Counted from the stretch's first letter, positions 1-64,000 are shown. The stretch is 64,000 nucleotides of DNA from Candidatus Aenigmatarchaeota archaeon (GCA_016432325.1 CP066684.1:128001-192000), one strand, 5' to 3'. Made by a program: numbers and translations. Notes: generated from the letters alone by a model not told the origin.

Positions 1-295
1 CGAGTTCGGCGTCTAATGCCGGCGAGCAGTGTCCCTTGCTGTAAATCAGATAGTCGCGGCCGTTCCACGTCGGTTCCTGCGGCCTGTGAGCCAGTTTGTG
101 GTTGTACATCACTTCCAGCGCGTCTATCGCGGACATCGAGCCGCCCGGGTGCCCGGAACCCGCGACCTTGGTCATCCAGAGAATTTCCTGCCTGTGTACG
201 GTTGCATTGTACCCGAGGATGTCGGGGTCAAACATATTGCGGTCTACGGGAAGAGGCCTCTCGAGCCTTGGAAAAGCAATCGCTGCAGCTGCCAC
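1..295 (-). CDS. Transketolase N-terminal subunit (partial, runs off the window edge; absent from ORF track)
   Basis: Manual translation gives ...QEILWMTKVAGSGHPGGSMSAIDALEVMY...RDYLIYSKGHCSPAL, containing the SGHPGGS and SKGH transketolase motifs; probable GTG start at 295. Confidence 0.85.
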   Translation of the reverse strand, partial: MAAAAIAFPRLERPLPVDRNMFDPDILGYNATVHRQEILWMTKVAGSGHPGGSMSAIDALEVMYNHKLAHRPQEPTWNGRDYLIYSKGHCSPALDAEL

Positions 296-381
296 AAACC
301 CCACGCGCCGATTGCCGCGCGAAAGAATATATCCTTTTGTTTTGTCGAGGCGCTTAAAAATATGAGAGTTCTTCATAGATT

Positions 382-1026
382 ATGGACTATACGGATGCGC
401 AGGAAGCGCTCATCGCGCACATGCAGGACACTGGCGCTTTAACGTCCGGGGCGGTGGAAACGGCAATTCGTGCGATGCCGCGCCACCTTTTCGTTCCGCC
501 GGCGTACGCGCGGCACGCGTACATGGACGAGCCGATGCCTCTTGCGCATGGCCAGACCATATCCCAGCCGTCCACGGTCGTTGTGATGACGGAAGCCCTG
601 CGCGTGAAACCGGGCCAGCGCGTGCTTGAGATAGGAACGGGTTCGGGCTGGCAGGCCGCCCTAATATCATATATTGTGGGCGTGAAGGGCAGCGTGATTA
701 CAATAGAGCGCTTTGCCGAGCTGGCCCGCGAAGCGAAACAGAACCTCAGGAACGCGCGAGTCGAGAACGTCGACGTGCGCGTCGGCGACGGCACTCTCGG
801 CGTTCGGGGCGAGAAGTTCGACGGCATAATCGTAACAGCAGCAGCGCCTTTTGTTCCCAAACCGCTCGAACAACAGCTGAAAACAGGCGGCCGGTTGGTG
901 ATACCCATGGGAAAAGTCGTGCAGGAGATGTTCGTGTTTATAAAGACCAAAAAGGGACTGGAACAAGCGGACGTTTTGGGCCAGTTCCGTTTCGTTCCTC
1001 TGGTGGGAAAATATGGATTTCAATAG
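382..1026 (+). CDS. pcm: Protein-L-isoaspartate O-methyltransferase
   Basis: GQTISQP, VLEIGTGSGW, GDGTLG, VTAAAP and FVPL motifs. Confidence 0.95.
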   Translation: MDYTDAQEALIAHMQDTGALTSGAVETAIRAMPRHLFVPPAYARHAYMDEPMPLAHGQTISQPSTVVVMTEALRVKPGQRVLEIGTGSGWQAALISYIVGVKGSVITIERFAELAREAKQNLRNARVENVDVRVGDGTLGVRGEKFDGIIVTAAAPFVPKPLEQQLKTGGRLVIPMGKVVQEMFVFIKTKKGLEQADVLGQFRFVPLVGKYGFQ

Positions 1027-1372
1027 CGTTCAGAAAAGAAAATTGGCGTTCGTCCTGTGGACGCTCTTCATCGCCGTCGTTACGCTCACGCCTCTGCCTG
1101 CGGGAGGGCCGGCCGCGCCGGCGACGCAAGTCGACAAGATAGCTCATTTCGCCCTCTTCTTCATCTTCGCGTTCCTCGCCGCACGCATCCGCGGCGCGCG
1201 CACGTGGGAAAACTACCTCCTGATAATCGCGGCCGCGGTGGCTTACGGAGGCCTTATAGAATATCTGCAGTTGTACGTTCCAGGACGCGAGTCGGACATG
1301 CTCGATATCGTCGCGGACGCGCTGGGCGCGCTTTCGTTGTGCATAATGGCGCCAACGGTGTTGAAAAAATAA
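1013..1372 (+). CDS. VanZ-family membrane protein
   Basis: DKIAH and EYLQLYVPGR..D..AD motifs; TM helices. Confidence 0.85.
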   Translation: MDFNSVQKRKLAFVLWTLFIAVVTLTPLPAGGPAAPATQVDKIAHFALFFIFAFLAARIRGARTWENYLLIIAAAVAYGGLIEYLQLYVPGRESDMLDIVADALGALSLCIMAPTVLKK

Positions 1373-1534
1373 TGGAAGAGGGATATGTTCCGGCGCAGTG
1401 GAACGTTTCGCCCGCGCAAGAGGTTTCCTGAAACGTTTCTCCGTCATTGTAAAGTAATCACACGTCGTCAAAAACTTTTATATACCACATTGTCGCACTG
1501 ATACGCAATAGTTGTTTTCGAGGGTGCTGTCCGA

Positions 1535-4099
1535 ATGGGATTCTTGTCTGAAAAGGGCGAACAACTGGCCGTTGGCGCCGTTTTCGTATTGGCCCTCATG
1601 CTGTCGCTGACGATATTCCTGGGCGCGCAACCCGCCGAGGCTGCTCACCTGAACCAGCCAAACGCCACAGTGGCCTTTGGCAACAACACGTCGCAGTTGC
1701 TCGAATCCCCGTGGGGCTTCCAGAACCTCGTGCCGGGAGGCGCCAACACTACATACAGCCCAAGTTCTGCAAGAACGTACGTCTTCAACGTCAGCGTGGG
1801 CAACACCACGCCAGGTAGCAACGTGAGCGTCGACAACACATCAATCATATTCCAGCTCTGCGGTCCCAGCACCTCGTGCGGGAACTTCTCCTCGGGCAGC
1901 ACTCCGTTCCCATCAAACATAACGAAGGCAAACGCAAGCGCAGACGATCTTTCAGGAGGCACGATGGTCAACTTCTCCATCTCCTTCACGCAGTCACAGC
2001 TCGGCCGCGCAGGAACGTACAACTACACGTGGTACGTCCGAGCGACAGGCGACACGACAGCCAACAGCTCTAACGTAGACAACAGTCTCGGCAACGCCGT
2101 GGTCTTCGTCATATCCAAGAACTCCACGATAGCCAATAATACCTTCGTCTTTGTCAACACCAGCACAGTCAACCACAACCGCAATTACCCCAACTTCACG
2201 TATCCGAATACCACTGTAATAGGACTGGTCGGCAACAGCACGGCAGGCTTCAGCGCCAACGACGGCGTTAACGACACGCAGTTCGAGCTCTGGTACGTCA
2301 ACACCAGCAACGTCACCCAAGGGTTCAGAATCAACACGGCCAACGCGACAAGCGGGATACAGAACCTCACGGCCAACACAAACCTCGGCAATTCCACGTA
2401 CTACATAGTCTACAACTTCACCGGCGGCCAGAACTACACCAGCAACGCCACGAACAACATATCCATAGGAGTGCTCAAAGGCACCTTGGCGCTCAACACG
2501 ACGCTGAACGATGTGCCGGCCAACGCGACAGTGTCATATCCGGGAGCCACGACGGTGGTGGCCTTCGCCAACTCTACATCCGGTATGACAGACCTTACGT
2601 TCACTCTCCACGCGGTCAACATAACGACAAGCACTGCCATCCTCCTCAATAATACAGGTACTGGAGACCCCTCATCTGCAGGGTTCGCCACGGGAGCGGT
2701 AGCATATTACAACGCCTTGCCCCTTGGATTCGGCAACTACACGTTCCATTACAACACGACAGGTGGAGGCAACTGGTCCAGCGCGTCCAACTCCACGCTG
2801 AACACGACAGTGTTCCAAGGAGCCACCACAGTCATTATCAACCTCAACAACACATTCAGTGGGCGCCAATATGACATGGGCGACATAATAGGACAGAACG
2901 TGCAGTCCAACACAACGAGCGGGCCCGGACCATCTCCAACGGTCACTCTCTATAACAACTTCAGCGGCACTAACAAGACGGTGGCATCCGGAGTCGGGAC
3001 CGCCAACGCTTCCAACGTAACGGACACGAGCAAACCGACGATAACGGTCAGCCTGTCAGACTCCACGATTACGGTCAGGGAGAAGCAGACGATCACGTGC
3101 AGCGCAACCGATATCGGCGACATCGCCGTCGGCAACTACACGGTGTTTGCCAATACTACGGCAACCCTCAACTACACGGGATCCGCGCTCATCGAGGTGC
3201 CTGTGAAGGTGCAGATACTTTCACCGACGACGAGCGTGGTTATCACCAAGCCCGGTGGCGGTACGGTCTCTGCCTCGTGCGGCGACACCATCCTAGGCGA
3301 GTCCACCAACGAAGCCGGCACATATACCGTCAAAGTTACGGCCAAGGACAAGGCCCTGAACAGTGCAGACAAGTCCGTTACATTCGAGGCTGAAAAGGCA
3401 GGCGACGGCGGAACAAGCGGCGGTGGCGGTAGCAGCGGCGGCGGAAGCAGCGGCGGCGGAGCCGAGGTAACTAAGGAAGAGAACAAGATAACAATCATAA
3501 CCCCGGGCGCGGCCGCGATAACCAAGTTCACGGACGAGGAGCTCGGAATAAAGGAGATAACCATCTCTGTCCAGAACGAGGTTAAGGACATCACGATAAC
3601 CGTGACAAAGCTCGAGGGACAGCCCGCGTCCATAACCAAGACCGTGACGGAAACGGGCAAAGTCTTCAAGTACATGGACATCAAGGCCACGAACCTCGCA
3701 GCAGCAGACATAGACACGGTCAAGATCAAGTTCGCCGTCACAAAGGCGTGGCTGACAGCCAACAACATAGACGAGGGTAAGGTTTCCCTGTACAGATACA
3801 CGACCAACTGGGACAAGCTCACAACGGCAAAGGCCAGCGAGGACGCTGGCAATGTCTACTACAATGCAGACACGCCGGGCTTCTCAACCTTCGCGATAGG
3901 CGGAGAAGAAATCGCGGCATCTCCGGAGCAGCCACAGCCTGAACAGCCAACACAAGAGACAACGACAACAACCGCGCCATCCGGCGGCAACATCCTAGTC
4001 TGGATAGCGCTGGTGATTATCGTGATTGCGGCTGTTGTCTACTGGAAGAAGGACATGCTAACGGGCGGCAAGAAGGGATTTTCCTACAAGAAGAAGTAG
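1535..4099 (+). CDS. Cell-surface (S-layer-like) glycoprotein with Ig-like repeats, PGF-pre-PGF domain and C-terminal TM anchor
   Basis: Signal peptide, dozens of N-x-S/T sequons, Gly/Ser linker, YYNADTPGFSTFAIG, Thr-rich stalk, TM helix and basic tail; TATA at about 1476. Confidence 0.85.
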   Translation: MGFLSEKGEQLAVGAVFVLALMLSLTIFLGAQPAEAAHLNQPNATVAFGNNTSQLLESPWGFQNLVPGGANTTYSPSSARTYVFNVSVGNTTPGSNVSVDNTSIIFQLCGPSTSCGNFSSGSTPFPSNITKANASADDLSGGTMVNFSISFTQSQLGRAGTYNYTWYVRATGDTTANSSNVDNSLGNAVVFVISKNSTIANNTFVFVNTSTVNHNRNYPNFTYPNTTVIGLVGNSTAGFSANDGVNDTQFELWYVNTSNVTQGFRINTANATSGIQNLTANTNLGNSTYYIVYNFTGGQNYTSNATNNISIGVLKGTLALNTTLNDVPANATVSYPGATTVVAFANSTSGMTDLTFTLHAVNITTSTAILLNNTGTGDPSSAGFATGAVAYYNALPLGFGNYTFHYNTTGGGNWSSASNSTLNTTVFQGATTVIINLNNTFSGRQYDMGDIIGQNVQSNTTSGPGPSPTVTLYNNFSGTNKTVASGVGTANASNVTDTSKPTITVSLSDSTITVREKQTITCSATDIGDIAVGNYTVFANTTATLNYTGSALIEVPVKVQILSPTTSVVITKPGGGTVSASCGDTILGESTNEAGTYTVKVTAKDKALNSADKSVTFEAEKAGDGGTSGGGGSSGGGSSGGGAEVTKEENKITIITPGAAAITKFTDEELGIKEITISVQNEVKDITITVTKLEGQPASITKTVTETGKVFKYMDIKATNLAAADIDTVKIKFAVTKAWLTANNIDEGKVSLYRYTTNWDKLTTAKASEDAGNVYYNADTPGFSTFAIGGEEIAASPEQPQPEQPTQETTTTTAPSGGNILVWIALVIIVIAAVVYWKKDMLTGGKKGFSYKKK

Positions 4100-4110
4100 T
4101 TGCGCCTTAG

Positions 4111-4743
4111 TTATTTTTTAATCCAGTCCTTAAGCTCTTTCAGGATGTTCTCCGCGCCTTCGTTGTCCACGATCTCCCAAGCGCGTTTGTATGGAGGGTC
4201 CTTGGCGTCCCTTGATTTCAGAGAGACCAACGCATCTTCCCCGAACGTCTGGGGCAGAACGATTGCGAGAGCGGCGTGAACGGGGATGTGGTTTCTCGTC
4301 ATCACGTCCTCGCCTGCGTAGCGTTCGTGAAACGTCTTCCAGTAGTCTCGAAGACGGCCTGGCCCCTCGTACATCAGGTTCACGTGCGCAAGCTCGTGAA
4401 CAAGCGTAAGCACGGCTCTGGAAGGCTCGGTCTTGCCCTCATGCGTTGTCAGGGTTAACGGATATCCAAAACCGTTGACCGCGTAGTTGACGACGAAACA
4501 GGTAACGGCGTCGTCCTTCCACGGCAGCCCGGTCGCCCGCTCTATTCCCTCTATGACCGCCCTTTCCTTCGGTTCCCATATCTCATACAGCTTGCGGGTG
4601 AAACCGAACGCCTGCGTTTTCGACAGCTCTCTGTCGAACGGTTTTACAGAAGGGTCGCGCGTATAGTGGCCGAAGCGGGCCCTGTAGAACGAACTGTCAT
4701 ACGGAGCAGAATAGACGAAATCCACCTTCACTTTTTCACCCAC
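4111..4743 (-). CDS. Hypothetical protein with HExxH (zincin-like) motif
   Basis: VHELAH motif; overlaps the fen stop, consistent with co-transcription. Confidence 0.65.
   Translation of the reverse strand: MGEKVKVDFVYSAPYDSSFYRARFGHYTRDPSVKPFDRELSKTQAFGFTRKLYEIWEPKERAVIEGIERATGLPWKDDAVTCFVVNYAVNGFGYPLTLTTHEGKTEPSRAVLTLVHELAHVNLMYEGPGRLRDYWKTFHERYAGEDVMTRNHIPVHAALAIVLPQTFGEDALVSLKSRDAKDPPYKRAWEIVDNEGAENILKELKDWIKK
4598..4647. repeat. Palindromic three-way-junction element inside a CDS
   Basis: GTGAAACCG/CGGTTTTAC stem encloses AACGC-CT-GCGTT and TTCGACAG-CTCT-CTGTCGAA with no unpaired junction bases. Confidence 0.7.
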
Positions 4744-5753
4744 TTGTCGAGCCTTTCCTGCCTCCCTTTGGCGTCTTCAAGCTTTTTAATGGCACTTTCG
4801 ATGCGTTCGCGCCCGAATTCGTGCTCGCTGACCATTATCCGCATTATCTCGTTGACATCAGGCTCGCGCCACTTCAATGTGTAATCGCGCGTCACAGGAG
4901 GGTTCATGAAAAATTCATAGACGTCGTGCGCGGAGACATCCCAACGCCATTCGAGTCCCTCTAACGCATGCGCAAGCGTCTTTTTCCTTTTCACGAGTTC
5001 CAGCGCCTTCTTGGGTCCTATTCCCCTGAAGCCGCCGGGATTGAAGTCCGTGCCTATGAGGACGCCTAGAACGACCAGCTGTTCTCTGTCGATTCCGTTC
5101 GCGCGCAGGGTATCGTCAAGACGAATCATTTCAGGCTCGACGTTCACGTAGACGCGTTTGCCCGGAAGCTTGCGCTTGCCCCCGACAGCGATGTTTCTGA
5201 GAAGCGTCGGCGCTCCGAAAAGAAGGCAGTCGTAGTCTTGCGACGAGACGGCCCACACCTCGCCTCTCTGTGCCATCGCGGCGGCCTGCGCCTCGCCTTC
5301 TGACGGAGCGTTTACGTAAGGAACGCCCATCGCCTCGAGAAGCTCCTTCGCGTCTGCTACTATATCGTCTGTCATGCTCGTGGACATCATGGCGTACTTG
5401 CGGGCCTCTTCCATGTCGCCCTTGGCGAGGGCTTCCTTGTGCAGCGCCTGCGCTTCCTCTTTCACGGCGCGCCTCTGTTCCACCGTCGTAGATTTGAAGA
5501 GCGGTGGAACACCGTCAAAAACGTAACACGGCTTGGCCCCATGCTCAAGAAGCTTTATCGTGCGGTAGAAAAGCCCGGAAAAATGCGACGTGACGCGGCC
5601 TTTGGAGTCACGCAGGGGCGTTCCGTCGGGCTGGCGTATTATCGTCAGGAACTGATAGAGAACGTTCATGGCGTCTATGGCAATTTTGCGGCCTGTCAGG
5701 TCTTCGAGAGTTATAGGCTTCCTGACGAGCATGCCTGAGATGTCAACGCCCAC
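4728..5753 (-). CDS. fen: Flap endonuclease 1
   Basis: IAIDAMN.LYQFL, GTPLRD, APSEGEAQ, SQDYD, GTDFNPGG..GIGPK, C-terminal PIP-like QERLDKW. Confidence 0.97.
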   Translation of the reverse strand: MGVDISGMLVRKPITLEDLTGRKIAIDAMNVLYQFLTIIRQPDGTPLRDSKGRVTSHFSGLFYRTIKLLEHGAKPCYVFDGVPPLFKSTTVEQRRAVKEEAQALHKEALAKGDMEEARKYAMMSTSMTDDIVADAKELLEAMGVPYVNAPSEGEAQAAAMAQRGEVWAVSSQDYDCLLFGAPTLLRNIAVGGKRKLPGKRVYVNVEPEMIRLDDTLRANGIDREQLVVLGVLIGTDFNPGGFRGIGPKKALELVKRKKTLAHALEGLEWRWDVSAHDVYEFFMNPPVTRDYTLKWREPDVNEIMRIMVSEHEFGRERIESAIKKLEDAKGRQERLDKWVKK

Positions 5754-5780
5754 GCGATCCCCGTTCTGTATTGAATGGAA

Positions 5781-6392
5781 TCATATATAGTTCTTCGTTA
5801 TGAAGAGGCCGTCCACTGTCTCTGACGATTCGTAGAACAGAGGCGCGTCCCACGGTATCTCAAGCTTTGCGACCGCCTCCTTGCTCAGACCGTCCAGATG
5901 CTTTACGAGCGCGCGGATGCTGTTGCCGTGGGCCACGACAAGCACGTTAGAACCCGCAGCGATGTCCGGTAGGATATTGCTCCTCCAGTAAGGCAGGACG
6001 CGTTCTGAAGTGTCGCTGAGGCTCTCGCCGTTCGGCGGCCGGCCTTCGAAAGAGCGCCGCCATTGCATGAACTGCTCTTCGCCGTATTTCCTGCGTATCT
6101 CGTCCTTGTTCATGCCTTGAAGGTCCCCGTAGTTCCGCTCGTTCAGGGCCGCGCTCCTCTCGGTGGGGACGCCGTTCATGCCCAGTTCGGAGAGAACGAT
6201 GTCCGCGGTCTGAATGGCCCTTTGCATCGAGGACGTGTGGAGCTTGTCTATCTTGCGGCCCACAAGCTTCTTCGCGGCCGTCCTGGCGTCTTCCTCGCCT
6301 CTTGGGCTCAGCGGAACTTCGGCCCATCCCGTGAAGCGGTTCTCCGCGTTCCATTGGGACTGGCCGTGGCGCAATAGGATTAGGTCTGTCAT
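5781..6392 (-). CDS. gpmA: 2,3-bisphosphoglycerate-dependent phosphoglycerate mutase
   Basis: LLRHGQSQWNAENRFTGW, LNERNYGDLQG, AHGNSIRA. Confidence 0.92.
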   Translation of the reverse strand: MTDLILLRHGQSQWNAENRFTGWAEVPLSPRGEEDARTAAKKLVGRKIDKLHTSSMQRAIQTADIVLSELGMNGVPTERSAALNERNYGDLQGMNKDEIRRKYGEEQFMQWRRSFEGRPPNGESLSDTSERVLPYWRSNILPDIAAGSNVLVVAHGNSIRALVKHLDGLSKEAVAKLEIPWDAPLFYESSETVDGLFITKNYI

Positions 6393-6428
6393 CGGTTTCA
6401 GAAGCACGCATAAAGATAAAAATACCCT

Positions 6429-7493
6429 TTACGCTTCCGTGCTTTCCGTTCTTGGCACAATTAAACTGACAATCTCCCCCGCAGCTTCAGGCAGTCCGTT
6501 CGAATAGGCGTTGATACGCGACGCTAATGTCGTGTAGAGCATATATGCCGGCATTAGAGGCGCGGCCAGAACGTCGCGAGTTCCCAGCTTATCGCCAGAC
6601 GCCGCGGCAAGCCCTGCAACAACCGCGCCGCTTGTAACGGCCCACGACGCCGCCTTGTTCAGCGCAGAAGGATCTCCTCTGATTGCAGAGTCGCAGATGT
6701 CGTAGATGCCGAGGGGGATTGTGATGTGCGACGAGACGGCCAGCCACGACGCGGCAGAGAGGCCATTCGGTCTCAGCATGTTCCGCGCAATATACGGAGC
6801 TTCTTTAGCGAGCACGCGCTGGCATCCCCTCTCCCAGCCTGCCCTTTGTCTGGAATGTTGTCCAAGCGTGCGCGGCGCCACTGTTCTGACCTCAATCTCC
6901 GGAATGAAGCCGGCTTTGTAACCGTCTTTCTGAATCTTAATCGTCAGCTCCATGTCGTCTCCCAGATATTCGCCGCTGTGATCGTCGAGAGCATCCTCGA
7001 GAACGCTGCGCCTGTAGATGCTGCCGGCGCCGGGCGTTATCATTTGCCTTCCTCCAAGCAGGCGCCTGAAGCCGTTAGCCATCTTGTATTCCAGAGATTG
7101 CATGCTTCCAAACACGCCTCCGGGGTTCGCCACGTTCATCCGGAAAGCCGCGGCCGCGTATCCTTTCTCCTCCATGCGGCCGCATGCCCACTCCAGATCC
7201 TCCGGCGCGCTGACTATCCGCGTGTCGTCATCCGTAGTAACCACGTAATCTATGTCCTGCGGCAGTCCGTTGACGGCTTTCTTGACCGCACCGACCTTGC
7301 GGCCGTTGACCGCCATCCTGAGAAGCTTCGGTCCCGGCGGGCTGTTGCTTGAAAAGCGCTCTATCTCGCCCAGAGTGCCGTCCGTTGAGGCGTCATCGAC
7401 GAGCGTCATCCGCTGGACGTGCGCGCTGTTGGATTCAAGGCTCGCGCGTATCGTATCGGCGCCGTTGTAGACGGGAACGACAATCTCGTACAT
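6429..7493 (-). CDS. GT2-family glycosyltransferase (processive, NodC/IcaA-like)
   Basis: VPVYN, VDDASTD, TDDD, GDDM, QRAGW (QxxRW variant) and C-terminal hydrophobic segments. Confidence 0.85.
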   Translation of the reverse strand: MYEIVVPVYNGADTIRASLESNSAHVQRMTLVDDASTDGTLGEIERFSSNSPPGPKLLRMAVNGRKVGAVKKAVNGLPQDIDYVVTTDDDTRIVSAPEDLEWACGRMEEKGYAAAAFRMNVANPGGVFGSMQSLEYKMANGFRRLLGGRQMITPGAGSIYRRSVLEDALDDHSGEYLGDDMELTIKIQKDGYKAGFIPEIEVRTVAPRTLGQHSRQRAGWERGCQRVLAKEAPYIARNMLRPNGLSAASWLAVSSHITIPLGIYDICDSAIRGDPSALNKAASWAVTSGAVVAGLAAASGDKLGTRDVLAAPLMPAYMLYTTLASRINAYSNGLPEAAGEIVSLIVPRTESTEA

Positions 7494-7562
7494 AGATATC
7501 ACTACTAGTAGATGACAGAAGCTATATATACCTCAATTTGGCCTATCTCTGTTCTACGGGCC

Positions 7563-7702
7563 TTTATATACCTTTTGTGCGAACACACGCCATACCTTTG
7601 GGATTCACCCGGTTTCGACTTGGTGAAATCCGACTCGGTGATTTAATGGATGAAATACAAGAATTTCAAACCTACCTCGCCTGCATAGGGGTGGCGATGT
7701 AG
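7563..7702 (+). promoter_or_regulatory. TATA box and structured 5' leader of rps15
   Basis: TTTATATA at 7563; hairpins including CTAC/GTAG and TCGCC/GGCGA covering the SD-like GGGGTGG. Confidence 0.5.
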
Positions 7703-8158
7703 ATGGCAAGAATGCACTCCGGAAAGCACGGGAAATCCCGCTCAAAGCGGCCGATACGCAAGACCGTTCCCAAGTGGGTCCGTTACAAGCCGGACGAAGT
7801 GGAAAAGCTCGTTCTGAAGCTCGCCAAGGAAGGCCGGACGTCGGCGCAGATAGGCACTCTCCTGCGGGACGAATACGGCGTGCCGCACGTCAAGGAGATA
7901 ACAGGCAAGCGTCTCGTCGCGATACTGGCGGCGCATGACCTCGAGCCCCAGCTGCCCGAAGACCTTTTCAGCCTGATGAAGCGCGCCGTGCACATCATGG
8001 AACACCTCGTCAAGCACAAGCACGATCCTTTCGCGATACACGGTCTCGAGCTCACGGAATCCAAGATAAGGAGACTCGGCAAGTATTACAAGAGGAAAGG
8101 CAGGCTCCCGGAAACCTGGGCGTATGACCGCGAGCAGGCCAGACTGTTGGTTAAGTGA
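7703..8158 (+). CDS. rps15: 30S ribosomal protein uS15 (S15P/S13e)
   Basis: MARMHSGKHGKSRSKRP, IG..LRD.YG, LPEDL, ESKIRRL. Confidence 0.97.
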   Translation: MARMHSGKHGKSRSKRPIRKTVPKWVRYKPDEVEKLVLKLAKEGRTSAQIGTLLRDEYGVPHVKEITGKRLVAILAAHDLEPQLPEDLFSLMKRAVHIMEHLVKHKHDPFAIHGLELTESKIRRLGKYYKRKGRLPETWAYDREQARLLVK

Positions 8159-8163
8159 TTGCA

Positions 8164-8799
8164 ATGGCTGACGAAAAACAGGCGCAGAAACAGAAGGGAC
8201 CGCAGACAGCCGAGAGCTCGGCCGTTCAGAAGCAGAAGGCTGCCGCTAAGGCGACGTGGAAAGGCAAGGAGTGGTACGAGCTCGTCGCTCCGAAGCTCTT
8301 CGGCGAACGCGTCATCGCAGAGACGCCGGCGTCTGACATCGAACAGCTCAAGGGCCGAACGGTCACAGTGAACGCCTCGGTGCTCACTGGCAATCCTTCC
8401 AAATACTACTTCAAGATTTTCTTCAGAATCGCGGACGTGAGCGGACGCAAGGCCGCGTGCGAGTACATAGGCCACGAGTGTTCGCGCGATTTCATATCCA
8501 GAATGGTTCGCAGGCGCTCGAAGCGCATAGACACGCGCGACGTCGTCACGCTTAAAGACGGCAAGCGCGTCGTCGTCAAAGTAATCGCGACAACCATAAG
8601 GCCGACGAAAACCTCCATAGTTTCGGAAGTGGCGAAGAGGATATCGGCGAGCGTCGCCAAAACGGTGTCGACGATGGAGACAGACGATCTCATAAAGGAG
8701 ATGCTTGCCGGATCCCTGCAGAAGAGCGTCCGCACAGAGGTTTCAAAAGTCTATCCGCTGCGCGAGCTGGAGATAAACAAGACCGAAATGGTCGCGTAG
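8164..8799 (+). CDS. rps3ae: 30S ribosomal protein eS1 (S3Ae)
   Basis: WKGKEWYEL.AP..FG, VRRRSKRID, KVYPLR..EI.K; follows rps15. Confidence 0.93.
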   Translation: MADEKQAQKQKGPQTAESSAVQKQKAAAKATWKGKEWYELVAPKLFGERVIAETPASDIEQLKGRTVTVNASVLTGNPSKYYFKIFFRIADVSGRKAACEYIGHECSRDFISRMVRRRSKRIDTRDVVTLKDGKRVVVKVIATTIRPTKTSIVSEVAKRISASVAKTVSTMETDDLIKEMLAGSLQKSVRTEVSKVYPLRELEINKTEMVA

Positions 8800-8909
8800 A
8801 AAAATATCGTCTGGAGCAGCAGTCATCTTTTTATACTCGCGCGACGAATCTATTCCGTACTCTTTCTTGGGCGTGCGTCGTTGGTGTACACTCACCAAAG
8901 TGATTAACA

Positions 8910-9731
8910 GTGATCCACCGGTACCTCGGAGAAGCGACGCAGGAGATAGCCAAAGCGACGCGCGCGAACACACTCGTCTTCATAAGCAAGTTCGGCAGCG
9001 CGGACGAGAAGGTTCCCATAAAGCTCATCGTCGTGAGGGAGGTTGGCACGACCGTCCGCCGCGAGTCGCGAACCCTTGAAATCAAGAGACTGCCGCCGAC
9101 GTCGATAATGCAGATTCGCCAGATAGTTCTCGAGGCCGTCAACCAGAAGCTGTTGCATCCCGGCGAGAAGGTATTCTGCATCGCCGATTCTTCTTTGGGA
9201 GAGGGCTTTGAAGGACTGATGTTCATCTTCACGATAAACGACGAGTTCATGGCTTTCACGACGCGCGACCTGCAGGAAAAGGTCGAGAGTTCCGTGTTCA
9301 ACTCCGTCTTGGCCGTTGCGAAGGAACTGGCACGCGAGGGGCGCGAAGGCAGGAAGATAGGAACGGCCTTTTTGATAGGCGATCACGAGAGCGTGATGGC
9401 CAAGAGCAAGCAGCTCGTACTCAACCCGTTCTCCGGCCACCCCATGGAACTGCGCAACGTCAGCGATCCGCGTTTCAAGGAGACCCTGAAGGAGTTCAGC
9501 CAGATAGACGGTGTGTTCGTTATAGACAACGAGGGGTTCGTCCACGCCGCCGGGCGCTACTTAAACGCCGATATAGGGCTCGTGAACTTCCCCGGGCTGG
9601 GAACGCGCCACCACGCCTGCGCGTCGATGACAAAGATGACGTCAAGCGTAGGTGTCGTTGTTTCAGAGAGCGGCGGGACAGTCCGCGTCTTCAAGGGTGG
9701 GAACCTGATTCTCGAGGAACGCGTGAACTAG
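8910..9731 (+). CDS. dacZ: Diadenylate cyclase (DisA_N domain, archaeal DacZ-like)
   Basis: EGREGRKIGTAFLIGD, LNPF.GH, KEFSQIDGVF, GLGTRH, VSESGG; start uncertain. Confidence 0.85.
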   Translation: MIHRYLGEATQEIAKATRANTLVFISKFGSADEKVPIKLIVVREVGTTVRRESRTLEIKRLPPTSIMQIRQIVLEAVNQKLLHPGEKVFCIADSSLGEGFEGLMFIFTINDEFMAFTTRDLQEKVESSVFNSVLAVAKELAREGREGRKIGTAFLIGDHESVMAKSKQLVLNPFSGHPMELRNVSDPRFKETLKEFSQIDGVFVIDNEGFVHAAGRYLNADIGLVNFPGLGTRHHACASMTKMTSSVGVVVSESGGTVRVFKGGNLILEERVN

Positions 9732-10120
9732 GCAGCTGCCTTGTTCGCCGCGTACCGATGCCGCTCGTGGGCGTCCCTCAATTCGAAGAACTCATCAGGG
9801 ACGGGGAGCTTCCCTTCAATAAGGTGGCGCTGCAGCTCCTCGATGCAGTCCGCAGTTACCCAAGGTTCGACGTGCGAGAGGCCTTGCCTGCCGACATCGA
9901 GCTGGTAGTCTACGGCCTTCTGGTAGGCTCGCATATTAAGCTCCTGAAGTTCGGGAATGGCTATGCCGGTCTGCGCGGATAGTTGTTCGGCCTTCTCCAG
10001 CGTCGTGAGTATCGTGTCCGTGGCGTATGGCGCGTCCAAAAGGCGCTTGGCTGAAGAAAGGTAGTCGTTTAGTCGTCTCTCTGCGTTTCTCAGTTCCTTG
10101 CTTTTCCTGTTCCCCCACAT
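9728..10120 (-). CDS. Hypothetical protein
   Basis: 130-aa helical ORF with GGGG SD-like element upstream. Confidence 0.6.
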   Translation of the reverse strand: MWGNRKSKELRNAERRLNDYLSSAKRLLDAPYATDTILTTLEKAEQLSAQTGIAIPELQELNMRAYQKAVDYQLDVGRQGLSHVEPWVTADCIEELQRHLIEGKLPVPDEFFELRDAHERHRYAANKAAA

Positions 10121-10138
10121 GCCAATCCCCCGATTAAC

Positions 10139-10348
10139 CTAGTCCCTTATGCTCGATGCGACCGTTATCCAGAACAGCCCTCCGATGAGTATCAGTATGA
10201 AGGCGAGGAGAACGGACCCGGCGAAGCTCGCTGGCGTCGCTCCAAGAACGTCCGGCGTGGCCTGCCCTCCTATCATGGCTCCGAAGAGTACGAGGAACGC
10301 GCCTATGACCCAAAAGAGTATCGGTCTTGCGCTTGTCAGACCCGCCAT
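10139..10348 (-). CDS. Small two-TM membrane protein
   Basis: Two hydrophobic helices; TATA about 25 nt upstream. Confidence 0.7.
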   Translation of the reverse strand: MAGLTSARPILFWVIGAFLVLFGAMIGGQATPDVLGATPASFAGSVLLAFILILIGGLFWITVASSIRD

Positions 10349-10439
10349 GCGCTACGTACGCTTGGCGGCTATATAAACTTTGGTAGCGGCCCTTAATGGT
10401 ACAGGCTTCCCGCATGGGGCCCGAGGAGACATGCGTTAA

Positions 10440-11768
10440 ATGTTGGAAAAGCTGGGTTCGGCCCTGAAGGGTGTGATGGACAAGCTCCTGAAGAAGGGCT
10501 ACGTCGACGCGGACGTGCTGGACGAGGTGGCGAAGGACATCCAGCGGTCACTGCTCGCTTCTGACGTGGAAGTGAAGCTCGTCTTTGAGCTCACAAAGAC
10601 TATAAAAGACCGCTCCCTGAAGGAGAAACCGCCTGCGGGCGTCACGCAGCGCGAACACGTCGTGCGCGTCGTTTACGACGAACTTGTGTCGTTCCTTGGC
10701 AAAGAAGCGAAGCCGCTGCCTGTACAGAGGACAAAAATCCTGCTCGTCGGCCTGTTTGGTTCGGGCAAAACGACGACCGCCGGCAAGCTCGCCAAATACT
10801 ACCAGAGGAAGGGGCTCCGGCCCGTTCTCGTGGCGTGCGACACGTTCCGTCCTGCTGCTTATGAACAGCTCGTGCAGATTGGAAGCACGCTCGGCGTACC
10901 GGTAATCGGGGAGCCCGGAGAGAAAGACTCTTCAAAAGTTCTGCAAAACGCGCTCAAGCAGACGTCCAAGTATGACGTCGTTATAGTCGACTCCTCCGGC
11001 CGCGACGCTCTTGATGGAGAGATGATAAACGAGGTCAAGAAGCTCAACGCGATTCTTGCCGCCGAAGAGAGGCTGATGGTCATACCCGCAGACCTCGGAC
11101 AGCAGGCCGGCCCGCAGGCCCGCGCGTTCCGCGACGCGCTGGGCATAACAGGCGTCATCGTGACAAAGATGGACGGCACGGCCAAGGGCGGAGGAGCGCT
11201 CTCGGCTTGCGCTGCCACAGGGGCGCCTGTGCGTCTCATAGGCGTCGGCGAGAAGCTGGACGCTCTTGAAGAATACGACCCCAAGCGGTTCGTATCGCGT
11301 CTCATCGGCTTCGGGGATCTGGAAGGCCTGCTTGAACGCGCGAAAGAGATGAAGATAGACGAAGCGCAGGCGCAGAAGCTCGTAACAGGCGAATTCACAT
11401 TGGACGAGTTCTACAACCAGATAAAGCAGGTCAAGGGCGCCGGCTCTCTTGCCCAGATGGCAGAGATGATACCCGGGATAGGAAAACTGATAGGAACGAA
11501 GATACCGAAGGAAGAGCTTGAGAGGCAGGAGGCGCGCATGGAGCGCTTCGGCCACATAATCGGTTCTATGACGCCTCAGGAGAAGAAAACCCCTGAAGTT
11601 CTGAACGCCTCGCGCATCAAGCGCATCGCCGCCGGTTCGGGTTCATCGGAGCAGGACGTCCGCGAGCTTTTGAAGATGTTCGAGCAGAGCAGGAAGATGA
11701 TGAAGACCATGGGCAAGGGCGGCAAACAGATGAAGGCCCTTATGAAACAGTTCGGGATGAAGATGTGA
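10440..11768 (+). CDS. srp54: Signal recognition particle protein SRP54
   Basis: GLFGSGKTTT, DTFRPAA, DSSGR, TKMDG.AKGGG and Met-rich M domain. Confidence 0.97.
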   Translation: MLEKLGSALKGVMDKLLKKGYVDADVLDEVAKDIQRSLLASDVEVKLVFELTKTIKDRSLKEKPPAGVTQREHVVRVVYDELVSFLGKEAKPLPVQRTKILLVGLFGSGKTTTAGKLAKYYQRKGLRPVLVACDTFRPAAYEQLVQIGSTLGVPVIGEPGEKDSSKVLQNALKQTSKYDVVIVDSSGRDALDGEMINEVKKLNAILAAEERLMVIPADLGQQAGPQARAFRDALGITGVIVTKMDGTAKGGGALSACAATGAPVRLIGVGEKLDALEEYDPKRFVSRLIGFGDLEGLLERAKEMKIDEAQAQKLVTGEFTLDEFYNQIKQVKGAGSLAQMAEMIPGIGKLIGTKIPKEELERQEARMERFGHIIGSMTPQEKKTPEVLNASRIKRIAAGSGSSEQDVRELLKMFEQSRKMMKTMGKGGKQMKALMKQFGMKM

Positions 11769-11856
11769 TGCGATGGTCGAACGGGTCCACAAAAAATAAG
11801 TGTTCGGGCACCCATTTCTATTTATAGCGGAACGGCGACCATACCGCTAGAGCACC

Positions 11857-12888
11857 ATGTACCCGGAAAACCAGATTATCAAGGATGCGCGCGTCCTCAC
11901 GGAGCACTTCATTCCGTCACGCGTCGGCCACAGGGACGGCCAGATTTCCACGCTGCGCGACTGCCTTCTTCCGATAACGCACAAGAAACAGATGAGGAAC
12001 GTTTTCCTGTACGGCCCGCCGGGTTCGGGGAAGACGTGTCTCGGACGCTACGTCTGCGAAGAGCTGACGGCGCACACGCCCACTGCCGCGTACGTATACG
12101 TGAACGTCTGGAAGCACCCGTCGAGGTTCAAGATTCTGCTTTCCGTTGTCAACGCGTTAGGCGTCGTGCTGTCCGTTCACCGCAAAGGAACACCAACCGA
12201 CGAGCTTCTGGATGCCCTGCGCAAGAAGGCCAAGGACCGTTACGTCGTGGTTATCCTAGATGAGATAGACAAGGCCGAGGACGCGAACGTACTCTATGAC
12301 ATCCTCGAGACAGCCAACGTGGGTCTCGTGCTTATCTCGAACGAAGCGACCGCACTCCATTCAGCAGACCAGCGGATACGTTCTCGGCTCTCGTCCGCCG
12401 AATACATAGAGTTCTACGGCTACAAGGATGACGAACTCGCAGACATCCTCAAAGACCGCGCGGAATGGGGGCTGGTTCCCGGCGTGGTCAAAAGAAGCCA
12501 GTTTGACACGATAGCCGAGCACGCGAACGGAGACGCACGGGTTGCTATCGATACGCTCCGCGTCGCTGCAGAGATAGCCGAGAATGCGGACGCCGCGAAG
12601 ATAACGGACGCGCACATACAGAAGGCCCTGCCGCGCGCGGCCGTTCTGTCAGACGCGAAGAAGCTGGAGATGCTCAACGTCCACCAGAAGGTCCTCTATG
12701 ATGTGATAAGCAAGCGCGGCAGCGTGGAGTCCACGGTCCTCTACCAGGAATACGAGCGCGCGATGCGTTCGCAGAAACTGGAGCCCATGGTTGAACGGAC
12801 GCTGCGCAAGTACATGGACCGTCTTGTCGTTTCTGGAATGGTCGAGGCGAAAGGAGACGGTAGATGGAGGACGTACGCGAAGAGCTAG
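11857..12888 (+). CDS. cdc6: Orc1/Cdc6 replication initiator
   Basis: GPPGSGKT, ILDEID, RIRSRL, GDARVAID and C-terminal winged helix. Confidence 0.92.
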   Translation: MYPENQIIKDARVLTEHFIPSRVGHRDGQISTLRDCLLPITHKKQMRNVFLYGPPGSGKTCLGRYVCEELTAHTPTAAYVYVNVWKHPSRFKILLSVVNALGVVLSVHRKGTPTDELLDALRKKAKDRYVVVILDEIDKAEDANVLYDILETANVGLVLISNEATALHSADQRIRSRLSSAEYIEFYGYKDDELADILKDRAEWGLVPGVVKRSQFDTIAEHANGDARVAIDTLRVAAEIAENADAAKITDAHIQKALPRAAVLSDAKKLEMLNVHQKVLYDVISKRGSVESTVLYQEYERAMRSQKLEPMVERTLRKYMDRLVVSGMVEAKGDGRWRTYAKS

Positions 12889-13439
12889 TCAAGCCCGGTC
12901 AGCTTCAGGACAAGAGCTGTTGGGTCGGCATCCCTGACAATCCGCGATTTGCTTTCTTTGTTTGCGGCCTTTAACAGGACATCGATCGCTTCCTCCGTTA
13001 TCCCGCCGCTTCCTTCAAGAACACCTATGTCCCGTTCCATGTCGTATAGTAACGTGAACTCGTTCATCGTGCCAATCCTGCCGCCCATTATGATACCTGC
13101 ATCAACGGCCGCGACAGACGAGACGTTCCTGTATTTCTTGCAGGCCCGTGGGTCGTCCACGTGCATCCAATCTGCCGGTATGTATACCAATTCTGTGAAT
13201 CCTTCTATAGGGAATTTAAATCTCTCCACGTGATCTTTCATGTCTATACCAGGCGAATAACCTATCACCTTTCCGCCAATTTCGCCGGCTCCTATAACGG
13301 CGTCTTGAGGCAGCCCATGGCACGCTCCAGTAACAAGCGTATGCCCCCGCGAAGCCACTTCCCTTCCTATGGCTCTAGCCTTCTGTTTTACATCATCTCC
13401 AATCGAACCGGCGGCAGAACCATACGCTCCGATTTTCAT
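12885..13439 (-). CDS. LOG/SLOG-family nucleotide-binding protein
   Basis: A..IGRE.A..GH.LVTGAC.GLP, YRN and GGRIGTMNEF; start reassigned to 13439. Confidence 0.8.
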   Translation of the reverse strand: MKIGAYGSAAGSIGDDVKQKARAIGREVASRGHTLVTGACHGLPQDAVIGAGEIGGKVIGYSPGIDMKDHVERFKFPIEGFTELVYIPADWMHVDDPRACKKYRNVSSVAAVDAGIIMGGRIGTMNEFTLLYDMERDIGVLEGSGGITEEAIDVLLKAANKESKSRIVRDADPTALVLKLTGLD

Positions 13440-13447
13440 AAAAACAC

Positions 13448-14509
13448 CTAAGCCTTGGCGCCGAACTCCTTCATGTACGTCTTGAAGTCGTCCATAGCAC
13501 GGTCGTCTATGCGTTTGCTCTCGTGGGCGAACTCGAATATCTCTTCTGCAGTGACTATCCAGCTTAGCGGCGCGAGACCGTGCTCTTCCAGAGCTTCGGG
13601 GACGGTTTTCCCGGTTTCGTCGACTTCGCCGCGATAGACCGCGACGTGCACGCCAGCCCATTCGGCCTTTGGGTAGCGTTTCTCTACCTTGTGCTTGCTT
13701 TCGCGTTTCGCTTTTCCTGTGGTGATGACGTCGTCGAAGGCCCGCAGCCTCTCGCCGTCGCCTACGTGGCCGAAGACGCTGCCTATGGACTCAAGATGGC
13801 CGTCTACCACAAGCGCGCGATCGTTCTCTTCTAAGCGGCCGACAAAGCTTGATTCGCCGCTCACACCGTGCGTCTTCGCGCTTACGCGGTCGTACACGAA
13901 CCTTATGTCGACATTGTCGCGTCCAGCTATCTCTCGCGCGAGCAGAGCGGCCGGTCCTATTCCTCCGTATGCCTTGCCTACTATGACGTCTACGTCATCT
14001 GGGCTGTAGTTGCGCACGAACCTTCCGTAGAGGTCATTCGCCAGAGCAACGGCAGACACGCTGTTGCACTCCGTGTGTTTGAGCGTCCCGGCGTCAAGCG
14101 TGTCCAGAATCTTTATGCCCGGTTTCTCGTGGCGCAGTTTGACGCCAATCAGCGCGTCTTGGCTTATCTGTACGGGCCCTTCCTTGAAATCGAAGGCGTA
14201 TTTCATCGCAGCACGGTCTAATCTCCAAGATTCGGCAGCGATAAGAGGAACGAGCGGGATGCCCTTCATCGCAGGACCGTGTGCTACTATATCATCGTTA
14301 TCTGAGGGTATTACAGACCCCGCATAAGCCTCCGCCGTTTGCCAGAGCCTCTTCCCCGAATCCATGGCCGTGGCCATGTTGACAAAGTAAGGAGACATGC
14401 GGCCGGACTTGAGCTTGAAGTAGTGCTCGCGATCAGGCGCAATTTTCACGGCATTCCATTCGAGCAGATTGCTTATGAATTCTTCCTGGAAGCGTTCCAT
14501 CCTATGCAC
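13448..14509 (-). CDS. pyrE: Orotate phosphoribosyltransferase with internal duplication
   Basis: FKLKSGRMSPYFVN, GPAMKGIP, DDVITTG; coupled to pyrF. Confidence 0.85.
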   Translation of the reverse strand: MHRMERFQEEFISNLLEWNAVKIAPDREHYFKLKSGRMSPYFVNMATAMDSGKRLWQTAEAYAGSVIPSDNDDIVAHGPAMKGIPLVPLIAAESWRLDRAAMKYAFDFKEGPVQISQDALIGVKLRHEKPGIKILDTLDAGTLKHTECNSVSAVALANDLYGRFVRNYSPDDVDVIVGKAYGGIGPAALLAREIAGRDNVDIRFVYDRVSAKTHGVSGESSFVGRLEENDRALVVDGHLESIGSVFGHVGDGERLRAFDDVITTGKAKRESKHKVEKRYPKAEWAGVHVAVYRGEVDETGKTVPEALEEHGLAPLSWIVTAEEIFEFAHESKRIDDRAMDDFKTYMKEFGAKA

Positions 14510-15251
14510 CTCTTATCGTTTCGCACAGCTCCTTGGCCGCGGTGTGTATGTCTTCTTCTGCTACCTTGCTCGGGTCCTTTGCGCCGCCGGGCGCATAGAT
14601 TCCAGAACCTACAATCGCGTGCCAGCGGTCGCCGGCGGCTTTTGCCGTGTCTTCTATCTTGCCTTTCTGTTTGACGAAGCCCGGAGCCATCAGCTCGACT
14701 TGCCCATCGCAAGCCTCTTCGAGAAGCGCTCTGTAACCCGCGACCTTTTCAGGCTTGTTGCCGGGAACGACGAACGAGCGCACGCCTTTTCGCGTGGCGA
14801 TTCTGTACATTTGTTGAGGCGCGGTTTCTGCTATGTATCCGCCTTCAGGTTCCAGATATTCCGGATGCGTCATCTCTCCGCCGACGATTACGCCGACTCC
14901 TGCGGCTTGCAAGGCCTTTATCCATTCTTCTTCTGTCGCGGGACCGGCCTGCGGGAATAGGATTGCAGCGTTCACGCCCGACGTTTTCATGCGTCGTGCG
15001 AAGTTCTTGCCTGTGTCAGGAATGTCAGTCCCGGCCTTCTGGTGGTCGTAGATGACAGGAAGGTCCGTGAATTCACGAACCACACCCACGACAGCGGGCA
15101 GGCCATGGCCCAAGCCAAGATCGAATCCAACCTTGTACGCGCTTATGCCCTCCACGTCGTGCGTCGCGCGTACGAGCTTGCGGAAATCTTCTAACGTGGA
15201 AACGTCACAGGCCGGAATTATGGAACGTTCGGCTTTAATGACAAAAGACAT
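14502..15251 (-). CDS. pyrF: Orotidine-5'-phosphate decarboxylase
   Basis: IIPACD, YKVG, IYDHQKAGTDIPDT, MTHP, PG..Q.G, IVG.GIY. Confidence 0.92.
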   Translation of the reverse strand: MSFVIKAERSIIPACDVSTLEDFRKLVRATHDVEGISAYKVGFDLGLGHGLPAVVGVVREFTDLPVIYDHQKAGTDIPDTGKNFARRMKTSGVNAAILFPQAGPATEEEWIKALQAAGVGVIVGGEMTHPEYLEPEGGYIAETAPQQMYRIATRKGVRSFVVPGNKPEKVAGYRALLEEACDGQVELMAPGFVKQKGKIEDTAKAAGDRWHAIVGSGIYAPGGAKDPSKVAEEDIHTAAKELCETIRGA

Positions 15252-15344
15252 GGGTTCTATGAAGACAAGAAAGTATTTATACCATCAAACGCGCGGCTCG
15301 TGAAAGAAAAATAAAAGGAGAAAAAGAAACGTTGCGCATGCGCA

Positions 15345-15617
15345 CTACTTCTTCATCGCGGCGCTGTACACCACGTACAAGAACGCTATCAAGAGCAGCG
15401 CTTCCTGTATCACGTGAGCGGCTCCTGCCGTAACAATGCCGAGATTCAGGTGCACCGTCAGGTAGATGAGCTCTGTAACGGCCCATAGCCCGAACACGAC
15501 TGTCCAGAGTCCCTGCTTGTTGTTCGACGCCCAGTAGGCTCCGTAGAGACCGACCAGAAGAGCGATTACGTGCACGGCCTGATACGCCATGTCAGGAAGT
15601 ACCAAATCAAATGCCAT
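15345..15617 (-). CDS. Small three-TM membrane protein
   Basis: GGAGGTGA SD before ATG 15617; T-rich tract downstream. Confidence 0.75.
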   Translation of the reverse strand: MAFDLVLPDMAYQAVHVIALLVGLYGAYWASNNKQGLWTVVFGLWAVTELIYLTVHLNLGIVTAGAAHVIQEALLLIAFLYVVYSAAMKK

Positions 15618-15813
15618 CAATTCACCTCCTTTGAAGTTTTCGAGGTGAGGAGGCACGAAGAGTTCATCCACATCAACAAAATTGAGGCAGACTCGTATTT
15701 AAGACTTTTGGAGGCGTTTGCGCGACCCCGCGACAGAAAGGAGGCCTTATGGCGCTCGCCTACCGGAACGGCACCAGCAAACGCTTTTAATACCCTTGGC
15801 GTCAACCGTAGCC

Positions 15814-17022
15814 ATGCTCTACTCGCATTCGCGGCTCGCCACGTTCGAGCAGTGTCCTCTGAAGTTCAAGTTTCACTACATCGACGGGCTGGAACCTCCG
15901 GACGAAGAGCAGACAATAGAGGCTTTCTTAGGCGACCTCGTCCACCGCACGCTCGAGAAGCTGTACAAAGACATGAAATTCCAGAAGACGAACACGCTCG
16001 AAGACGTGCTTGCGTACTATCACGGACTCTGGGAAAAGGAGTGGAACTCGGAGATACGCATAGTGAAGAAAGACTACAAAGAAGAAAACTACAAAAAGAT
16101 GGGCGACGTCTTCATACGCGCGTATTATGCCCGTCACGAGCCGTTCAACCACACGAAGACGCTCGGTCTGGAGCATCGCATCGTCATAGCGCTGGACGGC
16201 GGCTACCAGTTGCAAGGCTACATAGACCGTCTCTCATACGACCCGAAAACGGATACGTACGAAGTGCACGACTACAAGACCGCATCCAATCTTCCAATGA
16301 ACGAACAGCTCGTCGCGGATCGGCAACTGGCTCTTTACTCCATAGCCGTGCGCGAAGCGTATCGCACGAATCGCGTCAAGCTCATCTGGCACTTCCTCGC
16401 GTTCGACAAGGACATGGTGATAGAGAAGACCGCTGACGAGATAGAGGAGCTGAAGAAGGACACCATACACCTCATCAAGCGCGTCGAACAGGAGAAGGAG
16501 TTCAAACCGAAAGTGAGCGCGCTTTGCGACTACTGCGAATTCCGTTCGATATGCCCCGAATGGAAGCATCTCTACAAGGTGGAAGATCTTCCTCCGAAAG
16601 AGTACACGCAAGACCGCGGCGTGCAGCTCGTGAACGCGTACGTGGAGCTTCAGGACAAGGCGAAGACCTCCACAGCAGAGCTGGAAGAGGTGAAGGCCGC
16701 GCTCACGGACTTTGCGAAGCACGAAGGCATTTCCGCTGTAGCGGGCTCCGGCCATCGCGTGCGCATAGTCACATATCCGGACATCAAGATACCGAAAGAG
16801 AAGGAGGAAGAGGTCCGCGCGCTCCTGAAGGAGTACGGCCTGTGGAACGACGTGTCGCGCGTCGACTCGTTCCGCTTGCGGGACATCATACAGTCTTATC
16901 CTTACAATCCGGAGGATCCGAACGACCGTGAATGGAAGCCGTGGCCGCAGGAGCTGGTGAAGAAGCTGGCGCGCCTACTTTCCAGAGGAGAGAACGTCCG
17001 GCTTTACGTGAACAGGCTCTAG
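15814..17022 (+). CDS. PD-(D/E)XK nuclease, RecB/Cas4-like with Fe-S cysteines (not CRISPR-associated here)
   Basis: YSHSRL..FEQCP, GYIDRL, DYKT, QLALY, LCDYCEFRSICP. Confidence 0.88.
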   Translation: MLYSHSRLATFEQCPLKFKFHYIDGLEPPDEEQTIEAFLGDLVHRTLEKLYKDMKFQKTNTLEDVLAYYHGLWEKEWNSEIRIVKKDYKEENYKKMGDVFIRAYYARHEPFNHTKTLGLEHRIVIALDGGYQLQGYIDRLSYDPKTDTYEVHDYKTASNLPMNEQLVADRQLALYSIAVREAYRTNRVKLIWHFLAFDKDMVIEKTADEIEELKKDTIHLIKRVEQEKEFKPKVSALCDYCEFRSICPEWKHLYKVEDLPPKEYTQDRGVQLVNAYVELQDKAKTSTAELEEVKAALTDFAKHEGISAVAGSGHRVRIVTYPDIKIPKEKEEEVRALLKEYGLWNDVSRVDSFRLRDIIQSYPYNPEDPNDREWKPWPQELVKKLARLLSRGENVRLYVNRL

Positions 17023-17727
17023 CTCGACAGACGGGGCGTGCCACGTGCCGGCTCCAAGAGCTTCGGCCAGCGCATGTCCCGCACACTCCGCTTCTCCGAC
17101 TGTCGCGATGAGTTCTCCGTCTTTATAATCATTCAGTCCTTCCATTGCGGGAGTCGCGTACACGAGCGCCAGTTCCAGAGCCTCCGGCGTCAGGCGTTCC
17201 CTCTCGGAGAGCCACGAGACGATGCCGTCCTTCCACCCCGGAGCCCCATCGCTGGTCCTCGGCACGATGTAATTTTTTATCAGCGCCTCGAAACGTCCTG
17301 CCCCATCTTTTGCAGGGCATTCGTGCTTCGTGGATCTGTATGAGAATGGGCCAAGACCGGTGCGCAGTATGGCTGGTCTCTCGGTGTCAATCGCCAGAAG
17401 GGTAAGGCGCATCCACTGCGTGGCAGGTCGGTATTCGATATTGAGGGCCGTGTGTTTGGCCTGCGAGAAATCCAGCTGTTCCGCCGTGTCCATTATGGCG
17501 CCGCGCTCCATCCCGCTTTGCTCCATCGCGTAAGGGTCTATGCCGCCGAAGCAGATGCCAGGCGAGGGTTCCACGAGAGCCACGTCCTTGTGCGACTCGC
17601 CAGTGTCCCTGATGAGTTTCGGCACCGTGAGGAACCCCTCGCGGAGGCGCGACACGACGCAGTCCTCTCCCAACCTTCTCCCAAACTTTATTGGCTCCGC
17701 AGGGCGGTATGCCCGTATGGTGCGCAT
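16975..17727 (-). CDS. Hypothetical protein
   Basis: Long ORF; TATA (TTTATAA) about 25 nt upstream of ATG 17727. Confidence 0.55.
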   Translation of the reverse strand: MRTIRAYRPAEPIKFGRRLGEDCVVSRLREGFLTVPKLIRDTGESHKDVALVEPSPGICFGGIDPYAMEQSGMERGAIMDTAEQLDFSQAKHTALNIEYRPATQWMRLTLLAIDTERPAILRTGLGPFSYRSTKHECPAKDGAGRFEALIKNYIVPRTSDGAPGWKDGIVSWLSERERLTPEALELALVYATPAMEGLNDYKDGELIATVGEAECAGHALAEALGAGTWHAPSVELEPVHVKPDVLSSGK

Positions 17728-17771
17728 GGTAACGCGTGGCGCAGAAAAGGTTATAAACCTTACGCTCTGCT

Positions 17772-19409
17772 CTAACCCGTCGTCTCCAGCGCCGCAAAGA
17801 GCTTGTCCGGGCTGTCGTAAGGCCCTCGGCACGTCTCGCGCACGCACACAGTCGCTTCCGCTTTCGCGCCTTCCGCGTGTTTTATGACAATGCGTTCGGA
17901 GAGCCTTGAAAGCACGTTCCTGATGAAAGGACCGAGCTTCTCTGGATCGCCTGTCAGAGAGACCTCCACGAATCCGCGTTCCTTGTACATGATAGCTTCG
18001 ACGTACTGCGGAGCAAACACGGACCGCTTCTCCACGAGTCCCGCCAGTTCGTTCAGCGCGTTTTCAGCCAGTATCCTGTACTTTTCTTCACCCGTAATAG
18101 CGAACAGCTTTAGAAGAACCGTCGCGGCGAAGCCGTTGTCGTCCGCGTCCTTGTGCTTGGCGGCCATCAGGCCGTGTCCGTCGGTGCTCGCAACGTCATA
18201 GAACGCTCCCAACGAACCGAAGTCGGCTACCATCGCGTCTGCGACGTTAAGCGCGGAGACAAGATAATCCTTTTCGAGAGTGCATTGGTACGCCTTCAGC
18301 AGCGCGTTCGCCAGCGCGGTCGCGTCTGCGAGAGTCGCGGGCGCGCTCGTGCGCGGCCAGAAATGGTACACGCGTTCTCCGTCGAAGCATTTTTCAAGGA
18401 CGGTTCTTAGCGTCTGAAGCGCCGATGTCCTGTACGCGTCTTCTTTCAATGCAACGGACGCGTCGAGCAGCGCGCAGACCGCCCAGCAGTTCCAATCGGT
18501 GTAGAGGGTCTTGTCGACGTTCGGCGCTTTCCGTTTGGCGCGTTCGTCGGCGTTGAGCTTGTAGTACTCCTCATCGGCGTCCTGGCTGCCGTAGAAGTAA
18601 TGTTCCTTGTCGTCGTAAAGCGTCTTCAACATGTACCGTGCCGTCTGCTCAGCAGCGCTCAAGAACAGCTTGTCTCCGAGATTCACATACGCGCGGAGAA
18701 GGATGGAAACGAGCCTCGAGTTGTCTTCCAGCAGTTTCTCATAATGAGGAGCCGTCCATTCTCTCTGCGTGGCGTAGCGGAAGAAGCCGCCTCCGATGCG
18801 GTCGAACATGCCGCCGCCTGCCATTCTCTGAAGCGTGAGCACCATGCGATCGCGCCAGCCTTTGCCTTCCTCGGCGAGCGCGAACAGCAGTCCGTAAAGA
18901 TTCGTCTGCGGGAACTTCGCGTTGAGACCGAAGCCCCCGTTCTGCGTGTCATAAAGCTCTTCAAGCCACGTGCGGTACGCTTCAACGATGTGCGTTCCGG
19001 GCTTGCCTTCCTCGAAGCGCGGCTCCGCGGCTTTCAGCGCATTCTTTTCCAGCGTTTCCCTGTCTTCTCTGTAGAGCTTCTGCGCCTGCTCGAGCAATTG
19101 GATCATCTGCGCCGGCGGCACGTACGTTGCGCCTGTTATGAGGTTCCCGTCAGGCGTCAGCAGCGCGGTGGTGGGCCATCCGCCGAGATTGTATCTGGCA
19201 TTCACGTCAGGCCGCTTATCGGTGTCGACGCGTATTGGAACGAATTTCTCGTTAAGAAGAGCGGCAACCTTCGGGTCTGCGTACGTATCGGCATCCATGC
19301 GGTGGCACCAGTGGCACCACACGGCGCTGATATCCAGCAGCACGAGCTTGTCTTCGCTCTTCGCTTTCTGGAAGGCATCGTCCCCCCATTCGAACCATTG
19401 GACGTCCAT
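17772..19409 (-). CDS. Thioredoxin-domain YyaL/SSP411-family protein
   Basis: WGDDAF..AK.EDK, WCHWCH.M, RPDV...Y..GGWP, GGFFRY, PHYEKLL.DN, SQDAD. Confidence 0.92.
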   Translation of the reverse strand: MDVQWFEWGDDAFQKAKSEDKLVLLDISAVWCHWCHRMDADTYADPKVAALLNEKFVPIRVDTDKRPDVNARYNLGGWPTTALLTPDGNLITGATYVPPAQMIQLLEQAQKLYREDRETLEKNALKAAEPRFEEGKPGTHIVEAYRTWLEELYDTQNGGFGLNAKFPQTNLYGLLFALAEEGKGWRDRMVLTLQRMAGGGMFDRIGGGFFRYATQREWTAPHYEKLLEDNSRLVSILLRAYVNLGDKLFLSAAEQTARYMLKTLYDDKEHYFYGSQDADEEYYKLNADERAKRKAPNVDKTLYTDWNCWAVCALLDASVALKEDAYRTSALQTLRTVLEKCFDGERVYHFWPRTSAPATLADATALANALLKAYQCTLEKDYLVSALNVADAMVADFGSLGAFYDVASTDGHGLMAAKHKDADDNGFAATVLLKLFAITGEEKYRILAENALNELAGLVEKRSVFAPQYVEAIMYKERGFVEVSLTGDPEKLGPFIRNVLSRLSERIVIKHAEGAKAEATVCVRETCRGPYDSPDKLFAALETTG

Positions 19410-19458
19410 GCTTAACGTACGCGGCAGGTTATTTATGTGCGGAATCCGCACGTGAACT

Positions 19459-20259
19459 ATGGCGTTTCTGGATAGAGTAAGGGGAGCGGACGTCTACGAC
19501 ACAATCCTCGTCTTTCTGTACATTCTGGCCGCGATAGGGATATACAAGCTCGGGACGGACGCTTTGATTACATTCGCCGTTACTACGACTGTCGCAGTCG
19601 CCATAGACTTCGTAATCTACACCATTCGCAAGAGGCCCGTTAACTTCCGCAGTCTGCGCAAGGCGCTGATAACGGCTTCATTCGTTGCGTTCCTGATGCC
19701 TCCGGGGGTCGCGCTCTATCTGCCTGCTCTTGCCGCGACTCTGGCTGTGCTGTCAAAGCACGTGTTGCATCTTCCGAAAAAGAAACATATCTTTAATCCC
19801 GCGGCCTTCGGGGCGTTCGTCACAGCCTCGTTGTTCGCCTTGCCTGTCGCATGGTGGGGCGCCGACGCGTATGCCGTGTGGATACTCGGGCCCTTGTTGA
19901 TTTACAGATTCAAGAGACTCGAGCTTCCTGCGACGCTGCTGCTGGCGTACGGCGTCTTGTCCACCGTAGGATTGTATGCAGGTCTCAACACGCCGCGCAT
20001 CGACGTCGTGTTAATGCAGAACATCCCGCTCGTAATGCTTGCCTTTTTTATGGCCACGGAGCCTGTTACGAGCCCGTACACGAGAAACGGGAGAATCGTG
20101 TTCGGAGCGCTGGCAGCTGTTACGATATTCTCCGCAGGGGTTGTTGGAGGAATAGATGCCTTGTTGGGAGGGCTGCTCGTTGCGAACGTTTTCACGCCGC
20201 TGATAAACCGTTTCACCGCGCCGCGTCTTACTCAACCACAACAGAGCCAAACAGCGTAG
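19459..20259 (+). CDS. RnfD/NqrB-like membrane protein (orphan)
   Basis: SKH....HIFNPAA and FFMATEPVTSP. Confidence 0.8.
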   Translation: MAFLDRVRGADVYDTILVFLYILAAIGIYKLGTDALITFAVTTTVAVAIDFVIYTIRKRPVNFRSLRKALITASFVAFLMPPGVALYLPALAATLAVLSKHVLHLPKKKHIFNPAAFGAFVTASLFALPVAWWGADAYAVWILGPLLIYRFKRLELPATLLLAYGVLSTVGLYAGLNTPRIDVVLMQNIPLVMLAFFMATEPVTSPYTRNGRIVFGALAAVTIFSAGVVGGIDALLGGLLVANVFTPLINRFTAPRLTQPQQSQTA

Positions 20260-20671
20260 GGTTCAGGTGGTCGTGGTAGAAGAACGTGCCTGTTTGTATG
20301 AACGTAAACGCGTACGATTCGCCCGGCGCTATCCCCTTGCAAGAGTCGAACGCGCCAGCTTTCGCCACGCCTTCTGCAGAGCAGGAGCGTGTCCCGCCGT
20401 ACGTTCCTGGCTCATAGTAGGCCGCTCCTGGATACGAGTCGTGCAGAGGGTGCATGGCCGACGCGACCCAGTGGTTGGCCGTGTTGGCGTTCGTCCACGT
20501 AACGGTTCCACCCTGTCTTATCGTGACTTCGTTGGGAGCGAATCCGGCCGCGGTTATCGTTATCGTTGCCGTCTCAGGCGCGGGCTGGGTTTCTACAGCG
20601 CCGGTCTGAGGGGCGCTTCCCGTGCATCCGGCGACGAGAACGAGCAAAAGGAGCGCATAAACGGCTTTCAT
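20228..20671 (-). CDS. Cupredoxin-fold lipoprotein with atypical metal site
   Basis: LVAGC lipobox, F.P..VTI..G.TVTWTN, PGESY.FTF..GTF.YHDH. Confidence 0.8.
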   Translation of the reverse strand: MKAVYALLLLVLVAGCTGSAPQTGAVETQPAPETATITITAAGFAPNEVTIRQGGTVTWTNANTANHWVASAMHPLHDSYPGAAYYEPGTYGGTRSCSAEGVAKAGAFDSCKGIAPGESYAFTFIQTGTFFYHDHLNPTLFGSVVVE

Positions 20672-20720
20672 AGGCAACGTAAATCCGGCAGATATATAAA
20701 GGTTCGGATTCGAAATAGGA

Positions 20721-21098
20721 ATGGGTGTGAGAATGGAAGTTCTCGCGAATAGAGACTACACCGAAGGAATGCTGGCCAGAGACAGGCATAAACACGAGGG
20801 CGTTATAGCCGCTGTCATAGAAGAACGTGGAATATACCCGCTCACGTTATTGAGTGGCGGTCAGTCCAGCGCGAGCGAGCCTCACAAGACAGAGGAATAC
20901 AGGGGCGGGTTGCGCGCCGAGTATTTCGCGGACTCGGTATGCGTGACTGTCGGCAATCCGGACAAACCGAGAATAACAGAACTTTTCCCCGCGAACGCCC
21001 AGTGGCAAGCCGTTCTGGAGAAGCGCGTCAAGGACGCCGAGGACTCCAAAGCGCTGCGCAAGTTCAGGAGCCTAAACGCGCGGAAGAACGGGGATTGA
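20721..21098 (+). CDS. Hypothetical protein
   Basis: ORF downstream of a shared TATA at about 20693. Confidence 0.55.
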   Translation: MGVRMEVLANRDYTEGMLARDRHKHEGVIAAVIEERGIYPLTLLSGGQSSASEPHKTEEYRGGLRAEYFADSVCVTVGNPDKPRITELFPANAQWQAVLEKRVKDAEDSKALRKFRSLNARKNGD

Positions 21099-21105
21099 CG
21101 ATAGC

Positions 21106-21858
21106 CTAGTCCTCAACCCTCGGCGCGAGCAAAAATCGCATGCTGGCTTTTTCTGGATTAATGAACTCTATGCGCATCGGGAAGTCCTTGCCGAAGCTTA
21201 TCGAAGCGACGTCCGCTATGCGAGCGCCCCTTATCATCTTCTTGAGATAGTCCAGGGGATAACGCGAACGCGCGGGCTTGCCGTTGAGAGACAGGAGGCC
21301 GCCGTTCTTGTCCACGCGCAGCTCAGCGGACGAAGAGTCGCCGTCAGTGCGCATCACGAGCGCGTCGTCCTCGCTTTCAAAAACGAGAGAATCGGAAACG
21401 ATTGCCGCGTCGCTCACTCCTTCCTCGATGACAGGCGTGCGTATCTGCAGTTTTGTAGAGAAATCCAGATTGTCCGGAGAAGGAACCTCGCCTTCGGTTA
21501 TGTCCAGCAACGGCATTGAGAACTTGCGTGTCGTCTCGCCGACCATCTTCACGTTGAGCTTTGACTCGTCGTCGGAGAGCGACAGCTCGAGCTTGTCTTT
21601 TGCGCCAGCCCGTTTCAAAATCTGCAGGAGGCTGTCGACGTTGAGGCCCATCTTGATGGTGCCCGACACCTCGTATACCTCAAAAACGTTCTTGTCGAGC
21701 TTGAAATCGACGACCGCCACGATGGCGCGGTCGGTGGCGTTAAACGAAATCCCGTCCTTGTCCGCCTTGAATATGCCTTCTCCTATGAGCTGTGATATTG
21801 TATCGACGGCGTCGCGCAAGAGGGATACGTCTGTCAAAACTGCCCTAAAAACTGACAT
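21106..21858 (-). CDS. pcn: PCNA sliding clamp
   Basis: ATDRA.VAVVD, SRYPLDYLKK, DFPMRIEF, FLLAPRVE. Confidence 0.96.
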   Translation of the reverse strand: MSVFRAVLTDVSLLRDAVDTISQLIGEGIFKADKDGISFNATDRAIVAVVDFKLDKNVFEVYEVSGTIKMGLNVDSLLQILKRAGAKDKLELSLSDDESKLNVKMVGETTRKFSMPLLDITEGEVPSPDNLDFSTKLQIRTPVIEEGVSDAAIVSDSLVFESEDDALVMRTDGDSSSAELRVDKNGGLLSLNGKPARSRYPLDYLKKMIRGARIADVASISFGKDFPMRIEFINPEKASMRFLLAPRVED

Positions 21859-21862
21859 CTGT

Positions 21863-22219
21863 TTAACCCCTCTGTAGTTCTCGTTTCAAGGATTTATATA
21901 GCCCTATATCCAGCCCGTCCATCTTCTGGACGGTCTCAGCCTCTATGTGCAGTGCGCCTTCCGTGGAACGGACGCGGCCTATGACACGCACGACAGAGCC
22001 CTGTACGGCCGGTTTGGCGTCCGGTTGGAGGAGGACCTCGATGCTGTCCGTTCCATCGTCCAGAACGAGCCGCTCCGTGTTCGCGTTGACCACCGTGCCG
22101 AGGATGGCGACGCGTATGTCACGCTCGTTGACGTCTGTTACGTTCTTTTCTTTCATCGGTACGCGCTTGAACGCGAACGATTCACCATAGTCTTCTGTCA
22201 GTTCTGGCAACCTAACCAC
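21863..22219 (-). CDS. Single OB-fold protein, RPA small-subunit-like
   Basis: RVAILGTVV, LDDGT.SI.V, VRVIGRV, AE.VQ.M..LD..LY. Confidence 0.75.
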   Translation of the reverse strand: MVRLPELTEDYGESFAFKRVPMKEKNVTDVNERDIRVAILGTVVNANTERLVLDDGTDSIEVLLQPDAKPAVQGSVVRVIGRVRSTEGALHIEAETVQKMDGLDIGLYKSLKRELQRG

Positions 22220-22224
22220 CTTAC

Positions 22225-22263
22225 TGCCGGAAACTTGAAACCCGCGGTTTCATAGTTCGGGCA
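22225..22263. repeat. TGAAACC-CGC-GGTTTCA hairpin element in the uppS-RPA spacer
   Basis: Perfect 7-bp stem with a triloop at 22236-22252, extended by AACT/AGTT and TGCC/GGCA. Confidence 0.6.
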
Positions 22264-22268
22264 TGATT

Positions 22269-22982
22269 TCACTTCCCAAACCTTCTTTGTCTCTTCCTGT
22301 ACTCGTCGAGAACGCGCACGAATGTGCGCTTGTCAAGTTCGGGCCACCGCTTGTCGACGAAGAAGAGCTCCGCATAGGCGGACTGCCAGATGAGGAAGTT
22401 CGAGAGCCTCTTCTCGCCGCCCGTGCGTACAATCATGTCAGGGTACGGAATCTCGCCGTTCATATAGAGGTAGTGAGCGAACAGGCGCTCGTCTATCTCG
22501 TTAGCGCGTATCGTTCCGCCGCTCACACGTTCGGCAATCGCGCGGCACGCGTCGACGATCTCCTGCTGGCCGCCGTATGCGACGCAGACTGTCAGGAAGT
22601 GCTTGCTGTAGCGGGACGTCAGGGACTCGACCTTGTGCATCTGCTTCTGCAGTTCCAGAGGAAGCATCTCAAGGCGTCCGATGAAGCGCACGCGCGTCTT
22701 CGTTGTGTGAACCGGATGGTCTTCGGTCAGTATTACGTCCAGCTCTTCCCCGAAATACTTGAGAATCATCTCAAGCTCGCGCTTGGGACGGGACCTATAG
22801 TTCTCTGCGGAGAGCACGTACGCGCTCACGTAAGGAATTCCGAACTCCTCCGCCCACGTAAGCACCTCACGTGCCTTCCGGATGCCGGCTTTGTGTCCGT
22901 ACCACGGCGTCTTCATGAGTTCGCGTGCGTAACGGCGGTTGCCGTCGAGGATTATGCCAACGTGTCTAGGATTGCTTTCCAT
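22269..22982 (-). CDS. uppS: cis-prenyltransferase (polyprenyl diphosphate synthase)
   Basis: HVGIILDGNRRYA, S.EN..R, AYGG..EI, RTGGEKRLSNFLIWQSAYAE. Confidence 0.96.
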   Translation of the reverse strand: MESNPRHVGIILDGNRRYARELMKTPWYGHKAGIRKAREVLTWAEEFGIPYVSAYVLSAENYRSRPKRELEMILKYFGEELDVILTEDHPVHTTKTRVRFIGRLEMLPLELQKQMHKVESLTSRYSKHFLTVCVAYGGQQEIVDACRAIAERVSGGTIRANEIDERLFAHYLYMNGEIPYPDMIVRTGGEKRLSNFLIWQSAYAELFFVDKRWPELDKRTFVRVLDEYRKRQRRFGK

Positions 22983-23061
22983 CGTACACCCACACTCTGC
23001 TAATCTCTCGTTCTGCTCGCTTATATAAATGCCGCGGTTAAAAGCTTTTCCGGTGCTTGTA

Positions 23062-23925
23062 TTGGTTCTGGAGAACCTGCCTCTCTACGTCGCGCTCGTC
23101 GGTTCGGCGACAGCCGGTTACATAGACCTGCGCACGACAGAAATTCCGGATGAGATACCTTTGTCCATGGCGGTTTTCGGGCTTTTCTGGGCCGCGTTAG
23201 CGTACGTAACGTCAGGAAGCGCGATTCTCGTGCAAAGCGCGATCGTGGGAGGGCTCTTCTTCGCTCTCGGTTACGTGATGTATTACACGGGGCAGTGGGG
23301 GGGAGGCGACGCTAAACTTATGGCGGCCATAGGCGTGCTCGTTCCTCAGGCGCCGGCGTTTGCGGTCGCAACTCTGTTTCCGTTTGCGATGAGCATGCTC
23401 CTGAACGTCTTTATGCTGGGCGCCGTGTATATAGTCGCCTACTCACTGACCGTTTCTCTGCCGAATCGCACGGTCACGCGCGCGTTCCTGGTTGACGTGA
23501 AAGGAGGAATGAAGGAGATTGGAATCTTCGCAGTGGCGCTGACCATCGCCGTCGTGGCTGCGGTGAGGTTTGCCACCGGAGGGTTTTCACAGGCGAGCCT
23601 GACGTTCGCGTTTTCTCTCGTACCCGGCGGTCTGGGACTTTTCCTCTTGTGGAAGTTCCTGCGCGTCGTCGAGCGCGTCGGTTTCCAGAAGAGGATAAAG
23701 ACACAAGCGCTGCGCGTGGGAGACATGCTTGGGGAAGACGTGCGGGAACTGAAGATGTACAAAAAGTTATTGCGCGGCTTGGAGGAGAACGAGATAAGGA
23801 AAATAAGGCGCGTTCGCAGGATGATTCTGATAAGGGAAGGCGTTCGCTTCGGTCCCGTCTTCATGCTGGCGCTGCTGTACACGATATTCTACGGCGATGT
23901 GATGGCGCTGTTCTCGGTGGTTTAG
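23062..23925 (+). CDS. A24 prepilin/prearchaellin peptidase (FlaK/PibD-like)
   Basis: DLRTTEIPD, WGGGDAK and C-terminal G..F.P.F; start uncertain (23029 or 23062). Confidence 0.88.
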   Translation: MVLENLPLYVALVGSATAGYIDLRTTEIPDEIPLSMAVFGLFWAALAYVTSGSAILVQSAIVGGLFFALGYVMYYTGQWGGGDAKLMAAIGVLVPQAPAFAVATLFPFAMSMLLNVFMLGAVYIVAYSLTVSLPNRTVTRAFLVDVKGGMKEIGIFAVALTIAVVAAVRFATGGFSQASLTFAFSLVPGGLGLFLLWKFLRVVERVGFQKRIKTQALRVGDMLGEDVRELKMYKKLLRGLEENEIRKIRRVRRMILIREGVRFGPVFMLALLYTIFYGDVMALFSVV

Positions 23926-24752
23926 TGGCGTACATCGAGATTTTGAGACCGGTCAACTGCGCGATGGCTGCCGTTGCTGTTGTTCTGGGAGCCCTTCTTG
24001 TGAACGCCACAGGCGGCGCGCTCGCGATAGCCGCGCTCTCCGCGTTCCTGATAACAGGCGCCGGGATGGTCGTCAATGACTACTTTGACGTCCGTATAGA
24101 CAGGATAAACAGGCCGCAGAGACCGATACCGTCGGGCCGCGTGTCGTTGAGAAACGCCGCGATATATTCAGGCGCGCTGTTCGGAACGGGAATCGGTTTG
24201 ACGTTCGCTCTCAATCCGTATATGTTCGGGCTGGCGGTTTTCAACTCTGCGCTCGAAATCGTATACGCATGGAAACTCAAGAAGACGCCTTTTCTGGGCA
24301 ATGTGCTCGTAAGCTGGCTTGTAGCGTCCACGTACATCTTCGGAGGAATGGTTTCAGTGCCCGGGAAGCTCGGCATCCTCTTCCAGCTGGTTCCTGTAGT
24401 GCTGTTCGCCATTGTCGCGTTCTTGGGCAACCTTGCGCGCGAGCTGTACAAGACCGCGGCCGATTACAAGGGGGACAAGCGCGAGCGCGCGCGAACGGTT
24501 GCTGTGCTCTTCGGCCCGCCTTTCGCCAAGCGGCTCGGAGACGTTTTTGTTGTCGTATCGTCGCTATCCAGTCTGCTCGTTTACATTCTGGGCATACTCG
24601 GCATAGCGTATCTCGTGGTCCAAATGGCGTCCATCGCGGTTTACGTCTCATGCGTTTTCCTCAAGCCGGAAGAAGCCGAAAAACGAACGAAGCTGGGCAT
24701 GGTAATAGGACTGGTCGCGATAGCGGCGGGGCTTGCGGTGCCCTGGTATTGA
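23925..24752 (+). CDS. UbiA-family digeranylgeranylglyceryl phosphate synthase
   Basis: RPVNC, NDYFD..IDRINRP.RPIPSGRVS, Y..KLK..P..GN, REL.K...D..GD; next to GGGP synthase. Confidence 0.88.
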   Translation: MAYIEILRPVNCAMAAVAVVLGALLVNATGGALAIAALSAFLITGAGMVVNDYFDVRIDRINRPQRPIPSGRVSLRNAAIYSGALFGTGIGLTFALNPYMFGLAVFNSALEIVYAWKLKKTPFLGNVLVSWLVASTYIFGGMVSVPGKLGILFQLVPVVLFAIVAFLGNLARELYKTAADYKGDKRERARTVAVLFGPPFAKRLGDVFVVVSSLSSLLVYILGILGIAYLVVQMASIAVYVSCVFLKPEEAEKRTKLGMVIGLVAIAAGLAVPWY

Positions 24753-24814
24753 GTTCAAGACGCGCCATCGCCTTTAAATAGTCCGCGTTTTCCACTTCAG
24801 GCCAAGGGGATACG

Positions 24815-25639
24815 GTGTCTATAGAATTGCGTATCAACGGGAAGATGCGTGTCGGACGTGTCGAGCGATATCTTCACCAGCGCCTCGAACGGACAGGCGC
24901 GCTTCACTTCACGCTGCTCGACCCCGAACACAAGGAAGAGGACAAGATACGCACCATTATAGACGGCGCGGAGAAGGCAGGAACGGACGCGTACCTCATC
25001 GGCGGTTCCCTCGGCGTCGTGCAGTCCGTCGCCGTGCACATGGTCAAGCTTCTCAGGTCCATGACGACCAAACCCATAATCCTCTTCCCCGGAAACGCGG
25101 ATGCGGTGACTCACATGGCGGACGCGATATTCTTCCACTCTCTGCTGAACTCCAGGAACCCATACTGGATATCCGGCGTGCAGGCTCTCGGGGCGCCCAT
25201 CGTCCGCGAACTCAAGATTGAGCCGATACCAATGGCCTACATAATAATGGAGCCCGGCGGCACAGCCTCTTTCATGGGAGACGCGAAACCGATACCCAAC
25301 GAGAAACCGGACATCGCGGCCGCGTACGCAATGGCCGGTCAGTACATGGGGATGCGCATAATCTACTTGGAAGCCGGTTCGGGCGCCAAGACGCCGGTGA
25401 ACCCCCGCGTCGTGGAGATTGTACGCAAGGCCGTCGAAGTGCCAATAATAGTTGGCGGAGGCATTCGCAGCGCCTCTGAAGCCAAGAAGCGCGTCCGCGC
25501 AGGAGCCGATATCATCGTCACAGGAACCCTGACAGAACAGGCGACGGACGTCGAGAAGGCCCTGACGTCCATGATAAAGGCGATAAAAAGCGAGGGAAAG
25601 AAGCGCCTCAAAGGCTCGCGCGGGCTCCTAAAGCTGTAA
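24815..25639 (+). CDS. Geranylgeranylglyceryl phosphate synthase
   Basis: HFTLLDP, IGGS, ILFPG, SLLNSRNPYWI, YLEAGSGA, VGGGIR. Confidence 0.95.
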   Translation: MSIELRINGKMRVGRVERYLHQRLERTGALHFTLLDPEHKEEDKIRTIIDGAEKAGTDAYLIGGSLGVVQSVAVHMVKLLRSMTTKPIILFPGNADAVTHMADAIFFHSLLNSRNPYWISGVQALGAPIVRELKIEPIPMAYIIMEPGGTASFMGDAKPIPNEKPDIAAAYAMAGQYMGMRIIYLEAGSGAKTPVNPRVVEIVRKAVEVPIIVGGGIRSASEAKKRVRAGADIIVTGTLTEQATDVEKALTSMIKAIKSEGKKRLKGSRGLLKL

Positions 25640-26705
25640 CTTCTTTCAGCATGTCAATCCATTCGACTTTCTGCGAAGGGACCTTGTTCCACAGAGTGTA
25701 ACGCTCCGGGCGGACAGCGCTGGCCTTCTTGAGGAGTTCGGCCACCTGCTCCGGACTGTTTTCTTCGAGAGGCCTCAGCACGTAGCCGAGAAGGTCCCTC
25801 TCCTCAAAGAGTTCAATCAGTTCGTCGAAGAGCGTGCTCGCGTCAAAGAACAGGCCCGCGGGCATTTGCGAAGCGTTATGCTTGTACACGAGCGCAGTCA
25901 GGAGCGTGGACGTGCCGACAAGCTGCCCGTGGAAATAGCCGTTCTTCAAGAACGGGGCCAAAAGCTTTTCCAGTTCGTGCTCGGCGCCTGAGCAGTAACG
26001 AGACGAGTCGTGCATCGCCAGCCCGGAAAGGAACAGCGCTTCTGCGAGATCGTCTTCGTCGTGTTCGTTCAGGACGCGCAGCGCGGCCTCAGCCGCCATG
26101 GACATGTGGCGGTTGTCAGGCACGAAAGACGACTCGGCCATTGCAAGAGAAACGTCCTGCAGCGCCATCACGTCAGAGAGAACGTCCAGTCGCCCCGCCT
26201 TCTGGAGCTCGCCCGATTTTTTCCAGAGATATTCGGGGATCACTATCTTTACCGGATACTTTGTGGGATAGGATTTTTTGGTGCCGTTTATCAGGGCGCA
26301 GTTCCTCGACAAGAGCCCATCGTGCGTCGGAGCCGTCGGAACCGAGACTAGGGGAGCGCCGGAGCGGAACGCGACCATCTTCGCGACATCCAGCACGCGT
26401 CCGCCTCCGAAGCCCATCACGGTCGTAGGACGGGACATTGCGAGTATCGTATCTACGGTCTCCACGCTTTCTGTCTGTACGGAGAAGATGCGTTCCTCCT
26501 TGTACACTCCCAGTTTTTTCAGGTAGTCGAGCATGAAGGAATTATCCGTCAACACGGCGAGGCCTGAGCCGTCGCGCGGCAGCGTTTCAACGAGCCTCTC
26601 CTCGGACGCGCAATAGACAAACCGCGTGCCCGCATGGCGGACCGCGCCCTCGAGGCTCGTGCGTCCCGTTGCCCTCAGGATTCTGAGGAGCGATGTGGAA
26701 AGCAT
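25608..26705 (-). CDS. egsA: sn-glycerol-1-phosphate dehydrogenase
   Basis: GFGGGRVLDVAK, SVPTAPTHDG, SR..SGAEH, HGQLVG; lipid-gene context. Confidence 0.82.
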   Translation of the reverse strand: MLSTSLLRILRATGRTSLEGAVRHAGTRFVYCASEERLVETLPRDGSGLAVLTDNSFMLDYLKKLGVYKEERIFSVQTESVETVDTILAMSRPTTVMGFGGGRVLDVAKMVAFRSGAPLVSVPTAPTHDGLLSRNCALINGTKKSYPTKYPVKIVIPEYLWKKSGELQKAGRLDVLSDVMALQDVSLAMAESSFVPDNRHMSMAAEAALRVLNEHDEDDLAEALFLSGLAMHDSSRYCSGAEHELEKLLAPFLKNGYFHGQLVGTSTLLTALVYKHNASQMPAGLFFDASTLFDELIELFEERDLLGYVLRPLEENSPEQVAELLKKASAVRPERYTLWNKVPSQKVEWIDMLKEVTALGARASL

Positions 26706-26750
26706 GTCAAAAAGGACTATTGTTTAGGATATAAAGACGGCGTCTTCCGG

Positions 26751-29000
26751 CTACTCCAGAATTATCGGTTGCTGGCCGTAAGGACCGTATGTGCGGCCTT
26801 TGAGGGAGGATATCTCGTTCTCCAGTCTCTCGATGCGGGCCAAGAGCTCTGCCGTGTGTTCGGGGCCTGTGCGCTCGGCCTCTGCAGCGACACGCGCCTT
26901 GAGCCTCTGCACTTCTTCGAGTTCTGCGCGCAGGCGACGCGCGTTCTGATCGAGGTCGCTGTGGACGCGCTGCACGTCGCTCTCTATCTGCCTCCTTATG
27001 TCGTCGACGCTGGCCACGGCACGCGCCTGTATCTTCTCTATCTCGCTCTCCGCCTGCCTCTTCTTGCGGTCCAGCTCTTCCGACAGCGCGAACAGCACGT
27101 TTTCGACCTTTGCCGTTGCGAGAGCCTCGGCGTCCTGCGTAAGTATTTCGCGCACGCTCTCCTTGAGGTTTCTCTGGACACCTCCGTATTTTTCGTCCAT
27201 TCTGCCTTCCAGCGCGTGCGCGCGGCTGTCGACGCGCTGCGCAACCATCGGCTCCAGGCCGGTGCGGAACTGTTCAAGGCGCGCCTTTGTTTCTCCGCGT
27301 ATCTCTTGCAGGCGCGCTTCGAACTTGCGCGATGCGGCCTCTGTGGCGCCGCGTACCTGTCCTGTCTGTTCGCGTACCTCAGAACGCATCGCATCGAGGG
27401 ACTCTTTGAACTCCTTGCGAAGGTTCTCCTCGCCCGTCCTCTGAAGGGCGAGCACGTTGTCTATCGCGTCAAGTTTCCTCTGGAGGTCTGAAATTGAATT
27501 GAAGTGTTCTCTCGTTATGTCGGCCAGAGACGAAGCGACAGAGGACTGCAGGGCCTCTGCCTTTTCCGCGTGTGATTGTTTGAGATAATCGAGCTGCTTG
27601 TTGTATTTGCCGTCCATGGCGTTCACGTGCGAACGCAGGGACTCTGCGATGCTGATGACCTCTTTCTTCATCGCTTCGGCCGTCTCGACGACCTGTTTTT
27701 CCAGTTCGCGGTCGGCTATCTCGGCGCGCGTCCTGGCGTTTTCAACAGAACCTTCGAAAGCCCTCATCTGGGAGTCCATCGCGTCGAACCTCTGCTGGTG
27801 TTGGACGGTGGAGTCGGCAACGGCCCTGTTCACCTCGCGGGAAAGCTTTTCGTCAAAGCCCTTGTTTTGAAGGTCCACGAGGTTTTCGAGATATTCTATC
27901 TTGCCGTCTATCTTTTGGAATACTCCTTTCTCGTCGAGCTGCTGCTCAACGAGCGCCGCGATTCCCGAGCGCAGCGACTCCTTCTCCGAATTGAGGTCCT
28001 TTATCACGGCTGCGAGCGTTTCGTTGACGTCCTTGAAGTTGCCGCTTATCTTCAGGAGCTTCGTGTTCATCGATTCCATCATCCTGTTTTCCAGAGCGGA
28101 CTCGCTCTCGGCCATCGCCGTTTCCATGCGTTCCAGCCTCCCGGCAAGCCCGTCGTTGGCGACGCGCAGGGCGGAATCCATAACTTCCAGCCTTCTCGCG
28201 AGTTCGATGAGTTTGGCCCTCTGTTCCTCGGACACGCGCGCCGTGTACAGCTTCTCCTGTTCGAGCTCCTTGTCCATGGAGGCTTTAGCGCGCGACACCG
28301 AAGCCTCCGCGGCAGAACGCACGGCATCCTTCATCGCGTCTGTCGCTTTCGCGATTTCAGCGGAGACGTACTTCTTGGTGCCCGCCTCCTGCAGCGACGC
28401 GACATTCTCCAGGGAGGTCATCCTGGTTGTGATGTCGCTGACGACAGCGCGATTCTCGTCAAGCGACGCCCTGAGCGCAGCGGCGAGTTCGGTCCGCCTT
28501 TCGGCAAGAGTCTTGTCCAGGGCGTCTATGGAAGAGTCTATCTTCTTGTTCAGCGCGGCAATTCCTGCGGCCATTTCGCGTTCCACGACTTCGCGCGTTT
28601 CCTTATCGCTTTTTCCAGACTGCGCTTCGATGCGATCGAGCCTTATCTGAAGATCCCTGAGTTCGGTGGCGCTGTCTGCGCTCGTCTGTTTCAGCCTTGC
28701 GAACGCGTCCTTCCTGAACGCATCGAAATCCTGCCGTATGGCCGAGGTTCCCTTTGCGATGCCCTCGGCAACGCTTTTTGACACATCGGCTTCGAACCCT
28801 CCGACTGTGTTCTCGAGCCTGCGGAGCTTGTCTGAAACCTCCTTCCTGAGGACGTCCAGATGCGCTGCCTGTTGGCCTTCCGTTTCGGACAGGCTGTCCG
28901 CCTTCCTCTCGATGTCATCGAGCCTTTTCTGAACGGCCGTGACCTTCTCAGTGACAGACTCAGTCACGTCCACGAGCCGCTTGACTATGCTGTCTTCCAT
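26751..29000 (-). CDS. 749-aa coiled-coil protein with no recognisable globular domain
   Basis: Heptad-like E/A/L/R/K composition throughout; C-terminal QQPIILE; SD GGTGA. Confidence 0.85.
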   Translation of the reverse strand: MEDSIVKRLVDVTESVTEKVTAVQKRLDDIERKADSLSETEGQQAAHLDVLRKEVSDKLRRLENTVGGFEADVSKSVAEGIAKGTSAIRQDFDAFRKDAFARLKQTSADSATELRDLQIRLDRIEAQSGKSDKETREVVEREMAAGIAALNKKIDSSIDALDKTLAERRTELAAALRASLDENRAVVSDITTRMTSLENVASLQEAGTKKYVSAEIAKATDAMKDAVRSAAEASVSRAKASMDKELEQEKLYTARVSEEQRAKLIELARRLEVMDSALRVANDGLAGRLERMETAMAESESALENRMMESMNTKLLKISGNFKDVNETLAAVIKDLNSEKESLRSGIAALVEQQLDEKGVFQKIDGKIEYLENLVDLQNKGFDEKLSREVNRAVADSTVQHQQRFDAMDSQMRAFEGSVENARTRAEIADRELEKQVVETAEAMKKEVISIAESLRSHVNAMDGKYNKQLDYLKQSHAEKAEALQSSVASSLADITREHFNSISDLQRKLDAIDNVLALQRTGEENLRKEFKESLDAMRSEVREQTGQVRGATEAASRKFEARLQEIRGETKARLEQFRTGLEPMVAQRVDSRAHALEGRMDEKYGGVQRNLKESVREILTQDAEALATAKVENVLFALSEELDRKKRQAESEIEKIQARAVASVDDIRRQIESDVQRVHSDLDQNARRLRAELEEVQRLKARVAAEAERTGPEHTAELLARIERLENEISSLKGRTYGPYGQQPIILE

Positions 29001-29022
29001 TGAATATCACCGACTTCCATCG

Positions 29023-30408
29023 TCACACCTTCAGCCTTCTTTCCAGCGATTCAAGGTCGCGCATCAGGGACTCTTCCTCGCCCTTCTGCTTGGCCAGAAC
29101 GTCGGCGAGCTGCGCCTTTATGTCTTCCGTTGATTTGGCGAGCCTGTCGATTTCGTCTCTCTGATCCGTGACGGCAAGGCGCAGCGTTTCCGTCGTCGCC
29201 TTGGTTTCCGCAAGCTCGTTGGATATCTCGTCGAATATCTCCTGTTTAAGAATGTTGGCCGAATGGTCAAACATCTCGGCGAACCTGTTGGTGGCTTCGT
29301 TGAGCTTGTAGTCGAACTTGCCTTCGAGATTCTCTTCCACGGTTTCTATGCGCTTGACGCGGTCCTGCACGTCGATTATTACCGACAGCGCGCTTTCCCT
29401 GAGGCGTTCGGCCTCCTTCTTGAGTTCTGAGAGTACTCTCTTCTCGGAGCCGGCCAGCGCTTCCTTGGTCTCCTTCTCGGCGTCGGCGGCCTTCCGCTGC
29501 ATCTGGTTTATGGCAGAAGACGCCTGGTCTTCGGCGCGGCGCCGGACGGCGGCCATCTCGTTCTCCGTCGCGATCATCGCCTCGTCCGCCTTCTTGCGTG
29601 CGTCTTCGGCTACCTGCGCGAGCGAACTGCCGATGAACTGTCTTATCGCCCTCTCGGAGACGCGTTCGTCGACGGCAGTGACTTGGTTGGTGAGGGACTG
29701 CAGGAGATTCGCGAGGCGTTCGGCTTCCTCTGTGTGGAGCTTGAGGGTCTTTTGCATGAGCGCGAGCTCCTCCTTGCTGCTCGTTTGAGACAGCCTAGAC
29801 TGCAACTCTCCTAGCGCAGAATCCGTGTGGTTGAGCCTGGATGACAGCGTGGACTGCATCCGTTCCAGGTCTTCGGTCCTTGCCGCGGTGCGCGTCTTGG
29901 CTTCGAGCATCCTTATGGATTCGTGAACGGTTGCCTCGGTTGACGCGACGCGCGCGTCCAGCGCCTTCATGCGATCTGCGATAGAGGCGACATCTGCCAT
30001 CCTGTTTTCTAGCGCGCGCGTCTTGTCGTTGAGAGTCTGAATCTCCGACAGCCTGCCTTCCACGGAGCGGACGCGCTCGAGTAAGGGCGTCACGTCAGGA
30101 GGCTGTCGCGTCTCCAATGACCTGAACCTCGCGTCGGCGCCTGTCAGGGAACTCTGAAGGTTGGATTCCATTGATTGCACGCGTTCGTTGAGAGAAGAAA
30201 CGGATTCTAACGTTGATTTGATGTTTTCGGCTTCCTGGCGCGCCACTTCAAGCTGTCTGCGGATTTCGACCAACCCTTCGCTTTCGGAAGGTCTCGTCTG
30301 CTCTACTTCTCCTATCTTCTTTTCGAGCGCCGCGAGCCTCTCTGCCAGAGTCACCTGCAGTTCGGCCAGTTCGCCTATCTGATTGACCAATTCGTCTACT
30401 CCATCCAT
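29023..30408 (-). CDS. 461-aa coiled-coil protein
   Basis: Heptad-like L..R...LE pattern throughout; TGATG coupling to the upstream gene. Confidence 0.85.
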   Translation of the reverse strand: MDGVDELVNQIGELAELQVTLAERLAALEKKIGEVEQTRPSESEGLVEIRRQLEVARQEAENIKSTLESVSSLNERVQSMESNLQSSLTGADARFRSLETRQPPDVTPLLERVRSVEGRLSEIQTLNDKTRALENRMADVASIADRMKALDARVASTEATVHESIRMLEAKTRTAARTEDLERMQSTLSSRLNHTDSALGELQSRLSQTSSKEELALMQKTLKLHTEEAERLANLLQSLTNQVTAVDERVSERAIRQFIGSSLAQVAEDARKKADEAMIATENEMAAVRRRAEDQASSAINQMQRKAADAEKETKEALAGSEKRVLSELKKEAERLRESALSVIIDVQDRVKRIETVEENLEGKFDYKLNEATNRFAEMFDHSANILKQEIFDEISNELAETKATTETLRLAVTDQRDEIDRLAKSTEDIKAQLADVLAKQKGEEESLMRDLESLERRLKV

Positions 30409-30692
30409 CAGCGCTCACCGACGCTTTTTCTGAGAGCACGCAATATCTCTTCCTCGTCTCCGAGAACGCTCTCCACTATCTCGGATTTTATGCTGTCCGC
30501 CGACTTGAGCCTGCCTTCCATGCCGTCGATTCTGCTTTCAAGCATGCGCACCTTTCGCTTGAGCTCTTCCAGCATGGATGTGAGATACTCTACGTCTTTT
30601 GAAGGCGCGGCGTGCGCGCTTCCGAGTTCTTCCCTGACCTCTTTCAGGGACTCTTCCACGGCTTCACGCACGGCGTCTTTAAGGGTTCCCAT
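30408..30692 (-). CDS. 94-aa coiled-coil protein
   Basis: SD GGTGA before ATG 30692; coiled-coil core. Confidence 0.75.
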   Translation of the reverse strand: MGTLKDAVREAVEESLKEVREELGSAHAAPSKDVEYLTSMLEELKRKVRMLESRIDGMEGRLKSADSIKSEIVESVLGDEEEILRALRKSVGER

Positions 30693-30712
30693 GAACTTCA
30701 CCAATTTCCTCG

Positions 30713-30795
30713 TGGGATGTACGAGAACCACGTTCTCGACATGTCGAAATTCCACGGAATTTCGTACAACTTGAAATCGCATTTCATTGTTCCCA
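30713..30795. repeat. Multi-branched palindromic element
   Basis: TGGGA/TCCCA, TGTAC/GTACA, GAGAAC/GTTCTC, GACATGTC, GAAATTCC/GGAATTTC and TGAAAT/ATTTCA stems, most of them abutting. Confidence 0.8.
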
Positions 30796-30797
30796 TC

Positions 30798-31310
30798 CTA
30801 ACCACCCATTATCCTCTTGGCCTCTTGAATCTTGGAACGTATGTCGGCGATGCGTATCTCGCCTACAACAGGCGGAGGTTTCTCGAAGACAGGTTGCGCA
30901 CGTTCCGGAACGGGCGGCGCGATAACGGATGGTCTGACGGGTTCGGCCCTCTGCCTCTTGATAGCTTGCACATCCGCCGCTACCGCGTCGATTGCCTGTT
31001 GCATCTTCTTCAGGGCTTCCACATCCGTCGTCAAGGAATCGAGCCTTCTTTGTATCGCGTTCTGGAGCTTGTACAGGTTCTCGAGGGCCCTGACAACGTC
31101 CTTGGGAAGAGGCGTTGGGGCCGTCGGCGCGCCGGAAGTCGGCCCGAGCGCCGTTCCGGTCGCCGTTGCGGGCGCCTTGCCTTCCTGGATGTTCTTGAGC
31201 AGCGACTTGAGTTCCAGTATCTCTATCTTGTTCGTAAGCGAAAGGTCTTCGAGCTCCTCGAGCTTGCTTTCTATATCTTCGAATCTTCTGGGCGTGTCCT
31301 CCCCTGCCAT
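30798..31310 (-). CDS. Coiled-coil protein with Pro-rich linkers
   Basis: Three helical segments separated by P/A/T-rich linkers. Confidence 0.8.
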   Translation of the reverse strand: MAGEDTPRRFEDIESKLEELEDLSLTNKIEILELKSLLKNIQEGKAPATATGTALGPTSGAPTAPTPLPKDVVRALENLYKLQNAIQRRLDSLTTDVEALKKMQQAIDAVAADVQAIKRQRAEPVRPSVIAPPVPERAQPVFEKPPPVVGEIRIADIRSKIQEAKRIMGG

Positions 31311-31364
31311 ATTTAAAGCACGAATTTCCCCAAATAAATGCATTATATTGGCTTTTTAGGTCGT

Positions 31365-31943
31365 TTAAACGCTTCCCGAGCCGTGCGGGAGAAACTTTAA
31401 AACCGCCGTTTTAAACGTGCTTACCCGCGTTCTCGCGAGGCCGGCCAGAATGGATTTCTTCTTCAGCCACGCGAACCACAGGGCCAGAACGGCGGCCGCC
31501 ATTCCTGCCTGCCAGAGAATGTCGTGGAAGAGGTAAAACGTTTCGACCCCGTAGAATGCCGAATACGACGTGACAGAGACGCGCACGATGTTGATGGCGT
31601 AGATTAGGGGCACAAAGACCGCGATTCCGAGCAGTTTCTCCGCAGACTTGGCCTTGGCCGCAACTATCAGTGCGGCCAGGAAGAACGCGCTCTTCCAACC
31701 CGTGGAATCTCTCGAAACCAGGACGTCAAACCCGTCGAAACGGAGCACGGCGCCATTCAACTGCGCGTTGACGCCGAACAGAGCGAGCGCCGAGTGCACG
31801 TTTTGGGCGGTGAATGTCTGGAGCCACGAAAGGTCGGCGTATGCTATGGCCAGATGGAAGGGTATCGCCATGGCCGAGAGCTTCAGAAGAAAGTAAAAGG
31901 AGTTCTCCAGCCTCCTCGTCTGCCTCTCCGACAAGTCAATCAT
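31365..31943 (-). CDS. Archaeosortase/exosortase-family protein (catalytic Cys replaced by Ser)
   Basis: V.RDSTGWKS, NIVRV, FHD and TM pattern. Confidence 0.8.
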   Translation of the reverse strand: MIDLSERQTRRLENSFYFLLKLSAMAIPFHLAIAYADLSWLQTFTAQNVHSALALFGVNAQLNGAVLRFDGFDVLVSRDSTGWKSAFFLAALIVAAKAKSAEKLLGIAVFVPLIYAINIVRVSVTSYSAFYGVETFYLFHDILWQAGMAAAVLALWFAWLKKKSILAGLARTRVSTFKTAVLKFLPHGSGSV

Positions 31944-32403
31944 GGCCTTGGCCTCTGAGGGCTTCTGTTATGTTGTGCACTCTGCGTTTCAGAAGAAGGT
32001 CTTTGAGTTCCTCGTTTTCCTCTCCCGAACTCCTTCTGTTCACGCGTTCAAATACGTCCTTGTAAGCGTTGCGTGCGATAAGTGCCGCGGCAAGGGCGTC
32101 GCGTTCATGGAGATTATGCGTTGCATATGAGGACGTCGACTCTTCCTTTGAGCGTCTCGTTGCGTCAGTCTCCGGAGAATGCACGGGCGCGCCGAAACTC
32201 GTCGCTATCTTTGAGACGAGCGCAGGCGGTCTGGCCCTGTCCGTGGCGACAATGCTGGGATGCCCGACGGACATGATGGTTTTTATTATTTCCTTCGCCG
32301 AGAAGTTTTTCCTGCTCGTCAGCAACAGCACGTTCCCATAGAAGTCCAGAGCGCACAGCCCCGTTTTTGTCCCTGGGTCTATTCCCACTATGAACCTTTT
32401 CAA
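31936..32403 (-). CDS. DUF460-like RNase H-fold protein
   Basis: IVGIDPGT.TG..ALD..G, VATD..P, N.HERDALAAA. Confidence 0.85.
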   Translation of the reverse strand: MKRFIVGIDPGTKTGLCALDFYGNVLLLTSRKNFSAKEIIKTIMSVGHPSIVATDRARPPALVSKIATSFGAPVHSPETDATRRSKEESTSSYATHNLHERDALAAALIARNAYKDVFERVNRRSSGEENEELKDLLLKRRVHNITEALRGQGHD

Positions 32404-32413
32404 GGTATCGCCC

Positions 32414-33061
32414 CTAGCCTACGGCGGCCAGCTTCTTTTCCAGGAGCAGATTCGCTATTTCCGATGGAACGTCAACGACGTCTCCCGGAGCAACGGGTCC
32501 GTATACCTTGCCGTCAGTGCCGAGGAAGCGTTCAAGTTCGCTCAGCATCCTGACTCTCAGATAAGGGTTCGCGGTTTGTACGGGAGGTTCAGGACGGACC
32601 TCTTTCTTAGTCTCCGCGGCCGTTGAACTAAATGTTTTTTCTATGGGAGGTTCCTGGACGGGCGCGGCTGACTGGGGCGGCGCTGCCTGCGTATGCGCGC
32701 CGCGTATTCTTTCGAGGCTCGCCTTTCTTACGCGTTCAAGTTCCGAGACGACGACGTCGAAGCACGTCTTCTCCGCCGGCAGGAGATTCTGAGGTGCGGT
32801 CCCTCCGCGGATGTAATTTATGGCGAGCTTCACGAGCTTGTGTTCGCGCCTGTCCATCACGTCGCGGATGACCTGCATGACGTTTTCTATTTCGCGCACC
32901 AGGCTCGGTTCCTTGGTCTTCTCGAAAAGAAGCTCCTTGCGTTTTATCCAGTCGCGGCACAGATCGTAGAAGTCTTCGGGGAGTTTCTGCAGGGCGTCGT
33001 TCTCCTTCTCAAGCCTCTGAAACCTGCGGAACGTTTCGTAAGTTATGACGTTTTCGTTCAT
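32414..33061 (-). CDS. GINS subunit (GINS15-like)
   Basis: R.EK....LQKLP.DFY, RE.KL, NLL..E and B-domain FLG.DG..YGP...GDVV..P...A..L. Confidence 0.85.
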   Translation of the reverse strand: MNENVITYETFRRFQRLEKENDALQKLPEDFYDLCRDWIKRKELLFEKTKEPSLVREIENVMQVIRDVMDRREHKLVKLAINYIRGGTAPQNLLPAEKTCFDVVVSELERVRKASLERIRGAHTQAAPPQSAAPVQEPPIEKTFSSTAAETKKEVRPEPPVQTANPYLRVRMLSELERFLGTDGKVYGPVAPGDVVDVPSEIANLLLEKKLAAVG

Positions 33062-33136
33062 CACCAGACCCCACGGGTTTTGTTCAGCGACCGAAGATAA
33101 ATATGCGATTCCACCACACCTGTCCGTGGTAAGAGT

Positions 33137-33655
33137 ATGAGGCTTTACGCGTTGCTGCTTGTCGTTCTCGCCGCGGGTTGCGTAGGAAGCACGGCCCAGA
33201 CGGGGTCGCAAACGGAACAGCCGGCGGAGACTTGGGCCGACGCGACGCTCACAAACGCACTCACAGGAGAGACTTTCGCCATATCGGACTATCGTGGTCA
33301 GATAGTCCTTCTGGAGGCCATGGCCGTCTGGTGTCCTGTGTGCGCAGAGCAGCAGGCGGAGATTGAACGCGCGCACGCGCTCGCTCCCGGTGAGTTCGTT
33401 TCCATATCCGTCGACGTCGACAATACGGAGACCGCGGAAAAGCTCAGTTCATACGTAGCGGGCAAAGGATTCGACTGGGCCTTCGCGACAGACGCGGGAG
33501 GGTTCGGCTCTTCTCTTGAAAGGCAGTTCGGTTTCCAGGTTCTGAGCGTTCCAAGCGCGCCCATAATACTGATAGACCGTGAAGGAAACGCCCGCCTGCT
33601 GCCGGGAGGCGTCAAGAACGCAGATGCGCTGGTCGCGTACGTGAGGTCTTCCTGA
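33137..33655 (+). CDS. TlpA/ResA-like thioredoxin lipoprotein
   Basis: LAAGC lipobox; WCPVC active site. Confidence 0.88.
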   Translation: MRLYALLLVVLAAGCVGSTAQTGSQTEQPAETWADATLTNALTGETFAISDYRGQIVLLEAMAVWCPVCAEQQAEIERAHALAPGEFVSISVDVDNTETAEKLSSYVAGKGFDWAFATDAGGFGSSLERQFGFQVLSVPSAPIILIDREGNARLLPGGVKNADALVAYVRSS

Positions 33656-34350
33656 TGGCGCTGGCGGACTTGGCGCTGGCCTTCACGCTGGGAACGTTTG
33701 CTTCTGCCAACCCGTGCGTTCTGCCTCTCTATCCGGGTTTCCTCGCGTACATGGCTTCGCGTTCGCGGGAAATGGGCAAAACGCCGCACGAAGGTCTGAT
33801 GGGACTCCTCGTGCTCGCGGGCGTCCTGACGATGATGCTCTTGCTGGGTCTCGCAATCTCCCTTATCGGCGTGTCGACCTCTGACGTTCTCAAAATCGTG
33901 ACGCCTGTGGCTGACGTAATGCTGATTCTAATCGGTCTCGTCCTCTTGCTCAACATCGACATCGGCTCGCGCATCCCGCAGCTGCGCGCGCCTTTGACGA
34001 AGGACCCGCTCAGAGGCTCTTTCGTCTACGGACTGCTCTACGGTCCGATCGTGCTGCCGTGCAACGCTCCGCTGTTTCTGGCGGTCTTTACGCGTTCCGT
34101 CGGCGTGGAGGACTTCTTCGGGCGGCTCGGCATCGTGCTCGCTTTCGGCTTGGGCTTCGGCCTGCCTCTATTGTTGATATCGCTGCTCGGCAAGGCGCGG
34201 CAGGGCTGGCTCGTCAGGATGTTCGCGGAGAACCATTCAAATATCAACAGGGTTGCCGGCGTAATACTGATAGCCGTCGGCCTCTACGACCTCTATCTGA
34301 CGACATTCTACCTGTCTGTGCTGCTGGCCAACCCGGCCATGCCAACCTAG
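33655..34350 (+). CDS. ccdA: CcdA/DsbD-type transmembrane disulfide reductase
   Basis: NPCVLPLYPGFL and PCNAP cysteine pair; GLG.P. Confidence 0.88.
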   Translation: MALADLALAFTLGTFASANPCVLPLYPGFLAYMASRSREMGKTPHEGLMGLLVLAGVLTMMLLLGLAISLIGVSTSDVLKIVTPVADVMLILIGLVLLLNIDIGSRIPQLRAPLTKDPLRGSFVYGLLYGPIVLPCNAPLFLAVFTRSVGVEDFFGRLGIVLAFGLGFGLPLLLISLLGKARQGWLVRMFAENHSNINRVAGVILIAVGLYDLYLTTFYLSVLLANPAMPT

Positions 34351-34943
34351 AACTTCCCTTCTGTAACGCTTATTACAGTCTGCAAATAGGTTTTTGACTT
34401 GAAATCGCGTGATACCGCTTTGTTGTAGAATACGATGTTGCCGTACAGGCAGGGGGCGACCATCGTGTCCAGCGCAGACGTGCGGTTGTAGAAGCCCCTG
34501 CACTCGCTCGTCTGCGAGAGGCTGTCGAATACGACATCATGCGTCCCTGACGCGAGGTCTCCTTCGAGCGTGCTGTAGAACGACTCGGCGTTCGCGAACG
34601 AATCAAAAACGTACAGCTTCTGCGTGACCTGGTCTATCTGCAGGACGCTGTTGGTCACGTTGTCCACGTATCTCCTGCCGTAGACGATCGTGAGGCCGTC
34701 TGTTATTCCAGGGGCTTCGTCGCTGCCGACGGCTATTTTGAGCATGGTCTTCCAGTTGAGCGGAGACCTGTACTTTGGCAGTTCGTGTGTCTGGAGCAGC
34801 AGCTCGTCGGCCGTCTTGTTGACGAAATGAGCCTCCGGTCTGGGCATCTCAATCTGTTGGGTCGGAAGAAGAAAAAAGACTGTCAGCACGGCTACCGGGA
34901 TGAGAAATATCGCGGCCGCGTACGTTATGGAAAGCGCTTTCAT
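34347..34943 (-). CDS. Hypothetical protein with N-terminal TM anchor
   Basis: N-terminal hydrophobic helix; TATA upstream. Confidence 0.6.
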   Translation of the reverse strand: MKALSITYAAAIFLIPVAVLTVFFLLPTQQIEMPRPEAHFVNKTADELLLQTHELPKYRSPLNWKTMLKIAVGSDEAPGITDGLTIVYGRRYVDNVTNSVLQIDQVTQKLYVFDSFANAESFYSTLEGDLASGTHDVVFDSLSQTSECRGFYNRTSALDTMVAPCLYGNIVFYNKAVSRDFKSKTYLQTVISVTEGKF

Positions 34944-34957
34944 AGCCCAACAGGCAC

Positions 34958-36241
34958 TCATCCTTTTATAAGCTTTCTGGAAACCCCTGCGAATGGGTAG
35001 GACACGGGATTCTTTATCTGTATCGTTTCGGTGCCGCGCTTGCACCTCTCGTCCGGTTGGCAGATGTTATACCCTGTGTAAAACGCGTCGTTTGCGCAGT
35101 TGGGCGGCAGCAGGCTCCTTCCGGTTTCTGCGCTGCGCCTGAACCAGTTCAGTTGCGTGTTCACGTACGTATCGGAGAGCGGCGGCTTGTTCTTCGCGTT
35201 CGCCTCTCGCACCGCGGCGTCTATCTTTTCCCATGGCCAGTTCATCTGCTGCAGGAAGTTAACGAGCACGAGCACGGAACGCTTGCGTCCGTCTGCGAGA
35301 CCGCCCATTATGAGTTTTATGCACGGCGGGAACACGGACTCCGGAACCTCTTTCGTGCGTTTGACGTGCTTCGTCGTTTCCTTCCTTTCCTCCTTTACCC
35401 GCGACGCGTGCCAGTCCATGGCCGCGACGACGAGGGAGTCTGCGTCGCCGCCGGGCGCGAGGAATCCTTGGGGCTTGTATTTGACGGCCCGTTCTGGAGA
35501 CGCGTATTCGATTTTGAACGAGTCTAGTTCCGTCCTGGCGAGCGGCACGCTCGCAAGCCACGTTTTCTCATTGAGCGAGTACGGAAGGCGGAACAGGTGG
35601 CGCTCGCCCCAGTTGCTCTCTATGTCCACGAACAGATACGGCGAGAGCGTGGTCGCCTGGACGTCTCCGAGCTCCTCCATCAGTTCGTGCAGCGAGCCCT
35701 TGCTCTTCTTCAGGTCTGCGAACAGCCGGTCCTTGACGGTCTCCTTGATGTACGACGCCACGATGCGCGGCACCTTGGGGAACTGATGCGTGGCGGGCTC
35801 GTAGTCTATCGTTTTGGGGAGGGACTCCCACGGGACCCCTATGTGGAAACCGCGGTTGCCCGAGAACTTCACCGTCGCCTCGACGCCGTACGAACGCAGG
35901 AGGTCGAGGACCCGCAGAGCCGCGAGCTTCGACGCATCCAGTCCTATCGAAGAGTCTATGTCTATTATCATGTCCCATCCGGTCCGCAAATCCTTCATAT
36001 CCGCGGAGCTTATCCCCGTTCGCAGCAGCAGAGGGTTCTTCCAGTGCTCCACCGTTCCGTGGAAAGAAGTGGCGCCCTTCCTCACCAGTTCCAGAATGTC
36101 GCGTTCATACACGAGCACGTTGGGGCGCGTCATGTGACCGCCGTTTTCAAGGGCGACCGATACTTCGCGGTTCTTCGCGTGAGAGAGTATCTGCTCCAGA
36201 ACAACGGGATTCGAATAGTACGTGAGCAGGTTCGTGAACAC
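34958..36241 (-). CDS. Fused DNA primase (PriS catalytic domain plus PriL C-terminal domain)
   Basis: WDMIIDID, FSGNRGFH, HLFRLPYSLNEKT, then FPPCI, DGRKR, PPNC and C.PD..C. Confidence 0.9.
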   Translation of the reverse strand: MFTNLLTYYSNPVVLEQILSHAKNREVSVALENGGHMTRPNVLVYERDILELVRKGATSFHGTVEHWKNPLLLRTGISSADMKDLRTGWDMIIDIDSSIGLDASKLAALRVLDLLRSYGVEATVKFSGNRGFHIGVPWESLPKTIDYEPATHQFPKVPRIVASYIKETVKDRLFADLKKSKGSLHELMEELGDVQATTLSPYLFVDIESNWGERHLFRLPYSLNEKTWLASVPLARTELDSFKIEYASPERAVKYKPQGFLAPGGDADSLVVAAMDWHASRVKEERKETTKHVKRTKEVPESVFPPCIKLIMGGLADGRKRSVLVLVNFLQQMNWPWEKIDAAVREANAKNKPPLSDTYVNTQLNWFRRSAETGRSLLPPNCANDAFYTGYNICQPDERCKRGTETIQIKNPVSYPFAGVSRKLIKG

Positions 36242-36308
36242 ACCCCGCGACCTATTGCGCCGCCGTTTATTTATAGCGTTTAAATAGGCGTTCGGCTTCC
36301 GTCATGTC

Positions 36309-37061
36309 ATGGACGTCGTGACATACGCGATAGCCAGCGTGATTCTCGTGAGCGCCGTATCCTTCGTCGGTGTGGCCGCGCTCGCGATAAGCAGGAAGAG
36401 ATTGCAGAGGATGCTTCTATACATGGTCGCGTTCTCCGCGGGCGCGCTTCTGGGCGACGTCTTCTTCCATCTCCTGCCTGAGACCGTGGAGACCGTCGGC
36501 TTCACCTCGCAGGTGTCGCTTTACGTGTTGTCCGGCATAGCCGTCTTTTTCGTCGTCGAGAAGGTCGTCCTCCGGACGCACGCTTCGAACGCCGCGCGTT
36601 CAAAGCGCGAATCCGTTCACTCGTTCGCGGTCATGAACCTTCTGGGCGACGGCATCCATAACTTCATCGACGGCCTCATCATAGGGGCAAGCTACATCGT
36701 GGCGACGCCGATAGGCATCGCCACAACGCTTGCCGTGGTTTTGCACGAGATTCCCCAGGAGATTGGGGACTTCGGTGTCCTGATGCGCGGCGGTTTCTCG
36801 AGAAAGAAGGCGCTTCTGTTCAATTTCATCACGGCCCTGACGGCCGTGGCAGGCGCAGGCGTCGCGCTCGCGCTGAACTCTTACGTGGGAGGCCTGACGG
36901 ATTTCCTCATCCCGTTCGCCGCCGGCGGATTCATATACATCGCGGGAGCCGACCTTATACCCGAACTTCACAAGGAATCGGGCGCGTTGCAGTCGTTGTT
37001 GCAGACGGCGGCTCTTATGCTCGGCTTGTTTGTGATGCTGTTGCTTAAAACCGCGGGTTAG
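36309..37061 (+). CDS. ZIP-family zinc transporter
   Basis: HLLPE, GDGIHNFIDG, HEIPQEIGDF, AAG.FIYIA..DLIPE. Confidence 0.93.
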   Translation: MDVVTYAIASVILVSAVSFVGVAALAISRKRLQRMLLYMVAFSAGALLGDVFFHLLPETVETVGFTSQVSLYVLSGIAVFFVVEKVVLRTHASNAARSKRESVHSFAVMNLLGDGIHNFIDGLIIGASYIVATPIGIATTLAVVLHEIPQEIGDFGVLMRGGFSRKKALLFNFITALTAVAGAGVALALNSYVGGLTDFLIPFAAGGFIYIAGADLIPELHKESGALQSLLQTAALMLGLFVMLLLKTAG

Positions 37062-37192
37062 CGTTCGAGAAGCTTGAGAAGACCGACCAATACGAGGAAC
37101 GCCCCTGCGAGTATGGAGAGAAGCTCGGGTTTCCACAGTATGAGCGCTCCGCTGACCAACGCCAGCGCACCGAGCACGCGTTCGTCTTTCAA
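37058..37192 (-). CDS. 44-aa two-TM microprotein (DUF3096-like; absent from ORF track)
   Basis: MKDERVLGALALVSGALILWKPELLSILAGAFLVLVGLLKLLER; GGAGGGG SD before TTG. Confidence 0.7.
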   Translation of the reverse strand: MKDERVLGALALVSGALILWKPELLSILAGAFLVLVGLLKLLER

Positions 37193-37271
37193 CGTATCCC
37201 CTCCATTGGAATTAGACCCCGGCGGGTGGTCACATCAGGCATAAATATTGGCTTCCCCATTATATAAGTCA

Positions 37272-37440
37272 CCTAGTGGGGTGGTTTTTCGGTCTCAGGC
37301 GTTTGCCGGGCCGAAGCGTTGGGGCGCATTCGCACTGCCTTCAGACGCGCAGGCGTTTGAAGTCAATACCTTCTGGTGCAAGGTGCCGTGTCCTCGACAC
37401 TCAACCCGAAGTGGTGTCGAATGCCCTCACGGCCACTAGG
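37272..37440. ncRNA. Candidate structured non-coding element of about 170 nt
   Basis: Terminal CCTAGTGG/CCACTAGG stem enclosing several internal hairpins; no convincing ORF. Confidence 0.5.
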
Positions 37441-37452
37441 ATTTTCGTTTTC

Positions 37453-37605
37453 TCATGCCAGCTGACTGACGAGCCCTATCTGGCTGTGAATGAGGATAAA
37501 GAGGACAATAAGAAACAGTATGAGAAAGACGGAGGCGCACGCGTACAAAGGCGTCTGGTCGAATCCCCTGTCGCCGAGCATGTCCAGTGGTTGGCGACGC
37601 CGCAT
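37453..37605 (-). CDS. Possible small single-TM protein with pilin-like N-terminus
   Basis: MRRRQPLDMLGDRGFDQTPLYACASVFLILFLIVLFILIHSQ... Confidence 0.4.
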   Translation of the reverse strand: MRRRQPLDMLGDRGFDQTPLYACASVFLILFLIVLFILIHSQIGLVSQLA

Positions 37606-37619
37606 AAAAACCTTTGCTG

Positions 37620-40286
37620 TCAGTCGATTATCCTGTAGCCGAGCAATCTTTTCGCAATCTCCGTCGTCGCCAGCACCGTCAGCGACACGGCTACCACGGC
37701 GACCCAGTCTCCGAAAGTCAGGGGCACGACTTCGAACACGGCGGCCAGCGGCGTGTAGAGCAGAACGAACTGAAGCGCGACAGAGAGAGCCACTGCCGCG
37801 AGGAGATACTTGTTGCGCAGGATTCCCTCTTTCAGCAGCGAGTCGTTCGTCCTGCAGCAGAACACGTTCACAATCTCGTACATCACGATAGTCGTGAAGG
37901 CAACGGTCTGCGCGTAGGCCGCGCCCTTCGGAAGATATGCGTAGAAGAGGGCGAGAGTGCCGACGGCCATTGTCGCGCCGACAGAGAGCAGGAACGCAGC
38001 GGTGTTCCAGTCCAGGATGGCCTTGTTCTTGGCGACGGGCTTCCTCCTCATCGCGTCCTTGGAGATGGGGTCCGCGCCAAGCGCTATCGCAGGCAGCCCG
38101 TCGGTGGCTATGTTTATCCACAGCAGCTGCAGCGCCTGAAGCGGCAGCACGGGGAACAGAAGGACGCCGAAGAAGAGTACGAAAACCTCCCCTATGTTTG
38201 AACTCAGGAGGTAGTTGACGAACTTCTGCACGTTGTCGTATACGCCGCGGCCTTCTTCGATAGCTGCGACGATGGACGAATAGTTGTCATCCACGAGAAC
38301 CATGTCGCTCGCTTCCTTGGCGACGTCCGTGCCTGTGACGCCCATCGCGACACCGACGTCGGATTTCTTGAGAGCAGGCGCGTCGTTGACGCCGTCGCCT
38401 GTCATCGCGACCACGTGGCCGTGTTTTTTGAGGGCGTCCACAATGCGCACCTTGTGCTCCGGATCGACGCGCGCAAAAACGGAAACGGTGCGTATCTTCT
38501 CCGCAAGCGCGTCATCGCCCATCTTGTCGAGTTCCTTGCCTTCGACGACATCGCTGCCGTCAAGCTCTACCAGCTGCGCTATCGCCCGCGCGGTGAGGGC
38601 GTTGTCTCCGGTGACCATGATAGTGCGGATGCCGGCTTCTCGCGCTTTCGCTATCGACGACTTTATCTCTTCCCTCGGCGGGTCCATCATGCCGGCGATT
38701 CCGAGGAAAACCAGTTCGCGTTCCGTTTGTTCGGGCGTGTATTCGCTCCGTTTCTCGATTTCCCTGTACGCGAACGCGAGGACGCGCAGCGCTTCGGAGC
38801 CCATGTGCCCGACCTCGGATAAGATGCGCACGCGATCTTTCTGGGTGATTGTACGGATGCGTCCGTCCGCCAGTATGCGGTCGCAGCGCTCCAGAATCTC
38901 CTCAGGAGCGCCTTTGGTGTGCACGACGAGCCCGCGCCCGACGGCGTTCACGGTGCTCATCATCTTGCGTTCCGCGTCGAAGGGTATCTCGGCCATGCGC
39001 GGATGTCTCTTCTCCTGTTCGGCTTTCTGCAAACCGGCCTTGCCGGTCAGCGTCAGAAGACATCCTTCGGTCGGGTCTCCAAGAACGTCCCAGCCGTTTT
39101 TCTGCACAATCTCCGCGTTGTTGGCCAGCACAGCCGTTCTTAACATGAGCATGAGGGTGTCGTTCTTTATCGCGTCTGTTTGTCTGCCGGCCTTCGTGAA
39201 TGCGCCTTCTGGCTTGTATCCTATGCCCGTAACGTCATAGACATTTTCATCGCAATAGACGCGCGTGACGGTCATCCTGTTCTGCGTCAACGTCCCTGTC
39301 TTGTCCGTGCAGATGACGGATATGGAGCCGAGCGTCTCGACGGCAGGCAGTTTTCTTATTATTGCGTTTCTTTTCACCATTCTTTGCACGCCGAGCGCAA
39401 GGGATACCGTGACTACGGCGGGCAATCCCTCGGGTATCGCGGCGACGGCCAGAGCAACGCCCACTATGAACATCTGCCTCACGATGTCGAGCGTTATCAG
39501 AGGGCTCTTCAGGACTCCTGCGAGGGCGACGACCGCGACTATTACCAGCGTTGCCAGGCCGAGTTTCTTGCTTATCTCCTCCATCTTTATTTCCAGCGGC
39601 AGCTTCTCTTTGCCCTCCTGTACGAGAGACGCTATCCTTCCCAGCTCGGTCTGCATACCAGTGCTTACGACGATCGCTCTGGCGACGCCGTAGGAGACAT
39701 CCGTGCCCATGAAAACCATGTTGGTTCGCTGCACGACAGTCGCGTCATCCTTCAGGACTCCAGAGAATTTTTTGACAGGAACAGATTCGCCGGTGAGCGA
39801 CGCCTCCTGCATCTTCAGGTTGCTGGATTCGACAATCCTCGCATCCGCGGGTACTTTGTCCCCGGGTTCCAGTGTGACGATGTCTCCAGGCACAAGCTCA
39901 GACGTAACCACTTCTGTCTTCCTGCCGTCCCTGATAACAGTGCACGTATTCTTGACCATCTTCCTGAGCGCCTCGAGCGCGCGCTCGGCCTTGTACTCCT
40001 GGAAGAATCCCAGCGCGGCGTTTAGTACGAGTATCGCTAGTATCGCTATCGCGTCAAGCCCCTCGCCTATGGCAGCAGACACGAGGGCCGCGATGAGCAG
40101 CAGGATGACCAGGAAGTTCTTGAACTGGTCAAAGAACATCACTATCGGGTTTACGCCGCCTACGCGCTTGAGCTCGTTGCGGCCGTATCTTTCCAGCCGC
40201 GACGGCGCTTCTGCAGACGAGAGGCCCGACGCCGATGAGTTGAGCTCCTTATAGACGGCGTCTATAGGCGACGAGTGCCAGAGCAT
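37620..40286 (-). CDS. P-type IIA (Ca2+-type) cation-transporting ATPase
   Basis: [41 protein letters not shown]. Confidence 0.96.
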
Positions 40287-40318
40287 AAGCGTATTGGAAA
40301 GAGCCCGTTCTTAAATCA

Positions 40319-40507
40319 TCATTCGCCCTTCTTCTTGAGAACGATATCGCAGTTGGGGCACATGCCCTTCTCCTTGTACATGGTGCTGCAAATCTCGCAG
40401 ACGTAACGGGCCCTTTTCTCCTCTTTTTTCTCTTCGTCGCCCTCTTCTTCGCTTTCCTCGTCTCCTGTGTCAGCGGACTCGTATTTCTCGTCTTCTTCGT
40501 CTGGCAT
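40319..40507 (-). CDS. Acidic zinc-finger microprotein
   Basis: D/E-rich N-terminus, YVCEIC...GMCPNC; GAGGTG SD. Confidence 0.75.
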   Translation of the reverse strand: MPDEEDEKYESADTGDEESEEEGDEEKKEEKRARYVCEICSTMYKEKGMCPNCDIVLKKKGE

Positions 40508-40516
40508 CGTTACACC

Positions 40517-40669
40517 TCATTGGCTCGCGGGCGGGTTGAAAGCGCCCAGTACGTTCAGCAGGAACAGCAGCAATTCCGTGGGCGTGGGCAGCCCGAGCAG
40601 TTTCAATCCTACGTGGACGGCCACATATATTACAATCAACCACAGCAGATGCTTGAGCTTCATACCCAT
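40517..40669 (-). CDS. 50-aa membrane microprotein (absent from ORF track)
   Basis: MGMKLKHLLWLIVIYVAVHVGLKLLGLPTPTELLLFLLNVLGAFNPPASQ; fills the gap between flanking genes with coupled ends. Confidence 0.6.
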   Translation of the reverse strand: MGMKLKHLLWLIVIYVAVHVGLKLLGLPTPTELLLFLLNVLGAFNPPASQ

Positions 40670-42348
40670 GCGCCTTTCCTGTACCTGTCTTTCAGGTGCC
40701 GTACGTGATGCTTCCTCATGGTTATTATATCTTTTCCCCTGCCCAGCGTGAACTCGCTGACCATCTTGGCCGCGGTTTCGCTGCCCAGGAAATGCGGCAT
40801 CACCACATAGTCGGCTCCCATGCCGTACAACTCTTGCGCGTCTTTGACCGTTCCTGCCGTAACGAAGATAATGGATCCCGTCTTTTTGAAGCCGTCTATC
40901 ACAGACGCGCTGTCGTCAAACCCCGGCATCGTGGACACGACGAGTTTCGGCTTCAGCCGCAACAGTCCTTCCTGCACGTACGCGTCTGTGGCGTCTCCGT
41001 AGAGGCAGTTGTATCCCTTTGCGCGCAGCTCTTTGACAACCGCGGGGTTGAAGTCTATGACCGACAACTTTTTCTTGGCCGTTTTCATGTGCGACAGGAA
41101 GACGCGGCCCATCCTGTCGCATCCTATCAGTATGGTGTCGGCGCGGTATTTGCGCATGTTCGGTTTCAGCTCTTTGATGTTCTTGCGCTCGAACACGCCG
41201 AGGTACGGGGCGAGCAGGCGGAACAGCCTCTCGCCGTGCGCCATCATGTAGACAGAGCCGGCTATCGTCACGGCGCCTACCAGAGTGACAAGCGTGACGG
41301 CCGTCTGCGTCACGTGGCCGAATGCAAGGCCGAGGGCCATCAGTATCAGCGAAAATTCGCTTATCTGGGCGATTGTCAGACCGGTCATGAAACCCGTCCG
41401 CTTCGTGTAGCCGAGCGCTCCCATCAGGACCATCACTATCAGTGGGTTTCCGACGAGCACGAAAAGAGACAGCGCGAGCGCCGGATAGAGGATCGTTCCT
41501 ATCAGCGCGGGAGTCATCTGCGTTCCCAGAGCGATGAAGAACAGGACGACGAAGAAATCGCGGAGCGGCCGGATGCGCGAGCCGAGGTCATACGTATACG
41601 GAAGGGAAGCCATGCTGACGCCGGCGAGGAAGGCGCCTGCCTCTATGGACAGCTCGGCGGCAGCCGCTATTCCGGCAAAGAGGAACATCCACGCGATGCC
41701 TGCGAGGAAGAGCAGCTCCTGCGAGCGCGCGATATATCCCATGACAGGCGGCAGGAAGTAGCGGCTTGATAAATATACGAGCGCCAGGAACAGCAACGTC
41801 TTTCCGGCGGTGAGTCCCACGAGAACGGGCAACGGAACTCCCGAAGCGAAGCCTGTTATCAGTATCAAAACGACGATAGACACGAAGTCCTGCACAAGGA
41901 GCAAACCGACGGACACCTTGCCGTAGAGAGCATCCAGATCCCCCTTGTCCGAGAGTACCTTCACGACTATGACGGTCGACGAGAACGTGAGCGCGGCGCT
42001 GATGTACAATGCTTCGACCATTTCGAAACCCATGGCGCGGACGATGAAGTAGCCTATAAGCGAGGTGAAGAGCACCTGTCCCAGTCCTGTCACGAAAGAG
42101 ATGCTTCCGACCTCTCTCAGCACGCGGGGCTTGAGGTTAAGGCCTATCAGGTATAACAGGAATGCAACGCCGATCGCGGAGAACGCTTCGAGGGTTCCGG
42201 ACGGTTTCACGAATCCGAGCACAGGGCCGACGAGCAGGCCGGCGATTATGTAGGCGATGATGGGCGGCTGTCTCAGCGCGTGCGCCAGTAATGCGACGAG
42301 CGCCGATGCGACTACGACGAGCCCGATGTCAAAGAAGACCGACGACAT
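40660..42348 (-). CDS. CPA2/Kef-type K+/H+ antiporter with RCK_N domain
   Basis: FSST..VVK.L, LVQD, LRDFF..LFF, QISEF, G..R.G, YGDA. Confidence 0.93.
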   Translation of the reverse strand: MSSVFFDIGLVVVASALVALLAHALRQPPIIAYIIAGLLVGPVLGFVKPSGTLEAFSAIGVAFLLYLIGLNLKPRVLREVGSISFVTGLGQVLFTSLIGYFIVRAMGFEMVEALYISAALTFSSTVIVVKVLSDKGDLDALYGKVSVGLLLVQDFVSIVVLILITGFASGVPLPVLVGLTAGKTLLFLALVYLSSRYFLPPVMGYIARSQELLFLAGIAWMFLFAGIAAAAELSIEAGAFLAGVSMASLPYTYDLGSRIRPLRDFFVVLFFIALGTQMTPALIGTILYPALALSLFVLVGNPLIVMVLMGALGYTKRTGFMTGLTIAQISEFSLILMALGLAFGHVTQTAVTLVTLVGAVTIAGSVYMMAHGERLFRLLAPYLGVFERKNIKELKPNMRKYRADTILIGCDRMGRVFLSHMKTAKKKLSVIDFNPAVVKELRAKGYNCLYGDATDAYVQEGLLRLKPKLVVSTMPGFDDSASVIDGFKKTGSIIFVTAGTVKDAQELYGMGADYVVMPHFLGSETAAKMVSEFTLGRGKDIITMRKHHVRHLKDRYRKGAWV

Positions 42349-42386
42349 ACGCGTGGTGGCGCACCGGAGAATAAAAGCGTTTTGTC

Positions 42387-43199
42387 TCACGAGCCTCTAA
42401 GCGTTCGCCGGCTTTCTTCCAGCTCGTCGTCCACGTCCTTTATTTTGTTGAGAGCGTCGACAGCCTGCGCGGCTGCGGATGCGATATCGCCTCTTTGCAG
42501 AGTCTCCTTGGCTTCTTCGAGGATGCTCTTCGCTTCGTCTATCCTGCCCTGCGCGTCGACTATCGCGTTGTGCATGTCAGGGTCGCGCTCCGTTTCTATT
42601 TTTTCCACGGTCTCTGTCGCCGCGTTTATAATTTGCGTGACGCGTTCCGCGGACTCTTCCAGCGCTTTTTCCATGGCCGGCCGCGTCAGCTTGACGGCTT
42701 GCACGGGATCGTCTTTTTTCAGAGCCTCCACGGCCTTGTTTCCGGCCTCCTCGTCTTTTTTCGTATCAAGCCCGAGAGATTCCTTGAGAGCGGAGGCTGT
42801 TTCCAAAGACGAGATGTTTTCCTTGGCTGCCCCGAACTTGTTGAAGAACATACGGCTGAGCGTAACCGCGGGGAAGAAGCCCAGAGCGATTTCCAGGGTG
42901 TCGCCCACGACAGGTATGAAGCTCAGCGGTATAAGGTTTGCGGCTTCCCACGCCAGAAAGAGACCGACTCCTGTGCCTGATATCTTCTTCTCCTTGTTGA
43001 ATATCATCATCGCCGCAATCCAGTCTCCGATGTCTATTCCGATGAGGCCCAGTCCGAAGACGAAGTTGTCCGCGAACGAGAACAGGCCGTCGACCAGAAA
43101 GTCATAAGCCAGAGTCTCGATGTACCTGCGGAACACGAGGGCCAGCGCCACGAAAAGGACGATGCCTGCGCCAAGAACGATTGTCGCATCCAGTGCCAT
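42387..43199 (-). CDS. Hypothetical membrane protein with C-terminal helical/coiled-coil domain
   Basis: N-terminal TM segments; directly downstream of the pilin-like gene. Confidence 0.7.
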   Translation of the reverse strand: MALDATIVLGAGIVLFVALALVFRRYIETLAYDFLVDGLFSFADNFVFGLGLIGIDIGDWIAAMMIFNKEKKISGTGVGLFLAWEAANLIPLSFIPVVGDTLEIALGFFPAVTLSRMFFNKFGAAKENISSLETASALKESLGLDTKKDEEAGNKAVEALKKDDPVQAVKLTRPAMEKALEESAERVTQIINAATETVEKIETERDPDMHNAIVDAQGRIDEAKSILEEAKETLQRGDIASAAAQAVDALNKIKDVDDELEESRRTLRGS

Positions 43200-43200
43200 G

Positions 43201-44091
43201 TTACGGCGCCTCCGGCAGGCGGATTCTTATATAGTCGGTTTCCGTTTTCTCTCCTGCAGCGTCGACCACGATTCCCACGCTTCCTTCCGTGTATTGGCTG
43301 TCAATAAGGAACGCATCCCATTCGTCCGGCTCTTGCGTTCCCTCGGCCCACGCCTTTCCGAAATAGGTGCCGTCGCCTTCCGACGACACTTCAAAGAGAT
43401 ACCATTTCTGCGGGTCCCATTTCCATTCGTACGTGGCACTGCCTTTCTTCACGTCTCCCTTCCAGAACGCGATCTCTGTGGTTGCGGCGTTGCGGTCCGA
43501 CACTCCAAAAGCATATCCTCCGTCATTTTGAAGAAACGCCACCTGCGGCGAGTCGCCCTTCATCTTTGTTGCGAGAATCCATGCGCCTCTTTTCATAATC
43601 GTTCTGTCCAGCGCGAGTCCGGTTCCCATATTCCTGACCACAGCGTTCCCGTTGGATATGTTCAACGTCACGCCTTCTGTTTGCCAATCCGGCTGCTCGT
43701 TAAACTCTTCATTGTAGACGCACAGTTCCGCTTCAGCCGACGTTATTGAAAAAGAGCTGACGCCTTCTATCTTTACACGGCACGGTCCGGGCACAAGTTG
43801 CAGAACGAGTTCCCCTGTCCTGCCGGGCGCTATGGGTTCGGCCTGTTCGTATGCGAACGCGCGGCCGTTGACGAGCAGGCGCACGCTTCCGGGCCTGATT
43901 TCCTCTGTTCCGTCGTTGCGCACCAGGACCGTGCTGTCCCTTACGCTCTGTATGGTAAAGCTGGTCGCCAGCGGGCCTGTCAGGTCCGCCTCGTGCGGCG
44001 CGCCCGCTAGCGCATATGCGGCTATGGCCAATACTACGAGAATGATGACAAACATCGCGGCTATCGAAGTCGTGGGGTTCACGCCTTTCAT
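43201..44091 (-). CDS. Type IV pilin-like protein with C-terminal beta (lectin-like) domain
   Basis: Class III signal MKG|VNP followed by a hydrophobic helix; VRNDGT..I and I.PG..G. Confidence 0.7.
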   Translation of the reverse strand: MKGVNPTTSIAAMFVIILVVLAIAAYALAGAPHEADLTGPLATSFTIQSVRDSTVLVRNDGTEEIRPGSVRLLVNGRAFAYEQAEPIAPGRTGELVLQLVPGPCRVKIEGVSSFSITSAEAELCVYNEEFNEQPDWQTEGVTLNISNGNAVVRNMGTGLALDRTIMKRGAWILATKMKGDSPQVAFLQNDGGYAFGVSDRNAATTEIAFWKGDVKKGSATYEWKWDPQKWYLFEVSSEGDGTYFGKAWAEGTQEPDEWDAFLIDSQYTEGSVGIVVDAAGEKTETDYIRIRLPEAP

Positions 44092-44114
44092 GTGCGTATA
44101 TCGTTCGGGTAGGC

Positions 44115-44852
44115 TTAAAAGGCTTTGTTTTCAAGCATCTCGCGTTCTATATCGTTCAGCTCTGCGGGGATTATCAACACGGCAGGCGTAGGCATGGCCG
44201 TTCGTTTGAGCTCCGCCAGCGTCGCGTAAGATATCACGTCGGTTTCTCCGAAAGACGCGGCCACGGCCTTCCTCGTTTCTCCTATCATGCCTTTTCTCTT
44301 TTCCTTCTCCGCCGCCTCCAGCAGTTCGACGGCTTCCTTCACAGTCATCGGCCTGTCGCCCACGTCGAGAAGACACAGCGTGTGCGCTCCGACGCGCAGG
44401 TTCTCCAGAATGACGTCGTAGAAGCTTAGCGGCGCGAAGCCCTCCTGCGGTCGCGGAAGCGTGCACGTCTTGCCGAACTTGTATATTGAGAGGCCGGTTG
44501 AAGCGACGGCGGATATGACGGACGGCGCATGGATAACGCGCACGTCAACTCCCAGCCTCTTCGCTTCCAGAAACAGCGCGACGTGTGTGGTCGCTACCAG
44601 AGGGTCCCCGGGAACTAGAACGGCCACGTCGCGCGTGCGCGAATCCTCGAGAAGCTTTCCCATTCCCTCTTCCATGTCGCCGCGTTTCAGTTCCGTTATA
44701 GTCTTGCGCAGCCTCTCTTCCAGCGCCTCTTTCCCTTTCCATTTGGACGTGTAGAGCTCTATGCAGATGCGCTCGCACGCTTGCATAGTTTCGAGACCTT
44801 TCAGCGTGATGTCTCGTTCGTCGTGCAGTCCTACTCCTATGAGATAGAGCAT
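44115..44852 (-). CDS. dph5: Diphthine synthase
   Basis: LYLIGVGLHDERDITLKG, ELYTS, GDPLVATTH, GL..YKFGKT, HTLCLLD. Confidence 0.95.
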   Translation of the reverse strand: MLYLIGVGLHDERDITLKGLETMQACERICIELYTSKWKGKEALEERLRKTITELKRGDMEEGMGKLLEDSRTRDVAVLVPGDPLVATTHVALFLEAKRLGVDVRVIHAPSVISAVASTGLSIYKFGKTCTLPRPQEGFAPLSFYDVILENLRVGAHTLCLLDVGDRPMTVKEAVELLEAAEKEKRKGMIGETRKAVAASFGETDVISYATLAELKRTAMPTPAVLIIPAELNDIEREMLENKAF

Positions 44853-44904
44853 GGAATCAGGTTCGTGCAACACACTATAAATATAGGGCCGAAACAGTCC
44901 GCAT

Positions 44905-45276
44905 ATGGACTGGACGAAAGCGCTGACGCTCGGCATCGCCGACTACATCATGGTGTTCATGCTTCTGATGGCCGCCGATCTGGCGTACCTGTCCCGAAGC
45001 TCCATGGAGATAGTGGCTGTAGTCCTGAACCTTTTCCTTGTTCTGTTTCTGGCCTACTACTATTTCCGCTGGGTGGGCGTCCGCACGAAAAACGACGGCA
45101 TTTTCCTCGGCGGCTCGTGGGTTGTCGTCGCGTTCGTGCTTGAGGCCGCCCTAGGCGCGACGGGCTTTTCCAGAGGGCCGTTCGTGGGCGACGTCTCCTT
45201 TTGGCTGTACAGTTTCGAACGTCTGGCGCTACCGATGGTTTTCAGCAGCGGGCTGATAGAAATCAAGGGTGCCTAA
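44905..45276 (+). CDS. Hypothetical membrane protein
   Basis: Three to four TM segments; TATA about 25 nt upstream. Confidence 0.7.
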   Translation: MDWTKALTLGIADYIMVFMLLMAADLAYLSRSSMEIVAVVLNLFLVLFLAYYYFRWVGVRTKNDGIFLGGSWVVVAFVLEAALGATGFSRGPFVGDVSFWLYSFERLALPMVFSSGLIEIKGA

Positions 45277-45317
45277 CAGTTGTACTATTTATAAAAGTTC
45301 GGGGCTAGGGAAAGCGT

Positions 45318-46220
45318 ATGGACAAATCCAAACCGATGGAGCGAGAAGAGGTTATCGGTGTCAGAAAGGATTTGGAAATGTTGGGTTTGACGATGCATGG
45401 GGCGTCGATAGTGCTGAGTCTTGCAGAGGCGCCAGCTGAGGGAATCACGGCGGCTGAGATATGCGATCTCTCGAGGAGGGCGGGCGCGAATATATTCAGA
45501 ACGAAGGTCTACAGCGAAATAAGCAAACTTGAGGAAAAAGGACTGGTGCTGCAGACAGGGGGGAACGCAGAATACGCGAAGCGATTTTGTCTCGCCCACG
45601 ATTACTCGGAGACAATCGGCATCCTCGCGGGGAGACTCTCGGAACCCGTAGAGACGGCGCGGACGAGACTTCTCGCGTCTTCAAGGCAGATTCAGAACGG
45701 ATACGCGACAGACACTACGGGAGGAATAGGAACCATAACATCGGATAGAGTTATAACGAGAATAAAACACGAAACTCTCGACGGGGCCGAAGAAGAGATA
45801 TTGCTGATGATCGGGCAATCGCCAACATCTTTGTTGGATAGAAGGTCAGGGGACATTGTGAGGAGTAGGGCGCGGAGCATTGGCGTGAAATGTCTCTTGG
45901 CCGAACCCGGTACGATTAAGGACGCCGTTAACAGAAGGAGATGCGGTCTCCTAGAAAAGTCACTGGAAACGGCTGGCGTGGACACCGGATATCACGAACC
46001 GCGGTCCCTTGAAATGATCGTTGCCGATTCGGAGGAAGCTTTGGTGTTCGTATACCCTTCGGGCATGATGGAATCGATGAGCCCGGCAAAGGTTCTGTTC
46101 TCCACAGGAACCGAATTCGCCCGCGATATGCGAGACCTTTTCCTCTCCAAGTTCCCGAAGGCCGGGGTCGCGAAGGAGTCACCACCCATAATACAGCCTC
46201 TCGGCGAGGGAACTGGGTAG
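45318..46220 (+). CDS. TrmB-family transcriptional regulator
   Basis: L..LGLT, A.EI, RTKVY..I..LEEKGLV, A.EEI and IVAD..EA. Confidence 0.75.
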   Translation: MDKSKPMEREEVIGVRKDLEMLGLTMHGASIVLSLAEAPAEGITAAEICDLSRRAGANIFRTKVYSEISKLEEKGLVLQTGGNAEYAKRFCLAHDYSETIGILAGRLSEPVETARTRLLASSRQIQNGYATDTTGGIGTITSDRVITRIKHETLDGAEEEILLMIGQSPTSLLDRRSGDIVRSRARSIGVKCLLAEPGTIKDAVNRRRCGLLEKSLETAGVDTGYHEPRSLEMIVADSEEALVFVYPSGMMESMSPAKVLFSTGTEFARDMRDLFLSKFPKAGVAKESPPIIQPLGEGTG

Positions 46221-46880
46221 GCCGGCGCGCTTCATCGAATCGACCACCATGTTTATGTTGTACGGGACGCGGTGAAAGTTGAGCTGGCGCGTTTCGGTGT
46301 CGAGGAACACATAGCATGCCCGCGCGTCCTTGTCTCTAGGCGCACCGACAGAGCCGACGTTCACCAGCAGTTTGTCTTCCCACTGGCGCACGAAAGGCAT
46401 GTGCGTGTGGCACGTAAGGATTATGTCCGCGCGCGTGCGCTCGAACATAGTCTGCATCTGCGCGGACGTGACGTTTGCATAGACCTCCCCCGTCTTCAGG
46501 TTTTCCGGAGAGCCGTGCACGAGCAGTACTTCCAGTCCGTCGCTCTTCAGGCCGACGTATTCTTCCATCTTCTCCAAGAAGCGCCTGTTTTCCGGTGTAA
46601 GCGTGCGTGACGTCCATTCGAGAGTCTGGGCGGCCTCGGTATCCATGTTTGCGACGTCGTTTTCAATGATCGCGCGGTCGTGATCGCCTTTGACGGCAAG
46701 CAGTTTCCGCATGCTTCTCAAAATCGTGCAGACATCGTTCGGGTTGGGTCCTATTCCGACGGCGTCCCCTCCGAAGAGGTAGAAGTTAATCGCCGGCCCG
46801 TAGGTGATGTTTGCGTGGTCCATTACGGCGCGGAGCGCGGCGTGGTTGGCGTGGACGTCGGCGAAAGCAATGTATTTCAT
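46179..46880 (-). CDS. Calcineurin-like metallophosphoesterase
   Basis: ADVHAN..AL, GDAVG, GDHD, VHGSP, HTH.P, NVGSVG.PRD. Confidence 0.92.
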   Translation of the reverse strand: MKYIAFADVHANHAALRAVMDHANITYGPAINFYLFGGDAVGIGPNPNDVCTILRSMRKLLAVKGDHDRAIIENDVANMDTEAAQTLEWTSRTLTPENRRFLEKMEEYVGLKSDGLEVLLVHGSPENLKTGEVYANVTSAQMQTMFERTRADIILTCHTHMPFVRQWEDKLLVNVGSVGAPRDKDARACYVFLDTETRQLNFHRVPYNINMVVDSMKRAGLPSSLAERLYYGW

Positions 46881-46929
46881 GGTTTAAGTTAAGGAATGCG
46901 GATAAAAATACGTTTAGCGGTGTGATTGT

Positions 46930-47715
46930 ATGGAGCAGCGTGTGAAGATTCCGGGTTCGTATGACGTCGTGGGAGACATAGCAATAATTGAGCTGTCTGA
47001 CGCGGCTATGCCCCAGCGCCGCAAGATAGCGAACGCTCTGATGGAGAGGCACAAGAACATACGCACGGTTCTTCTGAAACTTGCGGGGCGCAAAGGAACG
47101 TACCGCGTGCGCGGTTACGAGCATCTGGCCGGGCAAAGGAAGACGCGTACGACGCACGCGGAGAGCGGTTGCAGGTTCGCCGTGGACGTCGCGCGTGCGT
47201 ATTTTTCCGTGCGCGAAGGCTCCGAACGTTTGCGCATCGCGCGTTACGTTAAAGACAAGGAACGCGTTCTTGTGATGTTCGCCGGCGTCGGCCCGTATGC
47301 CATAATAATAGCCAAGCAGAAGGACGCCGAGGTCTGCGCGATAGAGATGAATCCCGTGGCCTGTTCATCGATGCAGGCGAACGTGAGAACGAACAAGGTC
47401 ATGCACCGCGTCTTCCCGTATTGCGGCGACGTCCGTACGATAGCGCCGAAGCTCGGCCTCTTCGACCGCGTGGTGATGCCTCTTCCGAAAGAGGGCTACA
47501 TGTATCTGGATGTCGCGCTGCGCGTGCTCAAGAAAGGCGGTATCGTCCACTTCTATTCCGTCGAGCCGAAAGAAGACCTGTGGAAGAATCCGTTGGAGCA
47601 GTTGACGCGCGCGGCCCAGAAGGCGACGCGCCGCGTTCACATTCTGGACAAGCACATCGTTCTTCCTTACGCGCCGCGCGTGTACAAGGTGTGTGTGGAC
47701 GCGAGGGTGGACTAA
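46930..47715 (+). CDS. Trm5/TYW2-family tRNA methyltransferase
   Basis: SYDVVGDIA, T.H.ESG, ER.RI, MFAGVGPY, IEMNP, DRVVMPLP. Confidence 0.9.
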   Translation: MEQRVKIPGSYDVVGDIAIIELSDAAMPQRRKIANALMERHKNIRTVLLKLAGRKGTYRVRGYEHLAGQRKTRTTHAESGCRFAVDVARAYFSVREGSERLRIARYVKDKERVLVMFAGVGPYAIIIAKQKDAEVCAIEMNPVACSSMQANVRTNKVMHRVFPYCGDVRTIAPKLGLFDRVVMPLPKEGYMYLDVALRVLKKGGIVHFYSVEPKEDLWKNPLEQLTRAAQKATRRVHILDKHIVLPYAPRVYKVCVDARVD

Positions 47716-47746
47716 ACCTATTTAAGGATAATCGGAGTTCCTTCTG

Positions 47747-48012
47747 TGGGATAGGCCGGGGGAGCTAGGGGTCCCTTGCAAGCGCAAACCCTCTACAGCG
47801 CGGCCGAAAAGCCTGGAGAGGTCCGGTTGTACGGCAGGCCTCAGGAACTGACTGAGAAGTCCTGTCCTTCTGGAGCGCTTCAGGCGCGAACCTGGTCAGG
47901 CCCGGAAGGGAGCAGCCATAAGCGTCTGCAACGCTGTTAGAAGGGTAGCAGGATGGAGAAGGCTTCTGGGACAACCTTCCGTGTGACCAAAGATCCATCC
48001 AGGCGAATCCCA
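47747..48012 (+). ncRNA. ffs: Archaeal SRP (7S) RNA
   Basis: Helix-8 signature GTCAGGCCCGGAAGGGAGCAGC; terminal TGGGAT/ATCCCA pairing; TTTAAG TATA about 25 nt upstream. Confidence 0.93.
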
Positions 48013-48034
48013 TCAATCTATACGTTGGATTATC

Positions 48035-48565
48035 TTATCGCTTCCTAAGTCGATACGCTGTGTAAATCGTTATCGCCAATCCGGCACCAATACCGGCGGC
48101 GACAAGCCCGCGGGACCACCACTCGTCCGGCAACCCATCGGCCAGCTTGTTCATCAGATCCGGATACCGATCGTGGAAGTCAGTAAGGGCCTGTTTAGAA
48201 CCTTCTATTACCCCGTCCACATCGAAAAGATCGGGCCTTATATACCGTTCAACGCCGTGCACAATAGACTCTGCGAACTCACCGGTCTCGGCGTCCGTCA
48301 GGACTCCGTCGGCCAACTTGCGTTCCACGAGGTCTCCTTCAAACTCTGGCGTATTATAAACCGCAACACGTGCACCGAGATGTGTCAGAGGGCTGTTGCC
48401 TACCACAACGTCCGCAACCCTGATTCTCAAATCATCGTTGACCGCGTCGCCGAGGACGCTTGCGTCGGTAGGAAAGACGGTCGGAGATGCGATGCCACCA
48501 ACCGCTCCGAGTATTGCACCAGAGACGGTCGAATTTCGCAGGGCATTCTTCTCTATTTTGGCCAT
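48035..48565 (-). CDS. Hypothetical protein with N- and C-terminal hydrophobic segments
   Basis: TATA upstream of ATG 48565; C-terminal TM and basic tail. Confidence 0.6.
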   Translation of the reverse strand: MAKIEKNALRNSTVSGAILGAVGGIASPTVFPTDASVLGDAVNDDLRIRVADVVVGNSPLTHLGARVAVYNTPEFEGDLVERKLADGVLTDAETGEFAESIVHGVERYIRPDLFDVDGVIEGSKQALTDFHDRYPDLMNKLADGLPDEWWSRGLVAAGIGAGLAITIYTAYRLRKR

Positions 48566-48673
48566 ACGCACTATAGGAACCGCAATCTTTAAATTCGCAT
48601 TTCGACTTCTCTTGCGCAGATACAACAGTATCCCATTTATTAATCTGGTTCTATACACGGTATGCGTGGTCCA

Positions 48674-49423
48674 ATGAACATCAAATCTTCCGAAGTGCTC
48701 GGCCTTCTCGTGCTCGTGCTGGCCATAGGAATCGCTTCCGGGTACTCGATGGCTCAGCCCCAGTTCGCCCAGCTTGCGCCCTTTCAGGCAGACGGTGCCG
48801 GCACGATCTCAGAGGCCCATACGAGTCTCGTGGCCGTTGACAAGGCGGGACACGGCGTCGTCACAGGACTGGACGTGAAGACCGTTCCAGGCAGCGGACG
48901 CATACTCGTTGACATAGACAGCCTCATATTCTTCGTCGATACGCAGCAGTCGATACAGACGGCGCGCGAAGTCGCAGAGGACTATCTGAACACAAACGTC
49001 ACGGACCGCGACATAGTATACACTATTAAAATAGAAAACAGCAGCATCGTCGGCGGAGAGAGCGCTGGCGGAGCGCTGACCGTTGCGACCATCGCCGCGC
49101 TTACTGGGAAACCTCTCAGAGGCGATACTGTCATGACAGGCACCGTAAACCAGGACGGAACAATCGGCAAGATAGGAGGGTTGGAGGAAAAGGCCAGAGC
49201 GGCGAAAGAGGCCGGCTACTCGGTTCTCCTTGTGCCTGCAGGGCAGGGAGCGCAGACGACTGTCGAGAAGATGAGAACGTGCGAGAGGGTCGGCAGGTCG
49301 ACCGTTTGCACCGTTGCGTTCAAACAGAACAACGTGAGCATCGGGGAAGACATAGGCATCACGGTGGTAGAGGTCGCGAACATACAGGATGTCGTTGACC
49401 ACTTCTTGAGCGAGGGAATATGA
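48674..49423 (+). CDS. Membrane-anchored Lon-type (S16) protease domain without ATPase
   Basis: GGESAGGA (Ser), MTGT...DG.IG.IGGLEEK (Lys). Confidence 0.88.
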   Translation: MNIKSSEVLGLLVLVLAIGIASGYSMAQPQFAQLAPFQADGAGTISEAHTSLVAVDKAGHGVVTGLDVKTVPGSGRILVDIDSLIFFVDTQQSIQTAREVAEDYLNTNVTDRDIVYTIKIENSSIVGGESAGGALTVATIAALTGKPLRGDTVMTGTVNQDGTIGKIGGLEEKARAAKEAGYSVLLVPAGQGAQTTVEKMRTCERVGRSTVCTVAFKQNNVSIGEDIGITVVEVANIQDVVDHFLSEGI

Positions 49424-50028
49424 TAACCATTGTGGGAACGTCACACGTCTCTCCGGAGAGCGGGAAGGCCGTATCAAAGTCAATGAAGAACAAGGACTGC
49501 GTGTGCGTCGAACTGGACGCCCTGAGATACCACGCGATTACGACGAACGAGAAAAGGCAGCCTCCCGGAATCTTTCTGAAAGTCCTGCACTTCATACAGC
49601 AGCGCCTCGGCAAGGCTACGGGAACGGCTCCCGGGGATGACATGATATCTGCGGTAAAGGCGGGGCAGGAGGCGGGGATACCGGTCTATCTTATAGACCA
49701 GGACTTCCGGGTTACCCTTTCAAAGCTCAGGGGCGTGCCGCTTATGGAAAAACTGGCCGTGTTCGTTCCTATCTTCCTGACGCCCTTGAAGTTCGACCTG
49801 TCCAAGATACCCGAAAAGCGCGTTGTCGATTCGGCGCTTGGCATGTTGCGCAAAACCGCGCCTCGCATGCATAACGTGCTCGTCACCGAAAGAAACGCAT
49901 ACATGGCCGCGCAGATAACGCGCATCGCGCAGAAACACAAGAACGTCCTTGTCGTCGTCGGCGCGGGCCACGCGGCGGGTCTCCAAAAGCTATTAAAGTC
50001 GGCGGGCCTCAGGGTTAGAGTGGTATAA
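49420..50028 (+). CDS. TraB/PrgY-family protein
   Basis: IVGTSHVS, VCVELD, PG.DM, LIDQD, ERN.YM, VVGAGH. Confidence 0.9.
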   Translation: MITIVGTSHVSPESGKAVSKSMKNKDCVCVELDALRYHAITTNEKRQPPGIFLKVLHFIQQRLGKATGTAPGDDMISAVKAGQEAGIPVYLIDQDFRVTLSKLRGVPLMEKLAVFVPIFLTPLKFDLSKIPEKRVVDSALGMLRKTAPRMHNVLVTERNAYMAAQITRIAQKHKNVLVVVGAGHAAGLQKLLKSAGLRVRVV

Positions 50029-50615
50029 TGAGTTTTTCCCAAACGGAGATCAGGGACATTGCAGTATCTACCATAGTCCTGGCAATGGCATTTGGTTACG
50101 GTCTGATACAGGAGCTCGGGCCTTATGCAGGGCTTTCCATAGCTTTTGTCGTTGTCGGCATCGGGTTTCTCGCGCACGAGCTGATGCACCGCGCTGCCGC
50201 GCACCGCTTCGGCGCGGTCGCCGAGTATCGCGCCTACCCGTTCGGACTTTTGCTGGCGCTCGTCCTTTCCGTGGCGTCAGGCGGCGGCTTCGTCTTCGCG
50301 GCTCCGGGAGCCGTATACATCTCGCACCACAAAACCGGTCGCTGGCACCGCTCGATGGACGAGAGAATAAGCGTTGAAGAGAGCGGCGTCATCTCTCTCG
50401 CAGGGCCCTTGACGAACATCGCGCTGGCCGTTGCATTCCTGGCGCTCAACGCGCTTGTTCCCTTCTCAATCTTCAAGATAGCCGCGCAGGTTAACGCGTT
50501 CCTGGCGCTGTTCAATCTCCTGCCTTTCCATCCGCTGGACGGCGGGAAGATATTCCTATGGGACAGGAAGGTATGGGCATTCGCGTTTATCGCGGCCGCG
50601 ATAGGGTGGCTCTAA
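50028..50615 (+). CDS. Site-2 (M50) membrane metalloprotease
   Basis: HELMH, AGPLTN, FNLLP..PLDG. Confidence 0.93.
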   Translation: MSFSQTEIRDIAVSTIVLAMAFGYGLIQELGPYAGLSIAFVVVGIGFLAHELMHRAAAHRFGAVAEYRAYPFGLLLALVLSVASGGGFVFAAPGAVYISHHKTGRWHRSMDERISVEESGVISLAGPLTNIALAVAFLALNALVPFSIFKIAAQVNAFLALFNLLPFHPLDGGKIFLWDRKVWAFAFIAAAIGWL

Positions 50616-50616
50616 C

Positions 50617-50741
50617 TTTATATCGCGCCTCACCCATTTCTTCGCATGAAGTTTACCGCTCAGAGAGCCAAGAGGGACCGGTAAATGCATGAAACTGCGG
50701 TTTCATATTTACTTCGCAGAGATATGGGAGGTGCTCGGTAA
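50617..50741 (+). promoter_or_regulatory. TATA box and structured leader with two tandem uORFs in frame with the HerA-like gene
   Basis: TTTATAT at 50617; uORFs 50646-50684 and 50685-50741, each ending CGG TAA and followed by ATG. Confidence 0.55.
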
Positions 50742-52034
50742 ATGCCCGTCCGTCCAATAGTCATCGGCAGAGACGAAGAGGACGCGAAGCGTTTTGGCGA
50801 ACTGGGCACGATCACCCTCGGCAAGCACATCGTCGGCACAGGCGAGGACGCGCATCTCACGAACACGATAGTGATGGACGTCGCGCGTCCGCACGTGATG
50901 CTCGTTCTGGGCAAGCGCGGCCAGGGCAAGTCCTACACGCTCGCGACCATAGCAGAAGGCGTAACAGAGCTGCCTAAGGATATCCGCTCGAACCTCTCTG
51001 TCGTGATAATCGATACCATGGGAATCTTCTGGTCCATGAAAAATCCGAACGAAAAACAGGTCGAACTCCTCGCCGCGTGGGGTCTTCAACCCAAGGCTTT
51101 CGACGTTACGGTTTACGTGCCGCACGGCCACAAGGATTTCTTCCATAAGGAGGGCATCCCTTACGACGGGACGTACGCTTTGAATCCGTCTGACCTTACT
51201 CCAGAGGACTGGGCGCTGTCTTTCGAACTGTCTCTGATAGACCCGACTGGCATACTTCTCGATCGTGTCGTGCGCAAGCTGAAAGAGAGCGGCAGCTATG
51301 GAATCGACGACATCATAGAAGCCGTAGACGCGGACAGGCGGGCCGAGCCGAAAGTCAAGGAAGCCCTGCAGAACCGCCTGCTTTCGGCAAAGGAGTGGGG
51401 TCTCTTCTCGTCGCGCGGCACGCCGATAGAGGAGCTCCTGCAGCCCGGCAAGGTTTCTATAATCGACACGTCGCTCTTCAGCCAGCTCGGGGAAGGATGG
51501 AGCGTGCGCTCGCTTCTTGTGGGTTTGGTGGCTCGTCGCATATACGAAGCCCGCATCGCCGCCCGCAGGCGCGAGGAGACAGAACTGATCACCGGTACGG
51601 TCGCCAAGAAGAAGATTCCTTTGACGTGGTTGATGATAGACGAGGCGCACCAGTTCCTGCCGGCGGACGGACGTACAGCGGCCACTGAAGCGCTGCTCTC
51701 TCTCGTGAAGCAGGGCCGCCAGCCCGGCATTTCCTGCGTGTTCGCCACTCAACGCCCGAACAAGCTTCACGAGGACGCGATATCGCAGGCCGACCTCGTG
51801 CTCACGCACCGCCTGACAGTAAAGGCGGACATCGATGCGCTGCGCAGCATCATGCAGACGTACGTTCTTTTCGACATCACGAAATATCTCAATGAACTGC
51901 CTCGCGAGAAAGGTGTGGCGCTTGTGCTGGACGACAATTCGGAACGCCTGTTTACGTTGAAGGTAAAACCGCGCCAGTCATGGCATGCAGGCGACACGCC
52001 GATAGCGCTGAGAGTGAAGGAAGGGCTGGTTTAG
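50742..52034 (+). CDS. HerA/FtsK-like ATPase (DUF87)
   Basis: GKRGQGKSY, IIDTMG, IDEAH, QGRQPG, ATQRP. Confidence 0.9.
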   Translation: MPVRPIVIGRDEEDAKRFGELGTITLGKHIVGTGEDAHLTNTIVMDVARPHVMLVLGKRGQGKSYTLATIAEGVTELPKDIRSNLSVVIIDTMGIFWSMKNPNEKQVELLAAWGLQPKAFDVTVYVPHGHKDFFHKEGIPYDGTYALNPSDLTPEDWALSFELSLIDPTGILLDRVVRKLKESGSYGIDDIIEAVDADRRAEPKVKEALQNRLLSAKEWGLFSSRGTPIEELLQPGKVSIIDTSLFSQLGEGWSVRSLLVGLVARRIYEARIAARRREETELITGTVAKKKIPLTWLMIDEAHQFLPADGRTAATEALLSLVKQGRQPGISCVFATQRPNKLHEDAISQADLVLTHRLTVKADIDALRSIMQTYVLFDITKYLNELPREKGVALVLDDNSERLFTLKVKPRQSWHAGDTPIALRVKEGLV

Positions 52035-53410
52035 CATTGGTACTTCGCTAATTTCGCGGCGAGTCCGGTGTAATTGCGCGGGGTTATCGCGTGCATCTTC
52101 GCCTTGGCCTCTTTTGAAATGTCAAGACCTTCTATGAAGTTGTGAATATCAACAGCCGTTATCTCCTTGCCGCGCGACATTCCCTTGAGCAGGTCGTACG
52201 CGTCGTCCCTTCCCTCCCTGCGAAGAATTGTTTGAAGGGCTTCCGTAACTACTTCAGGATGCGCGTCCAGTTCAGCCAATATCTTTGGTTCGTTGATGGT
52301 TATCTTCCCGAGGCCTTCCAGCATAGAGTCCCAGCCCAACCCTGTAGCACCGAGAGCTGGCCCGGCAAATCTCATGGTGACGCTGTCGGACAGGTCACGC
52401 TGGAGGCGCGATATCTGGAGTTTTTCACTGAGCCCTTTAAGAATCCAATTCGACGCGGTGAAAGCGCCCTCCGCCCTCTCGAATCTAATCGGATTTACCT
52501 TGTGAGGCATTGTGGAGGATCCGGTCTCTCCTTCTTTCGACTTCAATCCTACCCAATGGTCGCTGATGTAGCGCCACATGTCCTGCGCGTAGTTTATGCC
52601 GACGCGGTTGAGTCTGGCTACGTTGTCGAACACGCCTGCGAGGTTGTCGTGGGGCTCTATTTGGGTTGTCACGTAGTTCGGCACGAACTTGATCTTTTTG
52701 CCAGTCCCCAGTTCGTCCACGAAGTTGCGCGTGAAGCCCATCCAGTCCACATTCGGGTACGCTGCGACGTGCGCGTCGTAGCCCCCTGTCGCGCCGTTGA
52801 GCTTTACGGAAAGACGCGTCTCCTCGAGTTGCTTTAACTCGCTCTCCATGCGCCTGGCGAACACGTTGAACTCCTTGCCGACCGTCGTTGGTGAAGCAGG
52901 TTGGCCGTGCGTGCGCGCAAGCATCGGAAGGTCGGCGTACCTAACAGCAAACGATTCGGTTTCTTTTAGAACGTTGTGGGCCGCGGGAATTATGGCCTTC
53001 TCCAGAGCATCGCCGACCATGAGAGCGTAAGACGTGTTATTCACGTCTTCGGATGTCAGGCCGAAATGAAGCCAGCTCGTTACATCGGCCAAGGACGTCT
53101 TCTTGAGCCGCTCGCGCATGAACGTTTCGACGGCCTTGACGTCGTGGTCTGACACGGCTTCCAGTTCCTTGATTCTTCTGGAGTCGTCCAACGAGAGCTC
53201 TGCCAACGACATGAGCCGCTCGCACTCTTCTGGTGAGAATTCCCTCAAATCGGTCTGCGGGTGCTCGGATAGCCTTATCAAATATTCGGCTTCAACGCGT
53301 GTTCTGTAGCTTTGCAAACCCTTCTCGGAGAATATATTCCTCACTTTGGCGACAGTAGGTTTGTCAGCGTAGCGGCCGTCGAGAGGATCGAGCATTTCCA
53401 AAGAATGCAT
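52031..53410 (-). CDS. purB: Adenylosuccinate lyase
   Basis: PLDGRY, HDVKAVE, HFGLTSED, ARTHGQPA.PT, GSSTMPHKVNP. Confidence 0.96.
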   Translation of the reverse strand: MHSLEMLDPLDGRYADKPTVAKVRNIFSEKGLQSYRTRVEAEYLIRLSEHPQTDLREFSPEECERLMSLAELSLDDSRRIKELEAVSDHDVKAVETFMRERLKKTSLADVTSWLHFGLTSEDVNNTSYALMVGDALEKAIIPAAHNVLKETESFAVRYADLPMLARTHGQPASPTTVGKEFNVFARRMESELKQLEETRLSVKLNGATGGYDAHVAAYPNVDWMGFTRNFVDELGTGKKIKFVPNYVTTQIEPHDNLAGVFDNVARLNRVGINYAQDMWRYISDHWVGLKSKEGETGSSTMPHKVNPIRFERAEGAFTASNWILKGLSEKLQISRLQRDLSDSVTMRFAGPALGATGLGWDSMLEGLGKITINEPKILAELDAHPEVVTEALQTILRREGRDDAYDLLKGMSRGKEITAVDIHNFIEGLDISKEAKAKMHAITPRNYTGLAAKLAKYQC

Positions 53411-53537
53411 GAGTCCTTACTGCTCACAAAAACTATAAATAAGCCTCAAGCGCGCGTACTTCGGTAAACAATTGTAAGCCCGAACAGCAAAACACAAGCT
53501 TAAAAGCGTGTGTTGCGTTATTCGCACAGGTAATTTC

Positions 53538-54062
53538 ATGTCAATAGCGGCTTCAGCGTACCAAGGAGATAAGAACATCGGACTCTGCGCAGACGTCGTG
53601 CGCGCGATGCAGAACACTCTTGATAACTATCTGGCGCAGCCTGTTGCGACCGTTGAATATGACACTATAGAGAAAGGAGGACCTGTGCACAAGACGCACG
53701 ATATAGAAACCCGCAGGGACGCCCTCATCTATGACCTTCAGACAGAGAATTTTGAGAACGATATGCCGCAAACTGAGTTCGGATGGAGATACGGTCTTGT
53801 GGCCGCGGACGTCATCGGCAAGATGTTCACCGAAGCGACAGGCGGCGTGCATAGAAATCCCTACGCGGTATTGAGACACTCGATGGCAGGTCAATGCAGG
53901 GAAGCTTTGTTGGAAACGGCCGGCCACGTGGGATTGCACTTCCGCGAGGCCATGGAAAACGTTCTCGAAAATCAGGATGCGTACGCTCACGTCGTGGACG
54001 TCTACCGAGACTCGTTGAGACCAAAACACTCGCGGCATCCCATAAAGGATAAGGGTAAATAG
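53538..54062 (+). CDS. Hypothetical protein
   Basis: 174-aa ORF with no recognised motif. Confidence 0.55.
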   Translation: MSIAASAYQGDKNIGLCADVVRAMQNTLDNYLAQPVATVEYDTIEKGGPVHKTHDIETRRDALIYDLQTENFENDMPQTEFGWRYGLVAADVIGKMFTEATGGVHRNPYAVLRHSMAGQCREALLETAGHVGLHFREAMENVLENQDAYAHVVDVYRDSLRPKHSRHPIKDKGK

Positions 54063-54082
54063 TACACTTGTCCAATCTTTCC

Positions 54083-55630
54083 ATGTTCGTGACTCATCCT
54101 CTGATTAAGCCCGAATCCGTCGAGCAGAGGCTCTATCAGGAGAACGTGCTCGCCACGGCCGTTTCCGCCAACACGCTGGTCGTGCTTCCGACAGGGCTCG
54201 GCAAAACGGCAGTAGCCGCGCTGCTCGCGGCGCACAGAATCAGCAAGAACGGCGGCAAGATTCTCGTACTCGCGCCGACGCGTCCGCTAGTCGAACAGCA
54301 CAAGCGTTCGTTCGCGCAGATCATGGAAGTCGCGGAAGGAGACATGGCCGTTTACACGGGGAAGATAGGACCCAAAGAGCGCAGGGAAGGCTACAAGAAT
54401 CACGTCATGATTTTCGCGACGCCGCAGGTTGTGCAGAACGATCTGATCGCAGGACGCCTCGACCTTTCGCAGTACACGCTTCTCGTGCTGGACGAATGCC
54501 ACCGCGGCATAGGAGACTACCCATATCCTTTCATAGCAGAGCTTTACATGCGTCGTGCGCACGCGCCGCGCATCCTCGGCCTTACGGCGTCTCCGGGCGC
54601 GACCAAGGAAAAGGTTGACGCAATATGCAAAGGCTTGCACATCGAGCGCGTTGAGATACGGACGGAAAGCGACGAGGATGTGCTTCCGTACGTGCAGAGC
54701 GTCCATACGCAGTGGATAGGCGTTGACCTGCCAAAGGAGTTTATCGAGGTGCAGGTGCTTCTCGACGAAGCACTCAAGCAGCGTTACGCGAAGCTGCGCG
54801 AGTGGGACTATCTCACAGGACCGTATGTGCGCAAGACCGACCTGCTTCGCCTGCAGATTCAGCTGAGAAAGGCCGCCGGCGGGCGGAAACCAGCGGCGTA
54901 TATTTTCTCCGCGATATCGCTCGTCGCCGAGGCGCTGAAGATAGAGCATGCGTTAGTTCTCCTGGAAACGCAGGGCGTGTCGCCGCTCCTGGAGTACTTC
55001 AAGCGCATGCGCGAGGCTGCGGAGAAGGGGAAAACAAAGGCCGTCAAACGCGTGATGCACGACGCGCGCATGGAAGCCGCGTTCCTGAAGACCTACGACC
55101 TCGTCGGTCGGCGCGTCGAGCATCCGAAACTGGCGGAGCTGCAGAAGATAGTCGAAAAGAAACTGAACGAGAATGATGGAACGAAGATAATCGTCTTCAC
55201 GCACTACCGCGATTCTGTCAAACAAGTTCTCAACACCCTGCGCGCTGTCAAGGGCTGCAAGCCTGTGGGTTTCGTCGGTCAGGCCGGGGACGGGGGTCTA
55301 GACCAGAGGACTCAGGTTGCAATTCTGCAGAAGTTCCGCGAGCTGCATTACAACGTTCTCGTTTGCACGTCAGTGGGAGAGGAAGGGCTGGACGTGCCGG
55401 CCGTCGATACGGTCGTCTTCTACGAGCCCGTGCCGTCGGAGATACGCTCGATTCAGAGGCGCGGTCGCACAGGCCGCCAGAAGGCCGGAGAGGTCGTGAT
55501 TCTGATGGCGCGCGACACCAGAGACGAAGGAATCTTCTGGTCCGCGCAGCACAAGGAGAAGAAGATGAAAGCGCTGCTCAAGAATATGCAGGGTCGTTCG
55601 GTGCAGACGAGTTTGACGGAGCTATTTTAG
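54083..55630 (+). CDS. Hef/FANCM-type SF2 helicase (helicase part only)
   Basis: RLYQ, LPTGLGKT, DECH, TASPG, HPKL, SVGEEGLD, IQRRGRTGR, terminal PIP-like QTSLTELF. Confidence 0.93.
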   Translation: MFVTHPLIKPESVEQRLYQENVLATAVSANTLVVLPTGLGKTAVAALLAAHRISKNGGKILVLAPTRPLVEQHKRSFAQIMEVAEGDMAVYTGKIGPKERREGYKNHVMIFATPQVVQNDLIAGRLDLSQYTLLVLDECHRGIGDYPYPFIAELYMRRAHAPRILGLTASPGATKEKVDAICKGLHIERVEIRTESDEDVLPYVQSVHTQWIGVDLPKEFIEVQVLLDEALKQRYAKLREWDYLTGPYVRKTDLLRLQIQLRKAAGGRKPAAYIFSAISLVAEALKIEHALVLLETQGVSPLLEYFKRMREAAEKGKTKAVKRVMHDARMEAAFLKTYDLVGRRVEHPKLAELQKIVEKKLNENDGTKIIVFTHYRDSVKQVLNTLRAVKGCKPVGFVGQAGDGGLDQRTQVAILQKFRELHYNVLVCTSVGEEGLDVPAVDTVVFYEPVPSEIRSIQRRGRTGRQKAGEVVILMARDTRDEGIFWSAQHKEKKMKALLKNMQGRSVQTSLTELF

Positions 55631-55663
55631 TTTGTAGAGCTGTACCGGGAAAACCGCCAATAT

Positions 55664-55795
55664 TCAATCCGCCGCTTCCATCTCTGTCCCGCATCTGGGG
55701 CACTTGCCGGATGCGTGCTCAAGATGGCCGCATTTGGGACACTCGTAATGTCCTTTGTGATCGCCGGGCGTCTCGTCGATGAAGTCATCGGGCAT
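55664..55795 (-). CDS. 43-aa CPxCG zinc-finger microprotein (absent from ORF track)
   Basis: MPDDFIDETPGDHKGHYECPKCGHLEHASGKCPRCGTEMEAAD. Confidence 0.8.
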   Translation of the reverse strand: MPDDFIDETPGDHKGHYECPKCGHLEHASGKCPRCGTEMEAAD

Positions 55796-55801
55796 ACGCG
55801 T

Positions 55802-55936
55802 CTACTCTTCGCCTTCGAAGACTTCCTCTTCTGTATCTTCTTCCATGGTCTCTTCGTCCTTCTGCTCTACCATGGGCTTGCCGCAGTGCTTGCCCGTTTT
55901 CTCCGACTCGTATCCGCATTCGTTGCAGACGTACAT
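55802..55936 (-). CDS. 44-aa zinc-finger microprotein with acidic tail (absent from ORF track)
   Basis: MYVCNECGYESEKTGKHCGKPMVEQKDEETMEEDTEEEVFEGEE; AGGTGA SD. Confidence 0.8.
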   Translation of the reverse strand: MYVCNECGYESEKTGKHCGKPMVEQKDEETMEEDTEEEVFEGEE

Positions 55937-56006
55937 CGCATCACCTACGGCGTAAAGGGAGAACCAGAATATAAGGCTTTATAACGATTGGCGGGCGTCT
56001 ATCGTC

Positions 56007-56702
56007 ATGCCATCCCAGTCCATTCTCAAACCGGAAAACAAAGTGCTGATCTTCGCAGACAACCGTGAGTTCGCCTCCAAGGTAGTCCGTGAGCTCGCCC
56101 TTATGGACTGCATCGTGCAGCCGCAGCAGCTCGCTGTCGCGGACTTCATACTATCCGACCGCGTCGGCGTGGAACGCAAGACGACCGCCGACTTCGTTTC
56201 CTCCGTTTTTGACCAGCGCCTGTTCGAGCAGATAAGGAACCTGAAGAACTCGTACGAAAAACCCATCCTGATAATCGAGGGAGTGGACGTCTACGGCGAG
56301 CGCAACGTGCATCCGAACAGCATACGCGGCGCGCTTGCGTCGATAGCGATAGACTACGCCGTTCCCATACTGTGGACGCAGGATGAGGCCGAGACGGCAG
56401 GGATGCTTTTCTGGATAGCCAAGCGCGAACAGCTGGACCTTGGACGGCCTGTGGCGATACGCGCAGAGAAGAGGCGCACGACGCTTTCAGAGCACCAGGA
56501 GTTCCTCGTGGCCGGGCTGCCTGACGTGAACCGCGTTCGCGCGCGTGCGCTGCTCGAGCACCTCAGGACTCCGGAGAAGCTGTTCCGCGCCTCTGAGGAG
56601 CGTTTGCAGAAGGTCGGGGGCATAGGCCCGGTTCTCGCTAGGCGCATAAGAGAGGTCCTGACATCCGAATACGCGCCTGCTGAAGGCTCGAAAAAGGCTT
56701 AA
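56007..56702 (+). CDS. XPF/ERCC4 structure-specific endonuclease with HhH motifs
   Basis: ADNRE, ADFIL, VERKT..DF.SS, RLFEQ, IIEG and tandem HhH. Confidence 0.93.
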   Translation: MPSQSILKPENKVLIFADNREFASKVVRELALMDCIVQPQQLAVADFILSDRVGVERKTTADFVSSVFDQRLFEQIRNLKNSYEKPILIIEGVDVYGERNVHPNSIRGALASIAIDYAVPILWTQDEAETAGMLFWIAKREQLDLGRPVAIRAEKRRTTLSEHQEFLVAGLPDVNRVRARALLEHLRTPEKLFRASEERLQKVGGIGPVLARRIREVLTSEYAPAEGSKKA

Positions 56703-56737
56703 ATAAAGAGAGGGCGGATTAGAAGCCGAGTGTACAT

Positions 56738-57316
56738 ATGGACGCCAAGATTATGTTCGCCCAGGCCTTCGGGACGGGCAACGAGATAAGCACGCTCGTC
56801 CAGAGCGAGTTCTTCGCGTACGCGCTGCCGTTCCTGTTCGCTTTTGCGGTGGTTTACGGTCTGCTGAGCCACGTCGGCGAGAAGGGTCTGCCGGAGGACA
56901 AGCACTCGCGCGTGGTTATTGCTCTTGCTTCTGGATTCCTTGTATTGCCGATTGCGCCCAGCTTGGTAGGAATACTCAGCACGGTGTCGAGCGGGCTTGT
57001 GGTTGGCGTTGGAGCACTCCTGATTCTCGTAATACTATTCGAACTACTTGGTGTACGCTCAAGTAAGAAGGTGCCTGTCCTCGAGGGAGGCAAGCACGTT
57101 GGATACCAAGACATCCCAATGTCTATCTTCGAAGCACACAATAAGATGTTCTTGGCGCTCCTTGCTATAATAGCCGTTTTGATATTCGCAAACGCCGGAT
57201 GGTTCTCGGCTCTGGGTCTGCCCACACCAGACTTCCTGTTTAACTCGCCGCTAATCCTTTTCGTTATATTCATGATTGCGATAGTAGCGTGGGTTAGCCG
57301 AGGGGAGCAAACATGA
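56738..57316 (+). CDS. Multi-TM membrane protein, paralog A
   Basis: QSEFF..LPFLFAFAVVYGLL; paralogous to the next gene. Confidence 0.8.
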   Translation: MDAKIMFAQAFGTGNEISTLVQSEFFAYALPFLFAFAVVYGLLSHVGEKGLPEDKHSRVVIALASGFLVLPIAPSLVGILSTVSSGLVVGVGALLILVILFELLGVRSSKKVPVLEGGKHVGYQDIPMSIFEAHNKMFLALLAIIAVLIFANAGWFSALGLPTPDFLFNSPLILFVIFMIAIVAWVSRGEQT

Positions 57317-57879
57317 TAGGAGCTTTGTTGCTTCAGATACCTGTCGGGGTTGGAAGCGAGATAAGACAATTTACGCAGAGCGAGTTCTTCGTCTTTGTAA
57401 TCCCGTTCCTTCTCTCTTTCGCTATTGTCTACGGCTTTCTGGGCCACGCGAAGGTTCCCAAGGACCCGCAGATACGGGCGGTAATATCTCTGCTTGTCGG
57501 ATTGCTTACCCTGCCGGCGGCACCTATCCTTGTTGGATTCCTCACGCCTCTCTCTGGAAGCCTGCTCGTGCTGATAGGAGGACTGCTCGTTTTAATAATC
57601 ATGCTGGAGATGCTCGGCCTCGGCTCTAAAGGGAAGTCTTACATAGAAAAAACCAAGGAAGGCGTCAGTCTTAAATCCTTGCCAGGCAGCGGTCTGTTCC
57701 AGCGTCATGGCACAGGATTCGCAATTATAATGATTGCCGCGGCATTGCTAATCTTCTTCAACGCCGGCGGCCTGAACCTGCTGGGCTTCCAGACGCCTGG
57801 CGTGTTCCTCAACGCCCCTCTGATATTCTTCCTGATAGTAATCTTCCTGGTAGTCTACTTCGTTTCTCTGAAAGAATGA
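57313..57879 (+). CDS. Multi-TM membrane protein, paralog B
   Basis: QSEFF..IPFLLSFAIVYGFL; ATGA overlap. Confidence 0.8.
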   Translation: MIGALLLQIPVGVGSEIRQFTQSEFFVFVIPFLLSFAIVYGFLGHAKVPKDPQIRAVISLLVGLLTLPAAPILVGFLTPLSGSLLVLIGGLLVLIIMLEMLGLGSKGKSYIEKTKEGVSLKSLPGSGLFQRHGTGFAIIMIAAALLIFFNAGGLNLLGFQTPGVFLNAPLIFFLIVIFLVVYFVSLKE

Positions 57880-57883
57880 GCGC

Positions 57884-58672
57884 CTAGCCCATCGCATATC
57901 CGTTCCTGTTCCAGTGGTTGTCTATCCACAGGCGGGCTCTCTGTTGTTTGTCGTAGTCCAGTGAAACATGACCTTCTGAAATGAGTTCGACTGCTTTGAC
58001 GAACGCAGGAACGTCGCACAGGCGTTTCATCTTCTCCTGGTGAGCCGCGGCGAACGCTTCCAGACTCGATTCGTGGTTGAATATCTCTTCTGTCATTCCT
58101 TCCACAGGCAGCGCTTTCGAGCGCACGAGTATCGGGCCCTGGTCGGGCTCCTCGCTCATCAGATGAATCGTTGAGCGCGTCTCGTTTTCGCCTGCTCTCA
58201 GAGCCTTCAGCACAGCACGGTCTCCTGTGTACTTCCTACTGCCGTGTTCGTCCGTAGAGGCCAAGTCGGCCGGATGCACGTTGAAGACAGGGAAGCGTTT
58301 TATTACCGGCGCCGTCAGCTTCTTCATGTAACCGGACGCGATGATTATGTCTGTTTTGAACCGCTCAACTTCCATCAAGTCATCGAGAAGTAGTGTGCCC
58401 GCCCTGTCGAACAGACGCCGCGTATCCATATCCTTCAGGTTCGGCTGGTCGCTGTTGGCGTAGAACTTTTCCATGTCATTGACGATAACGGGTATTTCGT
58501 GCGATTCGAACCATCCGAGCGCTCCGGCCTTCGAATTGTCTGTATAGCCCGCTTTCAGAGGCCAGCGTTCGTGGATTGCTTTAGCGCTCGACGCGCCTCC
58601 GCTGAAAAAGGCGACGATGCCTATGTCTTCAGGTTTTCCAGAATAGATTGCGTGCTGCTCGTGAGCCTGCAT
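57884..58672 (-). CDS. purN: Phosphoribosylglycinamide formyltransferase
   Basis: FFSGGAS, ASGYM, NVHPADL, T.STIH, D.GPI; divergent from purL. Confidence 0.85.
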   Translation of the reverse strand: MQAHEQHAIYSGKPEDIGIVAFFSGGASSAKAIHERWPLKAGYTDNSKAGALGWFESHEIPVIVNDMEKFYANSDQPNLKDMDTRRLFDRAGTLLLDDLMEVERFKTDIIIASGYMKKLTAPVIKRFPVFNVHPADLASTDEHGSRKYTGDRAVLKALRAGENETRSTIHLMSEEPDQGPILVRSKALPVEGMTEEIFNHESSLEAFAAAHQEKMKRLCDVPAFVKAVELISEGHVSLDYDKQQRARLWIDNHWNRNGYAMG

Positions 58673-58688
58673 GCAGATACGAACGAGT

Positions 58689-58708
58689 CGAAAGTATATA
58701 TCCTTTCG
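58689..58708. promoter_or_regulatory. Symmetric bidirectional promoter for purN and purL
   Basis: CGAAAG-TATATATC-CTTTCG, with start codons roughly 25-30 nt away on each side. Confidence 0.65.
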
Positions 58709-58725
58709 GTGCGCACGTGCGTTCG

Positions 58726-61700
58726 ATGGCCGTTTCTGTCATACAAGTGGGGTACAAGGCAGACCAGCGCGACCCTGACGGGGAAAAGACGCTGCGCGAG
58801 TTGCGCAACGCGGGTTTGCGTGTCGAAGACGTCCGCGTGCTCAAGAACTATCGAATCGAGTCAGACCTGCTACAGGACGAACTCGAGCGCCTCACGCGTG
58901 GACTGTTCTTGGATCCTATAGCACAGCAGGTCTCTCTCAACGAACCTCTTGACGTGCCCGCTGACGCAGCCGTAGAGGTCGCATTCAAGGGGGGTGTGAC
59001 GGATAGGGAAGGCCGCACGGCGCAAGAAGCCATCTCGGACTTTCTCGGCAGGTCGTTTGAAGGGAAGGTATACACATCAGCAGAATATCTTCTCAGAGGA
59101 GGTTTAACAGACGCTGAACTCGAACGCGCCTCCTCGATGCTGCACAATTCGCGGATAAAGGATGCCACGGTAACGCGCACACGGGAACTGAGAACCGCCG
59201 TGCCGCATGTTGACGGCGCCCATGAGATACGCGTGGATACAGTAGACCTCAACGTATCAGACGAACAGTTATTGTCCATAAGCAAACGCGGCACCCTCTC
59301 TCTTGATTTGAAAGAAATGAAAACAATGCAGGAGCACTTCGTGAGACCAGCAATCGTCCAGGAGCGCGTCTCCATGGGCTTCCCTGTCGCGCCCACTGCC
59401 GCAGAAATCGAGATACTCGCGCAGACGTGGTCCGAACACTGCAAACACAAGATATTCAACGCCGTGGTCGATTACACGAATCTGGATACGGGCGAATCAC
59501 GTACCATAGACAGCCTCTTTGAGACATGCATCAAAGGGCCGACAGAACGCGCGATGAAGCGCGGACGCACGCCGATAGTCGTCGCATTCAAGGACAACGC
59601 AGGCATCGCAACGTTCAACAAGGGCTGGAACTACTGCGAAAAATTTGAGTCGCACAACCACCCGTCCGGCTTGGACGGGTACGGTGGCTCGATGACAGGG
59701 CTTAACGGAGTTCAGAGAGACATATTAGGAGCCGGTCTAGGCGCTAAGCTGATAAGCGGACATTTTGCCTACCATTTGGGCCCCCTGGACTACGAAGGCC
59801 CACTCAAATCGAGGTTCCACCCAAGGGATCTTCTGTCCGCCATCCATAAAGGAGTCGTGGACGCCGGAAACCAGACGGGCATCCCAACCACGAACGGTTC
59901 TGTCCGCACGGACCTCGGTTGGCTCGGTAAACCGGGCGTTCTTGTCGGCGCCAGAGGAATAATGCCTGCAGAGATAAACGGCCGACCGAGCCACCTTAAG
60001 GAAATCAGACCGGGTTACGCTGCTATCATGATTGGTGGTCGCGTCGGCAGGGACGGCATACACGGCGCGACAGCGTCCAGCGGTGGTCTGCATAAGGAGT
60101 CGCCGACATCGTCTGTCCAGCTCGGGGATCCGATAGTGCAGAAGAGGGAAATGGACCTCCAGATGGAAGCCCGTGATAGAGGCTACTATACGGGTGTCAC
60201 AGACTGCGGTGCTGGCGGTCTTAGCTCGAGCATTGGCGAGACAGCGCAGCTTAGCGGAGGAGCAGAAGTTGACACAAGTGTCGTGCCCCTAAAGCACGGG
60301 TTCCTTCAGCCAGATGAGACTATCGTTTCTGAATCCCAAGAACGCATGGTGGTAGCTGCTCCTCGGGAGAATGTGCCGGCCTTCCTCGAACTCTCGCGAA
60401 AGAGACATGTCGAATCCACGGTGGTCGGCAAATACACAAACACAGGCAAGTTCCACGTCCACCATGGAGGCAGGCCTGTCGCGTATCTGGACATGGAGTT
60501 CCTGCACAACGGCGCGCCGCGCAAGCGACTTGAGGCAGAATGGAGAAAGCCAGTCAACCCGGAGCCGAGGTTCGCCCGTTCTTCGGGGAGGCGGCTTGAC
60601 GAGGAACTATTGATGCTCATGTCAAGACCCAATCTCGCCAGCATAGAGGTGCTCATGCGTCAGTACGATCACGAGGTTCAGGGCGGCAGCGTCATCAAAC
60701 CCTTCGTTGGTAAGAATCGAGACGTCGCGAGCGACGCTGTCGTGCAGAGGCCTCTTCTGGATTCGATGGAGGGTCTTGCTTTCAGTCAGGGAAGCAACCC
60801 AGACCTGAGCCGTATCGACACGTATCACATGGCTACGAACGCGATGGACGAGGCTGTACGGCGCGTCGTGGCCGTGGGCGCTCCTCTCAGGCGGCGCGAC
60901 GGCAAGGATAATATTCTGGTCAACGACAACTTCTTCTGGCCTTCGCCACTCTTCGACGCCAAGAATAACCCGGATGGTAAGTACAAGATGGCCCAACTCG
61001 TCAGGGCGAACGAAGGTCTCGCCGCTTATGCGCAGTCAATGGGCGTTTGGCCATTTTCAGGAAAGGACAGCATGTCAATGGATAGCGAACACGACGACGG
61101 AACAGGAAAGATAACAAAGGTTTCGGGCTTGCCAATGCTCCTCATCTCAGCCAGCGCCAAGGTCGAGGACGTGCGCGACTGCGTGACAATGGACTTCAAA
61201 CAGAAAGGCGATGTGGTTTACATTGTCGGCAAGACAGACGGCCGGATGGGCGCGTCAGAGTTTGCGTTGATGAACAGCGAGAATGCTATAGGCAACGATG
61301 TTCCAGAGGTTAACTTCCGCACGTCCAGGCGCACTTACGCGCGAACGCACGACGCGATAGCTCGCGGGCTCGTAAGCTCTGTTCACGGCTGTTACAAAGG
61401 AGGTTTGGCTGCTGCGCTCGCGCAGAGCGCAATTGGCGGCGATTGCGGCGTGTCGGTAGATATCGGTTCCTATGCGGATGTCTGCGGTACCACAGATGTC
61501 GAGACGCTCTTTGCAGAGACGCCTTCGCGTTTCGTGGTCAGCGTCTCGCAGGAGCGTGCCAGAGCGTTCGAGCGTCTCATGGGACCCGTTACGGCTGCGA
61601 AGATAGGGCATGTGAATGGAGGGGCCAGATCGGTGGACGTGAGCTTCTATGGGCGTCATATCATAGAAACGGAGACGCAAGAGTTGCGAGACGCATCCAA

Positions 61701-61740
61701 ATCGACATTCAAGAGTTGGGAGTATGAACCGAAAGCCTAG
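58726..61740 (+). CDS. purL: FGAM synthase PurL with fused PurS-like N-terminus
   Basis: AQTWSEHCKHKIF, KFESHNHPS, GRDGIHGAT, DCGAGG, SESQERM, QYDHEVQG, SGKDSM. Confidence 0.95.
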   Translation: MAVSVIQVGYKADQRDPDGEKTLRELRNAGLRVEDVRVLKNYRIESDLLQDELERLTRGLFLDPIAQQVSLNEPLDVPADAAVEVAFKGGVTDREGRTAQEAISDFLGRSFEGKVYTSAEYLLRGGLTDAELERASSMLHNSRIKDATVTRTRELRTAVPHVDGAHEIRVDTVDLNVSDEQLLSISKRGTLSLDLKEMKTMQEHFVRPAIVQERVSMGFPVAPTAAEIEILAQTWSEHCKHKIFNAVVDYTNLDTGESRTIDSLFETCIKGPTERAMKRGRTPIVVAFKDNAGIATFNKGWNYCEKFESHNHPSGLDGYGGSMTGLNGVQRDILGAGLGAKLISGHFAYHLGPLDYEGPLKSRFHPRDLLSAIHKGVVDAGNQTGIPTTNGSVRTDLGWLGKPGVLVGARGIMPAEINGRPSHLKEIRPGYAAIMIGGRVGRDGIHGATASSGGLHKESPTSSVQLGDPIVQKREMDLQMEARDRGYYTGVTDCGAGGLSSSIGETAQLSGGAEVDTSVVPLKHGFLQPDETIVSESQERMVVAAPRENVPAFLELSRKRHVESTVVGKYTNTGKFHVHHGGRPVAYLDMEFLHNGAPRKRLEAEWRKPVNPEPRFARSSGRRLDEELLMLMSRPNLASIEVLMRQYDHEVQGGSVIKPFVGKNRDVASDAVVQRPLLDSMEGLAFSQGSNPDLSRIDTYHMATNAMDEAVRRVVAVGAPLRRRDGKDNILVNDNFFWPSPLFDAKNNPDGKYKMAQLVRANEGLAAYAQSMGVWPFSGKDSMSMDSEHDDGTGKITKVSGLPMLLISASAKVEDVRDCVTMDFKQKGDVVYIVGKTDGRMGASEFALMNSENAIGNDVPEVNFRTSRRTYARTHDAIARGLVSSVHGCYKGGLAAALAQSAIGGDCGVSVDIGSYADVCGTTDVETLFAETPSRFVVSVSQERARAFERLMGPVTAAKIGHVNGGARSVDVSFYGRHIIETETQELRDASKSTFKSWEYEPKA

Positions 61741-62584
61741 GGTTGCCGTGCTGACAGGAGACGGGATAAACTGCGAGGTCGAGATGGCCTACGCCTTCCG
61801 ACTTGCGGGCGCGCAAGCCGACATCATACACCTGACAGACCTGTTCAACGGGGACAGGACGCTCGAACCGTACCAGATGCTTGGGCTTCCCGGAGGCTTC
61901 CATGCGGGTGATGATCTCTGTTCTGGCAAGGTTCTGGCCAACCAACTGCGCACGAAGCTGCGCGAACCTCTCGCGGAGTTCGTTGAAGACGGAAAGCTCA
62001 TGATCGGAATATGCAACGGTTTCCAGGCTCTCGTGCGCGCGGGGATGCTGCCTGCAACGGACGGCATAGACTGGAAGAGCGACGACCCGCAGGTTTACCA
62101 GCAGGCGACGCTCGCGGCGAACGACTCCGGCCGTTTCGAAGACAGGTGGGTTACTGTACGAACTCCCACTATGCTGGAAGAGCTCATCGATACAGATGGT
62201 CCTGTCACGCCCTTCACAAAGTACGTGCGCCAGATCGATTTGCCCGTTCGCCATGGAGAGGGCAAGTTCGTATCTTCCAGAAAAATGATGGATAAGATGT
62301 GGAGCAACAGGCAGATATCATACCTATACGCCAACCCATGCAGTGGAGAAAGGACGGCCGGCTATCCGTGCAACCCCAACGGAGCGATGGACGACATCGC
62401 TGCGATTTCAGACCCCACAGGACGCATCTTCGGCATGATGCCGCATCCCGAGGCTTACAACCACCCCACAAACCACCCCGACTACACGCGCTGGCCCAGA
62501 GAGAAGAGGCGGGCCATGAAGGAAGGCGAAGGCATAGCCATTCTGCGCGGCGGAGTGGAATATGCGCGAGAGCGGCTGCTTTAG
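61724..62584 (+). CDS. purQ: FGAM synthase glutaminase subunit
   Basis: GINCE.E, PGGF..GD, GICNGFQ, HGEG, GMMPHPE. Confidence 0.96.
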   Translation: MNRKPRVAVLTGDGINCEVEMAYAFRLAGAQADIIHLTDLFNGDRTLEPYQMLGLPGGFHAGDDLCSGKVLANQLRTKLREPLAEFVEDGKLMIGICNGFQALVRAGMLPATDGIDWKSDDPQVYQQATLAANDSGRFEDRWVTVRTPTMLEELIDTDGPVTPFTKYVRQIDLPVRHGEGKFVSSRKMMDKMWSNRQISYLYANPCSGERTAGYPCNPNGAMDDIAAISDPTGRIFGMMPHPEAYNHPTNHPDYTRWPREKRRAMKEGEGIAILRGGVEYARERLL

Positions 62585-62591
62585 AAATTAT

Positions 62592-62700
62592 TGGAGCGGG
62601 GGTTGGGAATTGCACCCAAGTAGATCCGCTTTCCGGCATGTCGGAAAATCGCGTTTCCGCACGCCTGCAGGCGGACGCATAGCTGCTCTGCCACCCCCGC
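62592..62700 (-). tRNA. tRNA-Cys(GCA) with a 34-nt intron at 37/38 (62631-62664) and encoded CCA
   Basis: GCGGGGG/CCCCCGC acceptor stem, U73 then CCA, TCCGC/GCGGA anticodon stem, CT-GCA loop, TTGGG/CCCAA T-stem; 75 nt after intron removal. Confidence 0.92.
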
Positions 62701-62701
62701 G

Positions 62702-64000
62702 TCACTTGATGAAACGCCACCTCGGGCCTTCCGACGTATCTTGGACTTCAATTCCGTACTGGTCCAAGAGCCTCTTCCGCAGCTCGTCCGCGGCCGTGAA
62801 GTCCTTCTGCTTCCTCATCTCTTCCCTCTGTTCGATAAGCTTCTTAACCTCGGCGGGTAGAGGGCGTTCCTCTTTTCTGAGTACGGCAAGGACACTGTCA
62901 AAGTCGTGCATTGTGTCGAGTACTCGCTGCGCGTCGCGGGAAGCCATCGCCTTCGTTTCGAGCAGCTTGTTGATGGAACCCACGAAGTGATGCAGAGATG
63001 CCCACATCTCCGGCACGTTAAGGTCATCGTCCATCGTGCGCTCGAACTCTTTGCGCACCTCGGCGACCAGCTTGCGTACGGCTGTACTGCTCTTCCCGTT
63101 CTTGTGACGTGCGAGCCGATCCATGAACTCGTCGAGCTTGTCGAGCGTGTTCGCGGCGTTCTTCAGCGACTCCCAGCTGAAAAGCTGCTGCGTGCGATAG
63201 TGCGCGGTCAGGTAAAAAAACCTCAGCTGGCGCGGCGTGAACGTTTCGTCGATAACGCTCTGCAACCGCAGGAAGTTCCCTTTGGATTTTGCCATCTTCA
63301 AAGGCCGGGCCTTTGAAGTTTCCGACCAATTGTCGGAAATTTTTGTGTCGCTCACGTTCAGGAATTCGCAGTGGAACCAGTACTTGGCGAAAGGACGGCC
63401 TGTGGCCGCCTCGCTCTGCGCGATTTCATTCGTGTGGTGTACGGGTATGTGGTCTATGCCTCCGGCATGTACGTCGAGCGTGCGTCCCAGATACTTCATT
63501 GCCATCGCAGAGCACTCGATGTGCCAGCCGGGGAATCCTCGGCCCCAGGGCGAGTCCCATTCCATGTGGCGTAGCGTGCCCGCAGGAGTGAGTTTCCACA
63601 GCGCGAAGTCCGTGGCGTTGCGCTTGCCTGCCGTGACCTCGACGCGCGCGCCTGCCTTCAATCCTTCGATGTTCAGGCGCGCCAGCTTCCCGTAATCCTT
63701 GAGCCTGGACGTATCAAAGTAGACTCCATCGCGTATCTTGTATGTGTAACCCTTGCGTTCGAGAGTTCTGACGAGAGTAATCTGTTCACTTATGTGGTCT
63801 GTCGCGCGGCACCAGATGTCAGGCATGAGTGCGCCCAGAAGCTCCAAGTCGTTCTTGAAGACCTTCTCGTAAAACGCAGCAATATCCCAGGCGCTCTTAT
63901 GCTCGCGCTGCTCGGCGACTACCATCTTGTCCTCTCCCTGATCGGCGTCATCGGTCAGGTGCCCGACGTCCGTGACGTTCGTGACGTGCTTGACGCGGAA
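62702..64000 (-). CDS. cysS: Cysteinyl-tRNA synthetase (5' end outside the window)
   Basis: NVTDVGH, DFALWK, WDSPWG.G.PGWHIECSAM, GGIDH..HH.NE.AQ, KMAKS, HYR. Confidence 0.97.
   Translation of the reverse strand, partial: FRVKHVTNVTDVGHLTDDADQGEDKMVVAEQREHKSAWDIAAFYEKVFKNDLELLGALMPDIWCRATDHISEQITLVRTLERKGYTYKIRDGVYFDTSRLKDYGKLARLNIEGLKAGARVEVTAGKRNATDFALWKLTPAGTLRHMEWDSPWGRGFPGWHIECSAMAMKYLGRTLDVHAGGIDHIPVHHTNEIAQSEAATGRPFAKYWFHCEFLNVSDTKISDNWSETSKARPLKMAKSKGNFLRLQSVIDETFTPRQLRFFYLTAHYRTQQLFSWESLKNAANTLDKLDEFMDRLARHKNGKSSTAVRKLVAEVRKEFERTMDDDLNVPEMWASLHHFVGSINKLLETKAMASRDAQRVLDTMHDFDSVLAVLRKEERPLPAEVKKLIEQREEMRKQKDFTAADELRKRLLDQYGIEVQDTSEGPRWRFIK
63296..63340. repeat. 45-nt double-palindrome in-frame insertion in cysS
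   Basis: CTTCAAAGGCC-G-GGCCTTTGAAG directly abutting TTTCCGAC-CAATT-GTCGGAAA. Confidence 0.85.

Follow-up and report, generated by a model that had tools for sequence, protein, structure and literature searches.

The cysteine--tRNA ligase gene (cysS) of a Candidatus Aenigmatarchaeota archaeon carries, directly ahead of the codons for the catalytic KMSKS loop, a copy of a dispersed and mobile family of twin-hairpin repeats, an origin that the first-pass annotation of this DNA had missed. We consider it likely that this copy is a selfish element that is translated, and that the enzyme tolerates the product as a loop of 15 residues. The stretch of DNA studied here, referred to below as the window, comprises 64,000 nt; the genome to which it belongs is designated G000, and a second genome from the same genus is designated G001. 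On the minus strand of the window, cysS occupies positions 62702-64000, where it encodes the C-terminal 432 residues of the enzyme (CysRS), and it runs past the window end; the full gene (L001:1498-2973, minus strand) has 491 codons, and its product contains the Pfam domains tRNA-synt_1e, DALR_2 and CysS_C. The insert (63296-63340, minus strand) is 45 nt long, lies in frame, and encodes ISDNWSETSKARPLK, which corresponds to residues 280-294 of the 491-residue protein, with the minus-strand reading ...FLNVSDTK-ISDNWSETSKARPLK-MAKSKGNF. Its 15 codons are free of stops and stand directly ahead of K-M-A-K-S, the form that the KMSKS motif takes in this enzyme, whose codons occupy 63284-63298 (minus strand). 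Formally, the insert ends with the first lysine codon of the motif (AAG), and the methionine codon adjoins the element; M295 and K297 are both invariant in the CysRS alignment (A2). Because the letters A, AA or AT are shared at its two ends, the boundary of the insert can slide by up to 3 nt.

The insert consists of one copy of the twin-hairpin repeat and one additional nucleotide. Hairpin 1 (63296-63318), which we call the CTTC type, is a perfect inverted repeat of 11 bp with a single base at its centre and forms the 3' hairpin in the mRNA; the same stem type is found in the copies at C1:582364, 10279 and 524971 of G000. Hairpin 2 (63319-63339), of the TTTC type, has a perfect 8-bp stem with a loop of 5 nt and forms the 5' hairpin in the mRNA. 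The two stand back to back, with 19 bp perfect in all, and the predicted RNA fold of the region consists of exactly these two hairpins. The first-pass annotation had described an exact 45-nt double-hairpin insertion just before KMSKS, composed of an 8-bp and a perfect 11-bp palindrome placed back to back, and this description is borne out by the sequence, by the reading frame and by alignments of homologues. Neither palindrome was found again within the 64-kb window, where the number of matches expected by chance is 0, and no copy of the 45-mer or of either hairpin occurs elsewhere in G000 within four mismatches, loosely similar palindromes aside. Rfam returned no family match at E <= 1 for window positions 60000-64000.

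The family became visible only through a scan for structure, and not through a search for sequence copies. Perfect hairpins with stems of at least 9 bp number 123 in G000 against about 40 in a Markov control, those with stems of at least 8 bp number 288 against 150, and back-to-back pairs of hairpins number 67 against a single one in the control. The stem words that recur in the hairpins of G000 are CTTCGAAC, TTTCGAAC, CGGAAAC and CTCGGAAC. At more than 20 loci the same layout is seen, with a CTTC-type hairpin followed, directly or after TA, by a TTTC-type hairpin, the whole measuring about 44 nt; the cysS insert is a typical member of this layout. The consensus is roughly CTTCGAAC-loop-GTTCGAAG followed by TTTCGAAC-loop-GTTCGAAA. 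RNAalifold, applied to 20 aligned copies, recovers both stems, with compensatory double changes at 11 of the 15 pairs and almost no broken ones. A covariance model (R1) built from this 20-copy alignment matches about 34 distinct loci in G000, the one in cysS included, which scores 51.8 bits with E values of about 3e-10 to 4e-9; within the window, the family model matches the cysS site at E = 2.8e-10. A chance origin of the double hairpin in cysS is excluded.

The distribution of the family is that of a repeat that moves. R1 has 29 matches in the same-genus G001 (0.5 Mb, 73% complete) and one to eight in each of nine other genomes of the order, and none in the 19 genomes searched from other orders of the same class. 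More distant copies retain the twin hairpin, their stems being richer in A+T, with TTGGAA in place of TTCGAA. Codon-usage scoring places the majority of copies between genes or at gene ends. Where copies of G001 have syntenic flanks in G000, the G000 locus is without a twin hairpin in four cases out of five, and the copies must therefore turn over quickly.

The comparison with other CysRS, which the first-pass annotation had called for, reveals an empty site at the corresponding position throughout. All 29 relatives examined from the same order and class have an exact 15-residue gap immediately before KMSKS, and a loop of the same length is present in none of them. The same exact gap recurs in the 119 nearest proteins of a database of 5.8 billion proteins, of which the closest has 64% identity, and the solved CysRS structure 8qhp_A likewise aligns with an exact gap in place of the 15 residues. 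Taking out the 15 codons thus restores the canonical spacing, as had been claimed, when judged against the 29 relatives and 8qhp_A alike. The nearest orthologue (64% identity) combines the empty site with conserved synteny of cysS and tRNA-Cys on its contig (L103), and no copy matching the family model was found on the 4.4 kb of that contig. In G001, which is 73% complete, no CysRS match was found. Some bacterial CysRS have 5-14 extra residues a few positions upstream, within the same beta-hairpin, and the site therefore tolerates variation in length.

The insertion in cysS is not the only one within a gene. In G000, a copy lies within the DEAD_assoc domain of an Lhr helicase (L039:2900-2945, equal to G000:C1:316899-316944, minus strand), where the insert is 48 nt long and encodes the 16 residues LRSDASKYLKPDGFQN; the alignment shows an exact gap there for the orthologue in G001 (74% identity across this region) and for 18 other relatives. 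G001 has a 48-nt in-frame insert in the gene of a family-B DNA polymerase (PolB; L097:1500-1546), to which a 16-residue gap corresponds in the G000 orthologue (69% identity), and a 16-residue in-frame insert in a secreted protein (L102:1547-1593), which again faces a gap of 16 residues in an orthologue from G000 (47% identical). A further in-frame copy of G001, in a class-I aaRS (L094:1570-1616), is too diverged from the genes of G000 for an empty-site comparison. The four in-gene inserts with a verified empty site measure 45, 48, 48 and 48 nt, and all are multiples of three. Among about 58 copies in the two genomes, we found none that breaks a frame, that is, none with strong coding signal to its left in one frame and to its right in another. 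One candidate for such a copy, which overlaps the stop of ScpA and the start of ScpB (L047:3715-3760, equal to G000:C1:839214-839259), was rejected, as Pfam shows two complete and separate genes whose ends it overlaps. Removal at the RNA level would make the frame irrelevant, and the chance of finding four out of four in frame would therefore be about 1/81. The consensus contains few stop codons in any frame, and that the copies are free of stops is therefore little informative. Copies within genes run either with or against the host gene and are read in different frames; cysS and lhr both lie on the minus strand, and the R1 match is on the plus strand in the former and on the minus strand in the latter.

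With respect to the protein, AlphaFold2 (using an alignment of 44 sequences) predicts a confident CysRS fold with a pTM of 0.86 and a mean pLDDT of 86. In this model, residues 280-294 form a coil whose pLDDT drops under 50 over 281-289, and confidence is high elsewhere in the catalytic domain. No second CysRS and no SepRS was found in G000, and the gene must therefore be functional. We thus suggest the following sequence of events. A twin-hairpin element of about 44 nt would have landed in cysS directly upstream of the methionine codon of KMSKS; given a length of 45 nt and no stop in the frame used, cysS would have stayed open and the element would be translated; and the product would be a hydrophilic, disordered loop of 15 residues at the tip of the beta-hairpin ahead of the KMSKS loop. 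The mRNA most likely keeps the insert and the peptide is most likely made. Of the two interpretations that the first-pass annotation had offered, a tolerated peptide or a small mRNA intron, the former gains support from the open frame, from this being the sole CysRS, from the coil on an otherwise intact predicted fold, and from the in-frame sister copies. The enzyme would tolerate this loop, and the best reading of the twin-hairpin element is therefore that it is selfish DNA and not an adaptation. A position beside the catalytic KMSKS loop is nevertheless surprising for a neutral insert. Both hairpins are still perfect, which implies either a recent insertion or selection on the structure; the latter, if it has occurred, would hint at a role at the level of RNA or DNA.

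Several alternatives have to be weighed against a translated and tolerated selfish element. The most trivial one, that assembly or sequencing produced a spurious palindromic insertion, has some appeal in that palindromes can arise from chimeric reads and that all of the data come from one study. We regard its probability as close to nil. The Logan contigs of four DNA runs, assembled separately, span 62600-64000 at word depths of 12 to 131 and show neither a difference nor a gap, which also answers the earlier call for DNA support; all four runs belong to one groundwater study and possibly include the source samples of the assembly, and the support that they give is therefore not fully independent. 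Since the insert is unchanged in the contigs of all four, it is no artefact of a single assembly; moreover, the family of which it is a member is represented by dozens of copies across two genomes. The insert is real DNA. If so, it might be spliced. The twin hairpin could be a very small intron that EndA cuts as a relaxed, non-BHB substrate, or that another RNase cuts, with subsequent ligation of the exons, in which case a canonical CysRS would be translated from the mature mRNA. The host lends itself to such an explanation. G000 is a single archaeal contig of 875 kb with 56% G+C, 90% complete, and fits a DPANN-type archaeon, as do the genomes of its relatives (0.5-1.3 Mb). Its detectable tRNA genes number only 8 (RF00005) to 10 (ARAGORN -i), with 8 of the 10 found by ARAGORN interrupted, and its 16S gene (C1:637095-639272, L031) is 2178 nt long against a model of 1478 positions; few and interrupted tRNAs together with a long 16S imply many introns or inserts in stable RNAs. 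One gene for the splicing endonuclease EndA is encoded (PF01974 match at C1:849784-850062, 97 bits), and such a setting makes removal at the RNA level more plausible than it would be in most archaea. Furthermore, tRNA-Cys(GCA), which lies directly downstream of cysS (62592-62700, minus strand), has a 34-nt intron at 37/38 whose hairpin has TTTCCGACA in common with the insert; taking out the 45 nt restores the spacing of CysRS exactly; and in an Asp/Glu racemase at C1:812661 the removal of 34 nt yields the start MRIGVLGG..., which hints at possible splicing of mRNA. The boundaries of the insert, however, lack a bulge-helix-bulge (BHB) motif. We scanned for a 4-bp helix in which each strand is followed on its 3' side by a 3-nt bulge, the cut falling after the second base of that bulge. 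The two registers that remove exactly 45 nt score 4: three of the four central pairs form, and flanking helix pairs are absent (h = 0, h' = 0). The tRNA-Cys intron, which served as control, scores 13-14, its outer helix having five or six pairs and its inner helix four or five. This agrees with the earlier remark that no clear BHB is seen at the ends of the insert, and it leaves the small-intron interpretation unsupported. The two perfect local hairpins occupy both ends of the insert and would compete with pairing between exon and intron. Under relaxed criteria, other in-frame candidates were rejected, as none offers both flanking helices or a sensible protein, and the best of them, a removal of 30 nt, would delete the K-M of KMSKS. 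In addition, each of the four in-gene copies with a verified empty site has a length divisible by three, and no frame-breaking copy was found, a regularity that splicing would not need; relative to its host genes, the element is found in either orientation. No run recorded as RNA was listed as containing this DNA. Taken together, we think it improbable that the element is an intron.

Nor does the ribosome appear to skip the insert. In a programmed translational bypass, take-off would occur at the AAA lysine codon before the insert and landing at the AAG lysine codon at its end, and the near-matched lysine codons flanking the 45 nt in cysS, the stable hairpin that begins 1 nt past the putative take-off codon, and the isoleucine codons (ATC and ATT) similarly found at the ends of the PolB insert of G001 would all fit. 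In Lhr, however, the codons at the two ends of the copy do not match (GGT ... AAC), every copy is open and in frame although bypass would not demand this, and the gap in cysS has neither a stop codon nor a frame break after the take-off codon, and ordinary elongation is therefore the default; a bypass here strikes us as very improbable, though less so than an artefact. More credence, of the same low order as for an intron, can be given to the suggestion that the hairpins of cysS are themselves functional, as a binding site for a protein or as a pause or attenuation signal for CysRS synthesis, with the peptide as a by-product. The stems are perfect in spite of lying in coding sequence, covariation within the family is strong, and the architecture is conserved across the order while the stems shift from TTCGAA to TTGGAA types. 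Against this, no relative has anything at this site in cysS, the copies lie in unrelated genes or, mostly, between genes and turn over fast between congeners, and the loops are unlike the anticodon arm of tRNA-Cys. Finally, there is a small chance, comparable to that of the intron, that the family represents a new class of archaeal micro-element that is removed or skipped post-transcriptionally and does so without a BHB. This would entail either structure-guided cleavage followed by ligation or ribosomes hopping over stacked hairpins; cysS, lhr and polB would then be expressed in canonical form despite their inserts, and the twin-hairpin architecture found across the DPANN order would reflect dedicated machinery of the host or of the element.

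If the insert is a selfish repeat that is translated, then the question arises of how such a repeat spreads. In G000 (90% complete) there is no PF01797 match to a Y1 (RAYT/IS200) transposase, and neither a TnpB zinc ribbon nor a reverse transcriptase was found. As neither a transposase nor a reverse transcriptase was found, host factors that read the shape of DNA or RNA may be involved. A MITE would be marked by a target-site duplication and by kinship with an autonomous IS element. Across 22 copies of the family there is no excess of flank repeats, and the boundaries of the insert in cysS have at most 1-3 nt in common; two larger hairpin inserts at tRNA 3' ends, described below, do have flanking repeats, of 9-10 nt. 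We also considered that the insert had been built from host target sequence, and rejected this, because the longest words that the element shares with its flanks, and the flanks with each other, do not exceed those shared with random segments of the genome. In cysS the longest is a 6-mer (p about 0.3-0.5), and the outcome is the same for 20 of the 22 copies. The short similarities between the insert in cysS and its own flanks are CGACA and CAAAGG. Many copies, that in cysS included, adjoin ATG on one side (GAAG|ATG), which may reflect a target preference.

Comparison with known systems places the element by kind and not by membership. REP and REPIN elements are bacterial, are mobilised by RAYT (Y1) transposases and are rarely found inside genes. 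The archaeal repeat is similar in being a short imperfect palindrome, in forming doublets, and in having many mainly extragenic copies with compensatory changes; it differs in that the conserved GTAG-type head is not seen and in that copies are present within genes. As no Y1 transposase was found in G000, assignment to a REP/RAYT system was rejected. In mitochondria, Allomyces carries double-hairpin elements (DHEs). Fungal and sponge mitochondria are known to have GC clusters and repetitive hairpin-forming elements (PMC4478555, PMC2800124). Like these three kinds, the archaeal repeat is a very short mobile unit of two hairpins without a transposase of its own, mostly intergenic and occasionally in genes, which in mitochondria are those for rRNA or protein; the setting differs, being a free archaeal genome rather than an organellar one, and so does the consensus of the stems, which is unrelated. 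By analogy of architecture, the element most resembles these mitochondrial elements.

The closest known kind is the Rickettsia palindromic element (RPE). According to Ogata et al. 2000, as summarised in PMC10969869, RPEs are selfish palindromic repeats that lie in frame in housekeeping genes. Both are dispersed palindromic families with in-frame copies in unrelated genes and with presence or absence between related genomes, and RPE copies are translated as extra peptides that are compatible with the fold, whereas here the peptide is predicted only. RPEs are bacterial, measure about 100-150 bp and encode a conserved peptide, as opposed to about 44 nt, two independently covarying hairpins, different frames and both orientations in the archaeal element; because length and host domain differ, we claim likeness in kind only and not membership among the RPEs. 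Introns with a BHB motif are known from archaeal protein genes, as in cbf5 of Crenarchaeota (PMC2738675). The insert in cysS is comparably short, its removal restores a canonical protein, and the host has EndA and many introns in tRNA and rRNA; however, there is no bulge-helix-bulge at the boundaries in cysS, and the sister copies are always in frame. It is not an intron of the cbf5 type, because this defining motif was tested for and not found. Bypass elements include those of T4 gene 60 and the mitochondrial 'byps' of Magnusiomyces (mentioned in PMC8211752), and with them the insert has in common that a hairpin-forming mobile sequence of 27-55 nt is inserted in coding sequence, with near-matched codons at the ends in the case of cysS. 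Those elements, however, break the frame or carry a stop, whereas the insert in cysS is open and in frame. In a literature search, no description of such repeats in DPANN archaea was found.

What we observe is an ultra-small archaeal genome that has been colonised by a structured repeat of 44 nt. The finding is broader than cysS, as the family is also in frame in Lhr (G000) and PolB (G001), and it indicates that such a repeat can enter essential information-processing enzymes (CysRS, Lhr and PolB) in frame without destroying them. If the copies are indeed translated, this would extend the phenomenon of selfish DNA in coding genes from Rickettsia and mitochondria to DPANN archaea, and twin-hairpin copies would supply conserved proteins with loop insertions specific to a lineage. 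The in-gene copies would also serve as natural maps of insertion tolerance for these enzymes. For annotation they are a warning, because inserts of this kind can pass for introns or for functional loops.

In the course of this analysis we also noted other hairpin-bearing inserts and arrays in the same genome. The reading frame of the Asp/Glu racemase (G000:C1:812661-812700) has no usable start codon, and removal of 34 nt right after an out-of-frame ATG yields MRIGVLGGIGPEAT; the flanking helices look weak, and the 34-nt stretch is a possible mRNA intron. The intron of tRNA-Cys has a relaxed BHB with three of four central pairs, and the T-loop of this tRNA is TGCAATT; the gene was missed by Rfam and by ARAGORN run without the intron option. 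On the contig of the nearest CysRS homologue (L103), the tRNA-Cys has instead a twin-hairpin insert of roughly 57 nt in its T-loop. Multi-hairpin inserts of about 85 nt lie downstream of tRNA-Ile (G000:C1:830062-830160) and at an apparent tRNA 3' end near the rRNA genes (C1:641100-641210); they are flanked by a direct repeat of 9-10 nt of the tRNA 3' end (GGGTCCACCA) and also hold a stretch that is complementary to the tRNA 3' end. A second, conserved repeat consists of three hairpins (TTTAAAACGCC..., CTTACGAAC... and TTTGCGAACC...) followed by TACCG and occurs in both orientations at six loci at least (G000:C1:13806-13896, 273227, 370026-370097, 448810, 607607-607678 and 837964). A third kind of array has the conserved linkers GTGCA or GTGTA, then a hairpin, GCATG, a second hairpin, and TGCAC or TACAC, and is found at G000:C1:441671-441755, 467541, 516003, 529506, 652676, 703831, 758971-759059 and 851746; its layout is like that of the tRNA-Cys intron.
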